DNA from: Bdellovibrionota bacterium FG-1
GTDB taxonomy: Bacteria > Bdellovibrionota > UBA1018
Direction of reading: 5' to 3'
Assembly (NCBI GenBank): GCA_051382295.1
Contig: JBBCAW010000058.1
Span: 1-54,778, forward strand
Length of the DNA: 54,778 bases
The notes under the pieces are model-generated. The model saw nothing but the letters and a program-made list of their open reading frames with translations, had not been told where the DNA came from and did no database searches. A program made the translations under genes and the position numbers. This document shows, piece by piece, positions 1 through 54,778 of this stretch. Numbering within the stretch: the first letter of the stretch is position 1; each line of letters begins with the position of its first letter.

Positions 1-2
1 CC

Positions 3-116
3 GTATTGGCGAATGAGTTTTCGATTGTGGATGGTGAGATGACCCCCACGCTTAAGATGAAACGTAACGTGATCGAAAGTCGCTATCGGGATTTGATCGA
101 TCAAATGTACACATGA
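3..116 (+). CDS. 3' end of long-chain fatty acid-CoA ligase-like (AMP-dependent synthetase) gene, partial
   Basis: Hand translation VLANEFSIVDGEMTPTLKMKRNVIESRYRDLIDQMYT*; the FS..GE.TPTLK.KR motif is typical of FadD15-like C-termini. Confidence 0.8.
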   Translation, partial: VLANEFSIVDGEMTPTLKMKRNVIESRYRDLIDQMYT

Positions 117-202
117 GTTCAGTGGGTACAGGTCCTAGGTATTGCTGGCACTTCGGATGGGGATTTGGTACGGTTGTATTGATCAAATAAGGGGTGATTT
201 AT

Positions 203-451
203 ATGAAAAGTTATTTTATTCGAGTGGCTGTTCTGTCGATGGTTTCTTCCTTTCTGGGGCCTACTTCGTTCGCCGGAGGTCCTATGGGGGACCCGCAAAA
301 TGCCCCTAATCCGAACGCAACCTCTTCGCCAACGTCGACAACGAGTTCAAAGGTATCGCGACCCATTACGTCCGCGCAGACTAGACGGAAAATATTGCCC
401 AGGCCAACACCTACATCGGTGCCAAAACCGTCACCTACAATGACACCTTAG
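203..451 (+). CDS. Small Pro/Thr/Ser-rich putative exported protein
   Basis: MKSYFIRVAVLSMVSSFLGPTSFA signal-like start; AAGGGG SD upstream. Confidence 0.5.
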   Translation: MKSYFIRVAVLSMVSSFLGPTSFAGGPMGDPQNAPNPNATSSPTSTTSSKVSRPITSAQTRRKILPRPTPTSVPKPSPTMTP

Positions 452-458
452 TAGCACC

Positions 459-833
459 ATGGCTGAACCTTTCGATTCTCCGGATTCTTGGCGCCGTTGC
501 AGTAGCTGTAAAAAACCCATCGCGTTTCGGGCGAAGTACTGGGTTTGCAATGTCTCGACCTGTACTCGTAAGCGCACCGGCCTGATTTTCTGCACTGTTT
601 CGTGTTGGGATGCTCATGTGCCCCAGATGAACCATCGCGAGAGCTGGGCTGAGGAACGCGTTGCTCCGACTCGTGAGGAGTGGCAAAAAACTCTCTCTGG
701 AGAAGACAAGCCGGTACGAAAACGCCGCACCAAGGAAGAGCTGCAGGCCATAGCGGCGGCAGAAGCTGAAGCTGCTCGGCCTGCGACGTCCGGGGCGCCT
801 AAAGTCATGCTTCGTCGTCCGCGGAGTGAATAA
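459..833 (+). CDS. Cys-rich putative zinc-binding hypothetical protein
   Basis: CxxC, CxxxxC, CxxxC and His residues; basic tail. Confidence 0.7.
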   Translation: MAEPFDSPDSWRRCSSCKKPIAFRAKYWVCNVSTCTRKRTGLIFCTVSCWDAHVPQMNHRESWAEERVAPTREEWQKTLSGEDKPVRKRRTKEELQAIAAAEAEAARPATSGAPKVMLRRPRSE

Positions 834-839
834 CTGGAT

Positions 840-1136
840 TTACTCGAGAAACAGTAGCCCTATTTTGCAAACTTCCGAGTCGATGTCTTTCCTCCAGCGG
901 ATCTCTGATAATACCGGCGCCAATTTTCCAACTTGAGCTCGCACGTGCGTACCAATGGCGAGTTTCGAGTGGGGGTGCACGAGCAAACCGCAGCCCTTAT
1001 AGGCCTCGTTAATGATAAGAGCCGGAATCGTTGGTTTGAAGTCATCGTTATTGGGATTAAGATCAATCAGAGCGAAATCGCCTTCATCGGGGACGTGGCG
1101 GATGAATTTCCGTTGGATGGGGTTCTTTGTTTCCAT
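840..1136 (-). CDS. Small PilZ-like beta-barrel hypothetical protein
   Basis: RxxxR (RKFIR), NEAYKGC in the D/NxSxxG position, C-terminal IGLLFL; AGGAG SD. Confidence 0.55.
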   Translation of the reverse strand: METKNPIQRKFIRHVPDEGDFALIDLNPNNDDFKPTIPALIINEAYKGCGLLVHPHSKLAIGTHVRAQVGKLAPVLSEIRWRKDIDSEVCKIGLLFLE

Positions 1137-1196
1137 GGTGAAATCTCCTGTTTTGATTATAGCACTCTGCTAAGATAAAAATACACGAGGAAACCT

Positions 1197-2267
1197 GTGC
1201 TCATCGAGACCTTGTCTTATCTGAAATGCCCGAATTGTGCGGCTGAACTGGCCTGTGCGACGGACCAAGTTGAAGTCTTGTTAGGCATCGTGAGTTGCAA
1301 CGGTTGCAAGGCACGGTTTCCCGTGCTCGCTGGAGTATTGATCCTGGTGCGGGACGTGCGCGGCTACCTGCTTGAGCACGTGAAGGGGATTTCCCGTCAA
1401 GTGAATGACGATGAGATTCCTAAAGAGCACCGTACTGCATATGTCAAAGCGAAGCGACAAATTGCCGTCGAACATATTGAGGAGGATCTTGAAGCCGAGC
1501 GCGTGACCGCGCTGTACGTGATGAACCACTATCTGCGCGCGAGTGAGGTTTGTTCACCGAGCCCCGCCCTCGATGGGGTGATTCAAACCTACTGGGACCA
1601 CGGTCCATTTGCGAAGATCAAAGAGCGCCTTGCAAGAGATGGGCGTAGCGGTTCGCATCGGTCGCTCATTGAGCTGGGCTGCGGGGTCGGGGGCCTTTGC
1701 GCGGCCTTGCGTGATCATCTCGAAACTTATTTGGGATTGGACAGCTCATTTGCGAGTATCGCACTGGCGCGGCACTTGGTTTTGGGGGCTCCGTTGAGGG
1801 GGCGTCTCCTGGTGCCTGATGATTTGTTGCATGGACCGGTTTCGCGGCAAATAAAAGTTCCCCCATCGAAGTCACCGTCAGTTGCGATCGCGGATTTCAT
1901 TGTGTGTGAGTTGGATCATCCCCCCGTGAAAACCGGAGTCTGGGATCTGTGCGCGGCACTCAACGTGATGGATATGTTACCTGAACCGAGGGCGCTTCCT
2001 GCGCTGCAATACGAGTTACTTTCACGAGGCGGAACTGCGATTCAGAGCTGTCCCTATATCTGGCATCAGGTCGTTGCGGGTGGTCTGCGTAAAGTTTTGC
2101 CGAAAGAAGTCAAGGATTCTGCCTCTGCCGTAGAATGGCTCTATCGACAGAGAGGCTTTAATATGGATAGTGTCGACCTTCATGTTCCGTGGGTTTTTTT
2201 TAAACATGTTAGGCAGATAGAACTCTATTCTGTTCATCTGTTCTTTGCCTCGAAGGCGAGTATTTGA
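1197..2267 (+). CDS. Trm112-like zinc-ribbon domain fused to class I SAM-dependent methyltransferase
   Basis: LKCPNC...CNGC..RFPV..GV.IL N-terminus; motif I ELGCGVG; GLDSS; GAGG SD. Confidence 0.8.
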   Translation: MLIETLSYLKCPNCAAELACATDQVEVLLGIVSCNGCKARFPVLAGVLILVRDVRGYLLEHVKGISRQVNDDEIPKEHRTAYVKAKRQIAVEHIEEDLEAERVTALYVMNHYLRASEVCSPSPALDGVIQTYWDHGPFAKIKERLARDGRSGSHRSLIELGCGVGGLCAALRDHLETYLGLDSSFASIALARHLVLGAPLRGRLLVPDDLLHGPVSRQIKVPPSKSPSVAIADFIVCELDHPPVKTGVWDLCAALNVMDMLPEPRALPALQYELLSRGGTAIQSCPYIWHQVVAGGLRKVLPKEVKDSASAVEWLYRQRGFNMDSVDLHVPWVFFKHVRQIELYSVHLFFASKASI

Positions 2268-2270
2268 AAA

Positions 2271-3530
2271 ATGAAAATATACACTGGGGTCTTTTATTTA
2301 AGTGTTTTTTTGTGCTCGTTGAGCAGTTTGGCGGTTCCTGTTGCAGCGCCTATTTCCTTAAATAACGCCTACCGCGCGGCCCTGCAGCTCACCGAAACTA
2401 CGCCTATCGGTCAGTCGCGGATCAATCAAACTGAAGCGCGAGTGAAGCAAGTAAGAGCGAAATTTTTGCCAGTGTTTTCTTTAGGGAGTGGTTATCAGCA
2501 GCTAGATAATAATAATTCAAGTTCGGTGTCGTATACGCGTTTGACTCTTTCTCAATCTATTTACGAGGGCGGAAGAGATCGGTCGTCTTTAGAAAGTGCA
2601 AAAGCCTTGAGACAAAACCAAGAACAAAATTTATGGGTTGCTCAATACGCCGTATTCACCTTGGTCGCTCGCAATTACTACGCCATTTTATCCAGTGAAC
2701 GCGAAACGACCAATATTCGAAAAGCCAGTTTGTTAGCAAATGATCGGGCCACAGAAATATCTAATCGTGTTGATATTGGGAGAGCTAAAAAGGTTGAGCT
2801 TTTGGCTGCGCAAGCTCAGGTTTCCGTTCTTGAGTCACAATTGATGGCCGCTGAAGGCCAGCTTATTACGGTGAAAGAGCAGTTTGGCTTGATTACGGGA
2901 CTTGGAAAGCATATCGATTTGGCTCAACCTTCTGAAACCATCCGAGCACCTGGATCGGTTGATTCCTATCTTTCACTATTGGAAAAAAGGCCAGACATCG
3001 CGGCCATGAAGGCCCAAATTGAGGCGGCACAAAAAAGTATCGGGGTTGTTCAGGCGGGCCATTTGCCGGCTTTGAGCATCACGGGAGATTATTACGTCTT
3101 TCAGGGTGGAACACAAAAATCCAATAATTGGGATGCCGGGCTTTATCTCTCGTTTCCGATTTTTTCAGGCGGCGCAGTTTTAGCCCAGGTGACTGAGTTC
3201 AGTGAGCGTGAAAAAGAGGTTGAGCTGACGCTGAGTCAGACTCGCCGTGAGGCTGAGATCGAGATTCGAAATGCGTATAACAATCTTGTGAGCGCGGTCA
3301 ATCAGATCAGGTCCCTCCGGTCAGCTCTGTCTTCAACTGAGCAAAATTACAAAGAACAGGAAAAAAATTATCGGTTTGGACAGGCGACTAATTTGGACGT
3401 GATCCAGGCGCTTAATGTTGATTTGGATACGAGGCGAACGTTGGATCGGACGCGGTATCAGGCTTTGACTTCTTGGGCTGAACTCAGTTCTGCTACGGCG
3501 CAGGTTCCCATGTTGGAGGGAAATCCATGA
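2271..3530 (+). CDS. TolC-family outer membrane efflux protein
   Basis: Signal peptide, two OEP repeats (LSQSIYEGG; LSFPIFSGG), YRFG..T.LDV. Confidence 0.9.
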   Translation: MKIYTGVFYLSVFLCSLSSLAVPVAAPISLNNAYRAALQLTETTPIGQSRINQTEARVKQVRAKFLPVFSLGSGYQQLDNNNSSSVSYTRLTLSQSIYEGGRDRSSLESAKALRQNQEQNLWVAQYAVFTLVARNYYAILSSERETTNIRKASLLANDRATEISNRVDIGRAKKVELLAAQAQVSVLESQLMAAEGQLITVKEQFGLITGLGKHIDLAQPSETIRAPGSVDSYLSLLEKRPDIAAMKAQIEAAQKSIGVVQAGHLPALSITGDYYVFQGGTQKSNNWDAGLYLSFPIFSGGAVLAQVTEFSEREKEVELTLSQTRREAEIEIRNAYNNLVSAVNQIRSLRSALSSTEQNYKEQEKNYRFGQATNLDVIQALNVDLDTRRTLDRTRYQALTSWAELSSATAQVPMLEGNP

Positions 3531-6500
3531 ATCTTTCCGAAGTATCGATCAAAAATCACGTTTTTGCCTGGATGCTTATGGCCGGGTTGCTTATTTTCGG
3601 AGGCATAGCGTTTGAGCGGATGGGGGTTAGTCAACTTCCCGACGTGGACTTTCCGGTCGTGAGTGTGAATGTCATTCTTGATGGCGCTTCTCCCGAGGTC
3701 ATGGAACTCAACGTTGTCGACGTGATTGAAGGCGGTTTGACCTCTGTTCCGGGCATAAAGACCATGACCTCGTCATCGCGAACAGGGAGCGCCAGTATTT
3801 CGCTTGAGTTTGGCCTTGATAAGGATATCAACGTCGCGGTTCAAGAGGTGCAAAGCGCGCTTGCGCGCGTCCAGCGGAACCTTCCGGCAGATGTCGAACC
3901 CCCAACGGTGAGTAAGTCGAATCCTGACGATCAACCTATTTTACAACTGAGCGTCACCGCCGACGGGATGTCACGAAAAGAACTGATGACGTTAGTTCGT
4001 GACCGGGTTCAAGACCGCTTCACCACTCTCGAAGGGGTGGGGCAGATCACGCTTGGCGGTTACCTTGCCCCCAATTTGAGGGTATGGCTTTCGCAGGGTA
4101 AGCTCGACCATTTTCAACTCACGGCAAATGACGTGATCAAGGCAATTCAGTTGGAGCATTCGGAGAAGCCTGGGGGCCGGATCGAAACGGGTCAGGAAGA
4201 AATGAATATTCGCACTCTGGGCGAAGCACCGACCGTGAAAGACTTTGAGAATATCACGATCACTCGACGTGGCGGCGCTTTGAATTACCGGCCCATTGCG
4301 CTCAAGGAAGTGGCGCAGGTGGAGGACGGGACGGCCGACGTGCGCAGCCTTAGCCGTGCGCAAGGCAAGGTTGCCGTGGGTATTGGTATTACGAAGCAAC
4401 CTGGAACCAATGCCGTGGAGGTCGCTAAAGCCGTTAAGCAAAGGATGAAGGAAGTTGCCACGCAGTTACCCAAGGGAGTTAATATCGGGGTGCGTTTTGA
4501 TACGACCCAGTTCATCGAAGAGGCCGTCAACGAGTTGAACTTCACCCTGATTTTCTCCGCGATTTTGACTGCACTCGTGTGTTGGGTGTTTTTGGGGTCC
4601 TGGTCGGCGACGGTGAATGTGATCTTGGCGATCCCCACCTCGGTGGTCGGCTGCTTTATCGTTCTTCATGCTTTGGGGTTTACGCTCAACACCTTCACTC
4701 TTCTTGGGCTTTCGCTCGCGATTGGAATCGTGGTTGACGACGCTATTATGGTGCTTGAGAACATTGTTCGCCATAAGGAAGAAGGCAAGGACCGAGTCCA
4801 GGCGTCGCTCGATGGTGCGAAGGAAATTACAACCGCTGCTATAGCTGCGACGATCGCTATCATCGCCATTTTTCTTCCCGTAACCTTTATGGAAGGTGTG
4901 ATCGGAAAGTATTTTCTACAGTTTGGAATCACCCTCTCAGTGGCTGTGGCCATTTCGCTTCTTGAAGCGTTGACGCTGACTCCGATGAGGTGTTCTCGTT
5001 TTTTGGTGGTCTCACGGAGGACTTCATGGCTGGGGATTGGAGTTGAAAAGGGGTTTGATGTCGCGGAAAAGGTCTACAAAAAAATGATCCCGATGACACT
5101 GCGACATCCCTGGGCGACGCTCTTAGGGGCGACCTTGTTTTTTATAGCAACCCTGGGAATCGGAAACGTTTTGAAACGCGAATTTGTCCCCCCTCAAGAT
5201 CAGAGTCGGCTGATGGTGCGAGTGCAAACACCTGTAGGTTCTTCGCTGTCGCTGACTGACGAAAAAATGCGGCAAGTGGAAAAATATTTTAGTTCCCGAA
5301 GCGAGGTTTCTGGGCAGTTTACGACCGTTGGGAGTGGAAGTGGGGCTTCGGTCAATACCGGCAATATCTTTTTGACCCTGAGCGCCCCAAAAGAGAGGAA
5401 GTGGAGCGCCCAACAGCTGGCAACTCAATTCAGAAAGGATCTTAAGAAGATCGCCGCCGGCGCGCGTGTGACCATTCAAGATCCCTCTCTTTCAGGATTG
5501 GGAGGTTCCAGAAGTTTTCCCATTCAGTTTACAATCAAGGGGCCGGATTGGGGCCGGTTGGTTGATTTCTCGAAAGGGATCACTGAGGCAATGGAAAAAA
5601 CGGGTCTGATGACCGATGTCGACACCAATTACCAAGACGGGATGCCGGAAATTCAAGTAATTCCCGACCGCATTAAGGCGCGAGAATACGGCGTGGATGT
5701 CTCCGAAATTTCGACGGCCGTGAATGTGATGATGGCCGGAGCGATCGCGGGAAAATACTCCCATGGTGGGCGACGTTACGACGTCAGAGTGGGGCTTCCG
5801 GCGAGTTCTCGTATTTCGACCGATGCGCTTAAAAGACTTTATGTTCGCAACGCTCAGGGCGAGTTAGTCTCTTTGGAGAAGGTTGTCACCCTGGGGCAGC
5901 AGAGTGGTCTGCAAGCGATTTCGAGGGAAGATCGGCAACGGGCAATTACGGTTCGAGCAAACGTCGCACCGGGAAGCTCTCAGTCTGAGGCGATCAATGT
6001 TGTCCAAAAGATCACCCAGGGTATACTAACCGATGGATATTCGGCGGTCGTGAGTGGAAGTGCGAAAACCTTTCAGGAATCTTTCAACGGACTGTTTTTT
6101 GCCCTGTTTTTGGGAATTTTGGTCTCCTACATGGTATTAGCCTCGCAGTTTAATAGTTTTATTCACCCGGTCACGATCCTGATCGCACTTCCCTTTAGCG
6201 TTTCTGGTGCCTTCATTGCGCTCTACGCGGGGGGGCAGACCCTCAATATTTACAGTATGATTGGTCTGATCCTTTTGATGGGGATCGTGAAGAAGAATTC
6301 CATTTTGTTGGTGGAGTTTACTAACCAGATGAGAAAAAAAGGAATGGGGGCCAAGGATGCCCTAATCGAGGCGTGTCCCATCCGTTTGAGGCCTATTCTT
6401 ATGACTTCGATTGCCACGATTGCGGGCGCAATTCCGCCGGCCCTTGCGATTGGGCCAGGGGCAGAGAGTCGAATTCCAATGGCGCTGTCGGTCATCGGCG

Positions 6501-6586
6501 GGGTGATCGTGTCCACACTATTGACGCTTTTTGTGGTTCCTTGTGTGTATGCACTTTTGGACCGGTTCAATGGAACTAGTCTCTGA
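3527..6586 (+). CDS. RND efflux transporter permease (AcrB/AcrD/AcrF family)
   Basis: 1019 aa; LPDVDFPVV, GIVVDDAI.VLEN, KKNSILLVEF, RLRPILMT motifs. Confidence 0.95.
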   Translation: MNLSEVSIKNHVFAWMLMAGLLIFGGIAFERMGVSQLPDVDFPVVSVNVILDGASPEVMELNVVDVIEGGLTSVPGIKTMTSSSRTGSASISLEFGLDKDINVAVQEVQSALARVQRNLPADVEPPTVSKSNPDDQPILQLSVTADGMSRKELMTLVRDRVQDRFTTLEGVGQITLGGYLAPNLRVWLSQGKLDHFQLTANDVIKAIQLEHSEKPGGRIETGQEEMNIRTLGEAPTVKDFENITITRRGGALNYRPIALKEVAQVEDGTADVRSLSRAQGKVAVGIGITKQPGTNAVEVAKAVKQRMKEVATQLPKGVNIGVRFDTTQFIEEAVNELNFTLIFSAILTALVCWVFLGSWSATVNVILAIPTSVVGCFIVLHALGFTLNTFTLLGLSLAIGIVVDDAIMVLENIVRHKEEGKDRVQASLDGAKEITTAAIAATIAIIAIFLPVTFMEGVIGKYFLQFGITLSVAVAISLLEALTLTPMRCSRFLVVSRRTSWLGIGVEKGFDVAEKVYKKMIPMTLRHPWATLLGATLFFIATLGIGNVLKREFVPPQDQSRLMVRVQTPVGSSLSLTDEKMRQVEKYFSSRSEVSGQFTTVGSGSGASVNTGNIFLTLSAPKERKWSAQQLATQFRKDLKKIAAGARVTIQDPSLSGLGGSRSFPIQFTIKGPDWGRLVDFSKGITEAMEKTGLMTDVDTNYQDGMPEIQVIPDRIKAREYGVDVSEISTAVNVMMAGAIAGKYSHGGRRYDVRVGLPASSRISTDALKRLYVRNAQGELVSLEKVVTLGQQSGLQAISREDRQRAITVRANVAPGSSQSEAINVVQKITQGILTDGYSAVVSGSAKTFQESFNGLFFALFLGILVSYMVLASQFNSFIHPVTILIALPFSVSGAFIALYAGGQTLNIYSMIGLILLMGIVKKNSILLVEFTNQMRKKGMGAKDALIEACPIRLRPILMTSIATIAGAIPPALAIGPGAESRIPMALSVIGGVIVSTLLTLFVVPCVYALLDRFNGTSL

Positions 6587-6637
6587 CCTTCCGATTGAGC
6601 TTTAACTCGTGTATAAAAGTCCTAAAAGGGGCCCCTC

Positions 6638-8482
6638 ATGAATCTCACTGTGAGTCCATCCGATGATCGTGCTGATTTGGAGTCGGGGATCAAGGCTATC
6701 GTCAAAAAGTATAATGGCGAAAGAAGACAGCTTTTATCGATTCTACGAGAAGTTCAAAAAAGGTGGCGTTGCGTTTCAAAAGAAGCCATTACTTTGATTG
6801 CAGACGAAATGGACCTGCCGAGGGTTCATGTCGAGGGTACGTCCACCTTTTTTCATTTTTTGTCGCGTACGCACCGGGGCAAATACACAGTTTACCTCAA
6901 TACGAGCGCGACTGCCGAGCTTTCAAGCCTCTCTTTGATCGAAAAGGCTTTTGAAAGCGAGGTCGGTATTGCCTTCGGCCAAACAACCGCCGATCAACAG
7001 ATCGGATTACGCAAAACCTCTTGCATTGGCATGAGCGACCAGGAGCCGGCCGCGTTAATCAATGAGGTCGTGTTCACTTGCTTGACTCCCGAAAAAGTAA
7101 AAAACCTCGTTGCTGGGATGAAGGCCAACACCCCGATAGAGGATTTAGTGGGCGTGTTAGGAGAGGGTAACAATGCGTTACCTGAGATTCATGCTGAGGT
7201 CCGAAACAATATTCGTCTCCGGGGGCCGGTATTTTTTACGGAGCATACCGCTGGCGCAGCTTTAAAAAAGGCGATGGAAGTCGGATCGCTTGATGTCATT
7301 GAGGCGGTAAAGCGTTCGGGCCTGAGGGGGCGTGGCGGGGCAGGTTTTCCGACCGGGCAGAAGTGGGGTCTTTGCCGGGGCACTGAGGCTGAATCGCGCT
7401 ATGTGTTTTGTAACGTGGATGAGGGTGAGCCGGGAACTTTTAAGGATCGAGTGCTGATGACTGAGATGCCCGAGTTTATTTTCGAGGGGATGGCGGTGGC
7501 GGGATATGCCATCGAGGCCAATCGTGGAATTCTGTATTTACGGGGCGAGTATGCTTACCTTCAAGAGCATCTAGAAAAAACCTTGGCTAAGATGCGTGCC
7601 GATCACCTTTTGGGGCGAAGAATTCTCGGAACCCATTTCAGCTTTGATATCAAAATCAAGATGGGCGCCGGTGCCTATATTTGTGGCGAAGAATCAGCGT
7701 TGATTGAGTCGGCTGAGGGTAAACGGGGAGAACCTCGAAATAGGCCCCCTTTTCCGGTAGTGGCGGGTTATCGCCACCGGCCGACGATCGTCAACAATCC
7801 TGAAACCTTTGGGTGCGCGGCGCAGATTGTGCTGAAGGGCCCGGAGTGGTTTAAGGCGATGGGTACTTCTGCCTCAACAGGGGTTAAGCTTTTGAGCATT
7901 GCCGGTGATTGCGCTCGTCCCGGAGTCTATGAAATTCCTTGGGGCAAGACGGTGCGTGAAGTCCTTGAGCTATGCGGTGCCGAAAATGTTCTTGCGGTTC
8001 AGGTGGGCGGTCCATCCGGCGTATGTATTTCCGAAAAGCAGTTTGATCGAAAGATTTGTTACTCCGATTTAAGTACGGGGGGCGCTTTTACGATTTTTGG
8101 AAAGCATCGGGATTTGCTTGCGATCGTCCATAACCACATGAATTTTTTTGTTGATGAGTCTTGTGGTTTTTGCGTGCCCTGTCGGGCCGGAAATCGGCTG
8201 TTAACCAAAGCTCTTGAAAAAATCATGATCGGCAATGGTACCTCGGCCGATGTCGATGGTATCCGGAGCTTGGGCAAGATGGTGAAATCCGCATCGCGCT
8301 GTGGTTTGGGTCAAAGTTCTCCTAACCCGCTTTTAACGACGATCGAAAATTTTCCGCAATTTTATGCCTCTCACGTCAGGACAGACGTCGATTTTATGTC
8401 TCAGTTTGACCTGAAATTCGCGACCTCCGACTCGGCCGCGGCCGCCCATCGGAAACCTTTTACTGAGTTGCCTGAGGAATAA
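6638..8482 (+). CDS. hoxF: NAD-reducing hydrogenase diaphorase subunit (NuoE/NuoF fusion)
   Basis: GLRGRGGAGFPTG, DEGEPGTFKDR, GAGAYICGEE, ESCGFCVPC...CGLG; operon context. Confidence 0.93.
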   Translation: MNLTVSPSDDRADLESGIKAIVKKYNGERRQLLSILREVQKRWRCVSKEAITLIADEMDLPRVHVEGTSTFFHFLSRTHRGKYTVYLNTSATAELSSLSLIEKAFESEVGIAFGQTTADQQIGLRKTSCIGMSDQEPAALINEVVFTCLTPEKVKNLVAGMKANTPIEDLVGVLGEGNNALPEIHAEVRNNIRLRGPVFFTEHTAGAALKKAMEVGSLDVIEAVKRSGLRGRGGAGFPTGQKWGLCRGTEAESRYVFCNVDEGEPGTFKDRVLMTEMPEFIFEGMAVAGYAIEANRGILYLRGEYAYLQEHLEKTLAKMRADHLLGRRILGTHFSFDIKIKMGAGAYICGEESALIESAEGKRGEPRNRPPFPVVAGYRHRPTIVNNPETFGCAAQIVLKGPEWFKAMGTSASTGVKLLSIAGDCARPGVYEIPWGKTVREVLELCGAENVLAVQVGGPSGVCISEKQFDRKICYSDLSTGGAFTIFGKHRDLLAIVHNHMNFFVDESCGFCVPCRAGNRLLTKALEKIMIGNGTSADVDGIRSLGKMVKSASRCGLGQSSPNPLLTTIENFPQFYASHVRTDVDFMSQFDLKFATSDSAAAAHRKPFTELPEE

Positions 8483-8497
8483 AGGGAGGAGTAAAAA

Positions 8498-9205
8498 ATG
8501 GAACAAGGTCATATTAAGATCACGATTGATGGAAAAGAAATTCTCGCACGGGAAGGCCAGACCGTCGTTCAGGCTGCTCGTGACAATCACGTTTATATCC
8601 CCACACTTTGCGATTTTAAGAGCCTAAACCCCGCTGGAACTTGTCGCATTTGTACCGTCAAGATTGGGGAGCGTTTGGTCTCCGGATGTACCACGGTCGT
8701 GTCTTATGGAATGGTCGTTGAAAATGAGTCCTCGGAGCTGCAAGAGCTTCGCAAGGGTTTGATTGAGATGCTGTTTGTTGAAGGCAATCATATGTGCCCG
8801 AGCTGCGAAAAAAGCGGCAATTGTGAACTTCAGGCCTTGGCCTATCGTTACCGCATGCAGGTACCACGATTTTCCTTCCTTTTTCCTAATCGCAAAATCG
8901 AGGCGGGGTTCCCCCATCTGATTCTAGAACATAGCCGATGCATTCAGTGCTTGCGTTGCGTTCGGGGTGTTAAGGCTAAGGATGGACATGACCTTTTTGG
9001 CTTTATTCGAAAGGGGCCTCATATTCGAATCTCGGTGGACAAGACTGATCCGGATGCATTGACCGAACAAACCGCTGAGCGCGCGATGGAGATTTGTCCG
9101 GTGGGGGCGTTGATTAAAAAACGTACAGCCTATCAAGTTCCAATCGGGGAGCGAAGATTTGATCACGATCCGATTGGTTCGGATATTGAAAAAAAGGGCG
9201 GCTGA
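8498..9205 (+). CDS. hoxU: NAD-reducing hydrogenase Fe-S subunit
   Basis: IPTLC..CRIC..C 2Fe-2S motif; HMCPSC.KSG.C; CIQCLRC...CPVGAL. Confidence 0.93.
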   Translation: MEQGHIKITIDGKEILAREGQTVVQAARDNHVYIPTLCDFKSLNPAGTCRICTVKIGERLVSGCTTVVSYGMVVENESSELQELRKGLIEMLFVEGNHMCPSCEKSGNCELQALAYRYRMQVPRFSFLFPNRKIEAGFPHLILEHSRCIQCLRCVRGVKAKDGHDLFGFIRKGPHIRISVDKTDPDALTEQTAERAMEICPVGALIKKRTAYQVPIGERRFDHDPIGSDIEKKGG

Positions 9206-9208
9206 AAA

Positions 9209-9757
9209 ATGGGCGGTAAAAAACTGACACTCGCAACGACCTCACTTGCCGGCTGTTTTGGTTGTCATATGTCGTTTCTTGACATCGATGAAAGGATCCT
9301 CCAGTTGGTGGAGGTGGTCGAATTCAATAAATCACCGATTGATGACATCAAAGTATTCACCCAACAATGCGATATTGGCTTGGTCGAGGGGGGGTGTTGC
9401 AATACCGATAATGTGCGCGTCCTGAGGGATTTTAGAAAGTATTGCAAGGTTTTGATTTCGGTAGGTCAATGCGCTATCACCGGCGGTTTGCCGGCAATGC
9501 GAAATGGGATTCCTATCAAGGAGTTACTCGATGGGGCTTATGTTCTTGGGGCCACCCTTGAAAATCAGCTTATCCCGAATGATCCAGAACTTCCGATTAT
9601 TTTGGACCGAGTGTATCCCTGTCATGAGATTGTCAAAATGGACGCTTTTTTACCCGGCTGTCCCCCCTCGGGAGATGCTTTTTGGGAAGCCCTGAATTCG
9701 CTCATGGCTGGACAGGGCTTGGATCATCTGTCGTATCCGAATTTTAAATTCGATTGA
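9209..9757 (+). CDS. hoxY: [NiFe]-hydrogenase small subunit
   Basis: GCFGCHMS, GQCA.TGG, PGCPP. Confidence 0.93.
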   Translation: MGGKKLTLATTSLAGCFGCHMSFLDIDERILQLVEVVEFNKSPIDDIKVFTQQCDIGLVEGGCCNTDNVRVLRDFRKYCKVLISVGQCAITGGLPAMRNGIPIKELLDGAYVLGATLENQLIPNDPELPIILDRVYPCHEIVKMDAFLPGCPPSGDAFWEALNSLMAGQGLDHLSYPNFKFD

Positions 9758-9768
9758 AAGGGACTTCC

Positions 9769-11226
9769 ATGGGCCGAAAAATCACGATTGATCCGGTTAC
9801 GCGGGTCGAGGGACATGGCAAAGTCACCATTCAAATTGACGATGATGATAAAGTGATTGATTCGCGTTTACACATTGTCGAATTTCGCGGATTTGAGCGA
9901 TTTGTTCAAGGCCGTCCCTATTGGGAGGCCATCGTATTGGTGCAGCGACTTTGTGGAATTTGTCCGGTAAGTCATCATCTTTGCGCCGCTAAAGCCATGG
10001 ACGTGGTTATCGGCGTACCCCCGGATCAGCTGACCGCCACCGCCGAAAAAATGCGACGGTTGATGCATTACGGGCAATTTTTTCAGTCTCACGTTCTACA
10101 CTTCTTTCACCTTGCCTCACCGGACTTGCTTTTTGGGATGAACTCGGACCCCGCCGAGCGAAACATCATCGGTGTGATTCAATATTTTCCAGATATCGCA
10201 AAAAAAGCGGTGCTGATGCGAAAATTCGGTCAGGAGATCATTCAAGCCACCGCCGGTAAGAAAATCCATGGCACGGGTGCGATTCCAGGCGGCATCAACA
10301 AGCATCTGACCCAGGCCGAGCGAGAGCATTTTGTTCACGGTACTGGCGAGTTCAATGCTGACCTCATGGTGGAATGGGCCCAAGAAGGGCTAGATTTATT
10401 CAAAAATTATCACAAAAAGAATCAAGCGCTTATTGATGGGTTTGCGGATTTTTCATCTAACTACATGAGCCTTGTTAGAAAAGATGGAGCTCTGGATCTT
10501 TATCATGGAAACCTGCGTGCCGTGGATCAGGACGGTCATAAAATCTTTGACCAAGTGGATTATCAAAACTATCGCGACTATCTCTCCGAGGAAGTCCGTA
10601 GTTGGAGCTATATGAAGTTCCCCTTCATTAAATCTCTCGGAAAGGAGAAAGGCTGGTATCGGGTAGGGCCCCTTGCGCGGCTGAATACCGTCGATTTTAT
10701 TCCCACCCCGCTCGCCCAAAAAGAGTTTGAGCGGTACAAAGCTTATACGCAGGGCAAGCCCAACGGAAAATCGATGCACATGCATTGGGCTCGTTTGATT
10801 GAGACTTTGCACGCGGCCGAGCAGATTCGCGAGCTTTTGAAGGACCCTGATTTGTATAGTGGCCCCTTGACCAAAACCGGAACTCGCACGGGCGAAGGGG
10901 TGGGGTTGATTGAGGCTCCGCGAGGCACCTTATTTCATCATTACGGTGTCGATGAAAACGACCTGATCACGATGTGTAATCTCATCGTCTCAACGACGAG
11001 CAATAACGAGGGCATGAATCGCGCAGTGAGGTGGGTTGCTGATCATGTGATTAGCGGAAATCGGGAAGTTTCCGAGGGAATGCTCAATCAAGTCGAAGTT
11101 GCTATTCGGGCCTACGATCCTTGTTTGAGTTGCGCTACCCATGCGATGGGTAAAATGCCTTTGGTGGTAACTTTGCTCGACAAGAACGGAACCGTTTTAA
11201 GTGAGGCCATGCGTCGTGACTCCTAA
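9769..11226 (+). CDS. hoxH: [NiFe]-hydrogenase large subunit, group 3d
   Basis: TRVEGHG, L1 RLCGICPVSHH, EAPRG, L2 DPCLSCATH followed by a C-terminal extension; ATG at 9769 preferred. Confidence 0.95.
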   Translation: MGRKITIDPVTRVEGHGKVTIQIDDDDKVIDSRLHIVEFRGFERFVQGRPYWEAIVLVQRLCGICPVSHHLCAAKAMDVVIGVPPDQLTATAEKMRRLMHYGQFFQSHVLHFFHLASPDLLFGMNSDPAERNIIGVIQYFPDIAKKAVLMRKFGQEIIQATAGKKIHGTGAIPGGINKHLTQAEREHFVHGTGEFNADLMVEWAQEGLDLFKNYHKKNQALIDGFADFSSNYMSLVRKDGALDLYHGNLRAVDQDGHKIFDQVDYQNYRDYLSEEVRSWSYMKFPFIKSLGKEKGWYRVGPLARLNTVDFIPTPLAQKEFERYKAYTQGKPNGKSMHMHWARLIETLHAAEQIRELLKDPDLYSGPLTKTGTRTGEGVGLIEAPRGTLFHHYGVDENDLITMCNLIVSTTSNNEGMNRAVRWVADHVISGNREVSEGMLNQVEVAIRAYDPCLSCATHAMGKMPLVVTLLDKNGTVLSEAMRRDS

Positions 11227-11731
11227 GACGTTGATTTACGGAATTGGAAATCTGGCACGGCAGGATGACGGCTTGGGGATTCGCCTGGTTGAGATGCTCG
11301 AGGCCGCAGGTCCGCCCAAAGGGATGAGCCTTGAGTCCAACTATCAACTCAATGCTGAAGACGCGCTATTGATCGCCCAATATGACGTCGTGATCTTTGT
11401 GGATGCCGCCACCGGGCAAGACGGCGAGGCCGCGTTTGGAATAAAAAAGGTGAATCCTACATCTGAAATTACTTTTTCCACCCATGCGATGAGTTTTGGG
11501 TCAGTGCTCGCACTCTGTGAGCGAATGTGCCCCAAAACACCGACTGCTTATTTACTGACGATGCCAGGCTACGAATGGGGCTTTGGCGAGGAGTTAACAC
11601 CCGGCGCTCAGACCCATTTAGAAAGCGCCTTTCGCTATCTGATGTCTAACCCCGAGCCATCGGTGCGGTCGTCACAAACTGCAGAGTCTTGTAATTGTCC
11701 TGGGCCCAGCGCAAAGCCCAGTCTGATTTGA
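11216..11731 (+). CDS. hoxW: Hydrogenase maturation endopeptidase
   Basis: IYGIGN.AR.DDG.G, VIFVDA, STH; GTG start inferred; 3' end overlaps prfC. Confidence 0.85.
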   Translation: MTPKTLIYGIGNLARQDDGLGIRLVEMLEAAGPPKGMSLESNYQLNAEDALLIAQYDVVIFVDAATGQDGEAAFGIKKVNPTSEITFSTHAMSFGSVLALCERMCPKTPTAYLLTMPGYEWGFGEELTPGAQTHLESAFRYLMSNPEPSVRSSQTAESCNCPGPSAKPSLI

Positions 11732-13304
11732 ACAAAATCACGGGTTGTCCATCGCGGTCCTCAAGGCAGCGTGAGTCTTCGCGTCGCTCAAAGAAGTCGG
11801 GGTCGAGCCCCGTGCCCACCACCCAGCGTGCATGGATAAAGGGCATCCGTTCGATCTTGGTGTCCACGCCATATTCAGCCCTGAGTCGGTGTTGGAGCAC
11901 TTCGAATTGCAGTCCTCCGACTGCGCCTAAAATAGGGTCTTTATCGCCCATGCCACGTTGGCGGTAAATTTGGACGACGCCTTCTTCCGCGAGCTGCTCA
12001 AGTCCCTTGGAGAGTTGTTTGCGCTTCATCGGATCTTTGATGACGACCGCCGCAAAATGCTCAGGCGAGAATCGAGGAACGCCTTCGTATTCGAAGCGGG
12101 TCCCCTCGCAAAGGGTGTCGCCAATTCGGAGTTCACCGCTCGTATCGAGCATGCCTACGATATCTCCTGGCCAGGCTTGTTCGATTACGACGCGTTCTTG
12201 GGCAAAAAACTGTAGGGGTTTGGAAAGTCTGACGGTCTTATTCAGTCGCGCGTGTTTGACATCCATATTGCGAGTAAATTTGCCCGAACAAACTCGCATA
12301 AATGCGACCCGATCTCGGTGAGAGGGGTCCATATTCGCCTGAATTTTAAAAACAAAACCGGAAAAGCGCGGATCGGTCGGGCTCACCGTACCCGTGTTGG
12401 TTTTGCGTGGCGCAGGGGTCGGGGCAATTTCAATAAAACGTTCTAAAAATCGTTGTACCCCGAAGTTATTCATGGCACTGCCAAAAAATACGGGCGTCAG
12501 TTGTCCTGCGAGCACTCGGTCTAAGTCAAAGTCATCGCCTGCTAGATCGACCAGTTCCAGCTCAGTTTTGAACTGATTCAGAATTTCCTCAGCCTCATAG
12601 GTGTCTTCTCGTGGGCCGCCACAAATGCGCTTGAATTCTGGATCATCCGTTCCGGTGATTTTCTTAGGCGCCAGGCGACCTTTGACGTTGGCTTCCCCTT
12701 CGGTTTGAAAAAGCAGAACCTCATTTTCGCGGCGATCATAAACTCCGCGAAAGCGATCGCCGGTGCCGACTGGCCAGGTCATGGGACAAGAACGAATGCC
12801 GAGCACTTTTTCAAGTTCATCCAGAAGGTCGAGAGGCTCACGGCTTGGGCGGTCCAGCTTGTTCATGAAGGTAAAAATCGGAATGCCGCGCATGCGGCAG
12901 ACTTCAAAGAGTTTGCGGGTCTGTGGCTCGACGCCTTTGGCAGCATCGATCAACATCACGGCAGCATCGGCGGCGGTTAGCGTACGGTAAGTGTCTTCCG
13001 AGAAGTCTTTATGACCTGGCGTGTCTAAGAGGTTGATCTGATTTCCGCCATATTCGAATTGAAGAACGCTAGAACTGATCGAAATTCCCCGTTGTTTTTC
13101 GATTTCCATCCAATCCGAAGTCGTATTTCGTTGGTTAGCCTTGGCACGCACTGCACCGGCCAGATGAATGGCTCCACCATAGAGGAGCAGCTTTTCGGTG
13201 AGCGTGGTCTTGCCGGCGTCGGGATGCGAGATAATCGCAAAGGTGCGGCGGCGCGAAACCTCTTTTTGGAGGAGAGGGAGTTCGGATGGATCAACGGGGG
13301 TCAT
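11646..13304 (-). CDS. prfC: Peptide chain release factor 3
   Basis: RRTFAIISHPDAGKTTLTEKLL, DTPGH.DFSEDTYR, NKLDR, FKIQANMDP.HRDR. Confidence 0.98.
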   Translation of the reverse strand: MTPVDPSELPLLQKEVSRRRTFAIISHPDAGKTTLTEKLLLYGGAIHLAGAVRAKANQRNTTSDWMEIEKQRGISISSSVLQFEYGGNQINLLDTPGHKDFSEDTYRTLTAADAAVMLIDAAKGVEPQTRKLFEVCRMRGIPIFTFMNKLDRPSREPLDLLDELEKVLGIRSCPMTWPVGTGDRFRGVYDRRENEVLLFQTEGEANVKGRLAPKKITGTDDPEFKRICGGPREDTYEAEEILNQFKTELELVDLAGDDFDLDRVLAGQLTPVFFGSAMNNFGVQRFLERFIEIAPTPAPRKTNTGTVSPTDPRFSGFVFKIQANMDPSHRDRVAFMRVCSGKFTRNMDVKHARLNKTVRLSKPLQFFAQERVVIEQAWPGDIVGMLDTSGELRIGDTLCEGTRFEYEGVPRFSPEHFAAVVIKDPMKRKQLSKGLEQLAEEGVVQIYRQRGMGDKDPILGAVGGLQFEVLQHRLRAEYGVDTKIERMPFIHARWVVGTGLDPDFFERREDSRCLEDRDGQPVILFKSDWALRWAQDNYKTLQFVTTAPMARG

Positions 13305-13460
13305 AGGGGTTTGTTATGTGCACTAAAATGGTCTCATTTACCACGGGATTTTCTGTGTCCCGGCAGACCTAGGGCTTTCGTGGCAATTGTTAATCGGCTC
13401 ACCTTCTTAGGTTACTTGACCGAAATGGTTTATAAGCGCAGGAAAGGGAATTGTGCATCA

Positions 13461-13910
13461 ATGAAAGCAGCCACCATTGCTTTAGTTGTCCGCTATCCCC
13501 GGGGTCAGACCCCGGAACTCTTAGATGTCCTTTCGGATGACCGCGAGATCTCTGTCCTTGAATCGGAAGTCGGGGCCGGCGATGCCGATCCTCTCCAAAA
13601 GGTCTATGAATACCGAACTCATCAGGCTCAGGAAGATAATGAATTCGGTGATTACGTTGAGGATTTGCTTTCTCAACCTTGTGTAAAGCCCGAAATCCAA
13701 CAACATGGCGTTCAATGGCTAAAATCCAAGATTCGCATTGAACAGTTTCAAAAAAACGAGGCCGAGGCCGCTAAGATTATTGCGGAATACGCCTTGAAAG
13801 TCTTTGCTGCGGATCAGAAGCGGATCGACTTTATGTTGGCGGGGCCTAAGGCGCAAGTGAGAGTGCGTATTTTTGTGATAGCGCAAGCAGTTATGTCCAA
13901 CGCTGCTTAG
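13461..13910 (+). CDS. Hypothetical protein (149 aa)
   Basis: Start moved to ATG 13461 (MKAATIALVVRY); the longer track ORF overlaps prfC on the opposite strand. Confidence 0.7.
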   Translation: MKAATIALVVRYPRGQTPELLDVLSDDREISVLESEVGAGDADPLQKVYEYRTHQAQEDNEFGDYVEDLLSQPCVKPEIQQHGVQWLKSKIRIEQFQKNEAEAAKIIAEYALKVFAADQKRIDFMLAGPKAQVRVRIFVIAQAVMSNAA

Positions 13911-14022
13911 AATTTTTTAATTCTGGTCAGTTCCGCAAATTCGACATTGATAAGTGTGTCTTCCCGGGGTATCAGCGCAAGCGCGTTACCTTTTTCCTTA
14001 TTTTAGGGCGGGAGACAAACAG

Positions 14023-14616
14023 ATGCGATTGAGTTTGGGCCTCATCGGGCTTTTAGGGTTCCTCAATGCCAATGCCGTCTTTGCAACGGATGCGATTCCG
14101 GTTTGTCCGGCTTTCAGTTTGCGGAATCAAAACGGGGGAAATCCCGGCGATCTCCCGATCAATAATGCGGATGTTTTGAAGTGGAAGCAGGCCACTCAAA
14201 ACCAGTTCCATGCCCGCGGCCATGTGCAGGGCAATATTGTCAAAGTCTATCCGGATCGGAACGGCCATGATCATTTCGCGATCAAAATTGGCCCGAACGA
14301 TGCTGACACCGTTGAGATCATTTATAATCAGGATTTCGGTACGGCCCCGGATACCCATTCCGGCGTTCCGGTAGAAGCTTGTGGGGATTATATTACCTCC
14401 ACAGCGCCGTCTCCGGGGCCTAATGGTCAAGTCTATCCAGCCTCCCCAGATGGCGCTTTGGTGCACTGGGTACATCTGGCTCCTCCCAGAAGCGGTCATC
14501 ATTCGGGTTTTTTGATGATTGGCGGAATTCTGGTCGGGCAAGGAAAATCTAAGCCCGGTCAGAAACCACGGAAAGATCATGTTAACTTATCCGGATTTAG
14601 TTACTACAGCCGATAA
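14023..14616 (+). CDS. DUF3465-like exported OB-fold protein
   Basis: Signal peptide; G.IVKV.PD..GH.HF, G.Y, VHWVH...SGH.SG pattern; GGAG SD. Confidence 0.75.
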   Translation: MRLSLGLIGLLGFLNANAVFATDAIPVCPAFSLRNQNGGNPGDLPINNADVLKWKQATQNQFHARGHVQGNIVKVYPDRNGHDHFAIKIGPNDADTVEIIYNQDFGTAPDTHSGVPVEACGDYITSTAPSPGPNGQVYPASPDGALVHWVHLAPPRSGHHSGFLMIGGILVGQGKSKPGQKPRKDHVNLSGFSYYSR

Positions 14617-15802
14617 AATTCTCGAAATTGCGGAAAAGCTGAAAACTCGGGATGTGATTGCTTTTGATACGGAGTTTATCCGTGAGAGTACATTTTTTCC
14701 TATTGTTGAAATCATTCAAATCGCCACCGAAGAAGCATCCTGGTTGATCGATGCTCAGGCTTTCAAAAAAGGCTTTCGGCCTGGCCCGCGCGGTGGTTAC
14801 AATCCGGCCATTCAACCGCTCCTCGATGTTTTTATGGACGGATCCATTCTGAAGATTCTCCATGCCGCACAGGGAGACCAAGAGTGCCTATACACCAGTT
14901 TTGGCGTAACGGCGGTGAACTCGTTGGACACCGCGGTGGCGGCATCCTTGTGTGGGATGGGCGATGGAATCGGCCTCGGGAAATTGCTTAAAAACGTTTT
15001 GGACGTTGAAATCAAAAAAGGCCATGCTCGCACCAATTGGTCGGTGAGGCCGCTTCCGGAGCAACTCATTGAGTACGCCCATGCGGATGTGGTGCATCTG
15101 GTTCGCTTGGGGCGCACTTTACTCGAGGAGCTTGAAAAATTGGGTCGAAGGCCCTGGGCGCTGGAACTTTCGTCCAAATGGGAAGACCCAAAATGTTTTG
15201 AGTCCGACATTGAAGCGATGGTGAATAAGCTCGCTCGAGGCGGGCGGCTGGACAAGAAGGGTTATCCGGCTCTTTATGAGTTGATGAAATGGCGGGAAGA
15301 ACGCGTCAAGCAGCTCAATTTGCCCCGGCGCTGGGTAGCCGATGATGCTGTATTAATGGATCTTGCCCATGTGAGACCCAAGGATTTGGCGCATTTAAGT
15401 GCTTTTCGAGGATTGAACAAGGGTGAGCTCAAAAATAGTGGTGAAGCCATCCTCTTGGCGCTCAAGCGGGGGTCTGAAGGCAACGAAGTGGACATACCGA
15501 GGCAGCCGCGGCCGGAGATCCCCTCCTTTGAAGAAGCCCAGGTTTTGGACGTGCTCCGCTGCTATGTCGGAATTTTAGCGGACCAACACAAAATTGCGTC
15601 CAAACATTTGATGACGTCTCCCCAGCTTTTGCCGCTTTTGCGAAATCGTCCACAAAATCGGGAAGATTTAGTAAAAGCCGGAATTTTGGGCGAAGATGCA
15701 AGCGCCTTGATTGGTGATGAAATCGTCGCGATGCTTCAGGGAAAACGTGCCCTCGCGATTCGCGGTGCGCAAATTCGAATTTTGGAGACCTCGAGTGACT
15801 GA
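14579..15802 (+). CDS. rnd: Ribonuclease D
   Basis: AFDTEFIRE ExoI motif, HAA.GD, NWSVRPL..QLIEYA.AD, HRDC region WRE...NLP. Confidence 0.92.
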   Translation: MLTYPDLVTTADKILEIAEKLKTRDVIAFDTEFIRESTFFPIVEIIQIATEEASWLIDAQAFKKGFRPGPRGGYNPAIQPLLDVFMDGSILKILHAAQGDQECLYTSFGVTAVNSLDTAVAASLCGMGDGIGLGKLLKNVLDVEIKKGHARTNWSVRPLPEQLIEYAHADVVHLVRLGRTLLEELEKLGRRPWALELSSKWEDPKCFESDIEAMVNKLARGGRLDKKGYPALYELMKWREERVKQLNLPRRWVADDAVLMDLAHVRPKDLAHLSAFRGLNKGELKNSGEAILLALKRGSEGNEVDIPRQPRPEIPSFEEAQVLDVLRCYVGILADQHKIASKHLMTSPQLLPLLRNRPQNREDLVKAGILGEDASALIGDEIVAMLQGKRALAIRGAQIRILETSSD

Positions 15803-17108
15803 AAACAGTGGAACCGCTGTGCGTCCCCTTTATTCTCGTGAATTCAAACGTCGGCGTGCGATGAATTGGCTGACGCTGGGTTTCACTTATTCGGCCATGT
15901 ATATGGGCCGCTATAATCTGTCATTTGCCAATAAGTCCCTTTCTGAAAAGTATCATTGGGATAAAACCCAAATCGGCACCATTATTAGCTCTGGGCTTTT
16001 AATCTACGGCCTTTCGGCCATGTTCAACGGGCCGATTGCCGATCGGATCGGTGGTCGGCGCTCCATGTTGGTGGGGGCGGCTGGGGCTGTGGTTTTTAAT
16101 CTTCTTTTTGGCTTGGGTGCCTATTTTGGTTTTCTCGGAACGGGTGCTTTGCTCTTGAGTTATTTTTCGTCCATCTGGGCGATGAACTCCTTTTTTCAAT
16201 CTTACAGCGCGCTTTCCCTGATTAAGGTGAATGCAGGTTGGTTTCACATCTCCGAACGCGGGGTGTTTTCAGCAATTTTCGGCTCGATGATTCAACTGGG
16301 TCGAACGCTGATTTTTGTGATTTGTCCGATCATTCTCGCCTTCGGGCCTTGGCAGTGGGTATTCTTTGTTCCAGCAGCGGTGATCGCCTTGATGGCGATC
16401 CTGACCTATCGAAACGTTCGCAATGGTCCAGAGGAATGTGGATTGCCGTCCTTGGACGTTCAGGATGCTTCGAGTGGCGATACCGAGACGGTCAATCTCA
16501 AGTATGTTCTCAAAAAAGTGCTGACCAATCCCATTACGCTCACTATTGCGGTCGCTGAATTTTGTACCGGTTTTGTGCGACACGGGTTTGAACAGTGGTT
16601 TCCTCGCTACATGATTGAGGCGCAAAAGCTCCCGCTCGATTCTATTATATTCCAAAGGGGAGCTTTTGCCGTCGTATTGGCGGGAATTGCGGGGGCTTTT
16701 GCCGCCGGCACGCTTTCAGATTGGGTCTTCAAAGGGCGTCGCACTCCCGTCGCCTTTTTGGGTTATTTTGGGCAAATCATTTGTCTAGCCATTATTTGGA
16801 AAGCCCCCGGGCTGAATTGGATCATCGGCGCCTTTGTGGTGAATTCATTTTCGATCAGTATTGTCCATTCTATGTTGTCTGGGACGGCGTCGATGGATTT
16901 TGGTGGTAAAAAGGCGGCAGCTACCGCTGCGGGCCTGTTCGACGGGATGCAATACGTGGGTGGGTCCTTTGTGGGCATCGGAGTGGGCTGGTTGCTCGAT
17001 CGTTTTGGTTGGGGTGCTTGGGGACCCAGTATGATCGGCTTTTCATTCATAGGCGCGATTTTGATGTTAACCTTGTGGAATGCTCGTCCAAAAACCCAAG
17101 CGCACTGA
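15795..17108 (+). CDS. MFS transporter, GlpT/UhpC (organophosphate:Pi antiporter) family-like
   Basis: Y.GRYN.S, G..ADRIGGR, WF..SERG, G.LSDW.F.GRR.P; about 12 TM; GTG start inferred. Confidence 0.85.
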   Translation: MTENSGTAVRPLYSREFKRRRAMNWLTLGFTYSAMYMGRYNLSFANKSLSEKYHWDKTQIGTIISSGLLIYGLSAMFNGPIADRIGGRRSMLVGAAGAVVFNLLFGLGAYFGFLGTGALLLSYFSSIWAMNSFFQSYSALSLIKVNAGWFHISERGVFSAIFGSMIQLGRTLIFVICPIILAFGPWQWVFFVPAAVIALMAILTYRNVRNGPEECGLPSLDVQDASSGDTETVNLKYVLKKVLTNPITLTIAVAEFCTGFVRHGFEQWFPRYMIEAQKLPLDSIIFQRGAFAVVLAGIAGAFAAGTLSDWVFKGRRTPVAFLGYFGQIICLAIIWKAPGLNWIIGAFVVNSFSISIVHSMLSGTASMDFGGKKAAATAAGLFDGMQYVGGSFVGIGVGWLLDRFGWGAWGPSMIGFSFIGAILMLTLWNARPKTQAH

Positions 17109-17148
17109 TATTTTAGGATCAACTGCCGGCCTGTGGCAGTGGGCACGT

Positions 17149-18039
17149 TTACCTTAGCCACGTCGGCGGAAATTGATCTTCGGGGAAGATTCCGTAAAGC
17201 TCGCTCCTCGGGGGAGGCAGCGGGCTTTTGATCCCATCGTCGAGCGTATTCAGGTATTGAATGATCGCTAAGTCGTATTTTTTCAAACGGCCCAGATACT
17301 CCGGGGTGGGCTTTGTCGCAGGTTTATATACCCGGTCATGATTCCAGTAAGCCCAGAAGGCGGTCCTTCTCGACATGACCTGAACTTCGACCACATTCCC
17401 CTTTGGGGTCCGGAGGGCGAGGTGGCGCGCCCGGTAGCCTCGGTCGTAATTCTTGGTCTCGTCGAGCAGGACGGTGACACCGTCCATTTTTTTGACCGCC
17501 TCCGCCACTCTGGCGATCTGGGCTTTGTCCGAAGTAGTAAAGCGGGCTCCTGCTGCGTCATCCAGGTCCGAGAGTCGAAAGCCGAATCCCTTCTCCCGAA
17601 CTCGCTCGAAGATCTTGGTTTTGAGGCTGTCCACGGTCTTGAGTCGAGCAGCGAATTCGGTGGAAGGTTCCGTGGCTTTTACCTGTCTGAATCCTTCTGC
17701 AAGTTCATCAAAGGCATTTCGTCCCTGCAGGATCAACGCATCGAGATTGATCGGCTTTTGAATTTTGGCTGCCAGGAGCTGTGCCTCTGGCAGCTTTGCG
17801 GTTTTCTGAATCATAAAAGTACCATCGGATTGGGGTAGTAGAACTTCAAACCCGCCCTCCGGGGCTTCCCGGACGTGCTGATTGCCGACTTTGTCGAGTC
17901 GGGAAGCGATCGATGGGGGCTCAGAATTCCGTAGTTTTTCGAGGATTGAAAGGACACAGCCTTCGCCCGAAAAGGCCAGGGAAGGGGAGGTCATCCCGAG
18001 GAGGAAGAAAGCTGTGACTACACCCAGGTTAACTTTCAC
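17149..18039 (-). CDS. Signal-peptide-bearing RelA/SpoT synthetase-domain protein (small alarmone synthetase-like)
   Basis: ARLKT.DSL..K, D..G.R, GYRARH, VEVQV, WA.W.HD..YK synthetase motifs; N-terminal MK + hydrophobic stretch + SLA. Confidence 0.8.
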   Translation of the reverse strand: MKVNLGVVTAFFLLGMTSPSLAFSGEGCVLSILEKLRNSEPPSIASRLDKVGNQHVREAPEGGFEVLLPQSDGTFMIQKTAKLPEAQLLAAKIQKPINLDALILQGRNAFDELAEGFRQVKATEPSTEFAARLKTVDSLKTKIFERVREKGFGFRLSDLDDAAGARFTTSDKAQIARVAEAVKKMDGVTVLLDETKNYDRGYRARHLALRTPKGNVVEVQVMSRRTAFWAYWNHDRVYKPATKPTPEYLGRLKKYDLAIIQYLNTLDDGIKSPLPPPRSELYGIFPEDQFPPTWLR

Positions 18040-18139
18040 CTATGTACTGATCGGTGGCGGCCTGCCGAAGCTTGAGTCTTTTACCGGGAGCCCTAAAAAT
18101 TGGTTGCCAGCTTCCCCTGTCTGCTTTAATCGCTTAAGG

Positions 18140-19048
18140 ATGAACTTTTTTGCGCACTTCTGCCGATGGATCATAATTTTGCCTTGTGTGGCCCTGCTCA
18201 ACGGCTGCGCTTCTGTGCCGCGTTCCCAGGGCACTCAGCCCTCAGCTGCGAATTCCGGTACGGGCGAGGTGTTGCCGATTATCGACGCTCATACCCACAC
18301 CGATTTTACGGGTAAACCCGAGCGCAGCAGTGGAATCATCATTACAGAGGAACAGTACTTCAAGGAGTGGAAAGAGGCGGGAGTGGTGGGGGCCATCGCT
18401 CATACGCATGAGGATGGTGGAGGTTACGCCGACCTTCGCTCTCACAATGTGATCAGTTGTGCGGGCACGGGGCCTAAGGTCGATGTCAAACGGATCGAAA
18501 ATGGCCTAAAATCCGGCAAATATGGTTGTATCAAGGTGTATTTGGGATATGTCCATCAGTGGGCTTATGACAAAAATTATGAGCCCGCTTATCGCTTAGC
18601 CGAAAAGTACCATGTGCCGGTGGTTTTTCATACCGGCGACACTTACTCGATCAAGGGTAAGCTCAAGTACTCAGATCCACTGACGATTGACGAGGTAGCG
18701 GTCGATCACCCCAAAGTCACCTTTGTGATCGCCCATTGCGGCAATCCGTGGATCGAGTCAGCGGCCGAAGTCGCCTATAAGAATCCCAATGTCTATTTGG
18801 ACGGCTCGGCGTTTTTGATCGGAGATTTGAATAAAGCGCCTAAAGAAAAAATCGATCAGTATGTCGTGAAGCCGATTTCATGGATCTTTGGTTACCTCGA
18901 AGATCCCACAAAGCTGATGTTTGGCACGGATTGGCCGCTGACGAATATTAAATCGTATGTGGATGCTTTCAAACGAGCGATTCCGCCAGAGCACTGGAAG
19001 GCGGTCTTTCACGACAATGCCGTCCGGGTGTTTAAGCTTCATCCCTAA
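18140..19048 (+). CDS. Amidohydrolase-family (Amidohydro_2) putative lipoprotein
   Basis: Lipobox LNGC; IIDAHTH, FHTG, AHCG.P, MFGTDWP. Confidence 0.88.
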   Translation: MNFFAHFCRWIIILPCVALLNGCASVPRSQGTQPSAANSGTGEVLPIIDAHTHTDFTGKPERSSGIIITEEQYFKEWKEAGVVGAIAHTHEDGGGYADLRSHNVISCAGTGPKVDVKRIENGLKSGKYGCIKVYLGYVHQWAYDKNYEPAYRLAEKYHVPVVFHTGDTYSIKGKLKYSDPLTIDEVAVDHPKVTFVIAHCGNPWIESAAEVAYKNPNVYLDGSAFLIGDLNKAPKEKIDQYVVKPISWIFGYLEDPTKLMFGTDWPLTNIKSYVDAFKRAIPPEHWKAVFHDNAVRVFKLHP

Positions 19049-20528
19049 GTTTGACTGGTACGAAGACCCTTTCATAAGGGCCTCGCTGCACATAGAAAAC
19101 GGCAACAGGCTGTTTTTGTAGCTGGGGTGCCAATTTATTGAACTCACTTGCGCCGTGAATTTCTTTTTTGTTGGCGGCCAGGATAATGTCGCCTGCACTC
19201 AGCCCAGCGTCAAAAAAAGGTCCCCCGGCTTCTACCGCAATAATCAAAGTCCCTTTCTGTTTGGGCAAATTCAGAAAGCTTGCGATTTCCTCCGGAACGT
19301 CTCGAACCTGGACGCCCAGTGGAAGCCCAGGAGGTTTGCTGGTATGCCCGACTTGTCCCGCGAGCTGTTTGGCGGACAAAGCTTGGTCTTTGCGGGGCTG
19401 TTCTTGCACCGTCAGCGTGACAACCCCCGACTTTCCGTTGCGAAGATAACCAACGACCACTTGAGAGCCACCTGGAGTTTTTCCTACCAAGCCTTTCAGG
19501 GTTTTTGCACTATCGACACGCTGCTGATTAAAGCGGGTGATCACGTCGCCCGCTAGAAGGGCGCTTTGTTCCGCTGGACCGTTCGCGACTAGCTGACTGA
19601 CGAGTGCCCCGTCGGGGGAGGGAGCTTTAAAAAAATGCGCCAGATCGGCATCGAGATCTTGGGCAACCATACCGACCCAGCCTCGAATCACTCGGCCATG
19701 CTGAATGATCTGATCCGCAACTTCTCGGGCGGTCTTTGAAGGAATGGCAAACCCAATTCCCATATTGCCCCCGCTTTGCGAAAAAATGGCCGTGTTGATG
19801 CCAATGACTTCGCCTTGAGTATTGAGGAGGGGGCCTCCGGAGCTGCCAGGGTTAATTGCTGCATCGGTTTGAATAAAGTCATCCACATCCAACATGCCCA
19901 TATTACCCCGACCTTTGGCGCTGACGATTCCAAAACTCATCGATCGGTTCAGGCCGAAAGGGCTGCCGATGGCCAACGCCCAGTCACCTGGGCGAATGAG
20001 ATCCGAATTTCCAAAAGAAAGAACGGGGTATTCAATGGGGGTGCCTTTTTTTGGAGGATCAATTTGCACGACCGCTAAATCAGTTTTCGGATCTAGGCCG
20101 ACGACGTGGGCCTTGACCTTGTGTTTTTCATCAAAGGCCACCATGACTCGTTCGGCGTGCTCAACGACATGATAATTAGTGAGGATCAAACCATCTTTGC
20201 GAATCACGATTCCAGATCCCAGCCCCAGCAAGCGGGGATCCATGATCGAATGGCTATCTTGGAGGTCTGGCGTGGGATCCTTTCCTAAGTTGGGTAATCC
20301 CGGGAAAAAGGCGGGTTCGGGCTGGATTTGGCGAATGGTGCTGACGCTGACAACGGACGGCATGGCTCGCTCGGCGATTTCGCCAAAGGCGCCTGAAGCC
20401 TGGCTTAAAACCTCGTGACTGTTGGGCGTGGCATGGCTAAACAGGTTCAGTGAAAAAACACCGCCCCCGAAAGCGAGCGCGATAACCAGACCCTGAACGA
20501 CAGGCATGCGAAATAGTCTCATGCCCAA
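19032..20528 (-). CDS. HtrA/DegQ-family serine protease with two PDZ domains
   Basis: LGSG, TNYHVV, DLAV, QTDAAINPGSSGGPL. Confidence 0.95.
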   Translation of the reverse strand: MGMRLFRMPVVQGLVIALAFGGGVFSLNLFSHATPNSHEVLSQASGAFGEIAERAMPSVVSVSTIRQIQPEPAFFPGLPNLGKDPTPDLQDSHSIMDPRLLGLGSGIVIRKDGLILTNYHVVEHAERVMVAFDEKHKVKAHVVGLDPKTDLAVVQIDPPKKGTPIEYPVLSFGNSDLIRPGDWALAIGSPFGLNRSMSFGIVSAKGRGNMGMLDVDDFIQTDAAINPGSSGGPLLNTQGEVIGINTAIFSQSGGNMGIGFAIPSKTAREVADQIIQHGRVIRGWVGMVAQDLDADLAHFFKAPSPDGALVSQLVANGPAEQSALLAGDVITRFNQQRVDSAKTLKGLVGKTPGGSQVVVGYLRNGKSGVVTLTVQEQPRKDQALSAKQLAGQVGHTSKPPGLPLGVQVRDVPEEIASFLNLPKQKGTLIIAVEAGGPFFDAGLSAGDIILAANKKEIHGASEFNKLAPQLQKQPVAVFYVQRGPYERVFVPVKLRDEA

Positions 20529-20533
20529 CTCGT

Positions 20534-20549
20534 TGCATCTTTGGTGCCT
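20534..20549 (-). promoter_or_regulatory. Possible sigma54 -24/-12 promoter of the degQ-like gene
   Basis: Minus strand AGGCACCAAAGATGCA = GG-N10-GC. Confidence 0.35.
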
Positions 20550-20562
20550 CTATCTGAAAGCG

Positions 20563-21060
20563 TTATTTACCGTGGCATTTCTTCAACTTCAGGCCGCTTC
20601 CGCAAGTGCAAGGGTCATTGCGTCCGGCTTTAGGAGCTTCGCGGCGATAAGGGCCGGTTTTGAGTCCCTGCGCGTCCATAAACTTCCAAACGCCGTCTTC
20701 TTTGTCAAAATAACTTTGTTCCCAATGGTCTTGCTTTTTCCCTGTGGAATCCTCGAACTGGGCACAAAAAACAATCGTACCTTTTTCGTCGGTCGGGCTT
20801 CCGGCCTCGACTTGCGCGACTTTAAGTCCTAGCCATTTTGAATTTTTGGCCCAGTCCTCAATTTCCTCGCGTTTGACCTCATGGCGAGTTTTGGAGTGGT
20901 GCGTTGAAATAATGTAGTCCACCTCCGCCAAAGTGAAAGCGGTATAGCGAGACCGCAAGAGTTGTTCAGCGGTTTTAGCCTGAGTGACGCCCTTAATCAA
21001 AGGTTGGCAACAGGCCGAAAGTTGGATTTCAGAGCCGCAAGGGCAAAGTGGAGTGGACAT
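20563..21060 (-). CDS. YchJ-family protein with SEC-C motifs
   Basis: N-terminal CPCGS, TAEQLLRSRYTAF, WLGL.V, C-terminal GRNDPCTCGSG.K.KKC. Confidence 0.92.
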   Translation of the reverse strand: MSTPLCPCGSEIQLSACCQPLIKGVTQAKTAEQLLRSRYTAFTLAEVDYIISTHHSKTRHEVKREEIEDWAKNSKWLGLKVAQVEAGSPTDEKGTIVFCAQFEDSTGKKQDHWEQSYFDKEDGVWKFMDAQGLKTGPYRREAPKAGRNDPCTCGSGLKLKKCHGK

Positions 21061-21115
21061 AAAGTCTACCTTAACCTTGGACAAGCAGAATGGGAATGGT
21101 AAAAGCCTGGGTACG

Positions 21116-21454
21116 ATGACGATGTTGACAGAAGCTGACTTTCGAAAACACATGCAGACGACGCTGGAGCGGATTGAAAAGGCTTTGGCCGACGTCGATC
21201 CTGATTTGGCGGAATGTGAACAGGCTTTGGGATCGATGAACATCACTTTTGCCGACAAAAGTCGATGTATTTTGAGTGCTCAGCCTTCAGTGCGCCAGCT
21301 TTGGTTAGCTTTGGCCTCGCGCGGAACCGCGTATCATTTTGATTGGGATCTTGCGACGGGCCATTGGGTTGACGACAAGGGGCATGGGGTTGAGTTGTTG
21401 AATTTTTTAAAAGGGTTTCTTAAGGAAATGATCGGAAAAGAGCTCGCGCTATGA
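21116..21454 (+). CDS. cyaY: Frataxin-like iron donor protein
   Basis: TEADF, I.F.D....ILS.Q....QLWLA....AYHFDW. Confidence 0.85.
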   Translation: MTMLTEADFRKHMQTTLERIEKALADVDPDLAECEQALGSMNITFADKSRCILSAQPSVRQLWLALASRGTAYHFDWDLATGHWVDDKGHGVELLNFLKGFLKEMIGKELAL

Positions 21455-21705
21455 CCCAGAAAGTGACGGTTTATACCACGACTTATTGCCCCTTTTGTGT
21501 GCGGGCCAAAGATTTACTAAAACGCCGTGGCATTGCCTTCGAAGAAATCTTACTGAATGAGGACGACGATCAAGTTTGGGACGATTTGTATGCGCGCTCT
21601 CAGATGAAGACTGTGCCGCAGATTTTTGTGAATGACAAAATCCTGGGTGGCTTTACGGAACTCGCGGCGCAAGATGAGAAGGATCAGCTGGCTTCATTGA
21701 AGTGA
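21451..21705 (+). CDS. grxC: Glutaredoxin 3
   Basis: CPFC, TVPQIF, LGGF. Confidence 0.9.
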   Translation: MTQKVTVYTTTYCPFCVRAKDLLKRRGIAFEEILLNEDDDQVWDDLYARSQMKTVPQIFVNDKILGGFTELAAQDEKDQLASLK

Positions 21706-21710
21706 GGTGA

Positions 21711-22940
21711 TCAATTCAGCTCTGCCAGAAATTCATCCACCGCAAGAAATAGGACTTTTTTCCCGGTCCACGTGTATTGCTCTCGGCGAGGCATTCCGGG
21801 TTCTTGAAGTTGGATAGCAAATTGAGGGGATAAGATTTCAGTAAAATGGGCTAGTGCCGGAGAAAGATCTCGGGAGCGGTTTTTGACCTCGAGGAGGAGC
21901 CAAGGCTTTTTATCCCGGGTGACGCAAAAGTCGACCTCGCGTTTTTGTTTATCTCGTAAATAAAAAAGTTCGAACTCACCTTCGGCCGAATCGGTCCAGG
22001 CGTGAATGGATTTGAGAAGGTGGCAGGCGACTAGGTTTTCGAGTCTTGCGCCTGGAGACGAAAGTGCGGCCCAATGATAAAAAAAGACTTTAGGTTCTTT
22101 TTTGAGGGAACCCTGAATTCGTTTGGAGTAAGGGCGAATGAGGAAGCAAAGAAAAATACTTTCGAGGGCCGAAATCCAGTCTTGAATGGTCGCAAACGAA
22201 ACGGAGAGGTCTTCTTGCAAGCTCTGAAACGAAAAACCCCCACCGACTTTTTCCAATAGAAAGGTGACCATCAAGGAGAGTGTCTGGAGGTCGCGAATGG
22301 CTTTGAGATCCCTCAAGTCTTCTCGAATGAGTTGCTCACGGTAGAGTCGCCACCACCGGGCGGCCTTCTGCGCGCTTCCCTGTAAAAGGGGTTCGGGAAA
22401 TCCTCCCAGGGTTAACAGGGATTGAAAGTCAAAGCGGGGCTGAAATGCCGCCACTCCATGCCATCCGTCGGATGGCGGAGGTTTGATCCGGTCGGTCTCG
22501 CCATAGGTAAAGGGATGGAGGTGGTAGGGGATGTACCTGCCTACGAGGCTATCTCCGGCCTTGCGGTAGATGTTGAGGCGGGCGCTTCCGGTGACAAGTA
22601 GACGAAGCCGATTTTTATGAAGGTCGTAGAGGCCTTTGAGTGAATTCTTCCATTTTTTATGTTTATGAAGTTCATCTAAAACGACTAAAGGAGTTTGATC
22701 GCTGGTTATTGTTAGGTGCGTCAGCAAGTCGGAGGGGGAGCGGGTCCACATTCTTTGAAAAGTGGGATCATCCCAAGAAAAGTAATTTTCAGGGCACCCC
22801 CATTGGTTCAAAAGACGCTCGGCCAATGTCGTTTTTCCGCATTGGCGGGGACCGGAAACAAAGGCCATTTTCCCCGTCTTGAGGGGGTCTTCGAGCAGGA
22901 CTTTTTCGAGATAGCGAACGTCCAATGACATGAGATCCAT
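21711..22940 (-). CDS. AAA_14 ATPase with DUF4143 C-terminal domain
   Basis: GPRQCGKTT, LDELHK, TGSA, GGFPEP, EN.VA, EVDF, EVK; GAGGA SD before ATG 22940. Confidence 0.9.
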   Translation of the reverse strand: MDLMSLDVRYLEKVLLEDPLKTGKMAFVSGPRQCGKTTLAERLLNQWGCPENYFSWDDPTFQRMWTRSPSDLLTHLTITSDQTPLVVLDELHKHKKWKNSLKGLYDLHKNRLRLLVTGSARLNIYRKAGDSLVGRYIPYHLHPFTYGETDRIKPPPSDGWHGVAAFQPRFDFQSLLTLGGFPEPLLQGSAQKAARWWRLYREQLIREDLRDLKAIRDLQTLSLMVTFLLEKVGGGFSFQSLQEDLSVSFATIQDWISALESIFLCFLIRPYSKRIQGSLKKEPKVFFYHWAALSSPGARLENLVACHLLKSIHAWTDSAEGEFELFYLRDKQKREVDFCVTRDKKPWLLLEVKNRSRDLSPALAHFTEILSPQFAIQLQEPGMPRREQYTWTGKKVLFLAVDEFLAELN

Positions 22941-23003
22941 TTCCTCATAGAACTGAGGATTTGTCCAGACCAAACCTCAGTTAGGTGAGGGTAGGTCAGC
23001 CCC

Positions 23004-24608
23004 CTACACCAGCTTACTAAACACCCGTGGCTCGATTGTCGCCGCCGCAAGCACCCCGCCGACGAGCGCCCCAGTCACTCCTAAACTCGCGACATCGGCG
23101 CCGGCCATATACAGCCCCGGGATGGGCGTGCGCGTGCGCAGGTGGGGGTTACTGAACCGTTCGGGGGTGGGGGCTAGGCCATAAATTGCGCCTTGAGGAG
23201 CGCGCGTAAAGAAGGTCGTCGATAGCGGAGTGGATAGTTCGTGATGCCGCACTAAGCTCATGAGTTTTGGAATATGCCGTTGCAGTTGAGCGAGCAGCCT
23301 CTGCTCAATATCTTTTTTAAACTCCATGTAGTCTTTGTCACGATTGCCGCGTCGAGAGTCCTTCCATTTCTCAAAGGCCTCCCAGGGCACAAAAGTCAGG
23401 GCTTCCATCGTATGTTGGTTGTTCGGCCCTGGGTCGTGCAGGGGGTCCTTGAGTGAGGGAAAGGAAACATAAAGGGCCGGGGCAACGCTTTTGGGGTCTC
23501 TGACATCCCAGCCAGAAACCTCCATGTCCCAGGTTTCAAAAAACCATTGATTTGCCCGGGTTGCGCCGGCGGCCTGGATATCGCCTTCGAGCCCAAAATA
23601 GAGGCAAACATGAGGGGGGGATTGCTTTAGTTCTGCAATTTCGGTCGCCCAGGGGGCAGCTCGCTGCTCGGCCGGTAAAAGAGAGGTCGTCGTTCGGGCG
23701 CCTGCGGCCGAAATAATCGTTTTGGCCCGAATTTCGCGCCCATTTTCCAAAATAACGCCGACGGCTTTGCCTTTTTCGATCAGAATTTCCCGAACAGGGG
23801 CGCGAACCACCGTCTGTCCCCCGGCATCGTGAACCGTTTTCAGCAGTGAGGCGGCAATAGTTTTCGAACCGCCGGCCGGATAATAGCCCCCTCCCATAAA
23901 GTGCTGCACCGTCATCGCATGAATGGCAAAGCTTGAGTTCCTAGGAGTGCTGCCATAATACCCCCATTGGGCGCAAAGAACGGCTCGAAGGCGCGCATTG
24001 GGGATAATACCGCTGAGGACCTGGTCGGTAGTCTGGGTCCAATAGTTTTTTCTGCCCGCAAGAGCCATTACCTTTTGAGTGGCCACCGCTGCCCAAATGG
24101 GAAATGTTCTGAGGAGAAAGTGGACTTTGGCTGATTTAATGACCTCTAGAATCGCGGCAAAATATCGGTCAATGGACGCCTCTTCTTGGGGAAAGGCCTT
24201 GAGAAGCGTCTGTTTGAAATCCTGTCGAGAAGAAGGAAATTCAATTTGAAACCCGTCTGGGAAAAAGAACCGTTCGTAAATATTTCCGAGCGGTTCCATG
24301 CGGATATGACCATTAGAAAGCCAGTTGAGGAGGCGGCCCGGAATTTTTTTTTTGCCCATTTCGCCTAGGCAGTGGACTCCCACATCCCAAGTAAAACCTT
24401 TGCGGGAAAAGGTATGGGTAAAGCCTCCGGCGACATAATGTTGCTCCAAAATCAATACTTTGCGACCGTATTTGGAAAGCGCCGCTGCGCAAGCCATGCC
24501 ACCCATTCCCGATCCGATCACGATGACATCCCAAGGACCCTGCGATTCAAACTGATTGAGCGGGATCGACGGGATCGTCAAGGAAGCGGAAGGGGAGTGG
24601 GTGGCCAT
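23004..24608 (-). CDS. FAD-dependent oxidoreductase, phytoene desaturase/retinol saturase family
   Basis: DVIVIGSGMGG, LEQH..AGG, WDVGVH, YPAGGS, STPLS....GAIYG, GLYMAG. Confidence 0.88.
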   Translation of the reverse strand: MATHSPSASLTIPSIPLNQFESQGPWDVIVIGSGMGGMACAAALSKYGRKVLILEQHYVAGGFTHTFSRKGFTWDVGVHCLGEMGKKKIPGRLLNWLSNGHIRMEPLGNIYERFFFPDGFQIEFPSSRQDFKQTLLKAFPQEEASIDRYFAAILEVIKSAKVHFLLRTFPIWAAVATQKVMALAGRKNYWTQTTDQVLSGIIPNARLRAVLCAQWGYYGSTPRNSSFAIHAMTVQHFMGGGYYPAGGSKTIAASLLKTVHDAGGQTVVRAPVREILIEKGKAVGVILENGREIRAKTIISAAGARTTTSLLPAEQRAAPWATEIAELKQSPPHVCLYFGLEGDIQAAGATRANQWFFETWDMEVSGWDVRDPKSVAPALYVSFPSLKDPLHDPGPNNQHTMEALTFVPWEAFEKWKDSRRGNRDKDYMEFKKDIEQRLLAQLQRHIPKLMSLVRHHELSTPLSTTFFTRAPQGAIYGLAPTPERFSNPHLRTRTPIPGLYMAGADVASLGVTGALVGGVLAAATIEPRVFSKLV

Positions 24609-24616
24609 GATGGCTC

Positions 24617-25243
24617 CTAATTGTTTGCGTTGGTGGATAGTTCGATCATGATATTCCCCACGGCATAAGGCACTGAGTAGGGACGCTGAGCCGTGCGGTT
24701 GAAGTCATGGTCAAAGCCTAGCTTATGCATCCACTCATGTGCAATGTTTCCCGCCACCTCTTGCACCGTGAAGCGCTGGAACCAATAATGGTTCATATAG
24801 ATCTCAGGATGGCCGGCATAACCATAGCCGATGACGCTTTTCTTCTTGTACCAAGGCGGATTGTAAAGGTTGAGATCCAATTGGGCGACGTGGTCATCCG
24901 CCGCCGAATAGGTCTCGTGTCCCTTCATGATTTGTTCGTAGACCTGTTCATTCGTTAGGTTGTTGTTGTTAGCAAACTGGGGCTTTCCGTTAAAAGTAAA
25001 GTCCAGAACCTTTTGATGAAACTCTTGACTGTTGAAGACTTGATCGATGAGTTCGATAGATTGTTTCAGTTTTGCATTCTCCACTGTGGAAAAGCCGCTG
25101 AGGTGTGCGAGATCGATCTTGAGGCCGTCCTGCCCGTCAATCGGGGTGAGGGGGGCCGCTCTGGCGTTTCCGGCAAATCCGATGCTTAAAAAAAACACTA
25201 CGAGGGCACTCCTGACTGCAGTGAGGTGTCGCTTGTTTTTCAT
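24617..25243 (-). CDS. Putative secreted zinc metalloprotease
   Basis: Signal peptide (..ARA); HEWMHKLGFDH metzincin-type motif; SVPY.VG. Confidence 0.8.
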   Translation of the reverse strand: MKNKRHLTAVRSALVVFFLSIGFAGNARAAPLTPIDGQDGLKIDLAHLSGFSTVENAKLKQSIELIDQVFNSQEFHQKVLDFTFNGKPQFANNNNLTNEQVYEQIMKGHETYSAADDHVAQLDLNLYNPPWYKKKSVIGYGYAGHPEIYMNHYWFQRFTVQEVAGNIAHEWMHKLGFDHDFNRTAQRPYSVPYAVGNIMIELSTNANN

Positions 25244-25493
25244 CGCCTTCTCCTTGGCTTTGTTGGGCCGGTGGTCCTACCGGCTAAAGTACTGCTATGT
25301 AATTAAGTGTGACGATTTTGGCTGAATTTTTAAATGGGAAATAAATGCAGCTTGTTTAAAAAGTGACCAGGCAACAAATGCGAGAGGCAAACAGCAGGTA
25401 CAGACGCTTGGCGGAATGAAGAAAAATTTTATTTTTCAGTTGAATTAATTAAAAAAAGAGATAATAACGCGATGCAACAATATTGGAGATCGT

Positions 25494-26675
25494 ATGCCAT
25501 TACTTTTCGCGTTATTATTTTCTGTTTTTTCTTTAAGTATATGTGATTGCATGTCTTTTTCTGCTTTTGCAGGAGAGTGGGACAGTGTGAATAGCCCCGT
25601 GCGATTGGGGGCGGGCTTCTCTCCCCGTTTTGCCGACCTTCCCCTGCAATCGATGGTGCCTGTGGAGCATATGCCATGGGCCGATACCTACTGGCCAGCG
25701 GATCGGGGAGGCATTGCCTATCGCTGGAACTCAAAAGACCCTGCCTTCGCGTGGACCGACCCGCATCTGCGAGCCTCGGATGCGATTTTTCATTATCATT
25801 CACCCAACAAGGTGGAGGCCATGCGGATGAGTCGATATGAGCTCTCACAGCTTTCGCCAACTGAAAAATTCGATCTTGTGCGCGGCGAATACGATTATCC
25901 TTTAACCCGCCAAGTGCTCAAGCACACCGGCCCTCTCAGGGCTTATTGGGAAGGCATTTGTCATGGCTGGGCTCCGGCCTCCGTCAATCATGCCGAACCG
26001 TTGCCCAGCGATGTGGTTAACCGAGATGGGATTGTGATTCCATTTGGGTCCGCAGATGTGAAGGCTATCCTCGACTACTATTACGGCACTCAAAATATGC
26101 GGGTTCGCCAGATGGGTAAGCGCTGCAAAGTCGATTTAACTAAAAACCCTCAGTCGACTGATCCGGATTGTTTGGATGTGAACGCAGGCGCTTTTCATAT
26201 TGTCCTGGCCAATTCGATTGGACGTACGGGGCGTCCCATTGTGGCGGACGTTTCCAGAGGTAATGAGGTTTGGAATAATCCTATTTATTCTTACTCGTCA
26301 AAGATTGTTCAGCAGACCGTGGGGGCAGCCCCGGGTTCAGCCAAAAACACGGTTCGCCGGGTTTTGCTTGAAACTGAAGTGCGCTTCGCCAGTGATGACG
26401 AGCGTCTTCCTCCGCAGTGGGAGGCGACGGTGGGTCAAGAGCAACTCGAAATTCCTGCTGACGGAGCGGTTTTTAATATTGAAGATTACGCCACTAAATA
26501 CCGTTATGAGGCGGTTCAGTATAAATATTGGTTAGAGCTGGACGGTGCCGACAATATCATTGGAGGGGAGTGGGCGAGCGCTGACCGGCCAGATTACATC
26601 TGGTCGAAGGCGCCGATGGCTTTTGAAGGAGACTTTGCCGCTTTGAATTGGGTTTACCGTCCAATGTTCAAGTAA
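25494..26675 (+). CDS. Transglutaminase-elicitor (GP42-like) family protein, probably exported
   Basis: PWADTYWP..GGIAYRW, LSPTEKFD, WEGICHGW (catalytic Cys), D.NAG.FH, EVWN.P, YWLELD....IIGGEW. Confidence 0.8.
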   Translation: MPLLFALLFSVFSLSICDCMSFSAFAGEWDSVNSPVRLGAGFSPRFADLPLQSMVPVEHMPWADTYWPADRGGIAYRWNSKDPAFAWTDPHLRASDAIFHYHSPNKVEAMRMSRYELSQLSPTEKFDLVRGEYDYPLTRQVLKHTGPLRAYWEGICHGWAPASVNHAEPLPSDVVNRDGIVIPFGSADVKAILDYYYGTQNMRVRQMGKRCKVDLTKNPQSTDPDCLDVNAGAFHIVLANSIGRTGRPIVADVSRGNEVWNNPIYSYSSKIVQQTVGAAPGSAKNTVRRVLLETEVRFASDDERLPPQWEATVGQEQLEIPADGAVFNIEDYATKYRYEAVQYKYWLELDGADNIIGGEWASADRPDYIWSKAPMAFEGDFAALNWVYRPMFK

Positions 26676-26727
26676 GTAATGATTAATTAATTGCGTAAAG
26701 CGGTCAAGAAAATTAGAATGCTTGATC

Positions 26728-28077
26728 ATGCGTGTTCTTCTTTTGCAAGATGACGAGGTTGCTCGGGAACGGGTGGCCTTTGTCCTCGAAAGCCAATTTA
26801 ATGCAACCGTCATTCAGGTTTCAACGCCCCAAGAAGCCCTGAAAATCCTGGAGCACCCGGGGGCAGACCTGAATTTACTGGTGATTGATTGTGAGAGGTC
26901 TAAGGAACTCGATCGGCTCAGGTCCAAAGCCACCGAAATTCAGAGTATCGTTTTTTACCACGGCAAAAAAAACAAGCCCGTCGCTATTTCGGCCCCTCCA
27001 GGAAGACCGAATCCCGTGGTGATCGAGCGTGCGGATATCATTGAAAGCCTGAGTTCGGCTATTCATCAGTTAGTCGTGGATGAGAAGCTCCCGCGTTCCG
27101 AAGATGATCGAAATTTTTGTAAGATTCGAACCAAACTGCTTTTGTCGGTATGTCCGCTGCAGTCTGATATTTTCATTCGTCTTTCGGAGTCCAAGTATCT
27201 CAAGCTTTTCCGGGAAGGCGATACCTTTGACCTTCAGGACATGGAAAAGTATACGGTTCGTAAGGGTGTCGAGTATCTTTTTCTTCGAAAGACCGGCATT
27301 CAACAGTTTATTCAAAAATATCAAGACGAACTTCTTCTTCGCCTGAATCAAAAGGCACCTGTTCAACTTGAAGACGCCATTGAGCAAAACGAAGCGGCGT
27401 TTGAGACCATTCATGAACTGGGGCATACCTTAGGGTTTACTAAAGAGGTACAAGAGGCGGCGAAAACCCAAGTGCAAGTGACCATGAAGGCCATTGGCAA
27501 TAGTCCTAAGCTTTCAAAGCTGATGGAAAAATTGGACAGCTTCAAGGGTAAGTACATCTCGGCGCATAGTATGATGGTCGGTTACGTCGCTTGCGCAATC
27601 GCTTCACAGCTCAAGTGGGGCTCGAACACCACTTTTCATAAGCTGAATTTGGCCGCCTTTCTGCATGACATTACTTTGAACAATCATGATCTTGCTCGAT
27701 GTAAAACGATCGCCGAGGCCAAAGAGGGTAATTTTACGGATGCCGAAAAACAATCCTTTGCTAAGCATCCCTCGGACGCCTCTGAACTCGTCAAGCGGTT
27801 CAATGAAATTCCACCCGATGTCGACATTATTATCGCTCAGCACCATGAGTTGCCGAGCGGCGAGGGTTTTCCTCGGCGGTTGCAGGCGCATCGGATTGCT
27901 CCCTTGTCGGCTCTTTTTATTGTTGCTCATGATTTGACTGACTTCGCTTTATCGGTCGGAAAAGGCGCCAAGGTGGGGCATTTTCTAGCTCAGGCCAAGG
28001 AAAAATATACGCCTAGTCAATTCAGAAAGGCTGTCGAAGCCCTTGAGCAGGTGGAGGATCTGGAGTTTGACGTCTGA
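26728..28077 (+). CDS. Receiver domain + degenerate HD-GYP-like domain protein
   Basis: LLLQDDE receiver start; AHS, LHDI, HHE..SGEGFP. Confidence 0.8.
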   Translation: MRVLLLQDDEVARERVAFVLESQFNATVIQVSTPQEALKILEHPGADLNLLVIDCERSKELDRLRSKATEIQSIVFYHGKKNKPVAISAPPGRPNPVVIERADIIESLSSAIHQLVVDEKLPRSEDDRNFCKIRTKLLLSVCPLQSDIFIRLSESKYLKLFREGDTFDLQDMEKYTVRKGVEYLFLRKTGIQQFIQKYQDELLLRLNQKAPVQLEDAIEQNEAAFETIHELGHTLGFTKEVQEAAKTQVQVTMKAIGNSPKLSKLMEKLDSFKGKYISAHSMMVGYVACAIASQLKWGSNTTFHKLNLAAFLHDITLNNHDLARCKTIAEAKEGNFTDAEKQSFAKHPSDASELVKRFNEIPPDVDIIIAQHHELPSGEGFPRRLQAHRIAPLSALFIVAHDLTDFALSVGKGAKVGHFLAQAKEKYTPSQFRKAVEALEQVEDLEFDV

Positions 28078-29704
28078 GGCGGGCAAAAACCGATCCGGTG
28101 GGCATGCGGTTTTGGTGGCCTCGGGGATCCTGCTGAGTCGGCTTGCGGGGCTGGTGCGCGAGCGCGTCTTTGCTCATTATTTGGGCAATTCGAATGCCGC
28201 TGGAGCTTTTCGCGCGGCCCTTCGGATTCCCAATTTTCTGCAGAATCTTTTTGGGGAAGGGGTGCTTTCGGCATCGTTTATCCCGGTTTATTCAAGGCTG
28301 CTCAGTGATGGTGAAGCCGATGATCGACAGATGGCCGCGCGAGTCGCCGGCGTGGTTGGCGCGGTCCTTTCGCTCTGGGTGTCTGGTCTGGTTTTAGTCG
28401 GGGTCTTGCTGACGCCTTATTTGGTCGGCTTAGTGGCCCCCGGATTTCAAGGCGAAATTCGCGAACTAACGGTGCGGATTGTGCGAATCCTTTTTCCGGG
28501 TGTCGGTGTATTGGTTTTATCGGCTTGGTGTTTAGGGGTTCTCAATAGTCATCGCAAATTTTTTCTGTCCTACGCGGCTCCTGTACTGTGGAACCTGGCT
28601 ATGATTCTGACTCTCGTGTTTTTTGGCGCCCGGGGCGTCACCGAGGGAGATCTCGCCGTTGCACTGGCCTGGGGAACGGTCGTGGGTTCGGTTCTTCAGT
28701 TCGCAGTACAATTACCTTTTGTTTTTAAGTACGCCCCCCGGATCCGATGGGCGCTTGATACTCAACTAGCCCCAGTTCGACAGGTTTTTCGTAATTTGGG
28801 GCCGGTGGTGTTGAGTCGCGGTGTAGTCCAACTGAGCGCTTATATTGATGGGATGATCGCCAGTTTTTTAGGGGCGGCCGCAGTTTCAGGTTTAGGCTAC
28901 GCGCAAACGATTTATCTCCTGCCCATTGGACTGTTTGGGATGTCTGTAGCCGCCGCTGAACTTCCTGCGATGTCTCAGGCCTCGGGTCGCACTGCTGATG
29001 TCCACTCGATGTTGTGCGCACGACTAGTGGCGGGCCAACGTAAGATTGCATTTTTTGTGGTCCCGTCCGTTGTGGGATTCTTAGTTCTCGGTCGGGGGAT
29101 CGTGGCGGCTCTTTATCAAACAGGGCAGTTTGGGGGGGGGGACACCCTTTATGTATGGTATATTTTGATGGGCTCTACGATTGGTTTATTGGCCGCCACC
29201 TGGGGGCGCCTTTTATCATCGACGTTTTACGCGGTGGGTGACACCCGTACTCTTTTTCGTTTTGCGGTTCTTCGGGTGGTCTTGACTGCTTCGTTGGGGG
29301 TGCTTTTTGCTTTTCCTTTCAGGCCGGCGATCGACTTTGTGTTTGTGCACGGGCTCCATTTGCCCAAGGTCTCCGGCGGCGCCGGCGAGTTGGGAATGGG
29401 CGCGGTGGGTTTGACGGCCTCCGCAGGAATTGCGGGCTGGATTGAGTTTATTCTCTTGCGAGCGGCGCTGGCGCGCCGGATTGGCCCTGCTCGAGTTCCA
29501 GGCGAGTATCAGCTTCGGGTATGGGGTGCCGCAATTTTGGCCGGTATGACGGTTTTTCTGAGTGCTCGCATCTCAATGGTCTCGCCCGTGATGACGGCAG
29601 TCTGGGAGGTGGGTTGCTTTGGCGTCGCCTACCTGATGTTGTCGATCCTTTTGCGAGTTCCGGAAGTGCTAGAGCTTCTGAAGCGCGTTCAGCGTAAAGG
29701 CTGA
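28067..29704 (+). CDS. murJ: Lipid II flippase
   Basis: SRLAGLVRE, A.RIPN.L.NLFGEG.LSASFIP; TTG start inferred. Confidence 0.92.
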   Translation: MTSEAGKNRSGGHAVLVASGILLSRLAGLVRERVFAHYLGNSNAAGAFRAALRIPNFLQNLFGEGVLSASFIPVYSRLLSDGEADDRQMAARVAGVVGAVLSLWVSGLVLVGVLLTPYLVGLVAPGFQGEIRELTVRIVRILFPGVGVLVLSAWCLGVLNSHRKFFLSYAAPVLWNLAMILTLVFFGARGVTEGDLAVALAWGTVVGSVLQFAVQLPFVFKYAPRIRWALDTQLAPVRQVFRNLGPVVLSRGVVQLSAYIDGMIASFLGAAAVSGLGYAQTIYLLPIGLFGMSVAAAELPAMSQASGRTADVHSMLCARLVAGQRKIAFFVVPSVVGFLVLGRGIVAALYQTGQFGGGDTLYVWYILMGSTIGLLAATWGRLLSSTFYAVGDTRTLFRFAVLRVVLTASLGVLFAFPFRPAIDFVFVHGLHLPKVSGGAGELGMGAVGLTASAGIAGWIEFILLRAALARRIGPARVPGEYQLRVWGAAILAGMTVFLSARISMVSPVMTAVWEVGCFGVAYLMLSILLRVPEVLELLKRVQRKG

Positions 29705-30867
29705 TGGGGATCCGGGCAAAAACCTCGAGAATCTAAAGTGCATCCTGCGTTTTGTTCAAAGCTGTCTTGAGCTTTGACGACGATGTTTTTGTTTGCGAGA
29801 TAGTTGCCGACATTGCCTAAAAAATCCTCTCTACCCTTAAGATCTAGTTTTTCCGGCCATTCCACGGGGATCGCTTTCTTTCCGAGGGGGGTGAAAAAGT
29901 TGACTTTCCAAGGATTGGGTAGGTTGAATTGCATTTTTTCAGCCGTTTTTCCGGCCAAAAAAAGGCGAAACTCACTTTCCATTGTGCGATCACTGACATC
30001 CACGTCGAGTGCGATGCGGATCATGCGTCCGAAGTCCCCGGCACTACTGCTCGTGCAGATATCGTGTTCGCGTGAGCTGATGGGAATGCCCGGGATTATG
30101 ACGCTACTGCGGCTATCAAACCGACCCTTGATGTGATGGACATGGTTTTGGTCGAAATCGAGGTACCATTTGGCGATTGAGCTTTGAGAATGGGCGAGAT
30201 CGGGCTCGATTTCAAAGGGACTGGTTTCCATGCAGCGCAAGGTCAGCGGCGCGAGGATAAATCCCTGCGGGAGGATGCCGTCCCGCACACATTCTTCGGA
30301 GACCCGGCTCTTAATTTCGTTCATGAGGGCTGAGTGCACTTCAGCATAACGAGATTGATCCAGTTCCATGAGTTCGCCCCAGGCAAAATATCGGAGCGAC
30401 ACGGTGCCAGGAAAGAGCCGATCGCGCGGATCATTGAGGTGCGGTACGGTCAGGGTTTCGAGCTCTTTGATTTGCACTCGGATGGGCGAGATGAACCAGG
30501 TTCCGAGAGGAAATTTCCAATTCCAGCCAGTACGATGAACGCTCACTCGTTCGGTGGGGCTGAGCTGAAGCGTTAAATCATTTGGGATGTTTTGGCATGA
30601 AGCATCCAGGGGCGGAGCGGCGGGTATGGACGGTGTGGTCGGCGCAGGCAGTGGTGAAAGTATGGGTTTTTTAGGTAGGTCCGCGGGCAGAGGCTCTTCG
30701 CGTGGCACAAGGACAGGCTCGGTGGCGTTAGGTTCTCCGGCGGTCGATTGGGGTTGTGCTTGTGCCTCGGTTACAGGCTGAGAGGGGGGCAGTGAATGGC
30801 TGCTGCATCCGGCATTCAAGGTCAAGCTGAGTAAGAAATAGGCGATTTTTTTCTGTGTCCCGTTCAT
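29689..30867 (-). CDS. Hypothetical lipoprotein with Pro-rich linker
   Basis: MNGTQKK + hydrophobic stretch + AGC lipobox-like motif; long ORF. Confidence 0.65.
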   Translation of the reverse strand: MNGTQKKIAYFLLSLTLNAGCSSHSLPPSQPVTEAQAQPQSTAGEPNATEPVLVPREEPLPADLPKKPILSPLPAPTTPSIPAAPPLDASCQNIPNDLTLQLSPTERVSVHRTGWNWKFPLGTWFISPIRVQIKELETLTVPHLNDPRDRLFPGTVSLRYFAWGELMELDQSRYAEVHSALMNEIKSRVSEECVRDGILPQGFILAPLTLRCMETSPFEIEPDLAHSQSSIAKWYLDFDQNHVHHIKGRFDSRSSVIIPGIPISSREHDICTSSSAGDFGRMIRIALDVDVSDRTMESEFRLFLAGKTAEKMQFNLPNPWKVNFFTPLGKKAIPVEWPEKLDLKGREDFLGNVGNYLANKNIVVKAQDSFEQNAGCTLDSRGFCPDPHQPLR

Positions 30868-31090
30868 GGCGCAGAGAAGTATCACGGCTGTATTTAGAAG
30901 TAAACTAAAATAGTCAGGTAATTAAAATATGTAAATATAACAACATATTGGACAAGTAAAGGCGTATTCGATTCTACGGAACTCTCGCTTTGCCGAAGTC
31001 ATCGAAGGCATCGAACGACCCGGAAGTCAGAATTTATTTTGAAGAGGGGCGGGCCAAAACGGAGATTGCGGCGGTTTTTCGGCGCATTTC

Positions 31091-31156
31091 AGATCCTTTA
31101 CAAGATCTGCAGGAAGACCTATAATCAGAGCTGAAAAGAGGTCTGATATGAGAGCT
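31091..31156 (+). promoter_or_regulatory. Sigma70 promoter of the phd/relE-type operon overlaid by six 12-bp-periodic AGNNCT operator hexamers
   Basis: TTTACA 31097-31102, 17-bp spacer, TATAAT 31120-31125; hexamers at 31091, 31103, 31115, 31127, 31139, 31151. Confidence 0.8.
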
Positions 31157-31171
31157 TATAAGAAGAGGGAA

Positions 31172-31450
31172 ATGAACATTACTGAAGACATCATTCCTCT
31201 GAGCCAATTTAAGACACAAGCTTCCAAGGTGCTCCATTCGCTTCATGAAACGGGGCGATCCGTGGTGATAACCCAAAACGGGAAACCATCTGCGGTAGTT
31301 ATTACTACTGAGGAGTTTGATCGTTTAAGAGAAAGAGAAAATTTTATTGCTGCCGTTGAACATGGTCGCGCGGATGCCAAAGCTGGTAGAGTTATGCAAA
31401 CAAAAGCTTTGGAGCAGGAACTAAATAAAAGGTTTGGAAAAATGAAATGA
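31172..31450 (+). CDS. Phd/YefM-family antitoxin
   Basis: IIPLSQFK.QAS, VVITQNGKP.AV. Confidence 0.92.
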   Translation: MNITEDIIPLSQFKTQASKVLHSLHETGRSVVITQNGKPSAVVITTEEFDRLRERENFIAAVEHGRADAKAGRVMQTKALEQELNKRFGKMK

Positions 31451-31740
31451 AACTGATTTGGTCGGAGCGGGCGTGGAATGATTTGATTCAGATTGGTGAG
31501 TTCATTGCCCAGAGTGCACCTCAAAATGCCAGGAAGCACACCCAGCTTCTATTGGATCGTGCAAAACAGGCAGCCCAGCTCCCTCAATCAGGCCGGGTGG
31601 TCCCTGAATGCGTGGAAGAAAACCTGCGTGAGTTGATCGAGGGAAATTACCGCATTGTTTACGAGATCGATTCCAAGAAGAAGACTGTCACCGTGATCAC
31701 TGTTTTTGAAGGCCATCAACTACTACCTGTAAGAAAATAA
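31447..31740 (+). CDS. RelE/ParE-family toxin
   Basis: WS.RA..DL..I..FIA, P.SGR.VPE, RELI.GNYRIVY; ATGA overlap with antitoxin. Confidence 0.92.
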   Translation: MKLIWSERAWNDLIQIGEFIAQSAPQNARKHTQLLLDRAKQAAQLPQSGRVVPECVEENLRELIEGNYRIVYEIDSKKKTVTVITVFEGHQLLPVRK

Positions 31741-31882
31741 TCATCCAGAAAAACTTATGTCTAATCTTACAAAACCAAAAGCCTGTTTCGATCAGGTCTG
31801 ATACTTGTAGCAATAATGGCACATATTTCCGGTAAACGTCAGCCCTAATGTTATCACGTTCTTTCCTTTTTAACTAAAAGCA

Positions 31883-31917
31883 ATACCTTGACAAGGTATA
31901 CCTGAATCAGGTATACT
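31883..31917 (+). promoter_or_regulatory. higBA promoter with two tandem palindromic operators
   Basis: TTGACA 31888-31893, 18-bp spacer, TATACT 31912-31917; ATACCT-N5-AGGTAT at 31883 and 31898. Confidence 0.85.
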
Positions 31918-31925
31918 GTAAGTGT

Positions 31926-32213
31926 ATGGCGATCCAGTCGTTTGCGGACAAGGATACTGAGAAATTCTTCAAAACAGGGAAAGCGAGCAAGGCGCCTTGG
32001 GCTAAGGTTCGTGAAGTGGCTCGTCGAAAATTGGATATGATTTCCTATGCATCCAAGTTGGCAGACCTTAAAGCGCCACCAGGCAATCGGCTAGAGGCGC
32101 TCTCAGGTACGTTAGCCGGAAAACACAGCATTCGAATCAATGATCAATGGCGGATCGTCTTTAAGTGGACAGCAGCGGGACCTGCCGAGGTCGAGATTGT
32201 GGATTATCATTAA
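31926..32213 (+). CDS. higB: HigB-type toxin (RelE superfamily)
   Basis: I.SF.DK.T, RKL, L..PPGNRLE.L.G...G.HSIRINDQWRI.F.W, VEIVDYH. Confidence 0.95.
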   Translation: MAIQSFADKDTEKFFKTGKASKAPWAKVREVARRKLDMISYASKLADLKAPPGNRLEALSGTLAGKHSIRINDQWRIVFKWTAAGPAEVEIVDYH

Positions 32214-32223
32214 TGGAGGACTT

Positions 32224-32508
32224 ATGAATCAGTTACGCAAGCCTACCAGCCCTGGAGAAATTCTGGCAGAAGAGTTTCTAAAGCCGATGAATCTGACTCA
32301 AAGTACGTTGGCTAAACACATAGGCTGCGATGTGAAGGTCATTAATCGAATTATCAATGGGCGAACTGCAGTAACCGCTGAGATGGCTCTCAAACTTGGA
32401 GCGGTATTTAAGATATCTGCAGATTTTTGGCTGAATGCTCAGAAAGCTGTAGATCTCTATAAAGCGAGTCAGAAAATTCGAAAGCTCCCCTTACCAATTG
32501 CGGTATAG
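32224..32508 (+). CDS. higA: HigA HTH antitoxin
   Basis: PGEIL.EEFLKP..L.Q..LA, TAEMAL.L, FWLN.Q; GGAGG SD. Confidence 0.95.
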   Translation: MNQLRKPTSPGEILAEEFLKPMNLTQSTLAKHIGCDVKVINRIINGRTAVTAEMALKLGAVFKISADFWLNAQKAVDLYKASQKIRKLPLPIAV

Positions 32509-32680
32509 TAGTGTTGTGTTGGCGCTTATTCACAAGAAACGCAGGGGCTGGGTTTTGGAGTTATTTTGCAGTGAGTCTGGGCGCCACATTTAGCAGCAAG
32601 ATTCCTGCAAGGTCGATGTGGCGGGCTTCCCCCAACGAAATTCCCTTTTGCCAGCAGTCAAATTGGGGTAAACAATATTT

Positions 32681-33001
32681 ATGGGCGGCTTGCGGAACTT
32701 TTTTCTCATTCTTTCGGCACTGTGGGTCTTTTCGGCTATCCACGGTCAGACACATCGCAATCCCGCTCCTATTTCATTCAGTCATTCTCAACAGACACTT
32801 AAAGCGGATATTCCATCGCAAGGACGCATCGCATCTGCAGATGCTGGTGGGGTCCATTTCGACTTTCTACCAACCCCTACAACCTTCATTTCCGGAACTA
32901 GCCAGTTTGTCTCTTTTGTATTCTTTCCGACCGCACGGTCGGACGAGAACAATTATCAGCTCATTCGTTCTGGATTAAGTCCTCCTTCCTCTCTCGCCTA
33001 A
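32681..33001 (+). CDS. Small membrane-targeted protein, possible regulatory leader ORF (ends RSGLSPP)
   Basis: Hydrophobic N-terminus, low-complexity linker, C-terminal di-proline motif. Confidence 0.5.
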   Translation: MGGLRNFFLILSALWVFSAIHGQTHRNPAPISFSHSQQTLKADIPSQGRIASADAGGVHFDFLPTPTTFISGTSQFVSFVFFPTARSDENNYQLIRSGLSPPSSLA

Positions 33002-33051
33002 TACCGTTTTCAATCAATATTTTTATATTTTTTAAACTTTAGGAGGAATCC

Positions 33052-33360
33052 ATGAAGAATTGTATTTTTGCATCTCTAATTATTCTGGGTAGTTTAACCG
33101 CGTTCGCTTCAGGCTCTACAGCCGGTTCAGTCGAGATTCGAGCTGTGTTCGAGTCACCTAACGCCGCAAGCATCGACATGAAGGCTAACGACGATGGGAC
33201 GATCTTTCACGTTGCGAAGAAGCCCATTCTTTTGCAGGGCGATATCGCAGATGCGAGTGTCACCCCTAGTGGCGAACAATCGTCGTTAAACATCACGCTC
33301 ACAGACGTTGGGGCAAAAAAGATAAAGGACTTCACTGCTACGCATGTCGGTAGCAAGATG
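33052..33360 (+). pseudogene. Exported SecD/SecF P1-head-like protein, truncated by the IS66-ended element
   Basis: AGGAGG SD, signal peptide, PIL...DI.DA.V..., I.LT..GA..I...T..HVG.KM; the expected continuation is absent and the inverted repeat starts at 33361. Confidence 0.7.
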
Positions 33361-33381
33361 GTAAAGGCTCTGCCGTGCCCG

Positions 33382-33995
33382 TCAGAGTTCAGCTGGAATT
33401 GAGTTGACGTCTTGATATAGGGTTTTGGATGCTGGGGGAAGTTCGGCCCGAGTTTTTAATGACCGGTACATCGTGGCCCGGAAGACCCCGAGAGCGCAGC
33501 AAATGTCGGCGGCGGTGTTTGCCGGGTCCGCATGCATCCGGCGGGCAAGCGCAGTTTTCTTTTCATCCATGAGGTTGGGGCGCCCGCCGCGACGACCGCG
33601 CGAACGGGCTGCGATGAGGCCGGCGCGAGTCCGCTCCTGAATCACTGAGCGTTCGAACTCCGCCAGGCAAAAAGGTGAAATACCAACCGACCCCCGCTAC
33701 TTTGGGTTTCGATGCCCTCGGTGAGCGAGCGGAATCCGATTCCGCGAGATTGCAATCCCGTCACCGTGTCGATGAGGTGACGCAAGGACCGCCCGAGGCG
33801 ATCCAGTCGCCACACAACCAAAGTATCTCCGGGGCGAAGCTGGTTCTGAGCTTCGATCAATCCCTCGCGTTCGGCGATTCCGCCGCTGGCAACGTCTGAG
33901 AATATTTTTTCGCAGCCTGCAGCAATCAGTGCGTCTCGCTGGAGCGCGAGATTTTGATCCTGGGTTGAAATCCTTGCGTAACCAATAAGTCCCAC
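33382..33995 (-). pseudogene. Serine resolvase/invertase (Hin/Pin-like), frameshifted
   Basis: LIGYARISTQDQ...RLDRLGRS...VFHLF then frame change to LAEFERSVIQERTRAGL..AR.RGR.GGRP and an HTH; only 2 nt between F and L where 2 codons are expected (about 33667). Confidence 0.9.
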
Positions 33996-34140
33996 TTCGA
34001 CTTAACTCTTGAACTACCCGGCGTTTGAGTTCATCCGGGATGCCGTGGCGTTTGCCACCCCGCCCTTGAGGTAGGGCTGCGATTTCGGCGCGCAGCTGCG
34101 TTATTGCAGCAGGTACCTGACGATGATTGACTGCATTCAT
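33992..34140 (-). pseudogene. N-terminal fragment of IS66 accessory TnpA-like gene
   Basis: GGAGG SD; start lies 76 bp inside the terminus; ..GRGGKRHGIPDELKRRVV.. basic helix typical of the first IS66 ORF; interrupted by the resolvase. Confidence 0.5.
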
Positions 34141-34269
34141 GAGATTCGTTCCTCCGTTGGGAACTTGGTCTCACGGGTTTTCAACTTACGTCAGACGGGG
34201 GCGGCAGAGTCTTTACGATGCGTCTCGGATTCGACGATATTTTGTGGGGATTTTGGGTTAATGCCGAGA

Positions 34270-35028
34270 TCAACGGTCACGAATTCGTCGAACCTCTTTG
34301 ATGAGCTCTGGCGGCAGGTAGTCAAAAGCCCGTTTCTGCAATTCAAGCGGGATTCCGTGGAGAGGTTCCGCAATGCTTCCCGCAATTGCGGCAATGGTGT
34401 TAGAGTCGCCACCGCAGCTGACCGCGAGACGTAGGCAGTCCTCGAAAGACTCACTCGCGAGTACGCAGGCGAAAGCCACGGGCAACGATCCGTCGCAGGT
34501 GGCATCGAATCGATTGACCTTGCGAATTTTGTCGACGGTTCGATTGAGGCGATAAGGGAATCGGCTGGTCCAAAACTCCCTGATTTCCGCCTTTGAGGCC
34601 CCTTGCAACGCCAAAAAAACTGCGCCGGCTACAGCTTGGGCTCCAAGAATACCCTCTGGGTGATTGTGCGTGACCTGGGCACTTTTCGCTGCCTCCTCAA
34701 GTACCGCCTCCAGGGTTATGCAGGCATAGGCCACCGGGCTCACTCGCATGGCGGAACCATTTCCGAGGCTTCCGTAGGGACGGGCTGTATCGTGCCACGC
34801 CCAGTCTCGGAACTGGGGCCCGTAACCCAAGTCCGGATAAGCCCGCGCAAACTTGCGATAGGTGGAGGCGTAGTCCAGTTTGTCGATAAGGGCCACGGCG
34901 GTGGCGACGGTGAGGACGGTGTCGTCCGTGAAGTAATTTTGCGAGGTCAATAGCTCAAAATCGGTGCGTTTGAGATTGTGCTTCTCGTAGATCGACCCAA
35001 CGATGTCACCGATTATTGCGCCGAGCAT
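34270..35028 (-). CDS. ADP-ribosylglycohydrolase (DraG/ARH family)
   Basis: MLGAIIGDIVGS, FTDDT, S.GNGSAMRVSP, THNHPEG, GGDSNT. Confidence 0.92.
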   Translation of the reverse strand: MLGAIIGDIVGSIYEKHNLKRTDFELLTSQNYFTDDTVLTVATAVALIDKLDYASTYRKFARAYPDLGYGPQFRDWAWHDTARPYGSLGNGSAMRVSPVAYACITLEAVLEEAAKSAQVTHNHPEGILGAQAVAGAVFLALQGASKAEIREFWTSRFPYRLNRTVDKIRKVNRFDATCDGSLPVAFACVLASESFEDCLRLAVSCGGDSNTIAAIAGSIAEPLHGIPLELQKRAFDYLPPELIKEVRRIRDR

Positions 35029-35029
35029 G

Positions 35030-38000
35030 TCAATTCCCCTCAATCAAATACACGCACTCCCGCGATACAATCTTTTGCCCAAGCTTTTCCTGCAGCGCCT
35101 CCGCGTAAGCAGTCACCTGTTTTGCGTAGTACGCGCTGACCTGGGCTTTCCGCTCCGCCGAGTCAAACGTGTCGCTTTTCCAGTCGACGATATGGGCGCC
35201 CTCGGCGTCGACATAAAGTAGATCGATGATGCCATGAACTTCACCCGCCACATGAAACGGCACCTCCGGAAAAACCGCAGTGGCGGCTCGAAGCTTCTGG
35301 TAAAGTGGGGACGCCAGGAATCTCGTGATGCCTGCCTCAAGCGGCGCTAGTTCTGACTTTTCACAGCTGTAATCGGAATGGTTGAGCTCCGTCAATGCCG
35401 CCAAGGCTTGTGCCTGGGTAGCGCTGTGGCCTAAGGCGCTCCTCCTGCAAAGCCATTCCATCACGGCATGGGTGAGGCTCCCAAAGTCCTTACCGCGCGC
35501 CTTGCCTCCCGAGTTGCCGGTAAAAAGCTCCATCGCCTCGGCTTTGAGTTTGGTGGTAACGGCTTCCGATCTCTTATCGCGCTTCGAAAGCGCCAGGCAG
35601 GCGGCGGCTTGTTGCTCGCGAGTCTGAGCCAAAGTTTGGGTTGCCAGCTTGGGTGCCGGCCCGGCTGCGCGAGGGGCATGGCGGGTTAGGTAATCTGGGC
35701 CGAGCACGCGTTCGATGATGGGGAACCCTTCTTTGAGTAGACTCATGAGCGGGGCTGCGAAACTTCCGGCCTCCTGTCCCTCATTGCTGACGAGATAGAG
35801 GTTTTCGATGGCACGAGTGGCGGCAACATAGAGGACCCGCTTTTCTTCTTCGACTTTGAATATCGTCTCGCGGTCGATGGCCTTTTCTAGTTGGGAGATC
35901 TTGGATAGGCTCTGGCCCAGAAATTTGAACTGAACCGGTACGATTTCCTCATTGTCGCGGTCGACGATCACATCGATTTTGGTCATGCAATGGGCGCCTG
36001 GATTAACCAGCAGCACAAAGCGGCTCTCTAACCCCTTCGAAGAATGAATCGTGAGGAGCTGCACTTTCGAGGGCTTGGCGGTCTTCAATACGAGCTTATC
36101 TTCGCTGAGCTCATCGCCATCGCTCTGGCCAAAGGCCGCTGTCTTGAGGGCGCCCGCGATGAGGTTCTCGACGGTGAGCTTTTCGTTAAAGTGATTGAGT
36201 GCAAGCTCGGCTTTCAGGATCTGGGTGAGATTGGTCACTGCCGAGACGATATCTTCGTTATTGAGGCCTCGGCTATTGGAGTAGATCCCGAGCGCTTCGC
36301 AGGCCCGTTCGAAACGAACCGGGAGCGCGTCGGGGGAACTCGCGGCTTCAGCCAGCGGGAGGAGGGAGGTGTCCAGGGCCGCAAGCTTTTCGAGCGTCAC
36401 GTCCTTCACTCCTTTCAAATCTGGGCCACAGCGTTCAAAGAGGTCATGGATTTCCTCGTCGGTATAGCCTAGGTACAAAGTGCGAAGCGCCGCGAAAAGG
36501 TAGTGGCGGTTGCGGGGTTCAACTAGGATCCCCATGAGGGCGATGAGGGACATGACTTCAGGCGTCTGTAAAAATGCGGTCTCTTTGCTATTGATGACGG
36601 GCACCCCTAGCTTGAGTAAGGCGTCTTCATAAGAATGCATACCGGCGGCTTTGCGGAACAAAAGCATGAATTCGCCGGGCTTGGCTAGTCCCGCCTCAAT
36701 CTGTTCCTTGATCCAAGTGGCCGTGGCCCAGGCTTCGCGTTTGCGGTATTCCTCAACACCCATGGTGCCTTTGGCGCCAAAGCCTTCGGTTTCGGGCGTA
36801 TCGGTGGATAGACTTAATTTGAGCTTCAGAAGTTGGACGGCGGGAGTTTTAGGAGGCTCGTCCTTAAAAGCAACCATCGCTTCGTAGGCGGGCGCCGCAA
36901 ACTCTTCGGTCTCATGCTTTTGAATGATGTGCTGAAAATGTTCGTTGATGAATTTGACGATGCCGGGAGTGGAGCGAAAGTTAGTGGAAAGAATCCGGTC
37001 GGACTTCTTATTGCCGGAGATGAGTAGAGTCATCACTTTCAAATAGATCGAGATATCCGCGCGGGCGAAGCCATAAATGCTTTGTTTGGGATCTCCCATG
37101 AAGACCAGCTTGCCGGGAATGGGCTCGCATGCTTCCCAGGGTTGTCCGGGCACGGTTTCGGCCGCAGCCAGGTGAAACAGGATCTGGACTTGGAGCGGGT
37201 CAGAATCCTGAAATTCATCCACGATGATTGCGTCAAAGCGGGCTCCGAGTGCGGTCTTGAGCGCGGGTTGGTCGCGCAGGCCATTGCGTACCAAGATCAG
37301 GCAATCCTGAAAATCCAAGTATCCATGGGTCCGTTTGAATTCATCATAGATCTTGCGGTAGGCCGGAAATATTTCAAGCAGCGAGTTATAAGCCTCGACG
37401 AGGGCCTCTTGCTGGTAATCCGCGATGATCTCTTTGAGGCTTTTGATGCGGGCTTTGTAGGTCTTGAGAAAATCGGCGTCCGTGTAGCTGCCTTGTTTAC
37501 CGAGCGCGGAGAATGGGAGTTCGCCTCCCAGTAAGAGGAATTTTGTAAATGAGGTGAACTCGTCGTTTTTCTCTCCAGTGATCCCGTGAGTCTTGAGTGT
37601 CTTGAGAATGTCGGGACGCTTGAGGTAAAGCTTATCGGTTTCGTCCTCGATGACTTTTTCAATTCCGACTAAGATGTCGTGGCAGGCTTCAGTGACGAGC
37701 TTTTCGCAGGTGGCGTGATAGCGGGCACGTTCGGTTTCACCACCGGAGGCAAGGCGCCGGGGTTTGAGTTCCCGGTTGAGGTAAAGCTTCTCAAAGAGGT
37801 CAAAGATCAGCTCATCTGGAATGGAATCTCCCAGCGTTTCACTGATGCGGCTGCGTGCCGCAAGCTCGGTGGCATACCGTGGGTCATCGAGCGCCTCGGC
37901 TTCATAGAACATGCGGATGACTTCTCGCCGGATTGCCGCAGTCATGCGTTCATCGGCAATCGCACACTGGGGATCGATCCCAAATTCAACCGGGAATTCC

Positions 38001-38362
38001 TTCAGAAGATCAAAGCAGAAGGCATGTACGGTGCTGATCTTGGCTTTATTGAGGTTGTCCAGGATCTCAGCCGCGTGCTTTTGAAGCCTGGGGGCCGCGT
38101 TCGAGGCCACGGCACCTTCAAAAGCAAAACGGATGCGGTCCTTGATCTCGGTGGCGGCCTTGGTCGTGTAGGTGATGACGGCGAGCTTATCGGGGCTGAT
38201 GCCGCCATGGAGGAGTAGATTCTTCACTCGTTCTTGTAGGCAATGGGTCTTACCGGCCCCGGCGCCCGCCCTTACAAAGAGGCTATGGCTCAGGCCTGCG
38301 CGTTCTTCGCCGGTAATAAAATCGCGTTCACTTTGATCAATGGGTTTTTTATTATTGCTCAT
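35030..38362 (-). CDS. addA: AddA/RecB-like UvrD helicase-nuclease
   Basis: AGAGAGKT, TVHAFC, VDEFQD, GDPKQSIYGF, TNFRS, TIHSSKGLE, YVAATRA, C-terminal GIIDL..VDWKS. Confidence 0.88.
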   Translation of the reverse strand: MSNNKKPIDQSERDFITGEERAGLSHSLFVRAGAGAGKTHCLQERVKNLLLHGGISPDKLAVITYTTKAATEIKDRIRFAFEGAVASNAAPRLQKHAAEILDNLNKAKISTVHAFCFDLLKEFPVEFGIDPQCAIADERMTAAIRREVIRMFYEAEALDDPRYATELAARSRISETLGDSIPDELIFDLFEKLYLNRELKPRRLASGGETERARYHATCEKLVTEACHDILVGIEKVIEDETDKLYLKRPDILKTLKTHGITGEKNDEFTSFTKFLLLGGELPFSALGKQGSYTDADFLKTYKARIKSLKEIIADYQQEALVEAYNSLLEIFPAYRKIYDEFKRTHGYLDFQDCLILVRNGLRDQPALKTALGARFDAIIVDEFQDSDPLQVQILFHLAAAETVPGQPWEACEPIPGKLVFMGDPKQSIYGFARADISIYLKVMTLLISGNKKSDRILSTNFRSTPGIVKFINEHFQHIIQKHETEEFAAPAYEAMVAFKDEPPKTPAVQLLKLKLSLSTDTPETEGFGAKGTMGVEEYRKREAWATATWIKEQIEAGLAKPGEFMLLFRKAAGMHSYEDALLKLGVPVINSKETAFLQTPEVMSLIALMGILVEPRNRHYLFAALRTLYLGYTDEEIHDLFERCGPDLKGVKDVTLEKLAALDTSLLPLAEAASSPDALPVRFERACEALGIYSNSRGLNNEDIVSAVTNLTQILKAELALNHFNEKLTVENLIAGALKTAAFGQSDGDELSEDKLVLKTAKPSKVQLLTIHSSKGLESRFVLLVNPGAHCMTKIDVIVDRDNEEIVPVQFKFLGQSLSKISQLEKAIDRETIFKVEEEKRVLYVAATRAIENLYLVSNEGQEAGSFAAPLMSLLKEGFPIIERVLGPDYLTRHAPRAAGPAPKLATQTLAQTREQQAAACLALSKRDKRSEAVTTKLKAEAMELFTGNSGGKARGKDFGSLTHAVMEWLCRRSALGHSATQAQALAALTELNHSDYSCEKSELAPLEAGITRFLASPLYQKLRAATAVFPEVPFHVAGEVHGIIDLLYVDAEGAHIVDWKSDTFDSAERKAQVSAYYAKQVTAYAEALQEKLGQKIVSRECVYLIEGN

Positions 38363-41139
38363 TCACTCACCGGTCCTTCGAGGCACTCGGCCATCGTCGC
38401 GAGTTGCGGGGAGCTTTCCGCAAAGTAGCGTCTCCGTGTTTGGACGCCCCCACAAACCAGGCGGAAATCACAGCCCGTACAGGCCGCGTGGTTTTTATGG
38501 AAATGACCTTGGGTAATCGAATCATGGAGCAGGGTCATGAAGGCCTGAAACTGGGCGGTATAGTCATGGTAAGGAGCCTCGACAATATCCCAGCCGCCTT
38601 TTTCGGAGCTGAAGTAATAGCCAGTCGTGAGATCGGAGGGCTTCATCTTGAAACCGGATTGCTCGATGGCCCAATGGCCATAAATAGCGTGCTGGAAATG
38701 AACGTACCGGTCGGCGTCTTTGAAGAGGTTAAGGTTATCCCTATGCCGGTTCTTGCCGGTCTTGTAATCCAGGACGCGGTAAAGACCCTTGCCGTTGGTA
38801 TCCAGGCGGTCGACGGCGCCATTGAATTTGAGTGTTAGGGTTTGGCCGGCATTCTTCGGATCAGGCCAGCTAAACAGGAGTTCTTTGAAGGGTTCTTCGA
38901 CTTTTATGGGGTAAAAACCAGTTTCTTCGACCTGGATGATTTCACGCGCGATAAATTCAGAGGCCAGTTCGCGAATCTCGCTCAGTTCCTGTTCGATAAT
39001 GGCGGCTGGGACTCCTGCGCGGTTGGTGTCAAAGGCTTGGGCGGCGGCACTAATGATGGATTCTAGGATGCCGGGAGCTTCTTTCTTCATGAAGTTCAGC
39101 CAGCGAGCTGAAGTGGGTTCTTCTGCCATGAAGACGCGCGCTAGCTTTTCAAAAACCTCGTGAATCAGCTCGCCTCGTTCCATGGCATCGAGCCATTGGA
39201 GCCCAGATCGAGTATCCGTTTCCAGCGCGGCTACTCCGGCCACTTTTCTGAGATAAAACTTGTAGGGACAGGTAAAGAAATCCGCAATCGCGGAGGCGCT
39301 CAGGTCCCGTCCGACCAGCTTGGCCGCAAGGGCGGGCGCACTCACGCCGTCTTCGGTGTTATGGCGACGATCCGAGCGCCGACTGAGGATTTGGGTCCAG
39401 CGCGCGAATCGATCACCGACTTGGTCATGAGAGGTGAGCCATGCATCATGACTGAGAAAGGGGTTGCCGGCCAAATCTGCGGAGAAAAAGGTCTCGCTCA
39501 GGCCGCTGAGTTCGTAGATAGATTCGGCCTTTTGCGGGTAACCAAAGGCCCCCAAGACGCGGTTGAGAAAGGAAGACGGTAAGGAGAGGGCGCCGGACTC
39601 CAGATCGTGGCTTTCAAAGCCCAGATACAGGCTATTTCGGACGCCTAGGCAAATTTTCTCAAGCAGATCTTTTTGGATCTCGCGCGGTGTTGACAGGCGA
39701 AGTTCATGACCGAATTTGAGATGTTCGATGCGTTCATTGAGAGCCTGCCGCTCGGTATCCGTTAGGATGGGGTCGGGCGTGACCTTGGGCGGATAATGGT
39801 GGTCTTGGAGTCCCAAGACCGCGAGGTGACTCACTTGACAGCCAATCAGATCCTCAGGACGGCCAAAGAAGAGACCATGGCGATCCAGTTCGAGAGAATG
39901 GAGACTGAGTCGCGCTTCCAGGAGTTCGGAGCGCAAGCGGTCCCAGGCGTGGGAGGGTGAAAGCTCAACTCCGGGAAAGGCCTTCTGGGCATCTTGATAG
40001 GATTGGAGGAAGCTCAAGGCCTGGGAGCGGAAGGCGTCGTATATTGTGGGTAAATTTGGGGTGGTATGAGTGCATTGACGATTTTTGAAGTAAGTGCGGG
40101 CCCGCTCTGTAAAGGCCGCCGATTGCCCGGTTCGCAACTCAGTTTGGTGTAGGCGCTCGAGCGCAGCCAGGTCCTCCGCAAAGAACGCAAACTCAGATGC
40201 GAGTAACCCTTGCGACAGATTGAGCGGGATCCCTTGCGCTTGGCAGAACCGATAGACCCCACCGGCATAGTCATCGTAGTTGAGGGTGACCAGCGCGGTG
40301 GTACCGATGTCCCCACCTTGACTCAGCATCCAATCGAAGACCCGGCTCAAGGCTTCATCCCGCGTGAGCGAGGCGCGAAGCACGAGGCTTGAGTCGAGGG
40401 GTTGCCTTTCAGAAGTCGCGACCATGGGTTCATGATCAAGGAAGGAAGCCAGGCTGGTCTTAAATTTCTCTAAGCTTTTGGAATCTACGCCCGTCTCGGA
40501 ACGGAATCCGTCGACCGCGCTCTCGGGCGCGAAAATGTGCGCATGCTCGGCTAGCACTTCAAAAAGGCTGGTTTCGGCACCTTTTAGGTCCAGTTTGAAA
40601 GGGAGAATGAGGTCTGAATTGGCAATGAGTGAATCGTAGCGGCCCTTTTGAAGTTCCAGCACGACGTGTTGGAGAAGAACTGGGTAGTCCGAGACGTTTT
40701 GCTCGGTAAGGTAGGCCTGATAAAGAGTGAAAATCTCACGAAGGGAACTCACCTTTGCGGTGTTCTCGATGGCGTCATCCGCAAGATGAGAAGGTTCGTA
40801 GCCCGCGAGCCGCAGTTCATCCAGGCAATCAAAGACCTTGGCGCGAAGACCCGGTAGATCGAAGGCCTTTTTGAAATAATTCTGGCTCGACAGCTTCGCG
40901 CGCAAGCTCTCGCCCAGGAGTTCACGTTCCTCGGAGGTGAGTGCGCCGCGTGGAGTCGCCTGGGAAGCGTGGCCTGAGTGTTCGTGCAGCAGCTTGGCGA
41001 GCGAACGCAGGGAGTGGGCTTGCGCACCAAAGTGGGTATGGGCTTCAAGGATCTTGGCTGAGAGGACCTGGGAGCCGGTGACAACTAATTTATTACGCAG
41101 GGATTTAAGGTCGCAGCCGAGAAGCGTGGAGTTGGTCAT
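38359..41139 (-). CDS. addB: AddB-like protein with C-terminal Fe-S PD-(D/E)XK nuclease
   Basis: LSASAI..FF.CPY, RG.LIH, G.VDRLD, LDYKTG, CTGCDFRLVC; coupled to addA; start inferred. Confidence 0.82.
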   Translation of the reverse strand: MTNSTLLGCDLKSLRNKLVVTGSQVLSAKILEAHTHFGAQAHSLRSLAKLLHEHSGHASQATPRGALTSEERELLGESLRAKLSSQNYFKKAFDLPGLRAKVFDCLDELRLAGYEPSHLADDAIENTAKVSSLREIFTLYQAYLTEQNVSDYPVLLQHVVLELQKGRYDSLIANSDLILPFKLDLKGAETSLFEVLAEHAHIFAPESAVDGFRSETGVDSKSLEKFKTSLASFLDHEPMVATSERQPLDSSLVLRASLTRDEALSRVFDWMLSQGGDIGTTALVTLNYDDYAGGVYRFCQAQGIPLNLSQGLLASEFAFFAEDLAALERLHQTELRTGQSAAFTERARTYFKNRQCTHTTPNLPTIYDAFRSQALSFLQSYQDAQKAFPGVELSPSHAWDRLRSELLEARLSLHSLELDRHGLFFGRPEDLIGCQVSHLAVLGLQDHHYPPKVTPDPILTDTERQALNERIEHLKFGHELRLSTPREIQKDLLEKICLGVRNSLYLGFESHDLESGALSLPSSFLNRVLGAFGYPQKAESIYELSGLSETFFSADLAGNPFLSHDAWLTSHDQVGDRFARWTQILSRRSDRRHNTEDGVSAPALAAKLVGRDLSASAIADFFTCPYKFYLRKVAGVAALETDTRSGLQWLDAMERGELIHEVFEKLARVFMAEEPTSARWLNFMKKEAPGILESIISAAAQAFDTNRAGVPAAIIEQELSEIRELASEFIAREIIQVEETGFYPIKVEEPFKELLFSWPDPKNAGQTLTLKFNGAVDRLDTNGKGLYRVLDYKTGKNRHRDNLNLFKDADRYVHFQHAIYGHWAIEQSGFKMKPSDLTTGYYFSSEKGGWDIVEAPYHDYTAQFQAFMTLLHDSITQGHFHKNHAACTGCDFRLVCGGVQTRRRYFAESSPQLATMAECLEGPVSE

Positions 41140-41474
41140 GGGTCCAACTATTGTCTCACCCTCCGGGGATGTGCGGGAGGGGATAGTGGGAAAAAGCATA
41201 CGGGGATGGGAGTCAGGGGCTTGACAGCGTTCGTGCCGAAGTTTTGATTCAATATGCCGTCGAGCCATGTTTTCAAATTGGCGGTGACCCTACTGATCGT
41301 CATCAAACCAGGGCAGCATCAATTGAAGTGCAGCCAATGACAAGGTTAAGACGGATCGCCGAGACTCCAATAAAACTGAATACCTTTAAACTGCCTGGTA
41401 TCCCCGTTTCCTCGACTGTCCCCACGTGACACCGTCGAGTGTTATGGTCAATAGATCAAAAGGGGACCAATCAA

Positions 41475-41855
41475 ATGTCGAAAAATACTGATCTTGAAAC
41501 CAATTCCACAAAAATCATCCAACCACTTGCAGCTTTCAGGCTTAAATCACAAGTGGACGGACCGTTTACCGGCGTGATCTTAACAGATCAGGTTATTCTT
41601 GGTCGCGCGCCGTCAATGGACGGCAGCATTAGAAATATTGTACTTTACGAGACCGGCTATGTGTCCCGTCAACACGCGCAAATCAATTACAAAGATGGAA
41701 AGTTTTTCATTGTAGATCTCCGATCTTCAAATCACACCTATCTGAATAACCAAAAATTGGAACCCATGGAGCCCGTCGAGATTCAACACGAGGATGAAAT
41801 CCGCATGGGTACAGCCGAAAATACCTATACCTTTTTCAGGCTGATCCCTTCATAA
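41475..41855 (+). CDS. Stand-alone FHA domain protein
   Basis: LGR, VSRQHA.I, DL.S.N.T.LN, D.I.MG. Confidence 0.88.
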   Translation: MSKNTDLETNSTKIIQPLAAFRLKSQVDGPFTGVILTDQVILGRAPSMDGSIRNIVLYETGYVSRQHAQINYKDGKFFIVDLRSSNHTYLNNQKLEPMEPVEIQHEDEIRMGTAENTYTFFRLIPS

Positions 41856-41858
41856 AAT

Positions 41859-41922
41859 GCGCTGACCTGGGCTTTTCGATCACTCGACTCAAACGTATCG
41901 TTCTTCCAGTCGACAATGTGGG
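41859..41922 (-). repeat. Diverged 64-bp relic of addA nuclease coding sequence (copy of 35133-35196)
   Basis: 53/64 nt identical by hand alignment; HIVDWKNDTFESSDRKAQVSA vs HIVDWKSDTFDSAERKAQVSA. Confidence 0.85.
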
Positions 41923-41931
41923 ATCGCTCCG

Positions 41932-42789
41932 TTACTCCCTGTCCACATTTCCATAAGCCCGAGTCAGCCCCATCTTTTTCTTGTAGTTGAAAAAGGTGCG
42001 GCGGCTCTTGCCGGTCAGATTCACAAACTTCGCTTCCTGCTCTCTTACCGAAAAACCGCCCTGAAAAATCTGCGAAATCACATCAGAGGTGTTGGACTTT
42101 CGAGGCAGCAGGTGAATAAACAACTCGCGCCAGGCCAGGGGATGTGTCGTCGCGAGTTCATAGCCCATTTTGAGCGTGCGAAAATTGACCTTCGCCATTT
42201 CCACACGGGTGGACCCGTCCATAAGAAAGCGCGCCACTTCAAGCGCAAGGTCCGAGTTTTCAAAATGGGTGGGCGATGCGGCCGCCACAAGGAGCATCCG
42301 TTTGGTTTCTTCGTCGTCGATATGGATTTGGTAACTCAAACAGCGCGAGAGGAAGGCCTCGGTTTCTTTGCCGGCCGAAACCATATTGGTGAGCAGGATC
42401 AGTTTGCCCGAGAAGTCCACGCTCGGCTGCTCGACCTTGTCGGAAGTACTGCCCCAGGTAACCCGTCGTGATTTGAGGGGAGTTGCGCCTTGACCACTGC
42501 TTTGCCAAGTTGCGGCCTTGAGAATCGCCATCGCCTTGGGATCGCTAAACACGCCCGCGCAATCATCCAGTACGATGATCGAATCCGGGTTTCGGCAAAG
42601 CGTGTTGTAAATGTGCAGGGGAGTTGCATAAGAGCCCGCAATGACCGCGTCCAAAGCCAACTCGGCGAGGGCCAAGTCGATCGTCGTGCTCTTGCCCCAA
42701 CCGGGGGGGCTCTGAACGACGAGCGCATGGAACGTCTCGCTATTCATGAGAGTTTTGATAAACGCCTGGATGGTCTCGACATGCTTCAT
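41932..42789 (-). CDS. P-loop (AAA+-like) ATPase with C-terminal HTH
   Basis: Walker A SPPGWGKST, Walker B IIVLDD, LTN sensor, SRC arginine finger, GKSRRTFFNY HTH-like end. Confidence 0.75.
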   Translation of the reverse strand: MKHVETIQAFIKTLMNSETFHALVVQSPPGWGKSTTIDLALAELALDAVIAGSYATPLHIYNTLCRNPDSIIVLDDCAGVFSDPKAMAILKAATWQSSGQGATPLKSRRVTWGSTSDKVEQPSVDFSGKLILLTNMVSAGKETEAFLSRCLSYQIHIDDEETKRMLLVAAASPTHFENSDLALEVARFLMDGSTRVEMAKVNFRTLKMGYELATTHPLAWRELFIHLLPRKSNTSDVISQIFQGGFSVREQEAKFVNLTGKSRRTFFNYKKKMGLTRAYGNVDRE

Positions 42790-42838
42790 GGGGTGCCCCT
42801 GGGGGCTTTTTGCATGGCGTCATTAATAACGCAAGGCC

Positions 42839-42868
42839 AAAGTGCAGGGAATGTGCAGCCTGCACTTT
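42839..42868. promoter_or_regulatory. Perfect 10-bp inverted repeat upstream of the ATPase gene
   Basis: AAAGTGCAGG-N10-CCTGCACTTT with an additional internal GTGCAG. Confidence 0.6.
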
Positions 42869-42891
42869 TAACGGCCCAGTGAGCGGTTCAG

Positions 42892-43059
42892 TTAGCGGCC
42901 CCGGTGCAGTCGTCGGTTAAAGGTCCCCAGCGAAATCATCTGACTTTGGGTGGTGGCCGCCTCCCTTTTTAGGGTGATCGTAGCCTCCCGGAGCAATCCC
43001 ACGACTGCCAGGATCAGGGCGAGGTTGAGGACGTAACCAACGAGTTTTCCGGTTTCCAT
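42892..43059 (-). CDS. Small single-TM protein (55 aa), absent from the ORF track
   Basis: METGKLVGYVLNLALILAVVGLLREATITLKREAATTQSQMISLGTFNRRLHRGR*; GGAG SD. Confidence 0.6.
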   Translation of the reverse strand: METGKLVGYVLNLALILAVVGLLREATITLKREAATTQSQMISLGTFNRRLHRGR

Positions 43060-43136
43060 AGTGTCTCCATCCGCGCAAATGCGCCTTCAGTTGACCTCGA
43101 CAAGCGAAATGGATAACCGGCAGGAGTGCCGCTTTT

Positions 43137-43460
43137 CAGTAAGACACCAGTAAGACAAAACTAAGACCACCCCAGTGTTTCGGCGTGATTCTCAGTGATG
43201 CTCTACTGGCTACGACCTCTGTAAGTCCTTGAAAACCTTTGCCCGTGTTATTGATATGATGGGGGGTGAAGCTTCAAATTCTGCTAAATATTTTGGAGGT
43301 TTTGTCGGCGGTGATGTGATTACAGTCACTTAGCTCCATTATCTGTCCTATTGTAGGACGGAACCTTTTTGTCACACAAGGCTTTTCGCTTGGATACTCC
43401 GCGTAAATAGGGTTTTTGCGAAATGCTGTGAAACGTTCTGAAATGATTTGTCCGAATTTC
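43137..43460. other. Putative att-like recombination junction
   Basis: TAAGAC x3 at 11-bp spacing (43140, 43151, 43162); IHF-like site 43222-43234; GAAA x3 at 10-bp spacing (43420, 43430, 43440); non-coding. Confidence 0.5.
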
Positions 43461-43464
43461 GATT

Positions 43465-44223
43465 TCACGCGGTGTCCTCGCCATCTTCACACACCAAAAC
43501 GTAGCGCGAGTCTGGTGCGAGGCGCTCGATGACGTAGGCAACATCTTCGTCGCCAGTGACGAGCATAGAAAATTTCGAGCAGAGGAAGAAATTAACGATC
43601 ATAGCGTCGGTGCTGCCGATGCCGTAGCGACCCACGATGTCGGTCATGTCCTTCCATGACGGCCGCTTCGTGAAGTGCTCGCCGGACTCGATCTCGCGCG
43701 TGCCGAGGAACTGAATGCCATAAGTCTCCAGAGTCGAATCCCAAGCGCGCGACAAGTACGAATGAAAGTAATCCTTGCAAAAAGACTCCCACACGATCGG
43801 CTTGCTCGGGTCCAATCTTGGTACGGACATCAGGCGTCGAAATTTTTTGAGCTGCTGGTCGTTGAACTTGAATAGCTTCTTTGCCTCGGTTGCTTTTTTC
43901 TTCGCGCTCTTGAGGAGCTTCAGTTGCGTGCGAAGCTCCAGTGAAAGCGAGACGTCGCCATCGGTGGCGTCGAAGAGACTGACCAGTCCTTCCGGGATCA
44001 GGACCCGGCGATGCAGATCGATGAACTCACTCCGAATATTTAAATTGGAGTACACTGGGACCTTATAATCGCGAAAGCGCAGAAAAACCTCTTCCGCCCA
44101 GGTGTTCAATCGGTCGAGTGGCATCGACGCGGCGAAGACCGCGTTCGTATCGACGATGCAACCACGCAACAACTCCGGCCTTTCCTCGATCAGTCGAGGG
44201 AACTCATTCAGGGTGACTCGCAT
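43465..44223 (-). CDS. PIN-domain protein with large insertion
   Basis: Acidic tetrad pattern IVDTN, RSEF, STDAMI, TGDED. Confidence 0.8.
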   Translation of the reverse strand: MRVTLNEFPRLIEERPELLRGCIVDTNAVFAASMPLDRLNTWAEEVFLRFRDYKVPVYSNLNIRSEFIDLHRRVLIPEGLVSLFDATDGDVSLSLELRTQLKLLKSAKKKATEAKKLFKFNDQQLKKFRRLMSVPRLDPSKPIVWESFCKDYFHSYLSRAWDSTLETYGIQFLGTREIESGEHFTKRPSWKDMTDIVGRYGIGSTDAMIVNFFLCSKFSMLVTGDEDVAYVIERLAPDSRYVLVCEDGEDTA

Positions 44224-44429
44224 CAGAGGTCCAAGTCAGGTGGCGTTTGTGGTCGCGCGATTTTTCTTTCAGGAGATTCCGGTTGTTTGTCTTTCTCCTT
44301 CTGCTCCTCGTTGCGTTTGATTTCCTTCAACCCGTCGATCAACTCCGGGCTCGGTTTCTGATTTCGCCTGATCTCCTCGAAGAGCTCGCGTGGTGTCTTT
44401 TTCTCTTTTTTGGGTTCGGATTGGTTCAT
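44223..44429 (-). CDS. Small highly charged protein coupled to the PIN gene (putative antitoxin)
   Basis: 68 aa, GGGAG SD, TGATG stop/start overlap. Confidence 0.55.
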   Translation of the reverse strand: MNQSEPKKEKKTPRELFEEIRRNQKPSPELIDGLKEIKRNEEQKEKDKQPESPERKIARPQTPPDLDL

Positions 44430-44512
44430 ACTGCTGTGTTCTCCCAGGGGGTAATAGTGCCCCTATTATTCTTAGGTTTTAACATGACTTTTGCGTTGGT
44501 AACATATTGAAA

Positions 44513-45721
44513 TCACTTAGGCTTACTCCCGTTGACGATCACCGCCAGCTGTTCCATGACCGCTGGATCAGTAGGGATGAAGCTGAGCCCCTCGGTGGCG
44601 CCCGCCTCGTCGACCCCGGCCAGGCGCACGTACCGTTGCATGGTTTTAAGATCCTTCCAGCCTGCGATTTTCATGACCACCGTGGCTGGTACTCCTGTCG
44701 CGATCAACTGGGTCGCAAAACAGGCCCGCAGCGTATGGAATCGAATCGAGGGAAGACCGTTGGCTTCACAAAATCCTCTTAAAATCTGCGCTTGGTAGCC
44801 TGACTTCCAATCTGAAAAATGAGGCAAAACATAATCGTCGGGACCGAGGGACTCGATGTTTCTTTCTTGCGTGAGAAAGCGGTGGAGTTCGCTCGAAATC
44901 GGGACTGTTCGCCAGTAACCCGATTTAGTCGGTCCAACGGTTTTGAGTCGTGCATTCCAGTTTCGTCGGACTCGAATCAAACCGTATCGGCGGTGGTAGA
45001 CGGGAACGCCCACCTGCTTTTCCGCTTCTTCCAGGGAGATGATCTCGATGTCTTGGCGTTTTAGTTCCTGAAGCTCTCCACTTCGGCAGCCGGTAAACAC
45101 CGCGGCCACCCAGATTGGGTACCAGGGATGGCCCTGCTCACGGGATTTCCGTAGGAGAGCCCGGATTTGCTCAATCGTGAGGATCTCCGGTGTGGTTTCT
45201 TCGCGTTCTTTCTCAAGTTCGACACCATAAACCGGGGCTTCTCTGATTCCTTTGATCATTCCCTCATCAATGCCCCAAGTGAAAATGGTATTGATGACAG
45301 ATTTGAGATGTTTACAAAAACTGTGCTTCTTCCCTTGAGCTTTTACTGCGTAAAGAAGCTCCCGCGCCTCTTTTCGGGTGATCTCTGAGGCTGGACGTTC
45401 AAGCCACGGGGTAGTCCACTTTTTCAGAAGCGAGACATAGTCGATGACTGTTGTCTGAACGTATTTCGAGGTTGGGTACAGTTCATGATGTCGAACCCAG
45501 GCATCGATGACCTGTTCCCATTTTTGGCCTGACGCTTCAAGTTCTGCTAAACGTTCCGTGAGTTCACGAGTGAGCTTCCGCTCCTCGTTTTGGGCCGCGC
45601 TTTCGGTTTCGATGCCCATAACCCGGCGCTGAACTCGAAGCGTGCGATCCTTACGGCTTCGAATATCGACGTAAACCTTCCAAAAAACGGCGCCATCTTT
45701 GTCATAACTGGAAATTGCCAT
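44513..45721 (-). CDS. Tyrosine recombinase/integrase
   Basis: TGCRSGEL, PTKSG, FHTLR..FAT, AGWK, MQRY; GGAGG SD before ATG 45721. Confidence 0.95.
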   Translation of the reverse strand: MAISSYDKDGAVFWKVYVDIRSRKDRTLRVQRRVMGIETESAAQNEERKLTRELTERLAELEASGQKWEQVIDAWVRHHELYPTSKYVQTTVIDYVSLLKKWTTPWLERPASEITRKEARELLYAVKAQGKKHSFCKHLKSVINTIFTWGIDEGMIKGIREAPVYGVELEKEREETTPEILTIEQIRALLRKSREQGHPWYPIWVAAVFTGCRSGELQELKRQDIEIISLEEAEKQVGVPVYHRRYGLIRVRRNWNARLKTVGPTKSGYWRTVPISSELHRFLTQERNIESLGPDDYVLPHFSDWKSGYQAQILRGFCEANGLPSIRFHTLRACFATQLIATGVPATVVMKIAGWKDLKTMQRYVRLAGVDEAGATEGLSFIPTDPAVMEQLAVIVNGSKPK

Positions 45722-45734
45722 GAATCCTCCTTGG

Positions 45735-45965
45735 TTAAAAAATTGAGGATTCAAGCAGTCGATCTAGCTCGATTCTTCGAAAGTAGAGCCTATTGCGGAG
45801 TTTTCTGGGTCGGAGATAGCCCCGACTCACCATAATTCTCAAAGCATTGGCCGTTTTTCGAAGATACTTTGCAGCTTCTTTCGAGTCCATCCAGGTAAGG
45901 TGCTCCAATCCTGGAGCTGGCACCTCTTCTGGTTTCCGTTCAGTCGCAGTATCGATTGTAAGCAT
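45735..45965 (-). CDS. Excisionase-like HTH protein
   Basis: WMDSKEAAKYLR......R.MV.RG.L...K..NRLYF.R.ELD; directly upstream of the integrase. Confidence 0.85.
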   Translation of the reverse strand: MLTIDTATERKPEEVPAPGLEHLTWMDSKEAAKYLRKTANALRIMVSRGYLRPRKLRNRLYFRRIELDRLLESSIF

Positions 45966-45979
45966 AGATTGCACCTCTC

Positions 45980-46330
45980 TCAAGAGTTACTTGTGTTGCC
46001 AGCGGCGAGCAGATGACCAATAAACTCGTCTTTCGACACCTTGCCGTGCGCGGCGCAGTACTCCTGGTAGCGCTTTTCCATGCGGTCCTTGTTCGAGAGC
46101 GTGCGCTGCCGGAGTTGGTCCAGGTGTGCGGGCTGGAGCAGGGTGATCGCGAGCGCCACATAGTCATCGGCCGTGACCGCCCGCCCGAAGTCCTTCTTGT
46201 TGAGTGCCGCGAGTTCAACCTGGACCTTTTTCTTGGTCTCACGCCTGACACGCAGGTTGTCGGTTTTGACGTTCTTGGACTTACTTTGCTTTGATGCGGT
46301 TTCTGGCTTGATCTGTACTACCTGATTCAT
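45980..46330 (-). CDS. Hypothetical protein, possible RHH-like regulator
   Basis: Overlap-coupled between relaxase and xis; NLRVRRETKK strand-helix start. Confidence 0.7.
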   Translation of the reverse strand: MNQVVQIKPETASKQSKSKNVKTDNLRVRRETKKKVQVELAALNKKDFGRAVTADDYVALAITLLQPAHLDQLRQRTLSNKDRMEKRYQEYCAAHGKVSKDEFIGHLLAAGNTSNS

Positions 46331-48186
46331 AGTTCCCCCTTTTGGTTTGGATATTGGATTTCCCGGCTACGACCCATGTCGCGCGTGAGCGCGGACTCCT
46401 TTTCAAATGCGAGTTCGCGCACCGGCTCCCACGCGAGGCTCGTCTCGATCGAAAATGGATTGAGCGAGGCTTGCAACTCGGCGTGAAACTTTTGGATCTC
46501 CGGCGTGTGCGCCTCAGACGGCGCCACCATCAGCCGGACCTTGCGAACCTTGGGCGCCCCGGCGATTGCGTGGTGGGCCTGCGCAAGATCCGGCTCGAAG
46601 AGCGCCACCACCGACGATTGCGCTTTGCCGCCACGGACCAGAGTGTCGGGCTCGAACTGAAGAAAGGTCTTGGCGTCAACATAGAGGCGCATGTCCGCGC
46701 CCGCCCCCTTAGCGGTGAAGAAGGGGCGCCCCGGTGATGCGCGTTTGCGCAAAGCATACGACCCGCGCGAACCGGGTTCGTACTCGGCGGCGCCGGTATC
46801 ACCTTTCTCGGCCAGCAGGAATACCGAGCCTTTGGTGGTGACATGCACGAGCTGGCGCTTGAACAGGGTGGCATGGATCGGGTGCTGGGTTGGCACATGG
46901 AGAAGACGGGCAAGATGACTGATTGCCTCGGCCCTGGGTGCGGCGTCTTCGCGTGGGACGTAGAAGGCCTGATAGCGTTTTTTCGCTTCGCCCAGGTGCT
47001 TTTCAAGAAGCAGGAGCTTGGGGTTGTCGTTCAATGCCGCGATCGCCTGAAGGAACCCAACTTGGCGATGGTTGGCGGCGAAATCAATAACGCCACCCTG
47101 GGTCTTGTTTTTGTGGTTGATCCAGGCGTATTCCGACACCTCAACATAATCGCGGCCCCGCAGGACGAAATGCCCGTCCTTGCCGCGATCGAGCAGGATC
47201 TTCTCGCGGTCGCAGTAACTGAGGATGCTTTGCGTTTTGGCGCGGCGGAGCTCTTCGACCGGCAGAACGCTTTCGACTAAGGCCCGTTCGTCGGGCTTGG
47301 TGATCCCGTCTGCGCGATGGGACACGCGCGCCGCTGCCGGGTTGATCTGTGTTTCGGTACGCGCGAGCGCGGCGGGCGGTTGGCGGTAACCCGCAACCAG
47401 TTCAGAAAGTGTGCGCTTGGCCTCGGGAGAGGCCTGCACGCGGTCCCAATTTTTTTGAAAGCGGGTTTCGAGCCCTGGCTTATCCAGATCGGGGTCGAGG
47501 TTGCGCCCGCGTTTGCCATGTTCACGCCCGGGATAAAAATAGGTGATGTTCTTGGGCTCGACTCGCACATTGATATCGAACGCGTTGAGGAGCGCGATGT
47601 ACTCGTCATAGTTGGTTGCGTGTTGGCGGGCGAAGCGTGACTTGGCCGCAAGATCCACGATATACGAGTGCCCTCGGTAAGCGTCGATCCGACGGGGCAG
47701 CTCGCGCGGGCCAGCCGTGCGGAGTTTCTCCTGGGGCGGCAGGACGTTTAGCCCACGGCTTCGTGCAATATCGTCATTGATGTCGCGAAGGGTTCGGATG
47801 TGGCCCAGCTTGTTTTGGATGCGTTTGCCGGTCTCGAGACTCACCGGATTGAGGACAATGTGGTTGTGGGAGTGTTTGGTCTCGTCGGCATGGGTCTGGA
47901 TGACATATTGATGACCGGGTGCAAAGCGAGTGACCAACTCAACTCCCATTGAGTGGATCTCGTCGCGGCTGAGCTTGCGACTCTCGTCATGCGACCAGCT
48001 TTGAATCAGGTGGATCGAGGCATTACCCTTCGAGGCGTGATCGTGTTGAAGCGACTTGAACTCGCTTGCCATCCCGTCGAGGAGGCAGAGGTGCTCGGTG
48101 GTTGGTCCCTCGACGTCGCGCTTGCGCGTCAGGTAGCTCTCCATGTTTTTCGCATTTTGATCGTAGAGAATTTTTACGGTTGCCAT
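46327..48186 (-). CDS. MOBP-type relaxase/mobilisation nuclease with C-terminal extension
   Basis: Motif I ESYL, motif II HLIQSW, motif III TH.D...H.HNHIVLN.V. Confidence 0.9.
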   Translation of the reverse strand: MATVKILYDQNAKNMESYLTRKRDVEGPTTEHLCLLDGMASEFKSLQHDHASKGNASIHLIQSWSHDESRKLSRDEIHSMGVELVTRFAPGHQYVIQTHADETKHSHNHIVLNPVSLETGKRIQNKLGHIRTLRDINDDIARSRGLNVLPPQEKLRTAGPRELPRRIDAYRGHSYIVDLAAKSRFARQHATNYDEYIALLNAFDINVRVEPKNITYFYPGREHGKRGRNLDPDLDKPGLETRFQKNWDRVQASPEAKRTLSELVAGYRQPPAALARTETQINPAAARVSHRADGITKPDERALVESVLPVEELRRAKTQSILSYCDREKILLDRGKDGHFVLRGRDYVEVSEYAWINHKNKTQGGVIDFAANHRQVGFLQAIAALNDNPKLLLLEKHLGEAKKRYQAFYVPREDAAPRAEAISHLARLLHVPTQHPIHATLFKRQLVHVTTKGSVFLLAEKGDTGAAEYEPGSRGSYALRKRASPGRPFFTAKGAGADMRLYVDAKTFLQFEPDTLVRGGKAQSSVVALFEPDLAQAHHAIAGAPKVRKVRLMVAPSEAHTPEIQKFHAELQASLNPFSIETSLAWEPVRELAFEKESALTRDMGRSREIQYPNQKGEL

Positions 48187-48201
48187 ATTTACGCTGCGAG
48201 C

Positions 48202-48549
48202 CTACGGCTCGACTATCCCCAGAAATGATCGCAGGCACTTGAAACCCTGATAAACCTCGTCGAACTTGCCTTTGTAGTCGTCAATCATCCCGCTATGCAG
48301 ATAGCGCGTGGCCTGGTTGAGGTTGTTACCGATGTGGCTGAGTTCGCGTCGAACGGCGTCGCGGGTCTTGACGTCAAGTCGAGGCGTGAAGTCAGCACGG
48401 CTGAAGTAGGTTTCCTTGAGAAGCCACGGGATGCTCTGGCCCGTGAGCAGTTGATCCTTGCGGAGCCGTTGGTATTCGTCGCGGGTAAAGCGCACATGCG
48501 TGCTCGGCAAGGCGGCGGGTTGCGTGGCATCAGTCTTGGTGTCATCCAT
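48202..48549 (-). CDS. mobC: Relaxosome accessory protein MobC
   Basis: VRFTRDEY RHH start; ELSHIGNNLNQ motif; upstream of relaxase. Confidence 0.9.
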   Translation of the reverse strand: MDDTKTDATQPAALPSTHVRFTRDEYQRLRKDQLLTGQSIPWLLKETYFSRADFTPRLDVKTRDAVRRELSHIGNNLNQATRYLHSGMIDDYKGKFDEVYQGFKCLRSFLGIVEP

Positions 48550-48815
48550 GAGAGTCCCCCTGAAACGATTGAGTTGAATTACAAAGTTGCTCACCCGAGC
48601 GTGGGAGTTGAACAATCCCTCGCCAGCCGGGTTGCGTGCCCTGACGTGCTGTGGTTTGCAGTGGCGGAACAGTGACGTTGTCACCAAAAAGGCCGAAATT
48701 CGCGAATAGCAAGCAAGGAGCCTGGTACCCGGCTCCGAACGGTGCCTCTGGCGCCGTATTCTGAGGGCGTGCCGCCCCCAGTCCCCCTTGGACAACGAAG
48801 AGAAGAAAGGCTTCA
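48550..48815. other. Candidate oriT region
   Basis: Non-coding gap upstream of mobC with several short inverted repeats (e.g. GGAGCC..GGCTCC); nic site not determined. Confidence 0.45.
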
Positions 48816-48816
48816 T

Positions 48817-50304
48817 TCATAGGAGTAAACCTGCTCCTTTCGTCGCGAGGCCCATGGCAGTATTGGCGCCTTCGGGCAATCGATCCGGGGTCGAGTCAGT
48901 GAGCATGGGGCGCATGCCCATGAGCAGCGTTCCGGTGAGCGCGGGACCGACGAGAAGTTGAAGCCAGGAGTAGACGGCGAATGCCTGATAGAGCCGCGAA
49001 GACACGAGGCTCGCCGCGTAGAGCGAGACGCCATCAGTGAGGCGACCGAAGGCCTCCATGGTTTCAATGCTTAGGGCTAGGCTCGTGATGACGTGATAGA
49101 GCAACGCCCAGAGCGGCGTCCAAAGGCAAATGCTCAGGTAGGTGACCCACCACCAAAGGACGGGGCGCCACTTCCCGGCGGCGAGAAAAAATACCAGGAC
49201 CGGAAAAAATCCGATTAAAAGCATTTTCAGAAAACCCGCGACGTGAGGCGCGCGGGCCAGGTGATCCGATAACTCCTGTGAGCGGGTCGCGGCCACCGAC
49301 GCGCCCTTGAGATCGCGCCGCCCGATGAGCGAAAGGATACCGTCCATTGAGAACGTGCGGTTTATGAACTGGATGATCCGGCCGCCAGTTCCGGGCAGTT
49401 CGGTGCCGTGTTCCATGCCAAGCACGCCCTCGTGCTGGTCGAGGTAATGATTCACGAGGAGGTTGGACGTTACCCAGTGGTCATAGTTGGCACCAAAGCC
49501 ACGCATGAATTTGTCGATCGCGGTTCCCTCGGCCTTTGCGCGTTCATAGACCGATGAGCGCGTGCGGGCGTAGTCCCCGACGTCCTGGTTCATTCGGGTC
49601 TTAAGCTCAAGGCAGTTTTGATTCACCGGCCCCGGCCCCACCGGGATCTGCGCCAGCTCGCGGTCAGCCGAGCTTTCGCGGGAGAAGTACCGATCGAGGA
49701 AATTGGAGTCGGTGTTCGGGTTGAAGCGCGGGAGCGCTTTGCTCAGGCACTCAGAGGTATAGAAATCGACTTCGGAGCGGAGCTTGGGATCGTCGATCGT
49801 GTCGAAGGCCGCGCCGAGCAGAGCTTTGTAAAAAAAGTTCGGCGCCTGCATCTGGGAGTGGGTTTTGCTGAAGGTGGTATCGACCACGACGCCTAGGGCA
49901 CGGGCGATTTCCTCAGCGGCACCGGAGAGCAGCCGGAAGATCATGCTGACGCGGTATTGGTCGCGCACCGAAGGTGCATTGCCCGTGACATATGGGTTTT
50001 GCGCCCAGCTCACACCATTCATATTGGCCGCGCCGGTCATCACGTCGACCTTGAGAAGCGAGATGCCGACGAAGAGGCAGAACACGAGAAGGACGAGCTT
50101 AGCGATCGGTGCCCGGCGCGCGGGCAGAAAGACGGGGATGTATCGCGACGCAAACGAGAGGAGGAATGCGAAGAAGGCCATGCCGAAGATGAGCAGGATG
50201 GATGCGCGAAAGATCACCTGCGAGGTGATCCAGCGGGTGACCTCTTCCTGGAATTGAAGGCCCATAATCTCGTACAGGGCTTCGTATGCAGTGTTCGCGT
50301 ACAT
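48817..50304 (-). CDS. Conjugal transfer TraG N-terminal-domain-like membrane protein
   Basis: 495 aa; N-terminal TMs, periplasmic FYTSECL..C segment, C-terminal TMs with LW..LWA; mobilisation context. Confidence 0.7.
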   Translation of the reverse strand: MYANTAYEALYEIMGLQFQEEVTRWITSQVIFRASILLIFGMAFFAFLLSFASRYIPVFLPARRAPIAKLVLLVFCLFVGISLLKVDVMTGAANMNGVSWAQNPYVTGNAPSVRDQYRVSMIFRLLSGAAEEIARALGVVVDTTFSKTHSQMQAPNFFYKALLGAAFDTIDDPKLRSEVDFYTSECLSKALPRFNPNTDSNFLDRYFSRESSADRELAQIPVGPGPVNQNCLELKTRMNQDVGDYARTRSSVYERAKAEGTAIDKFMRGFGANYDHWVTSNLLVNHYLDQHEGVLGMEHGTELPGTGGRIIQFINRTFSMDGILSLIGRRDLKGASVAATRSQELSDHLARAPHVAGFLKMLLIGFFPVLVFFLAAGKWRPVLWWWVTYLSICLWTPLWALLYHVITSLALSIETMEAFGRLTDGVSLYAASLVSSRLYQAFAVYSWLQLLVGPALTGTLLMGMRPMLTDSTPDRLPEGANTAMGLATKGAGLLL

Positions 50305-50316
50305 GACTGCCCTTAT

Positions 50317-50431
50317 TGCAAGGGCGTGCCAAGAAGCGCGCTTAGAGCCGGTTTTAGTAAGGCGTTGATTTATTTGGGATCAGCGGCATTCGCGGAGTCT
50401 CAAGCGTGAGACTGAGTCTCGGGGAGTCTCA
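50317..50431 (-). promoter_or_regulatory. Enhancer-like regulatory region of the traG-like gene
   Basis: TGGCACGCCCTTGCA (GG-N9-GC), IHF consensus AATCAACGCCTTA 50358-50370, AGTCTCA-N4-TGAGACT palindrome and GAGTCTC repeats 50395-50430. Confidence 0.55.
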
Positions 50432-50561
50432 CGGGGCTGTAGAGCCAGCGTGGGAATTCAATGTTGAAGCGATCTATGAACAGCGCTTATCCTTTGGTTG
50501 TGCGGAGCAGAAAATTCAACACATACTTCTGCCTTCGGCGTCCAATCGAAGGATCACATAA

Positions 50562-53500
50562 TCACTTTCGCGCAGCCACCCTAGCGATTGCAAGTGCCAG
50601 CTTATTTGCATCCACTGGCTTAGACACGTGGGATTGAAAGCCCGCCAGATGGGCACGTTGAATATCCTCGCGCCCCGCATAAGCGGTGAGTGCGAGGGCA
50701 GGAGTCTTCGCGAGCTTTGATTTCAGCGCCCTGATCTTGCCGATCAAACTGTATCCATCTTCAATCGGCATTGCGATGTCGCTGACCAAAACATCAGGCT
50801 TGTATTCCTCGAAGAGCGCCAGTGCTTGCCTGGCTGATTCGGCTATTTTCACTTCGGCCCCGAAGGTTTGAAGCATGACAGAAAAGACTTCCCTAGCGTT
50901 GGCATCATCGTCCACCACCAGAATTCGCAAGCCACGGAGAGTTACGCCAGCCTCAGCCTCAGCCTCAGCCTCAGCCGTATTGAATTTAGCAGTAGGTTCT
51001 ACTGGGAGGCAAACAGTAAAAGTTGCGCCCTTACCTTCGCCGGCACTCTCAACCTCCACAGTTCCACCGTGCATCTCTACGAGCTTACGCACAATCGCCA
51101 GACCAAGGCCAAGGCCGCCATAGGCTCTTGTCGTGGTGCTGTCTACCTGGGTGAAACGCTCAAACAGGGCGGGCATAAATTCTTGTTTGATTCCTTTCCC
51201 ATTATCACGCACTTGAAATTGAATGCGTTCTCCGACCGGGGACGTGATTCGGTCCAGCTTGATCCATATTCTGCCGCCCTGAGACGAAAATTTGATTGAA
51301 TTGGTGGCTAGATTCCACAATATCTGTTGGAGGCGGTTTGGATCAGCAAAAATAGTCTTTACCGAAGGATCTATCTCGGTTTCGATCTGGATCGACTTGT
51401 TTGCTGCGAGACTTCGAGTCGAATCAATTGCGGAAGAAATGATTTTACTGGGATCTATTTTTTGAATTATCAGATTCAGTTTGCCGGCCTGTATTCTAGA
51501 AATATCTAAAAGATCATCGATTAACTGAGCCTGCGCACGAGCACTTTGTTCTACGATTTCATTCCCGCGTCGGATTTTTTCAGCATCGAGTTTGCCCGTG
51601 CGTAGCAACTGCGACCAAGAGAGAATGGCGGTCAGTGGCGTGCGAAGTTCGTGTGAAAGCGTCGCCAAAAACTCGTCTTTAGCCTGATTCGCCTTTTGCT
51701 CGTTGACTAGGAGTTGTGCTCGTTGATTTTCGCTGTTCCGTTGATCAGTCACGTCCTCTATCGCGAGTAAAACTGCTGCCTCGTTTGTTCCAATTAAGTG
51801 GGTTTTTGTGGAACTCACGAGCATTATTTTTCGACCGATTTGAGGGAAGTCATGCTCCACCTCAAAGCTATCAAAGTTCACTCCCTGATTCAGAGTAGTC
51901 TCAACCAATTTCTGCAATTTTTGGATGTTCCACTGGCTCGAACCCAATTCGGAAATGAGCCTTCCCACAGTTTCAGACGGTGAAACCTTAAATTTTTTGT
52001 AGAAAATATCATTGGCCAGTTTCACGCGGTAATGTGACCCGATCACCAAGAGAGGAATCGGCTGTGACTGGATGATGCTCGCCGCATCATCGCGAGCCAT
52101 CTTTAGATCATCGGCGGTTTTTTTGATCGTCTCCGCGTTCCGCTTGAGGGCATCAATATCCAGTAGCGCTATCACAGCGCCATCAATCTTGTTGTCGGCA
52201 GTCCTATAGGGTCTCACTTGGAGATTATACCAATGTCCCTGGCCATCCTGGGTCTCAACCTCTTTCATGGTCATATGTTCCATGACATCAGAGACGAGTA
52301 GATCGAGGTCGGGGACCTGGATGTTGGGTTTTATGTCGCCGATGGGTCGCCCTACATCGGTAGGAATGAGCTTCAAGGCTTTGCCGGCCTTCGGAGTGAA
52401 ACGCCGGATTTTACCATCCGACCCTACCATCACAATGGGTATATCCACGCTTGAAAGTAGATTAATGAGGTCGCTACTGAGGCTAATCATCTCGCTGTTC
52501 CGAGTTTGCATCTCGTCATTGACTGTTGTCAGTTCTTCGTTGGCCGATTGTAATTCCTCTTTTGATGTCTCCATTTCTTCATTGGTGCTCTGCAATTCTT
52601 CGTTGGTGGACTGCAGCTCCTCATTGGAGGAAACTAATTCCTCTTGAGCCGTCTCGTATTCCTCAATGAGGGACTGCTGATACTCTTGGTTGGCCGAAAG
52701 CTTTTTCTGCACTTCAAGATGGTGCCTATCTGTAACGGCGCGCAGATACTGGTTCCGCTTGCTTTCTTTTGTTGTTTCAGCCCGGGCCTTCCTGGTCTTG
52801 GACCGCGTCTCCGTCTTTCGTCCATCTTGATCCTTGGCCTCTTCGAAAAAAACCGTGAAATACGGTTCTTTCGACGGAGATGGAATTGGGACGACCTTGA
52901 TGGTTAAGGTTCTCAGCTTGCCGCCGTCACGGAAGCACAGACCCTCCTTTACCAACCGTCCATCTGTTTTTCGGGCCGCCTGGATTGCTGCCCTCAAGTC
53001 TGCGATCAGTTCCGGATGAGCCATTCTTAAGAGATTGAAACTGGGATGGCCGGGAGACAGTCTCAAAAAAGGAGCTGTGTCCCCCTGAGATTGTACAATT
53101 TCAAAAACATCATTAATGACCACGGCGGGTGGCGCATACTCAGCCACGGTGATTCGTTCCAATTCACGCTTTACGTCTATGCCGCGTGGTGTGGATTCAG
53201 ATGCCTTTTGGCCGGGTGTCAATCTCTCAACTGAATATCGACTGAGGGGAAACTGGATCTTGAGCGGTGTCGTGATGTGTGTCTTGGAATAAATCTTATT
53301 GGTCGTATCCGTTAATGAAAAAAGATCTGAAAATCCGCCGACGGATTCCGATTTTCCAAGTAAAAGAATACCATTGGGGTTCAGGGCGTAATGAAAAATG
53401 GGAAGAACGATCTTCTGAAGTTCGGAATCGAAATAAATAAGTACATTGCGGCATGAGATTAAATCGACCTTGGCGAAGGGTGGATCACGAGTGACGTCGT

Positions 53501-54657
53501 GGCGCGAGAATAGGCAGGAGTCGCGTAGCCACTTTGCGATGCGGTATCCGCCGCCATCGACTTTGTCAAAAAACTTTTTAAGACGCTCCTTTGAAACTTC
53601 CTCAGAAATAGACTCCGGGTAAATTGCCGTGCGCGCCTTTTGCAATGCCTGTTCACTGATGTCGGTTGCAAAGATTGAAAGTGGCGTGCGGATCTTTGTA
53701 TGCTCTTTCGATTCATCCTGAAGTTCCAGGAAGGTCATCGCGATCGAGTAGGCTTCCTCACCCGTCGAACAGCCGGGTACCCACACGCGAAAGGGTAAGC
53801 TGCGGTCACGATTTTTCATGTATTTGGGGAGAATTCGAGTTTTGAGATCGTCAAAAACCTTCTTATCCCGAAAAAAGCCTGTGACGTGAATCAAAATATC
53901 CGCAAAGAGCGCCTTGATCTCATCGGGGTTGTTCTCTAGAAAATTGGCATATTTGGCCAGTTCGTCGGTCTTTTGGAGAAGCATTCTCCGGGCGATGCGC
54001 CGCTGAATCGTGTTGCTTTTGTAATGACTGAAATCCACATTAGTAATGCTTCGGAGTAAAAAGAAAATCTTAGAAAGACTTTCATCTTTCTTTTTCGGCT
54101 CCGGTTCAATTTCCGCGCCTTGTGGAATAACGTAGGGATGTCTGGCAATCCGGGCCAGTTCAGCCGCAATCCCTTCAGGGGTGCTGATCAGATCCACGAC
54201 TCCGGAAGCGATCGCGCTCCGGGGCATACCATCATATTTCGCGGACTCAGGATCTTGGACGAGGGTAATCCCACCTTCGGCCTTGATTGACCGAAGTCCC
54301 TGTGTTCCATCGGAAGCGGTGCCCGACAATACGACACCGATTGCTCGGGTTTTCTGTGCTTCGGCAAGCTCTCGAAAGAAGAAATCCAGAGGCATGTGCA
54401 GGCCACGTGATTCGGTACGTGGCAGAATTTTAAGTAGCCCGTGGGCAAACCCCAGATTGCAATTCGGAGGAATCACGTAAACATTATTGGGCTGGACCCG
54501 CATGCCGTCTTTGATTTCTTTCACGGGCATTCCGGTCGACCTAGCGAGAATCTCGGGCGTCATGCTTTCATGCTTGGGGTCGAGGTGTTGAATAAGTACA
54601 AAGGCCATGCCTGTATCGACGGGGGTATGAGAAAGTAACGTTTTAAACGCTTCTAAT
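50562..54657 (-). pseudogene. CheB/CheR-PAS-histidine kinase-receiver hybrid, 5' end cut off by IS insertion
   Basis: LEAF..IQHL..GTASDG (CheB lacking GASAGG), VPGCSTGEE.YS and SCRNVLIYF (CheR), NEELQS coil, SHELRTPL, GGLGLGL, receiver domain. Confidence 0.88.
50948..50976. repeat. In-frame hexamer tandem repeat encoding an Ala-Glu linker
   Basis: (CAGCCT)4 CAGCC. Confidence 0.9.
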
Positions 54658-54778
54658 AGTACCTTAGAAGATCCCCGGACGTAAGTCCGGGGGTGTATAA
54701 GGCTCCCAGGTCTTCTTTTCGTGGTAGAAGCTCGGTTCATGAGACTACGGAGACAAGCCCACTGCGTATACCGCACGA
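54658..54778 (+). mobile_element. IS200/IS605-family element, left end (continues beyond the window)
   Basis: Subterminal hairpin CCCCGGAC-GTAA-GTCCGGGG 54673-54692 lies 15 nt inside the cheB breakpoint and is followed by a tnpA start. Confidence 0.75.
54739..54778 (+). CDS. tnpA: IS200-family Y1 transposase, first 13 codons
   Basis: MRLRRQAHCVYRT matches the 'H.VY...YH' N-terminus of TnpA. Confidence 0.7.
   Translation, partial: MRLRRQAHCVYRT

Follow-up and report, generated by a model that had tools for sequence, protein, structure and literature searches.

A candidate exported small alarmone synthetase of Bdellovibrionota bacterium FG-1 and its apparent clade of relatives with a lone-cysteine leader

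Exported alarmone synthetases (EAS) were defined in 2025 as proteins with a Sec signal that are encoded by solitary genes without immunity genes and that are toxic only in the cytoplasm (PMC12691689). The published set contains 252 Sec-type proteins among 1,369 sequences, with the Sec clusters found in Streptomyces and in Vibrio/Shewanella, and all three EAS that were assayed act on nucleotides (PMC12691689). Signal-less SaEAS and VpEAS kill E. coli, and full-length VpEAS does not; uptake of EAS by other cells was not found, co-culture was without effect, and the role of the enzymes is left open, although an extracellular role is favored for SaEAS from its low Km values (PMC12691689). Where Sec-exported synthetases meet ATP and GTP is left open in PMC12691689, which found no internalizing cell, and an EAS lineage in a phylum that opens and eats bacteria would be a natural setting for this question of substrate access. 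In Bdellovibrionota the Tad/Kil systems have been tied to predation (PMC13200544, PMC12428579), and the effectors of these systems are mostly unexplored (PMC12428579).

The window analyzed here is the whole 54,778-nucleotide stretch of contig JBBCAW010000058.1 (assembly GCA_051382295.1) from Bdellovibrionota bacterium FG-1, an uncultured organism that we infer to be predatory from its phylum only. A candidate exported small alarmone synthetase (SAS) gene lies at 17149..18039 on the minus strand and was recognized from the ORF list, PF04607, and its reading frame. The intact frame opens with GTG and encodes 296 amino acids, and a longer start is impossible because an in-frame TAG sits directly 5′ of the GTG. 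The database gene caller placed the start at Met16 (P0002, 281 aa), and the signal peptide is therefore hidden in the database copy. The GC content of the gene is 0.544 versus 0.513 for the genome, and the only other PF04607 match in the FG-1 genome is a long Rel in a 761-aa frame.

The protein starts with a Sec-like signal peptide (residues 1–22; 17974..18039, minus strand), which the first-pass annotation had also noticed, and which contains K2, a hydrophobic stretch at residues 5–16, and SPSLA. As with all signal peptides in this work it was called by a hydropathy heuristic, with the Kyte-Doolittle 11-mer peak of 2.3 at residues 5–15 being followed by SPSLA as a heuristically assigned type I cleavage-like site. 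The predicted leader helix that follows (17929..17973, minus strand) contains Cys28 and is flexible in the AF2 model (pLDDT 56–66 over residues 21–40), and the helix itself, modeled at residues 28–37, agrees with the Cys-helix of the first reading. The Cys28 codon is at 17958–17956, and the protein has no other cysteine. Beyond the leader is a clade-specific N-domain at residues 44–91 (17767..17910, minus strand), consisting in the model and alignments of a helix, three strands, and a helix, so that the folded part is about 50 residues long and not the roughly 100 first proposed. This domain is missing from some members (P0019, P0023, P0024), had no match in the Atlas and has no second copy in the FG-1 genome, and the best hit of its fold search, at Z 4.2 on a single-sequence model of pLDDT 66, shows neither novelty nor difference. 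At the other end of the protein is a clade-specific C-terminal tail (residues 268–296; 17152..17238, minus strand) seen in alignments, which is Pro-rich and then reads GI.PED.FP.

The SYNTH domain spans residues 99–267 (17239..17745, minus strand) as judged from PF04607 at 17320–17646, the fold match, and conservation. PF04607 matches residues 132–240 with 40.4 bits against a cut-off of 27, and no other family, including any hydrolase, was matched at E ≤ 0.1; every motif quoted in the first-pass annotation for a RelA/SpoT synthetase without a hydrolase domain was found. The motif residues are R132, K134, S138, K142, D161, G164, R166, Y202, H206, E218, and Q220, followed by W229, W232, H234, Y238, and K239, and in the 50 clade rows K134, K142, D161, R166, Y202, E218, and Q220 are invariant, with R132 retained in 49. 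The spacing of these ATP- and Mg-binding residues in the clade is that of FaRel2 R64/K66/S70/K74, D90/G93/R95, Y128, and E145/Q147, mapped by spacing from PMC11782079. In the AF2 model, built from 27 sequences (pLDDT 90, pTM 0.80), the flexible leader, helix 28–37, N-domain, SYNTH domain, and tail are distinct, and the closest structural matches are RelP (Z 14.8, rmsd 3.2, 174 aligned), B. subtilis SAS2 (14.3), CapRel (13.0 over 210 residues), SaEAS (12.7, rmsd 3.4, 182 residues, PDB 8vx3), RelQ (12.6), and Tas1 (10.9). The predicted fold is thus that of an SAS with conserved donor-site residues and a SYNTH-only architecture.

Among the motifs the first-pass annotation had singled out GYRARH as a departure from GY.S.H, a view that the alignments do not bear out: the column of Ala204 is Ala in 49 of 50 clade rows and in 54 of 108 outside rows, and Ala was rejected as a specificity change since it is common outside the clade too. 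The true deviation lies just before it, in a remodeled acceptor (G) loop at residues 190–206 (17422..17472, minus strand) that, by alignments and motif counts, is without the DY..PK motif. Tyr198 occupies the column of RelP's Lys, and the loop motif D[YF]..P is found in 3 of 50 clade rows versus 56 of 103 outside rows. Because of this remodeling the product cannot be read from the sequence, and the product need not be a nucleotide.

A full HMMER scan gave 254 matches at E ≤ 0.001, the best 150 of which were used; a word-indexed homologue search returned the protein itself only, and three matches with alignment A1. The closest relative among the best 150 of 254 is P0003, at 44% identity, which is encoded in L041 and in a genome (G007) of the same family as FG-1; L042 encodes a more distant one. 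A quick tree was built from 158 SYNTH domains after 12 duplicate or fragment rows had been removed and 16 rows derived from loci had been included, all of them other than characterized SAS; its weakly supported root branch separates 53 rows from the remaining 105. A more careful tree of 84 rows took 43 of the 53, with long branches, near-duplicates, and fragments removed, and 41 of the 105; in it the 43 rows share a branch with one long-branch outsider at support 82/97, and exactly those 43 rows are together in only 4% of 200 bootstrap trees, the bootstrap being unsettled. Some 50 divergent relatives are set apart, with moderate support, from phage and cytoplasmic SAS on a branch of their own, which may have a single origin, and this clade appears to be new. 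Its genome-linked members are all in Bdellovibrionota, most rows being metagenome proteins without taxonomic placement; the placeable members are those in G000 (FG-1), G007, G031, G280, G298, G350, and G406 and in two titled records (L041, L042). Distribution is sporadic, with five full-length matches and one divergent match in 401 phylum genomes, where the other matches are long Rel or unrelated SAS. As 395 of these 401 genomes have no clade match, the gene is not core predation machinery, and its patchiness is what would be expected of an accessory effector. Viral contigs had no match to the clade pattern, annotated phages gave 14 weak partial matches with none covering 80%, PHROGs had no match for the FG-1 protein, PADLOC gave only a partial SYNTH match to PDC-S33, and a sequencing-run look-up returned none.

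A signal peptide is called heuristically in 45 of the 53 tree-group rows versus 10 of 105 outside rows (two of the 10 being doubtful), which answers in favor of export the question whether homologues keep it; among the eight uncalled group rows are six that are fragments or look cut short, one whose n-region is long, and a leaderless long-branch row. A Cys occurs at positions 15–60 in every one of the 45 signal-bearing group rows, and in 35 it is the sole Cys, although these rows are related and the counts are not independent. Past residue 60 the group rows contain 12 Cys in 14,720 residues. In proteins where the synthetase is fused to other domains the Cys travels with the signal peptide and not with the N-domain, as in P0012, which joins a XopAC-like Fic domain to the SAS, and in P0016 (CHAD by Pfam) and its relatives P0017 and P0020, which are CHAD-like plus SAS. 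A 2,748-aa protein, P0091, has cytidylyltransferase-like and SAS domains behind the same leader.

The FG-1 protein shows two features of the Sec-type EAS, namely a heuristically predicted N-terminal Sec signal and an isolated gene without adjacent immunity. The first-pass annotation had taken it for the best candidate for an undescribed system, which no longer holds: the kind was described in 2025, and the final set of PMC12691689 includes a signal-bearing, Apk1-like SAS from Bdellovibrionaceae. What appears to be new is the lone-Cys-leader clade in Bdellovibrionota. Searched by organism name, the available supplements of PMC12691689 have four Bdellovibrionota rows, three signal-less and one the signal-bearing Apk1-like protein, none of them of the clade, and six hexapeptides of the clade, which occur in 22 of 53 group rows, match only two signal-less proteins in File S5; members could be in that set under other organism names. 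In the literature, including that on Bdellovibrio alarmone synthetase and on Bdellovibrionota effectors and cysteine, and with few subscription papers covered, no description of the clade or its leader was found. SaEAS (8vx3) and VpEAS/RelV likewise combine a Sec-type leader with a stand-alone SYNTH domain and an isolated gene without an immunity neighbor (PMC12691689). The FG-1 protein probably does not belong to the published Sec EAS clusters, and it is apparently separate from SaEAS in lineage and origin, the clade profile scoring SaEAS at just 29.7 bits. It has D..G.R where SaEAS has D121..R124, and its lone-Cys leader, N-domain, and C-tail are not mentioned for EAS in the available part of PMC12691689; of the two enzymes, the sequence comparison covers SaEAS.

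The best sequence and fold match is to RelP/YwaC and RelQ/YjbM (6ewz, 6fgk, 5dec), which share the donor-site motifs and the W..(.)H..YK helix; the clade profile scores RelP/RelQ at 78.6–57.9 bits, above FaRel2 (48), CapRel (40), and SaEAS. RelP and RelQ are, however, cytoplasmic stress enzymes with a DY..(P/H)K loop, whereas the FG-1 protein has a leader, an N-domain, and a remodeled loop. A housekeeping SAS of the RelP/RelQ type was rejected on the missing canonical loop motif and on the weak match to the named SAS family NF053588 (28.4 bits against a cut-off of 320). Tas1/Apk1 (6ox6), Apk2, FaRel2 (8pu1-4), and CapRel (7ztb) have the fold in common and presumably a toxic output, but in toxSAS and Tas1 immunity is either linked or fused and the context is T6SS, MuF, or toxin-antitoxin (PMC12691689), of which none was seen for the FG-1 gene. 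A toxSAS toxin-antitoxin module or T6SS effector was likewise rejected, there being no conserved partner in 10 neighborhoods, no delivery domain in Pfam, and no VipB found. Nearest outside the clade are the phage-type or polyvalent SAS (portal/MuF, SAM-lyase, and NUDIX fusions), which share with it the W..W.HD..YK helix and GYRA.H but which are mostly signal-less, have no N-domain, and often keep the DY..P loop.

Several other SAS with leaders were seen. A second signal-peptide type, in a genome (G017) of the same family as FG-1 (L039:6033–6860, minus strand; 275 aa; PF04607 28 bits), also has a leader Cys, is Apk1-like by eye in its D.LRG and EIQ.H motifs, and resembles the Bdellovibrionaceae protein of the PMC12691689 set; it suggests that exported SAS arose at least twice within Bdellovibrionota. 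Signal- or lipoprotein-leader SAS also occur outside the clade (P0029, P0132, P0041, P0127, P0049, P0101, P0137, and P0145, with P0029 and P0132 being tandem two-domain proteins), from which it seems that SAS export evolved on several further occasions. A separate family of signal-less SAS, about 333 aa long with a C-terminal extension and CapRel-like by eye (L009–L012, L016, L026, and L030), occurs in several genomes from other families of the phylum.

The gene is solitary, as first described, with both neighbors on the opposite strand and no adjacent antitoxin or SAH gene. A convergent MFS transporter (15711..17108, plus strand; PF07690) lies across a 40-bp gap and a divergent amidohydrolase with a lipoprotein-like leader (18140..19048, plus strand; PF04909) across a 100-bp gap; both are placed outside the system, and neither was recognized by eye in the homologue loci. 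No small partner is shared among 10 independent neighborhoods (the window, L033, L034, L035/36, L037, L038, L067, L068/69, L070, which is partial, and L042/71), and no immunity gene is linked in any locus examined. The lone co-directional small ORF, in L035/36, is FlaG-like and is found in 28 of 31 genomes of that family. A 132-aa same-strand ORF at 16763–17161 was set aside as a presumed shadow frame, being antisense to the MFS gene and without a PADLOC match. Elsewhere the FG-1 genome encodes an unlinked cytoplasmic HD_4/SAH-like protein of 202 aa (C5:30033–30641, plus strand), for which a role as dedicated immunity is not supported: 5 of 41 genomes have homologues, and among five other carriers a standalone HD_4 protein was found in one and not in the other four, one of which is only 79% complete. 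A 126-aa HD fragment adjoins an integrase-like gene in the same genome (C21:119619–119780, minus strand). The window also has two small exported proteins, one DUF3465-like (13954–14616, plus strand; E 0.002) and one zincin-like with HEXXH (24617–25243, minus strand; astacin, E 0.025), and the clade member in L068 sits between a signal-bearing NadD-like nucleotidyltransferase (PF01467, E 3e-12) and a signal-plus-Cys orphan (2299–3084, minus strand, and 4395–5420, plus strand).

We consider it very probable that the FG-1 protein is exported and active, and we are evenly divided on whether it is a stand-alone exported alarmone synthetase that acts on prey as a nucleotide-draining effector. In such a role the protein would be threaded unfolded through Sec and would not fold in the producer cytoplasm, so that an antitoxin would be unneeded; that export replaces immunity, as the first-pass annotation proposed, has been shown experimentally for SaEAS and VpEAS/RelV (PMC12691689), and would apply to the FG-1 protein by analogy. 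Cleavage near Ala22 would leave a flexible leader with one cysteine, and Cys28 is probably a point of attachment for further export or for tethering. On meeting the contents of the prey cytoplasm in the course of attack, the SYNTH domain, unregulated and with an active site that is intact in sequence, could move pyrophosphate from ATP to the 3′-OH of a purine nucleotide, a reaction that would make (p)ppGpp and/or (p)ppApp, drain GTP and ATP, and arrest the prey. An anti-prey effector is consistent with the Fic-SAS fusion, the solitary loci, the patchy distribution, and the Tad genes; in the FG-1 genome a Tad RcpC gene adjoins a secretin, one of four in total. Counted against delivery into prey, T6SS VipB was not found in this genome, which is 97.7% complete, and neither uptake of an EAS nor an effect in co-culture was seen in PMC12691689. 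Delivery into prey could be reported sensitively by an enzyme whose product is easy to measure.

It is possible, though doubtful, that the protein is instead exported and active outside any cytoplasm, where, in the predator's periplasm or at the interface with prey, it would convert nucleotides leaked from damaged prey to alarmones that signal feeding or lysis, along the lines put forward for SaEAS. The extracellular role favored for SaEAS and the lack of observed uptake by other cells speak for this, as does the fact that Sec alone reaches only the periplasm and that the VipB search identified no injection system. However, none of the loci examined has a linked receptor, transporter, or hydrolase, and fusion to a XopAC-like Fic domain, which depends on protein targets and NTP, is better matched by delivery. 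The composition of the mature domain is also unfavorable: in contrast to disulfide-stabilized periplasmic enzymes, the SYNTH domain of the clade is Cys-depleted (0.06% in the group versus 0.40% in outside rows).

Distinctly unlikely is that the exported toxin has a non-nucleotide acceptor, either tRNA 3′-CCA, which it would pyrophosphorylate in the manner of FaRel2 and CapRel, or another RNA end, with the N-domain aiding RNA binding. This would account for the absence of the loop motif and its Lys from the FG-1 protein, and in toxSAS that target tRNA the positive acceptor patch is described as smaller, with the N-terminus extended close to the G-loop (PMC11782079); the CapRel match of the whole model is compatible with it as well. 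Yet the profile ranks RelP and RelQ over FaRel2 and CapRel, Lys is present at the Tyr198 column in 23 of 50 clade rows, and the three assayed EAS use nucleotides. If the remodeled loop did alter the acceptor, RSH chemistry would be extended.

That the product is not a free exported protein is very improbable, whether as an ordinary cytoplasmic SAS that starts at Met16 or as a membrane-anchored lipoprotein formed by non-canonical lipidation of Cys28. The Met16 start has in its favor the database gene call and the absence, by eye, of a Shine-Dalgarno motif before the GTG, but the hydrophobic leader is retained in homologues at 25–45% identity. For lipidation, EG precedes Cys28, as in some lipoprotein-type leaders of the FG-1 genome; against it, the Cys lies several residues past the hydrophobic core, unlike a lipobox, in unconserved surroundings, and the preceding residue varies and is often charged (S 8, A 6, R 5, G 4, F 3, and P 3 of 46 rows), on which grounds an SPase II lipoprotein was rejected. 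A catalytically dead or decaying relic would fit the high divergence and the weak NF053588 match but is hardly credible, with an intact frame and catalytic residues that stay invariant in some 50 sequences with a mean column identity of 26% in the core alignment.

Returning to the effector proposal, the signal peptide plus lone-Cys leader might be a general Bdellovibrionota address tag for enzymes that work in prey cytoplasm, with the Cys linking cargo through a disulfide or thioester bond to a delivery device, for example the Tad/Kil pilus, until its release in the reducing prey cytosol; we regard this combined reading as rather unlikely. Were it true, the missing effectors of these predators would be the synthetase, the proteins that fuse it to Fic or CHAD domains, and the orphans with the same leader that resemble ATPases, methyltransferases, and kinases, and the tag would provide the first natural route of a Sec-exported alarmone synthetase into a cytoplasm. 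The invariant lone Cys offers a one-residue test of such a tag. By a position-specific score, Cys leaders in the FG-1 genome number 11 of 360 versus 67 of 3084 control cysteines, and by count 28 of 126 versus 12.4 expected, about a third of the 28 looking like lipoproteins missed by the pattern. Of 20 hand-picked leader-bearing ORFs, seven have a Pfam match at E ≤ 0.01, and five of these are ordinary (a deacetylase, a solute-binding protein, a beta-lactamase-like protein, a hydrolase, and a squalene cyclase). If none of these readings holds, the clade would be one more branch of the family described in 2025.

Among the leader-bearing orphans, four with a signal and Cys-helix leader have a C-terminal half that is kinase-like by eye (C4:1878–3077, L046; C30:30744–32210, L055; C8:68528–69280, L051; and C2:414–1421, L043), a fold for which Pfam, PDB, and database homologues gave no support, and L046 and L055 are paralogous (E 4e-16). 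An AAA-like protein with HEXXH (C3:92285–94399, L044) and a methyltransferase-like one (C28:38352–39287, L054) have weak Pfam matches below the cut-off, and another ORF is methyltransferase-like by eye (C4:74682–75467, L047). Four more leader-bearing ORFs (C7:56604–57650, L048; C8:175707–176693, L050; C137:40351–41457, L057; and C147:28052–30838, L059) look by eye like one ADP-ribosyltransferase-like protein, a reading that like the kinase-like ones was not confirmed, two papain/transglutaminase-like proteins, and one HEXXH protein.
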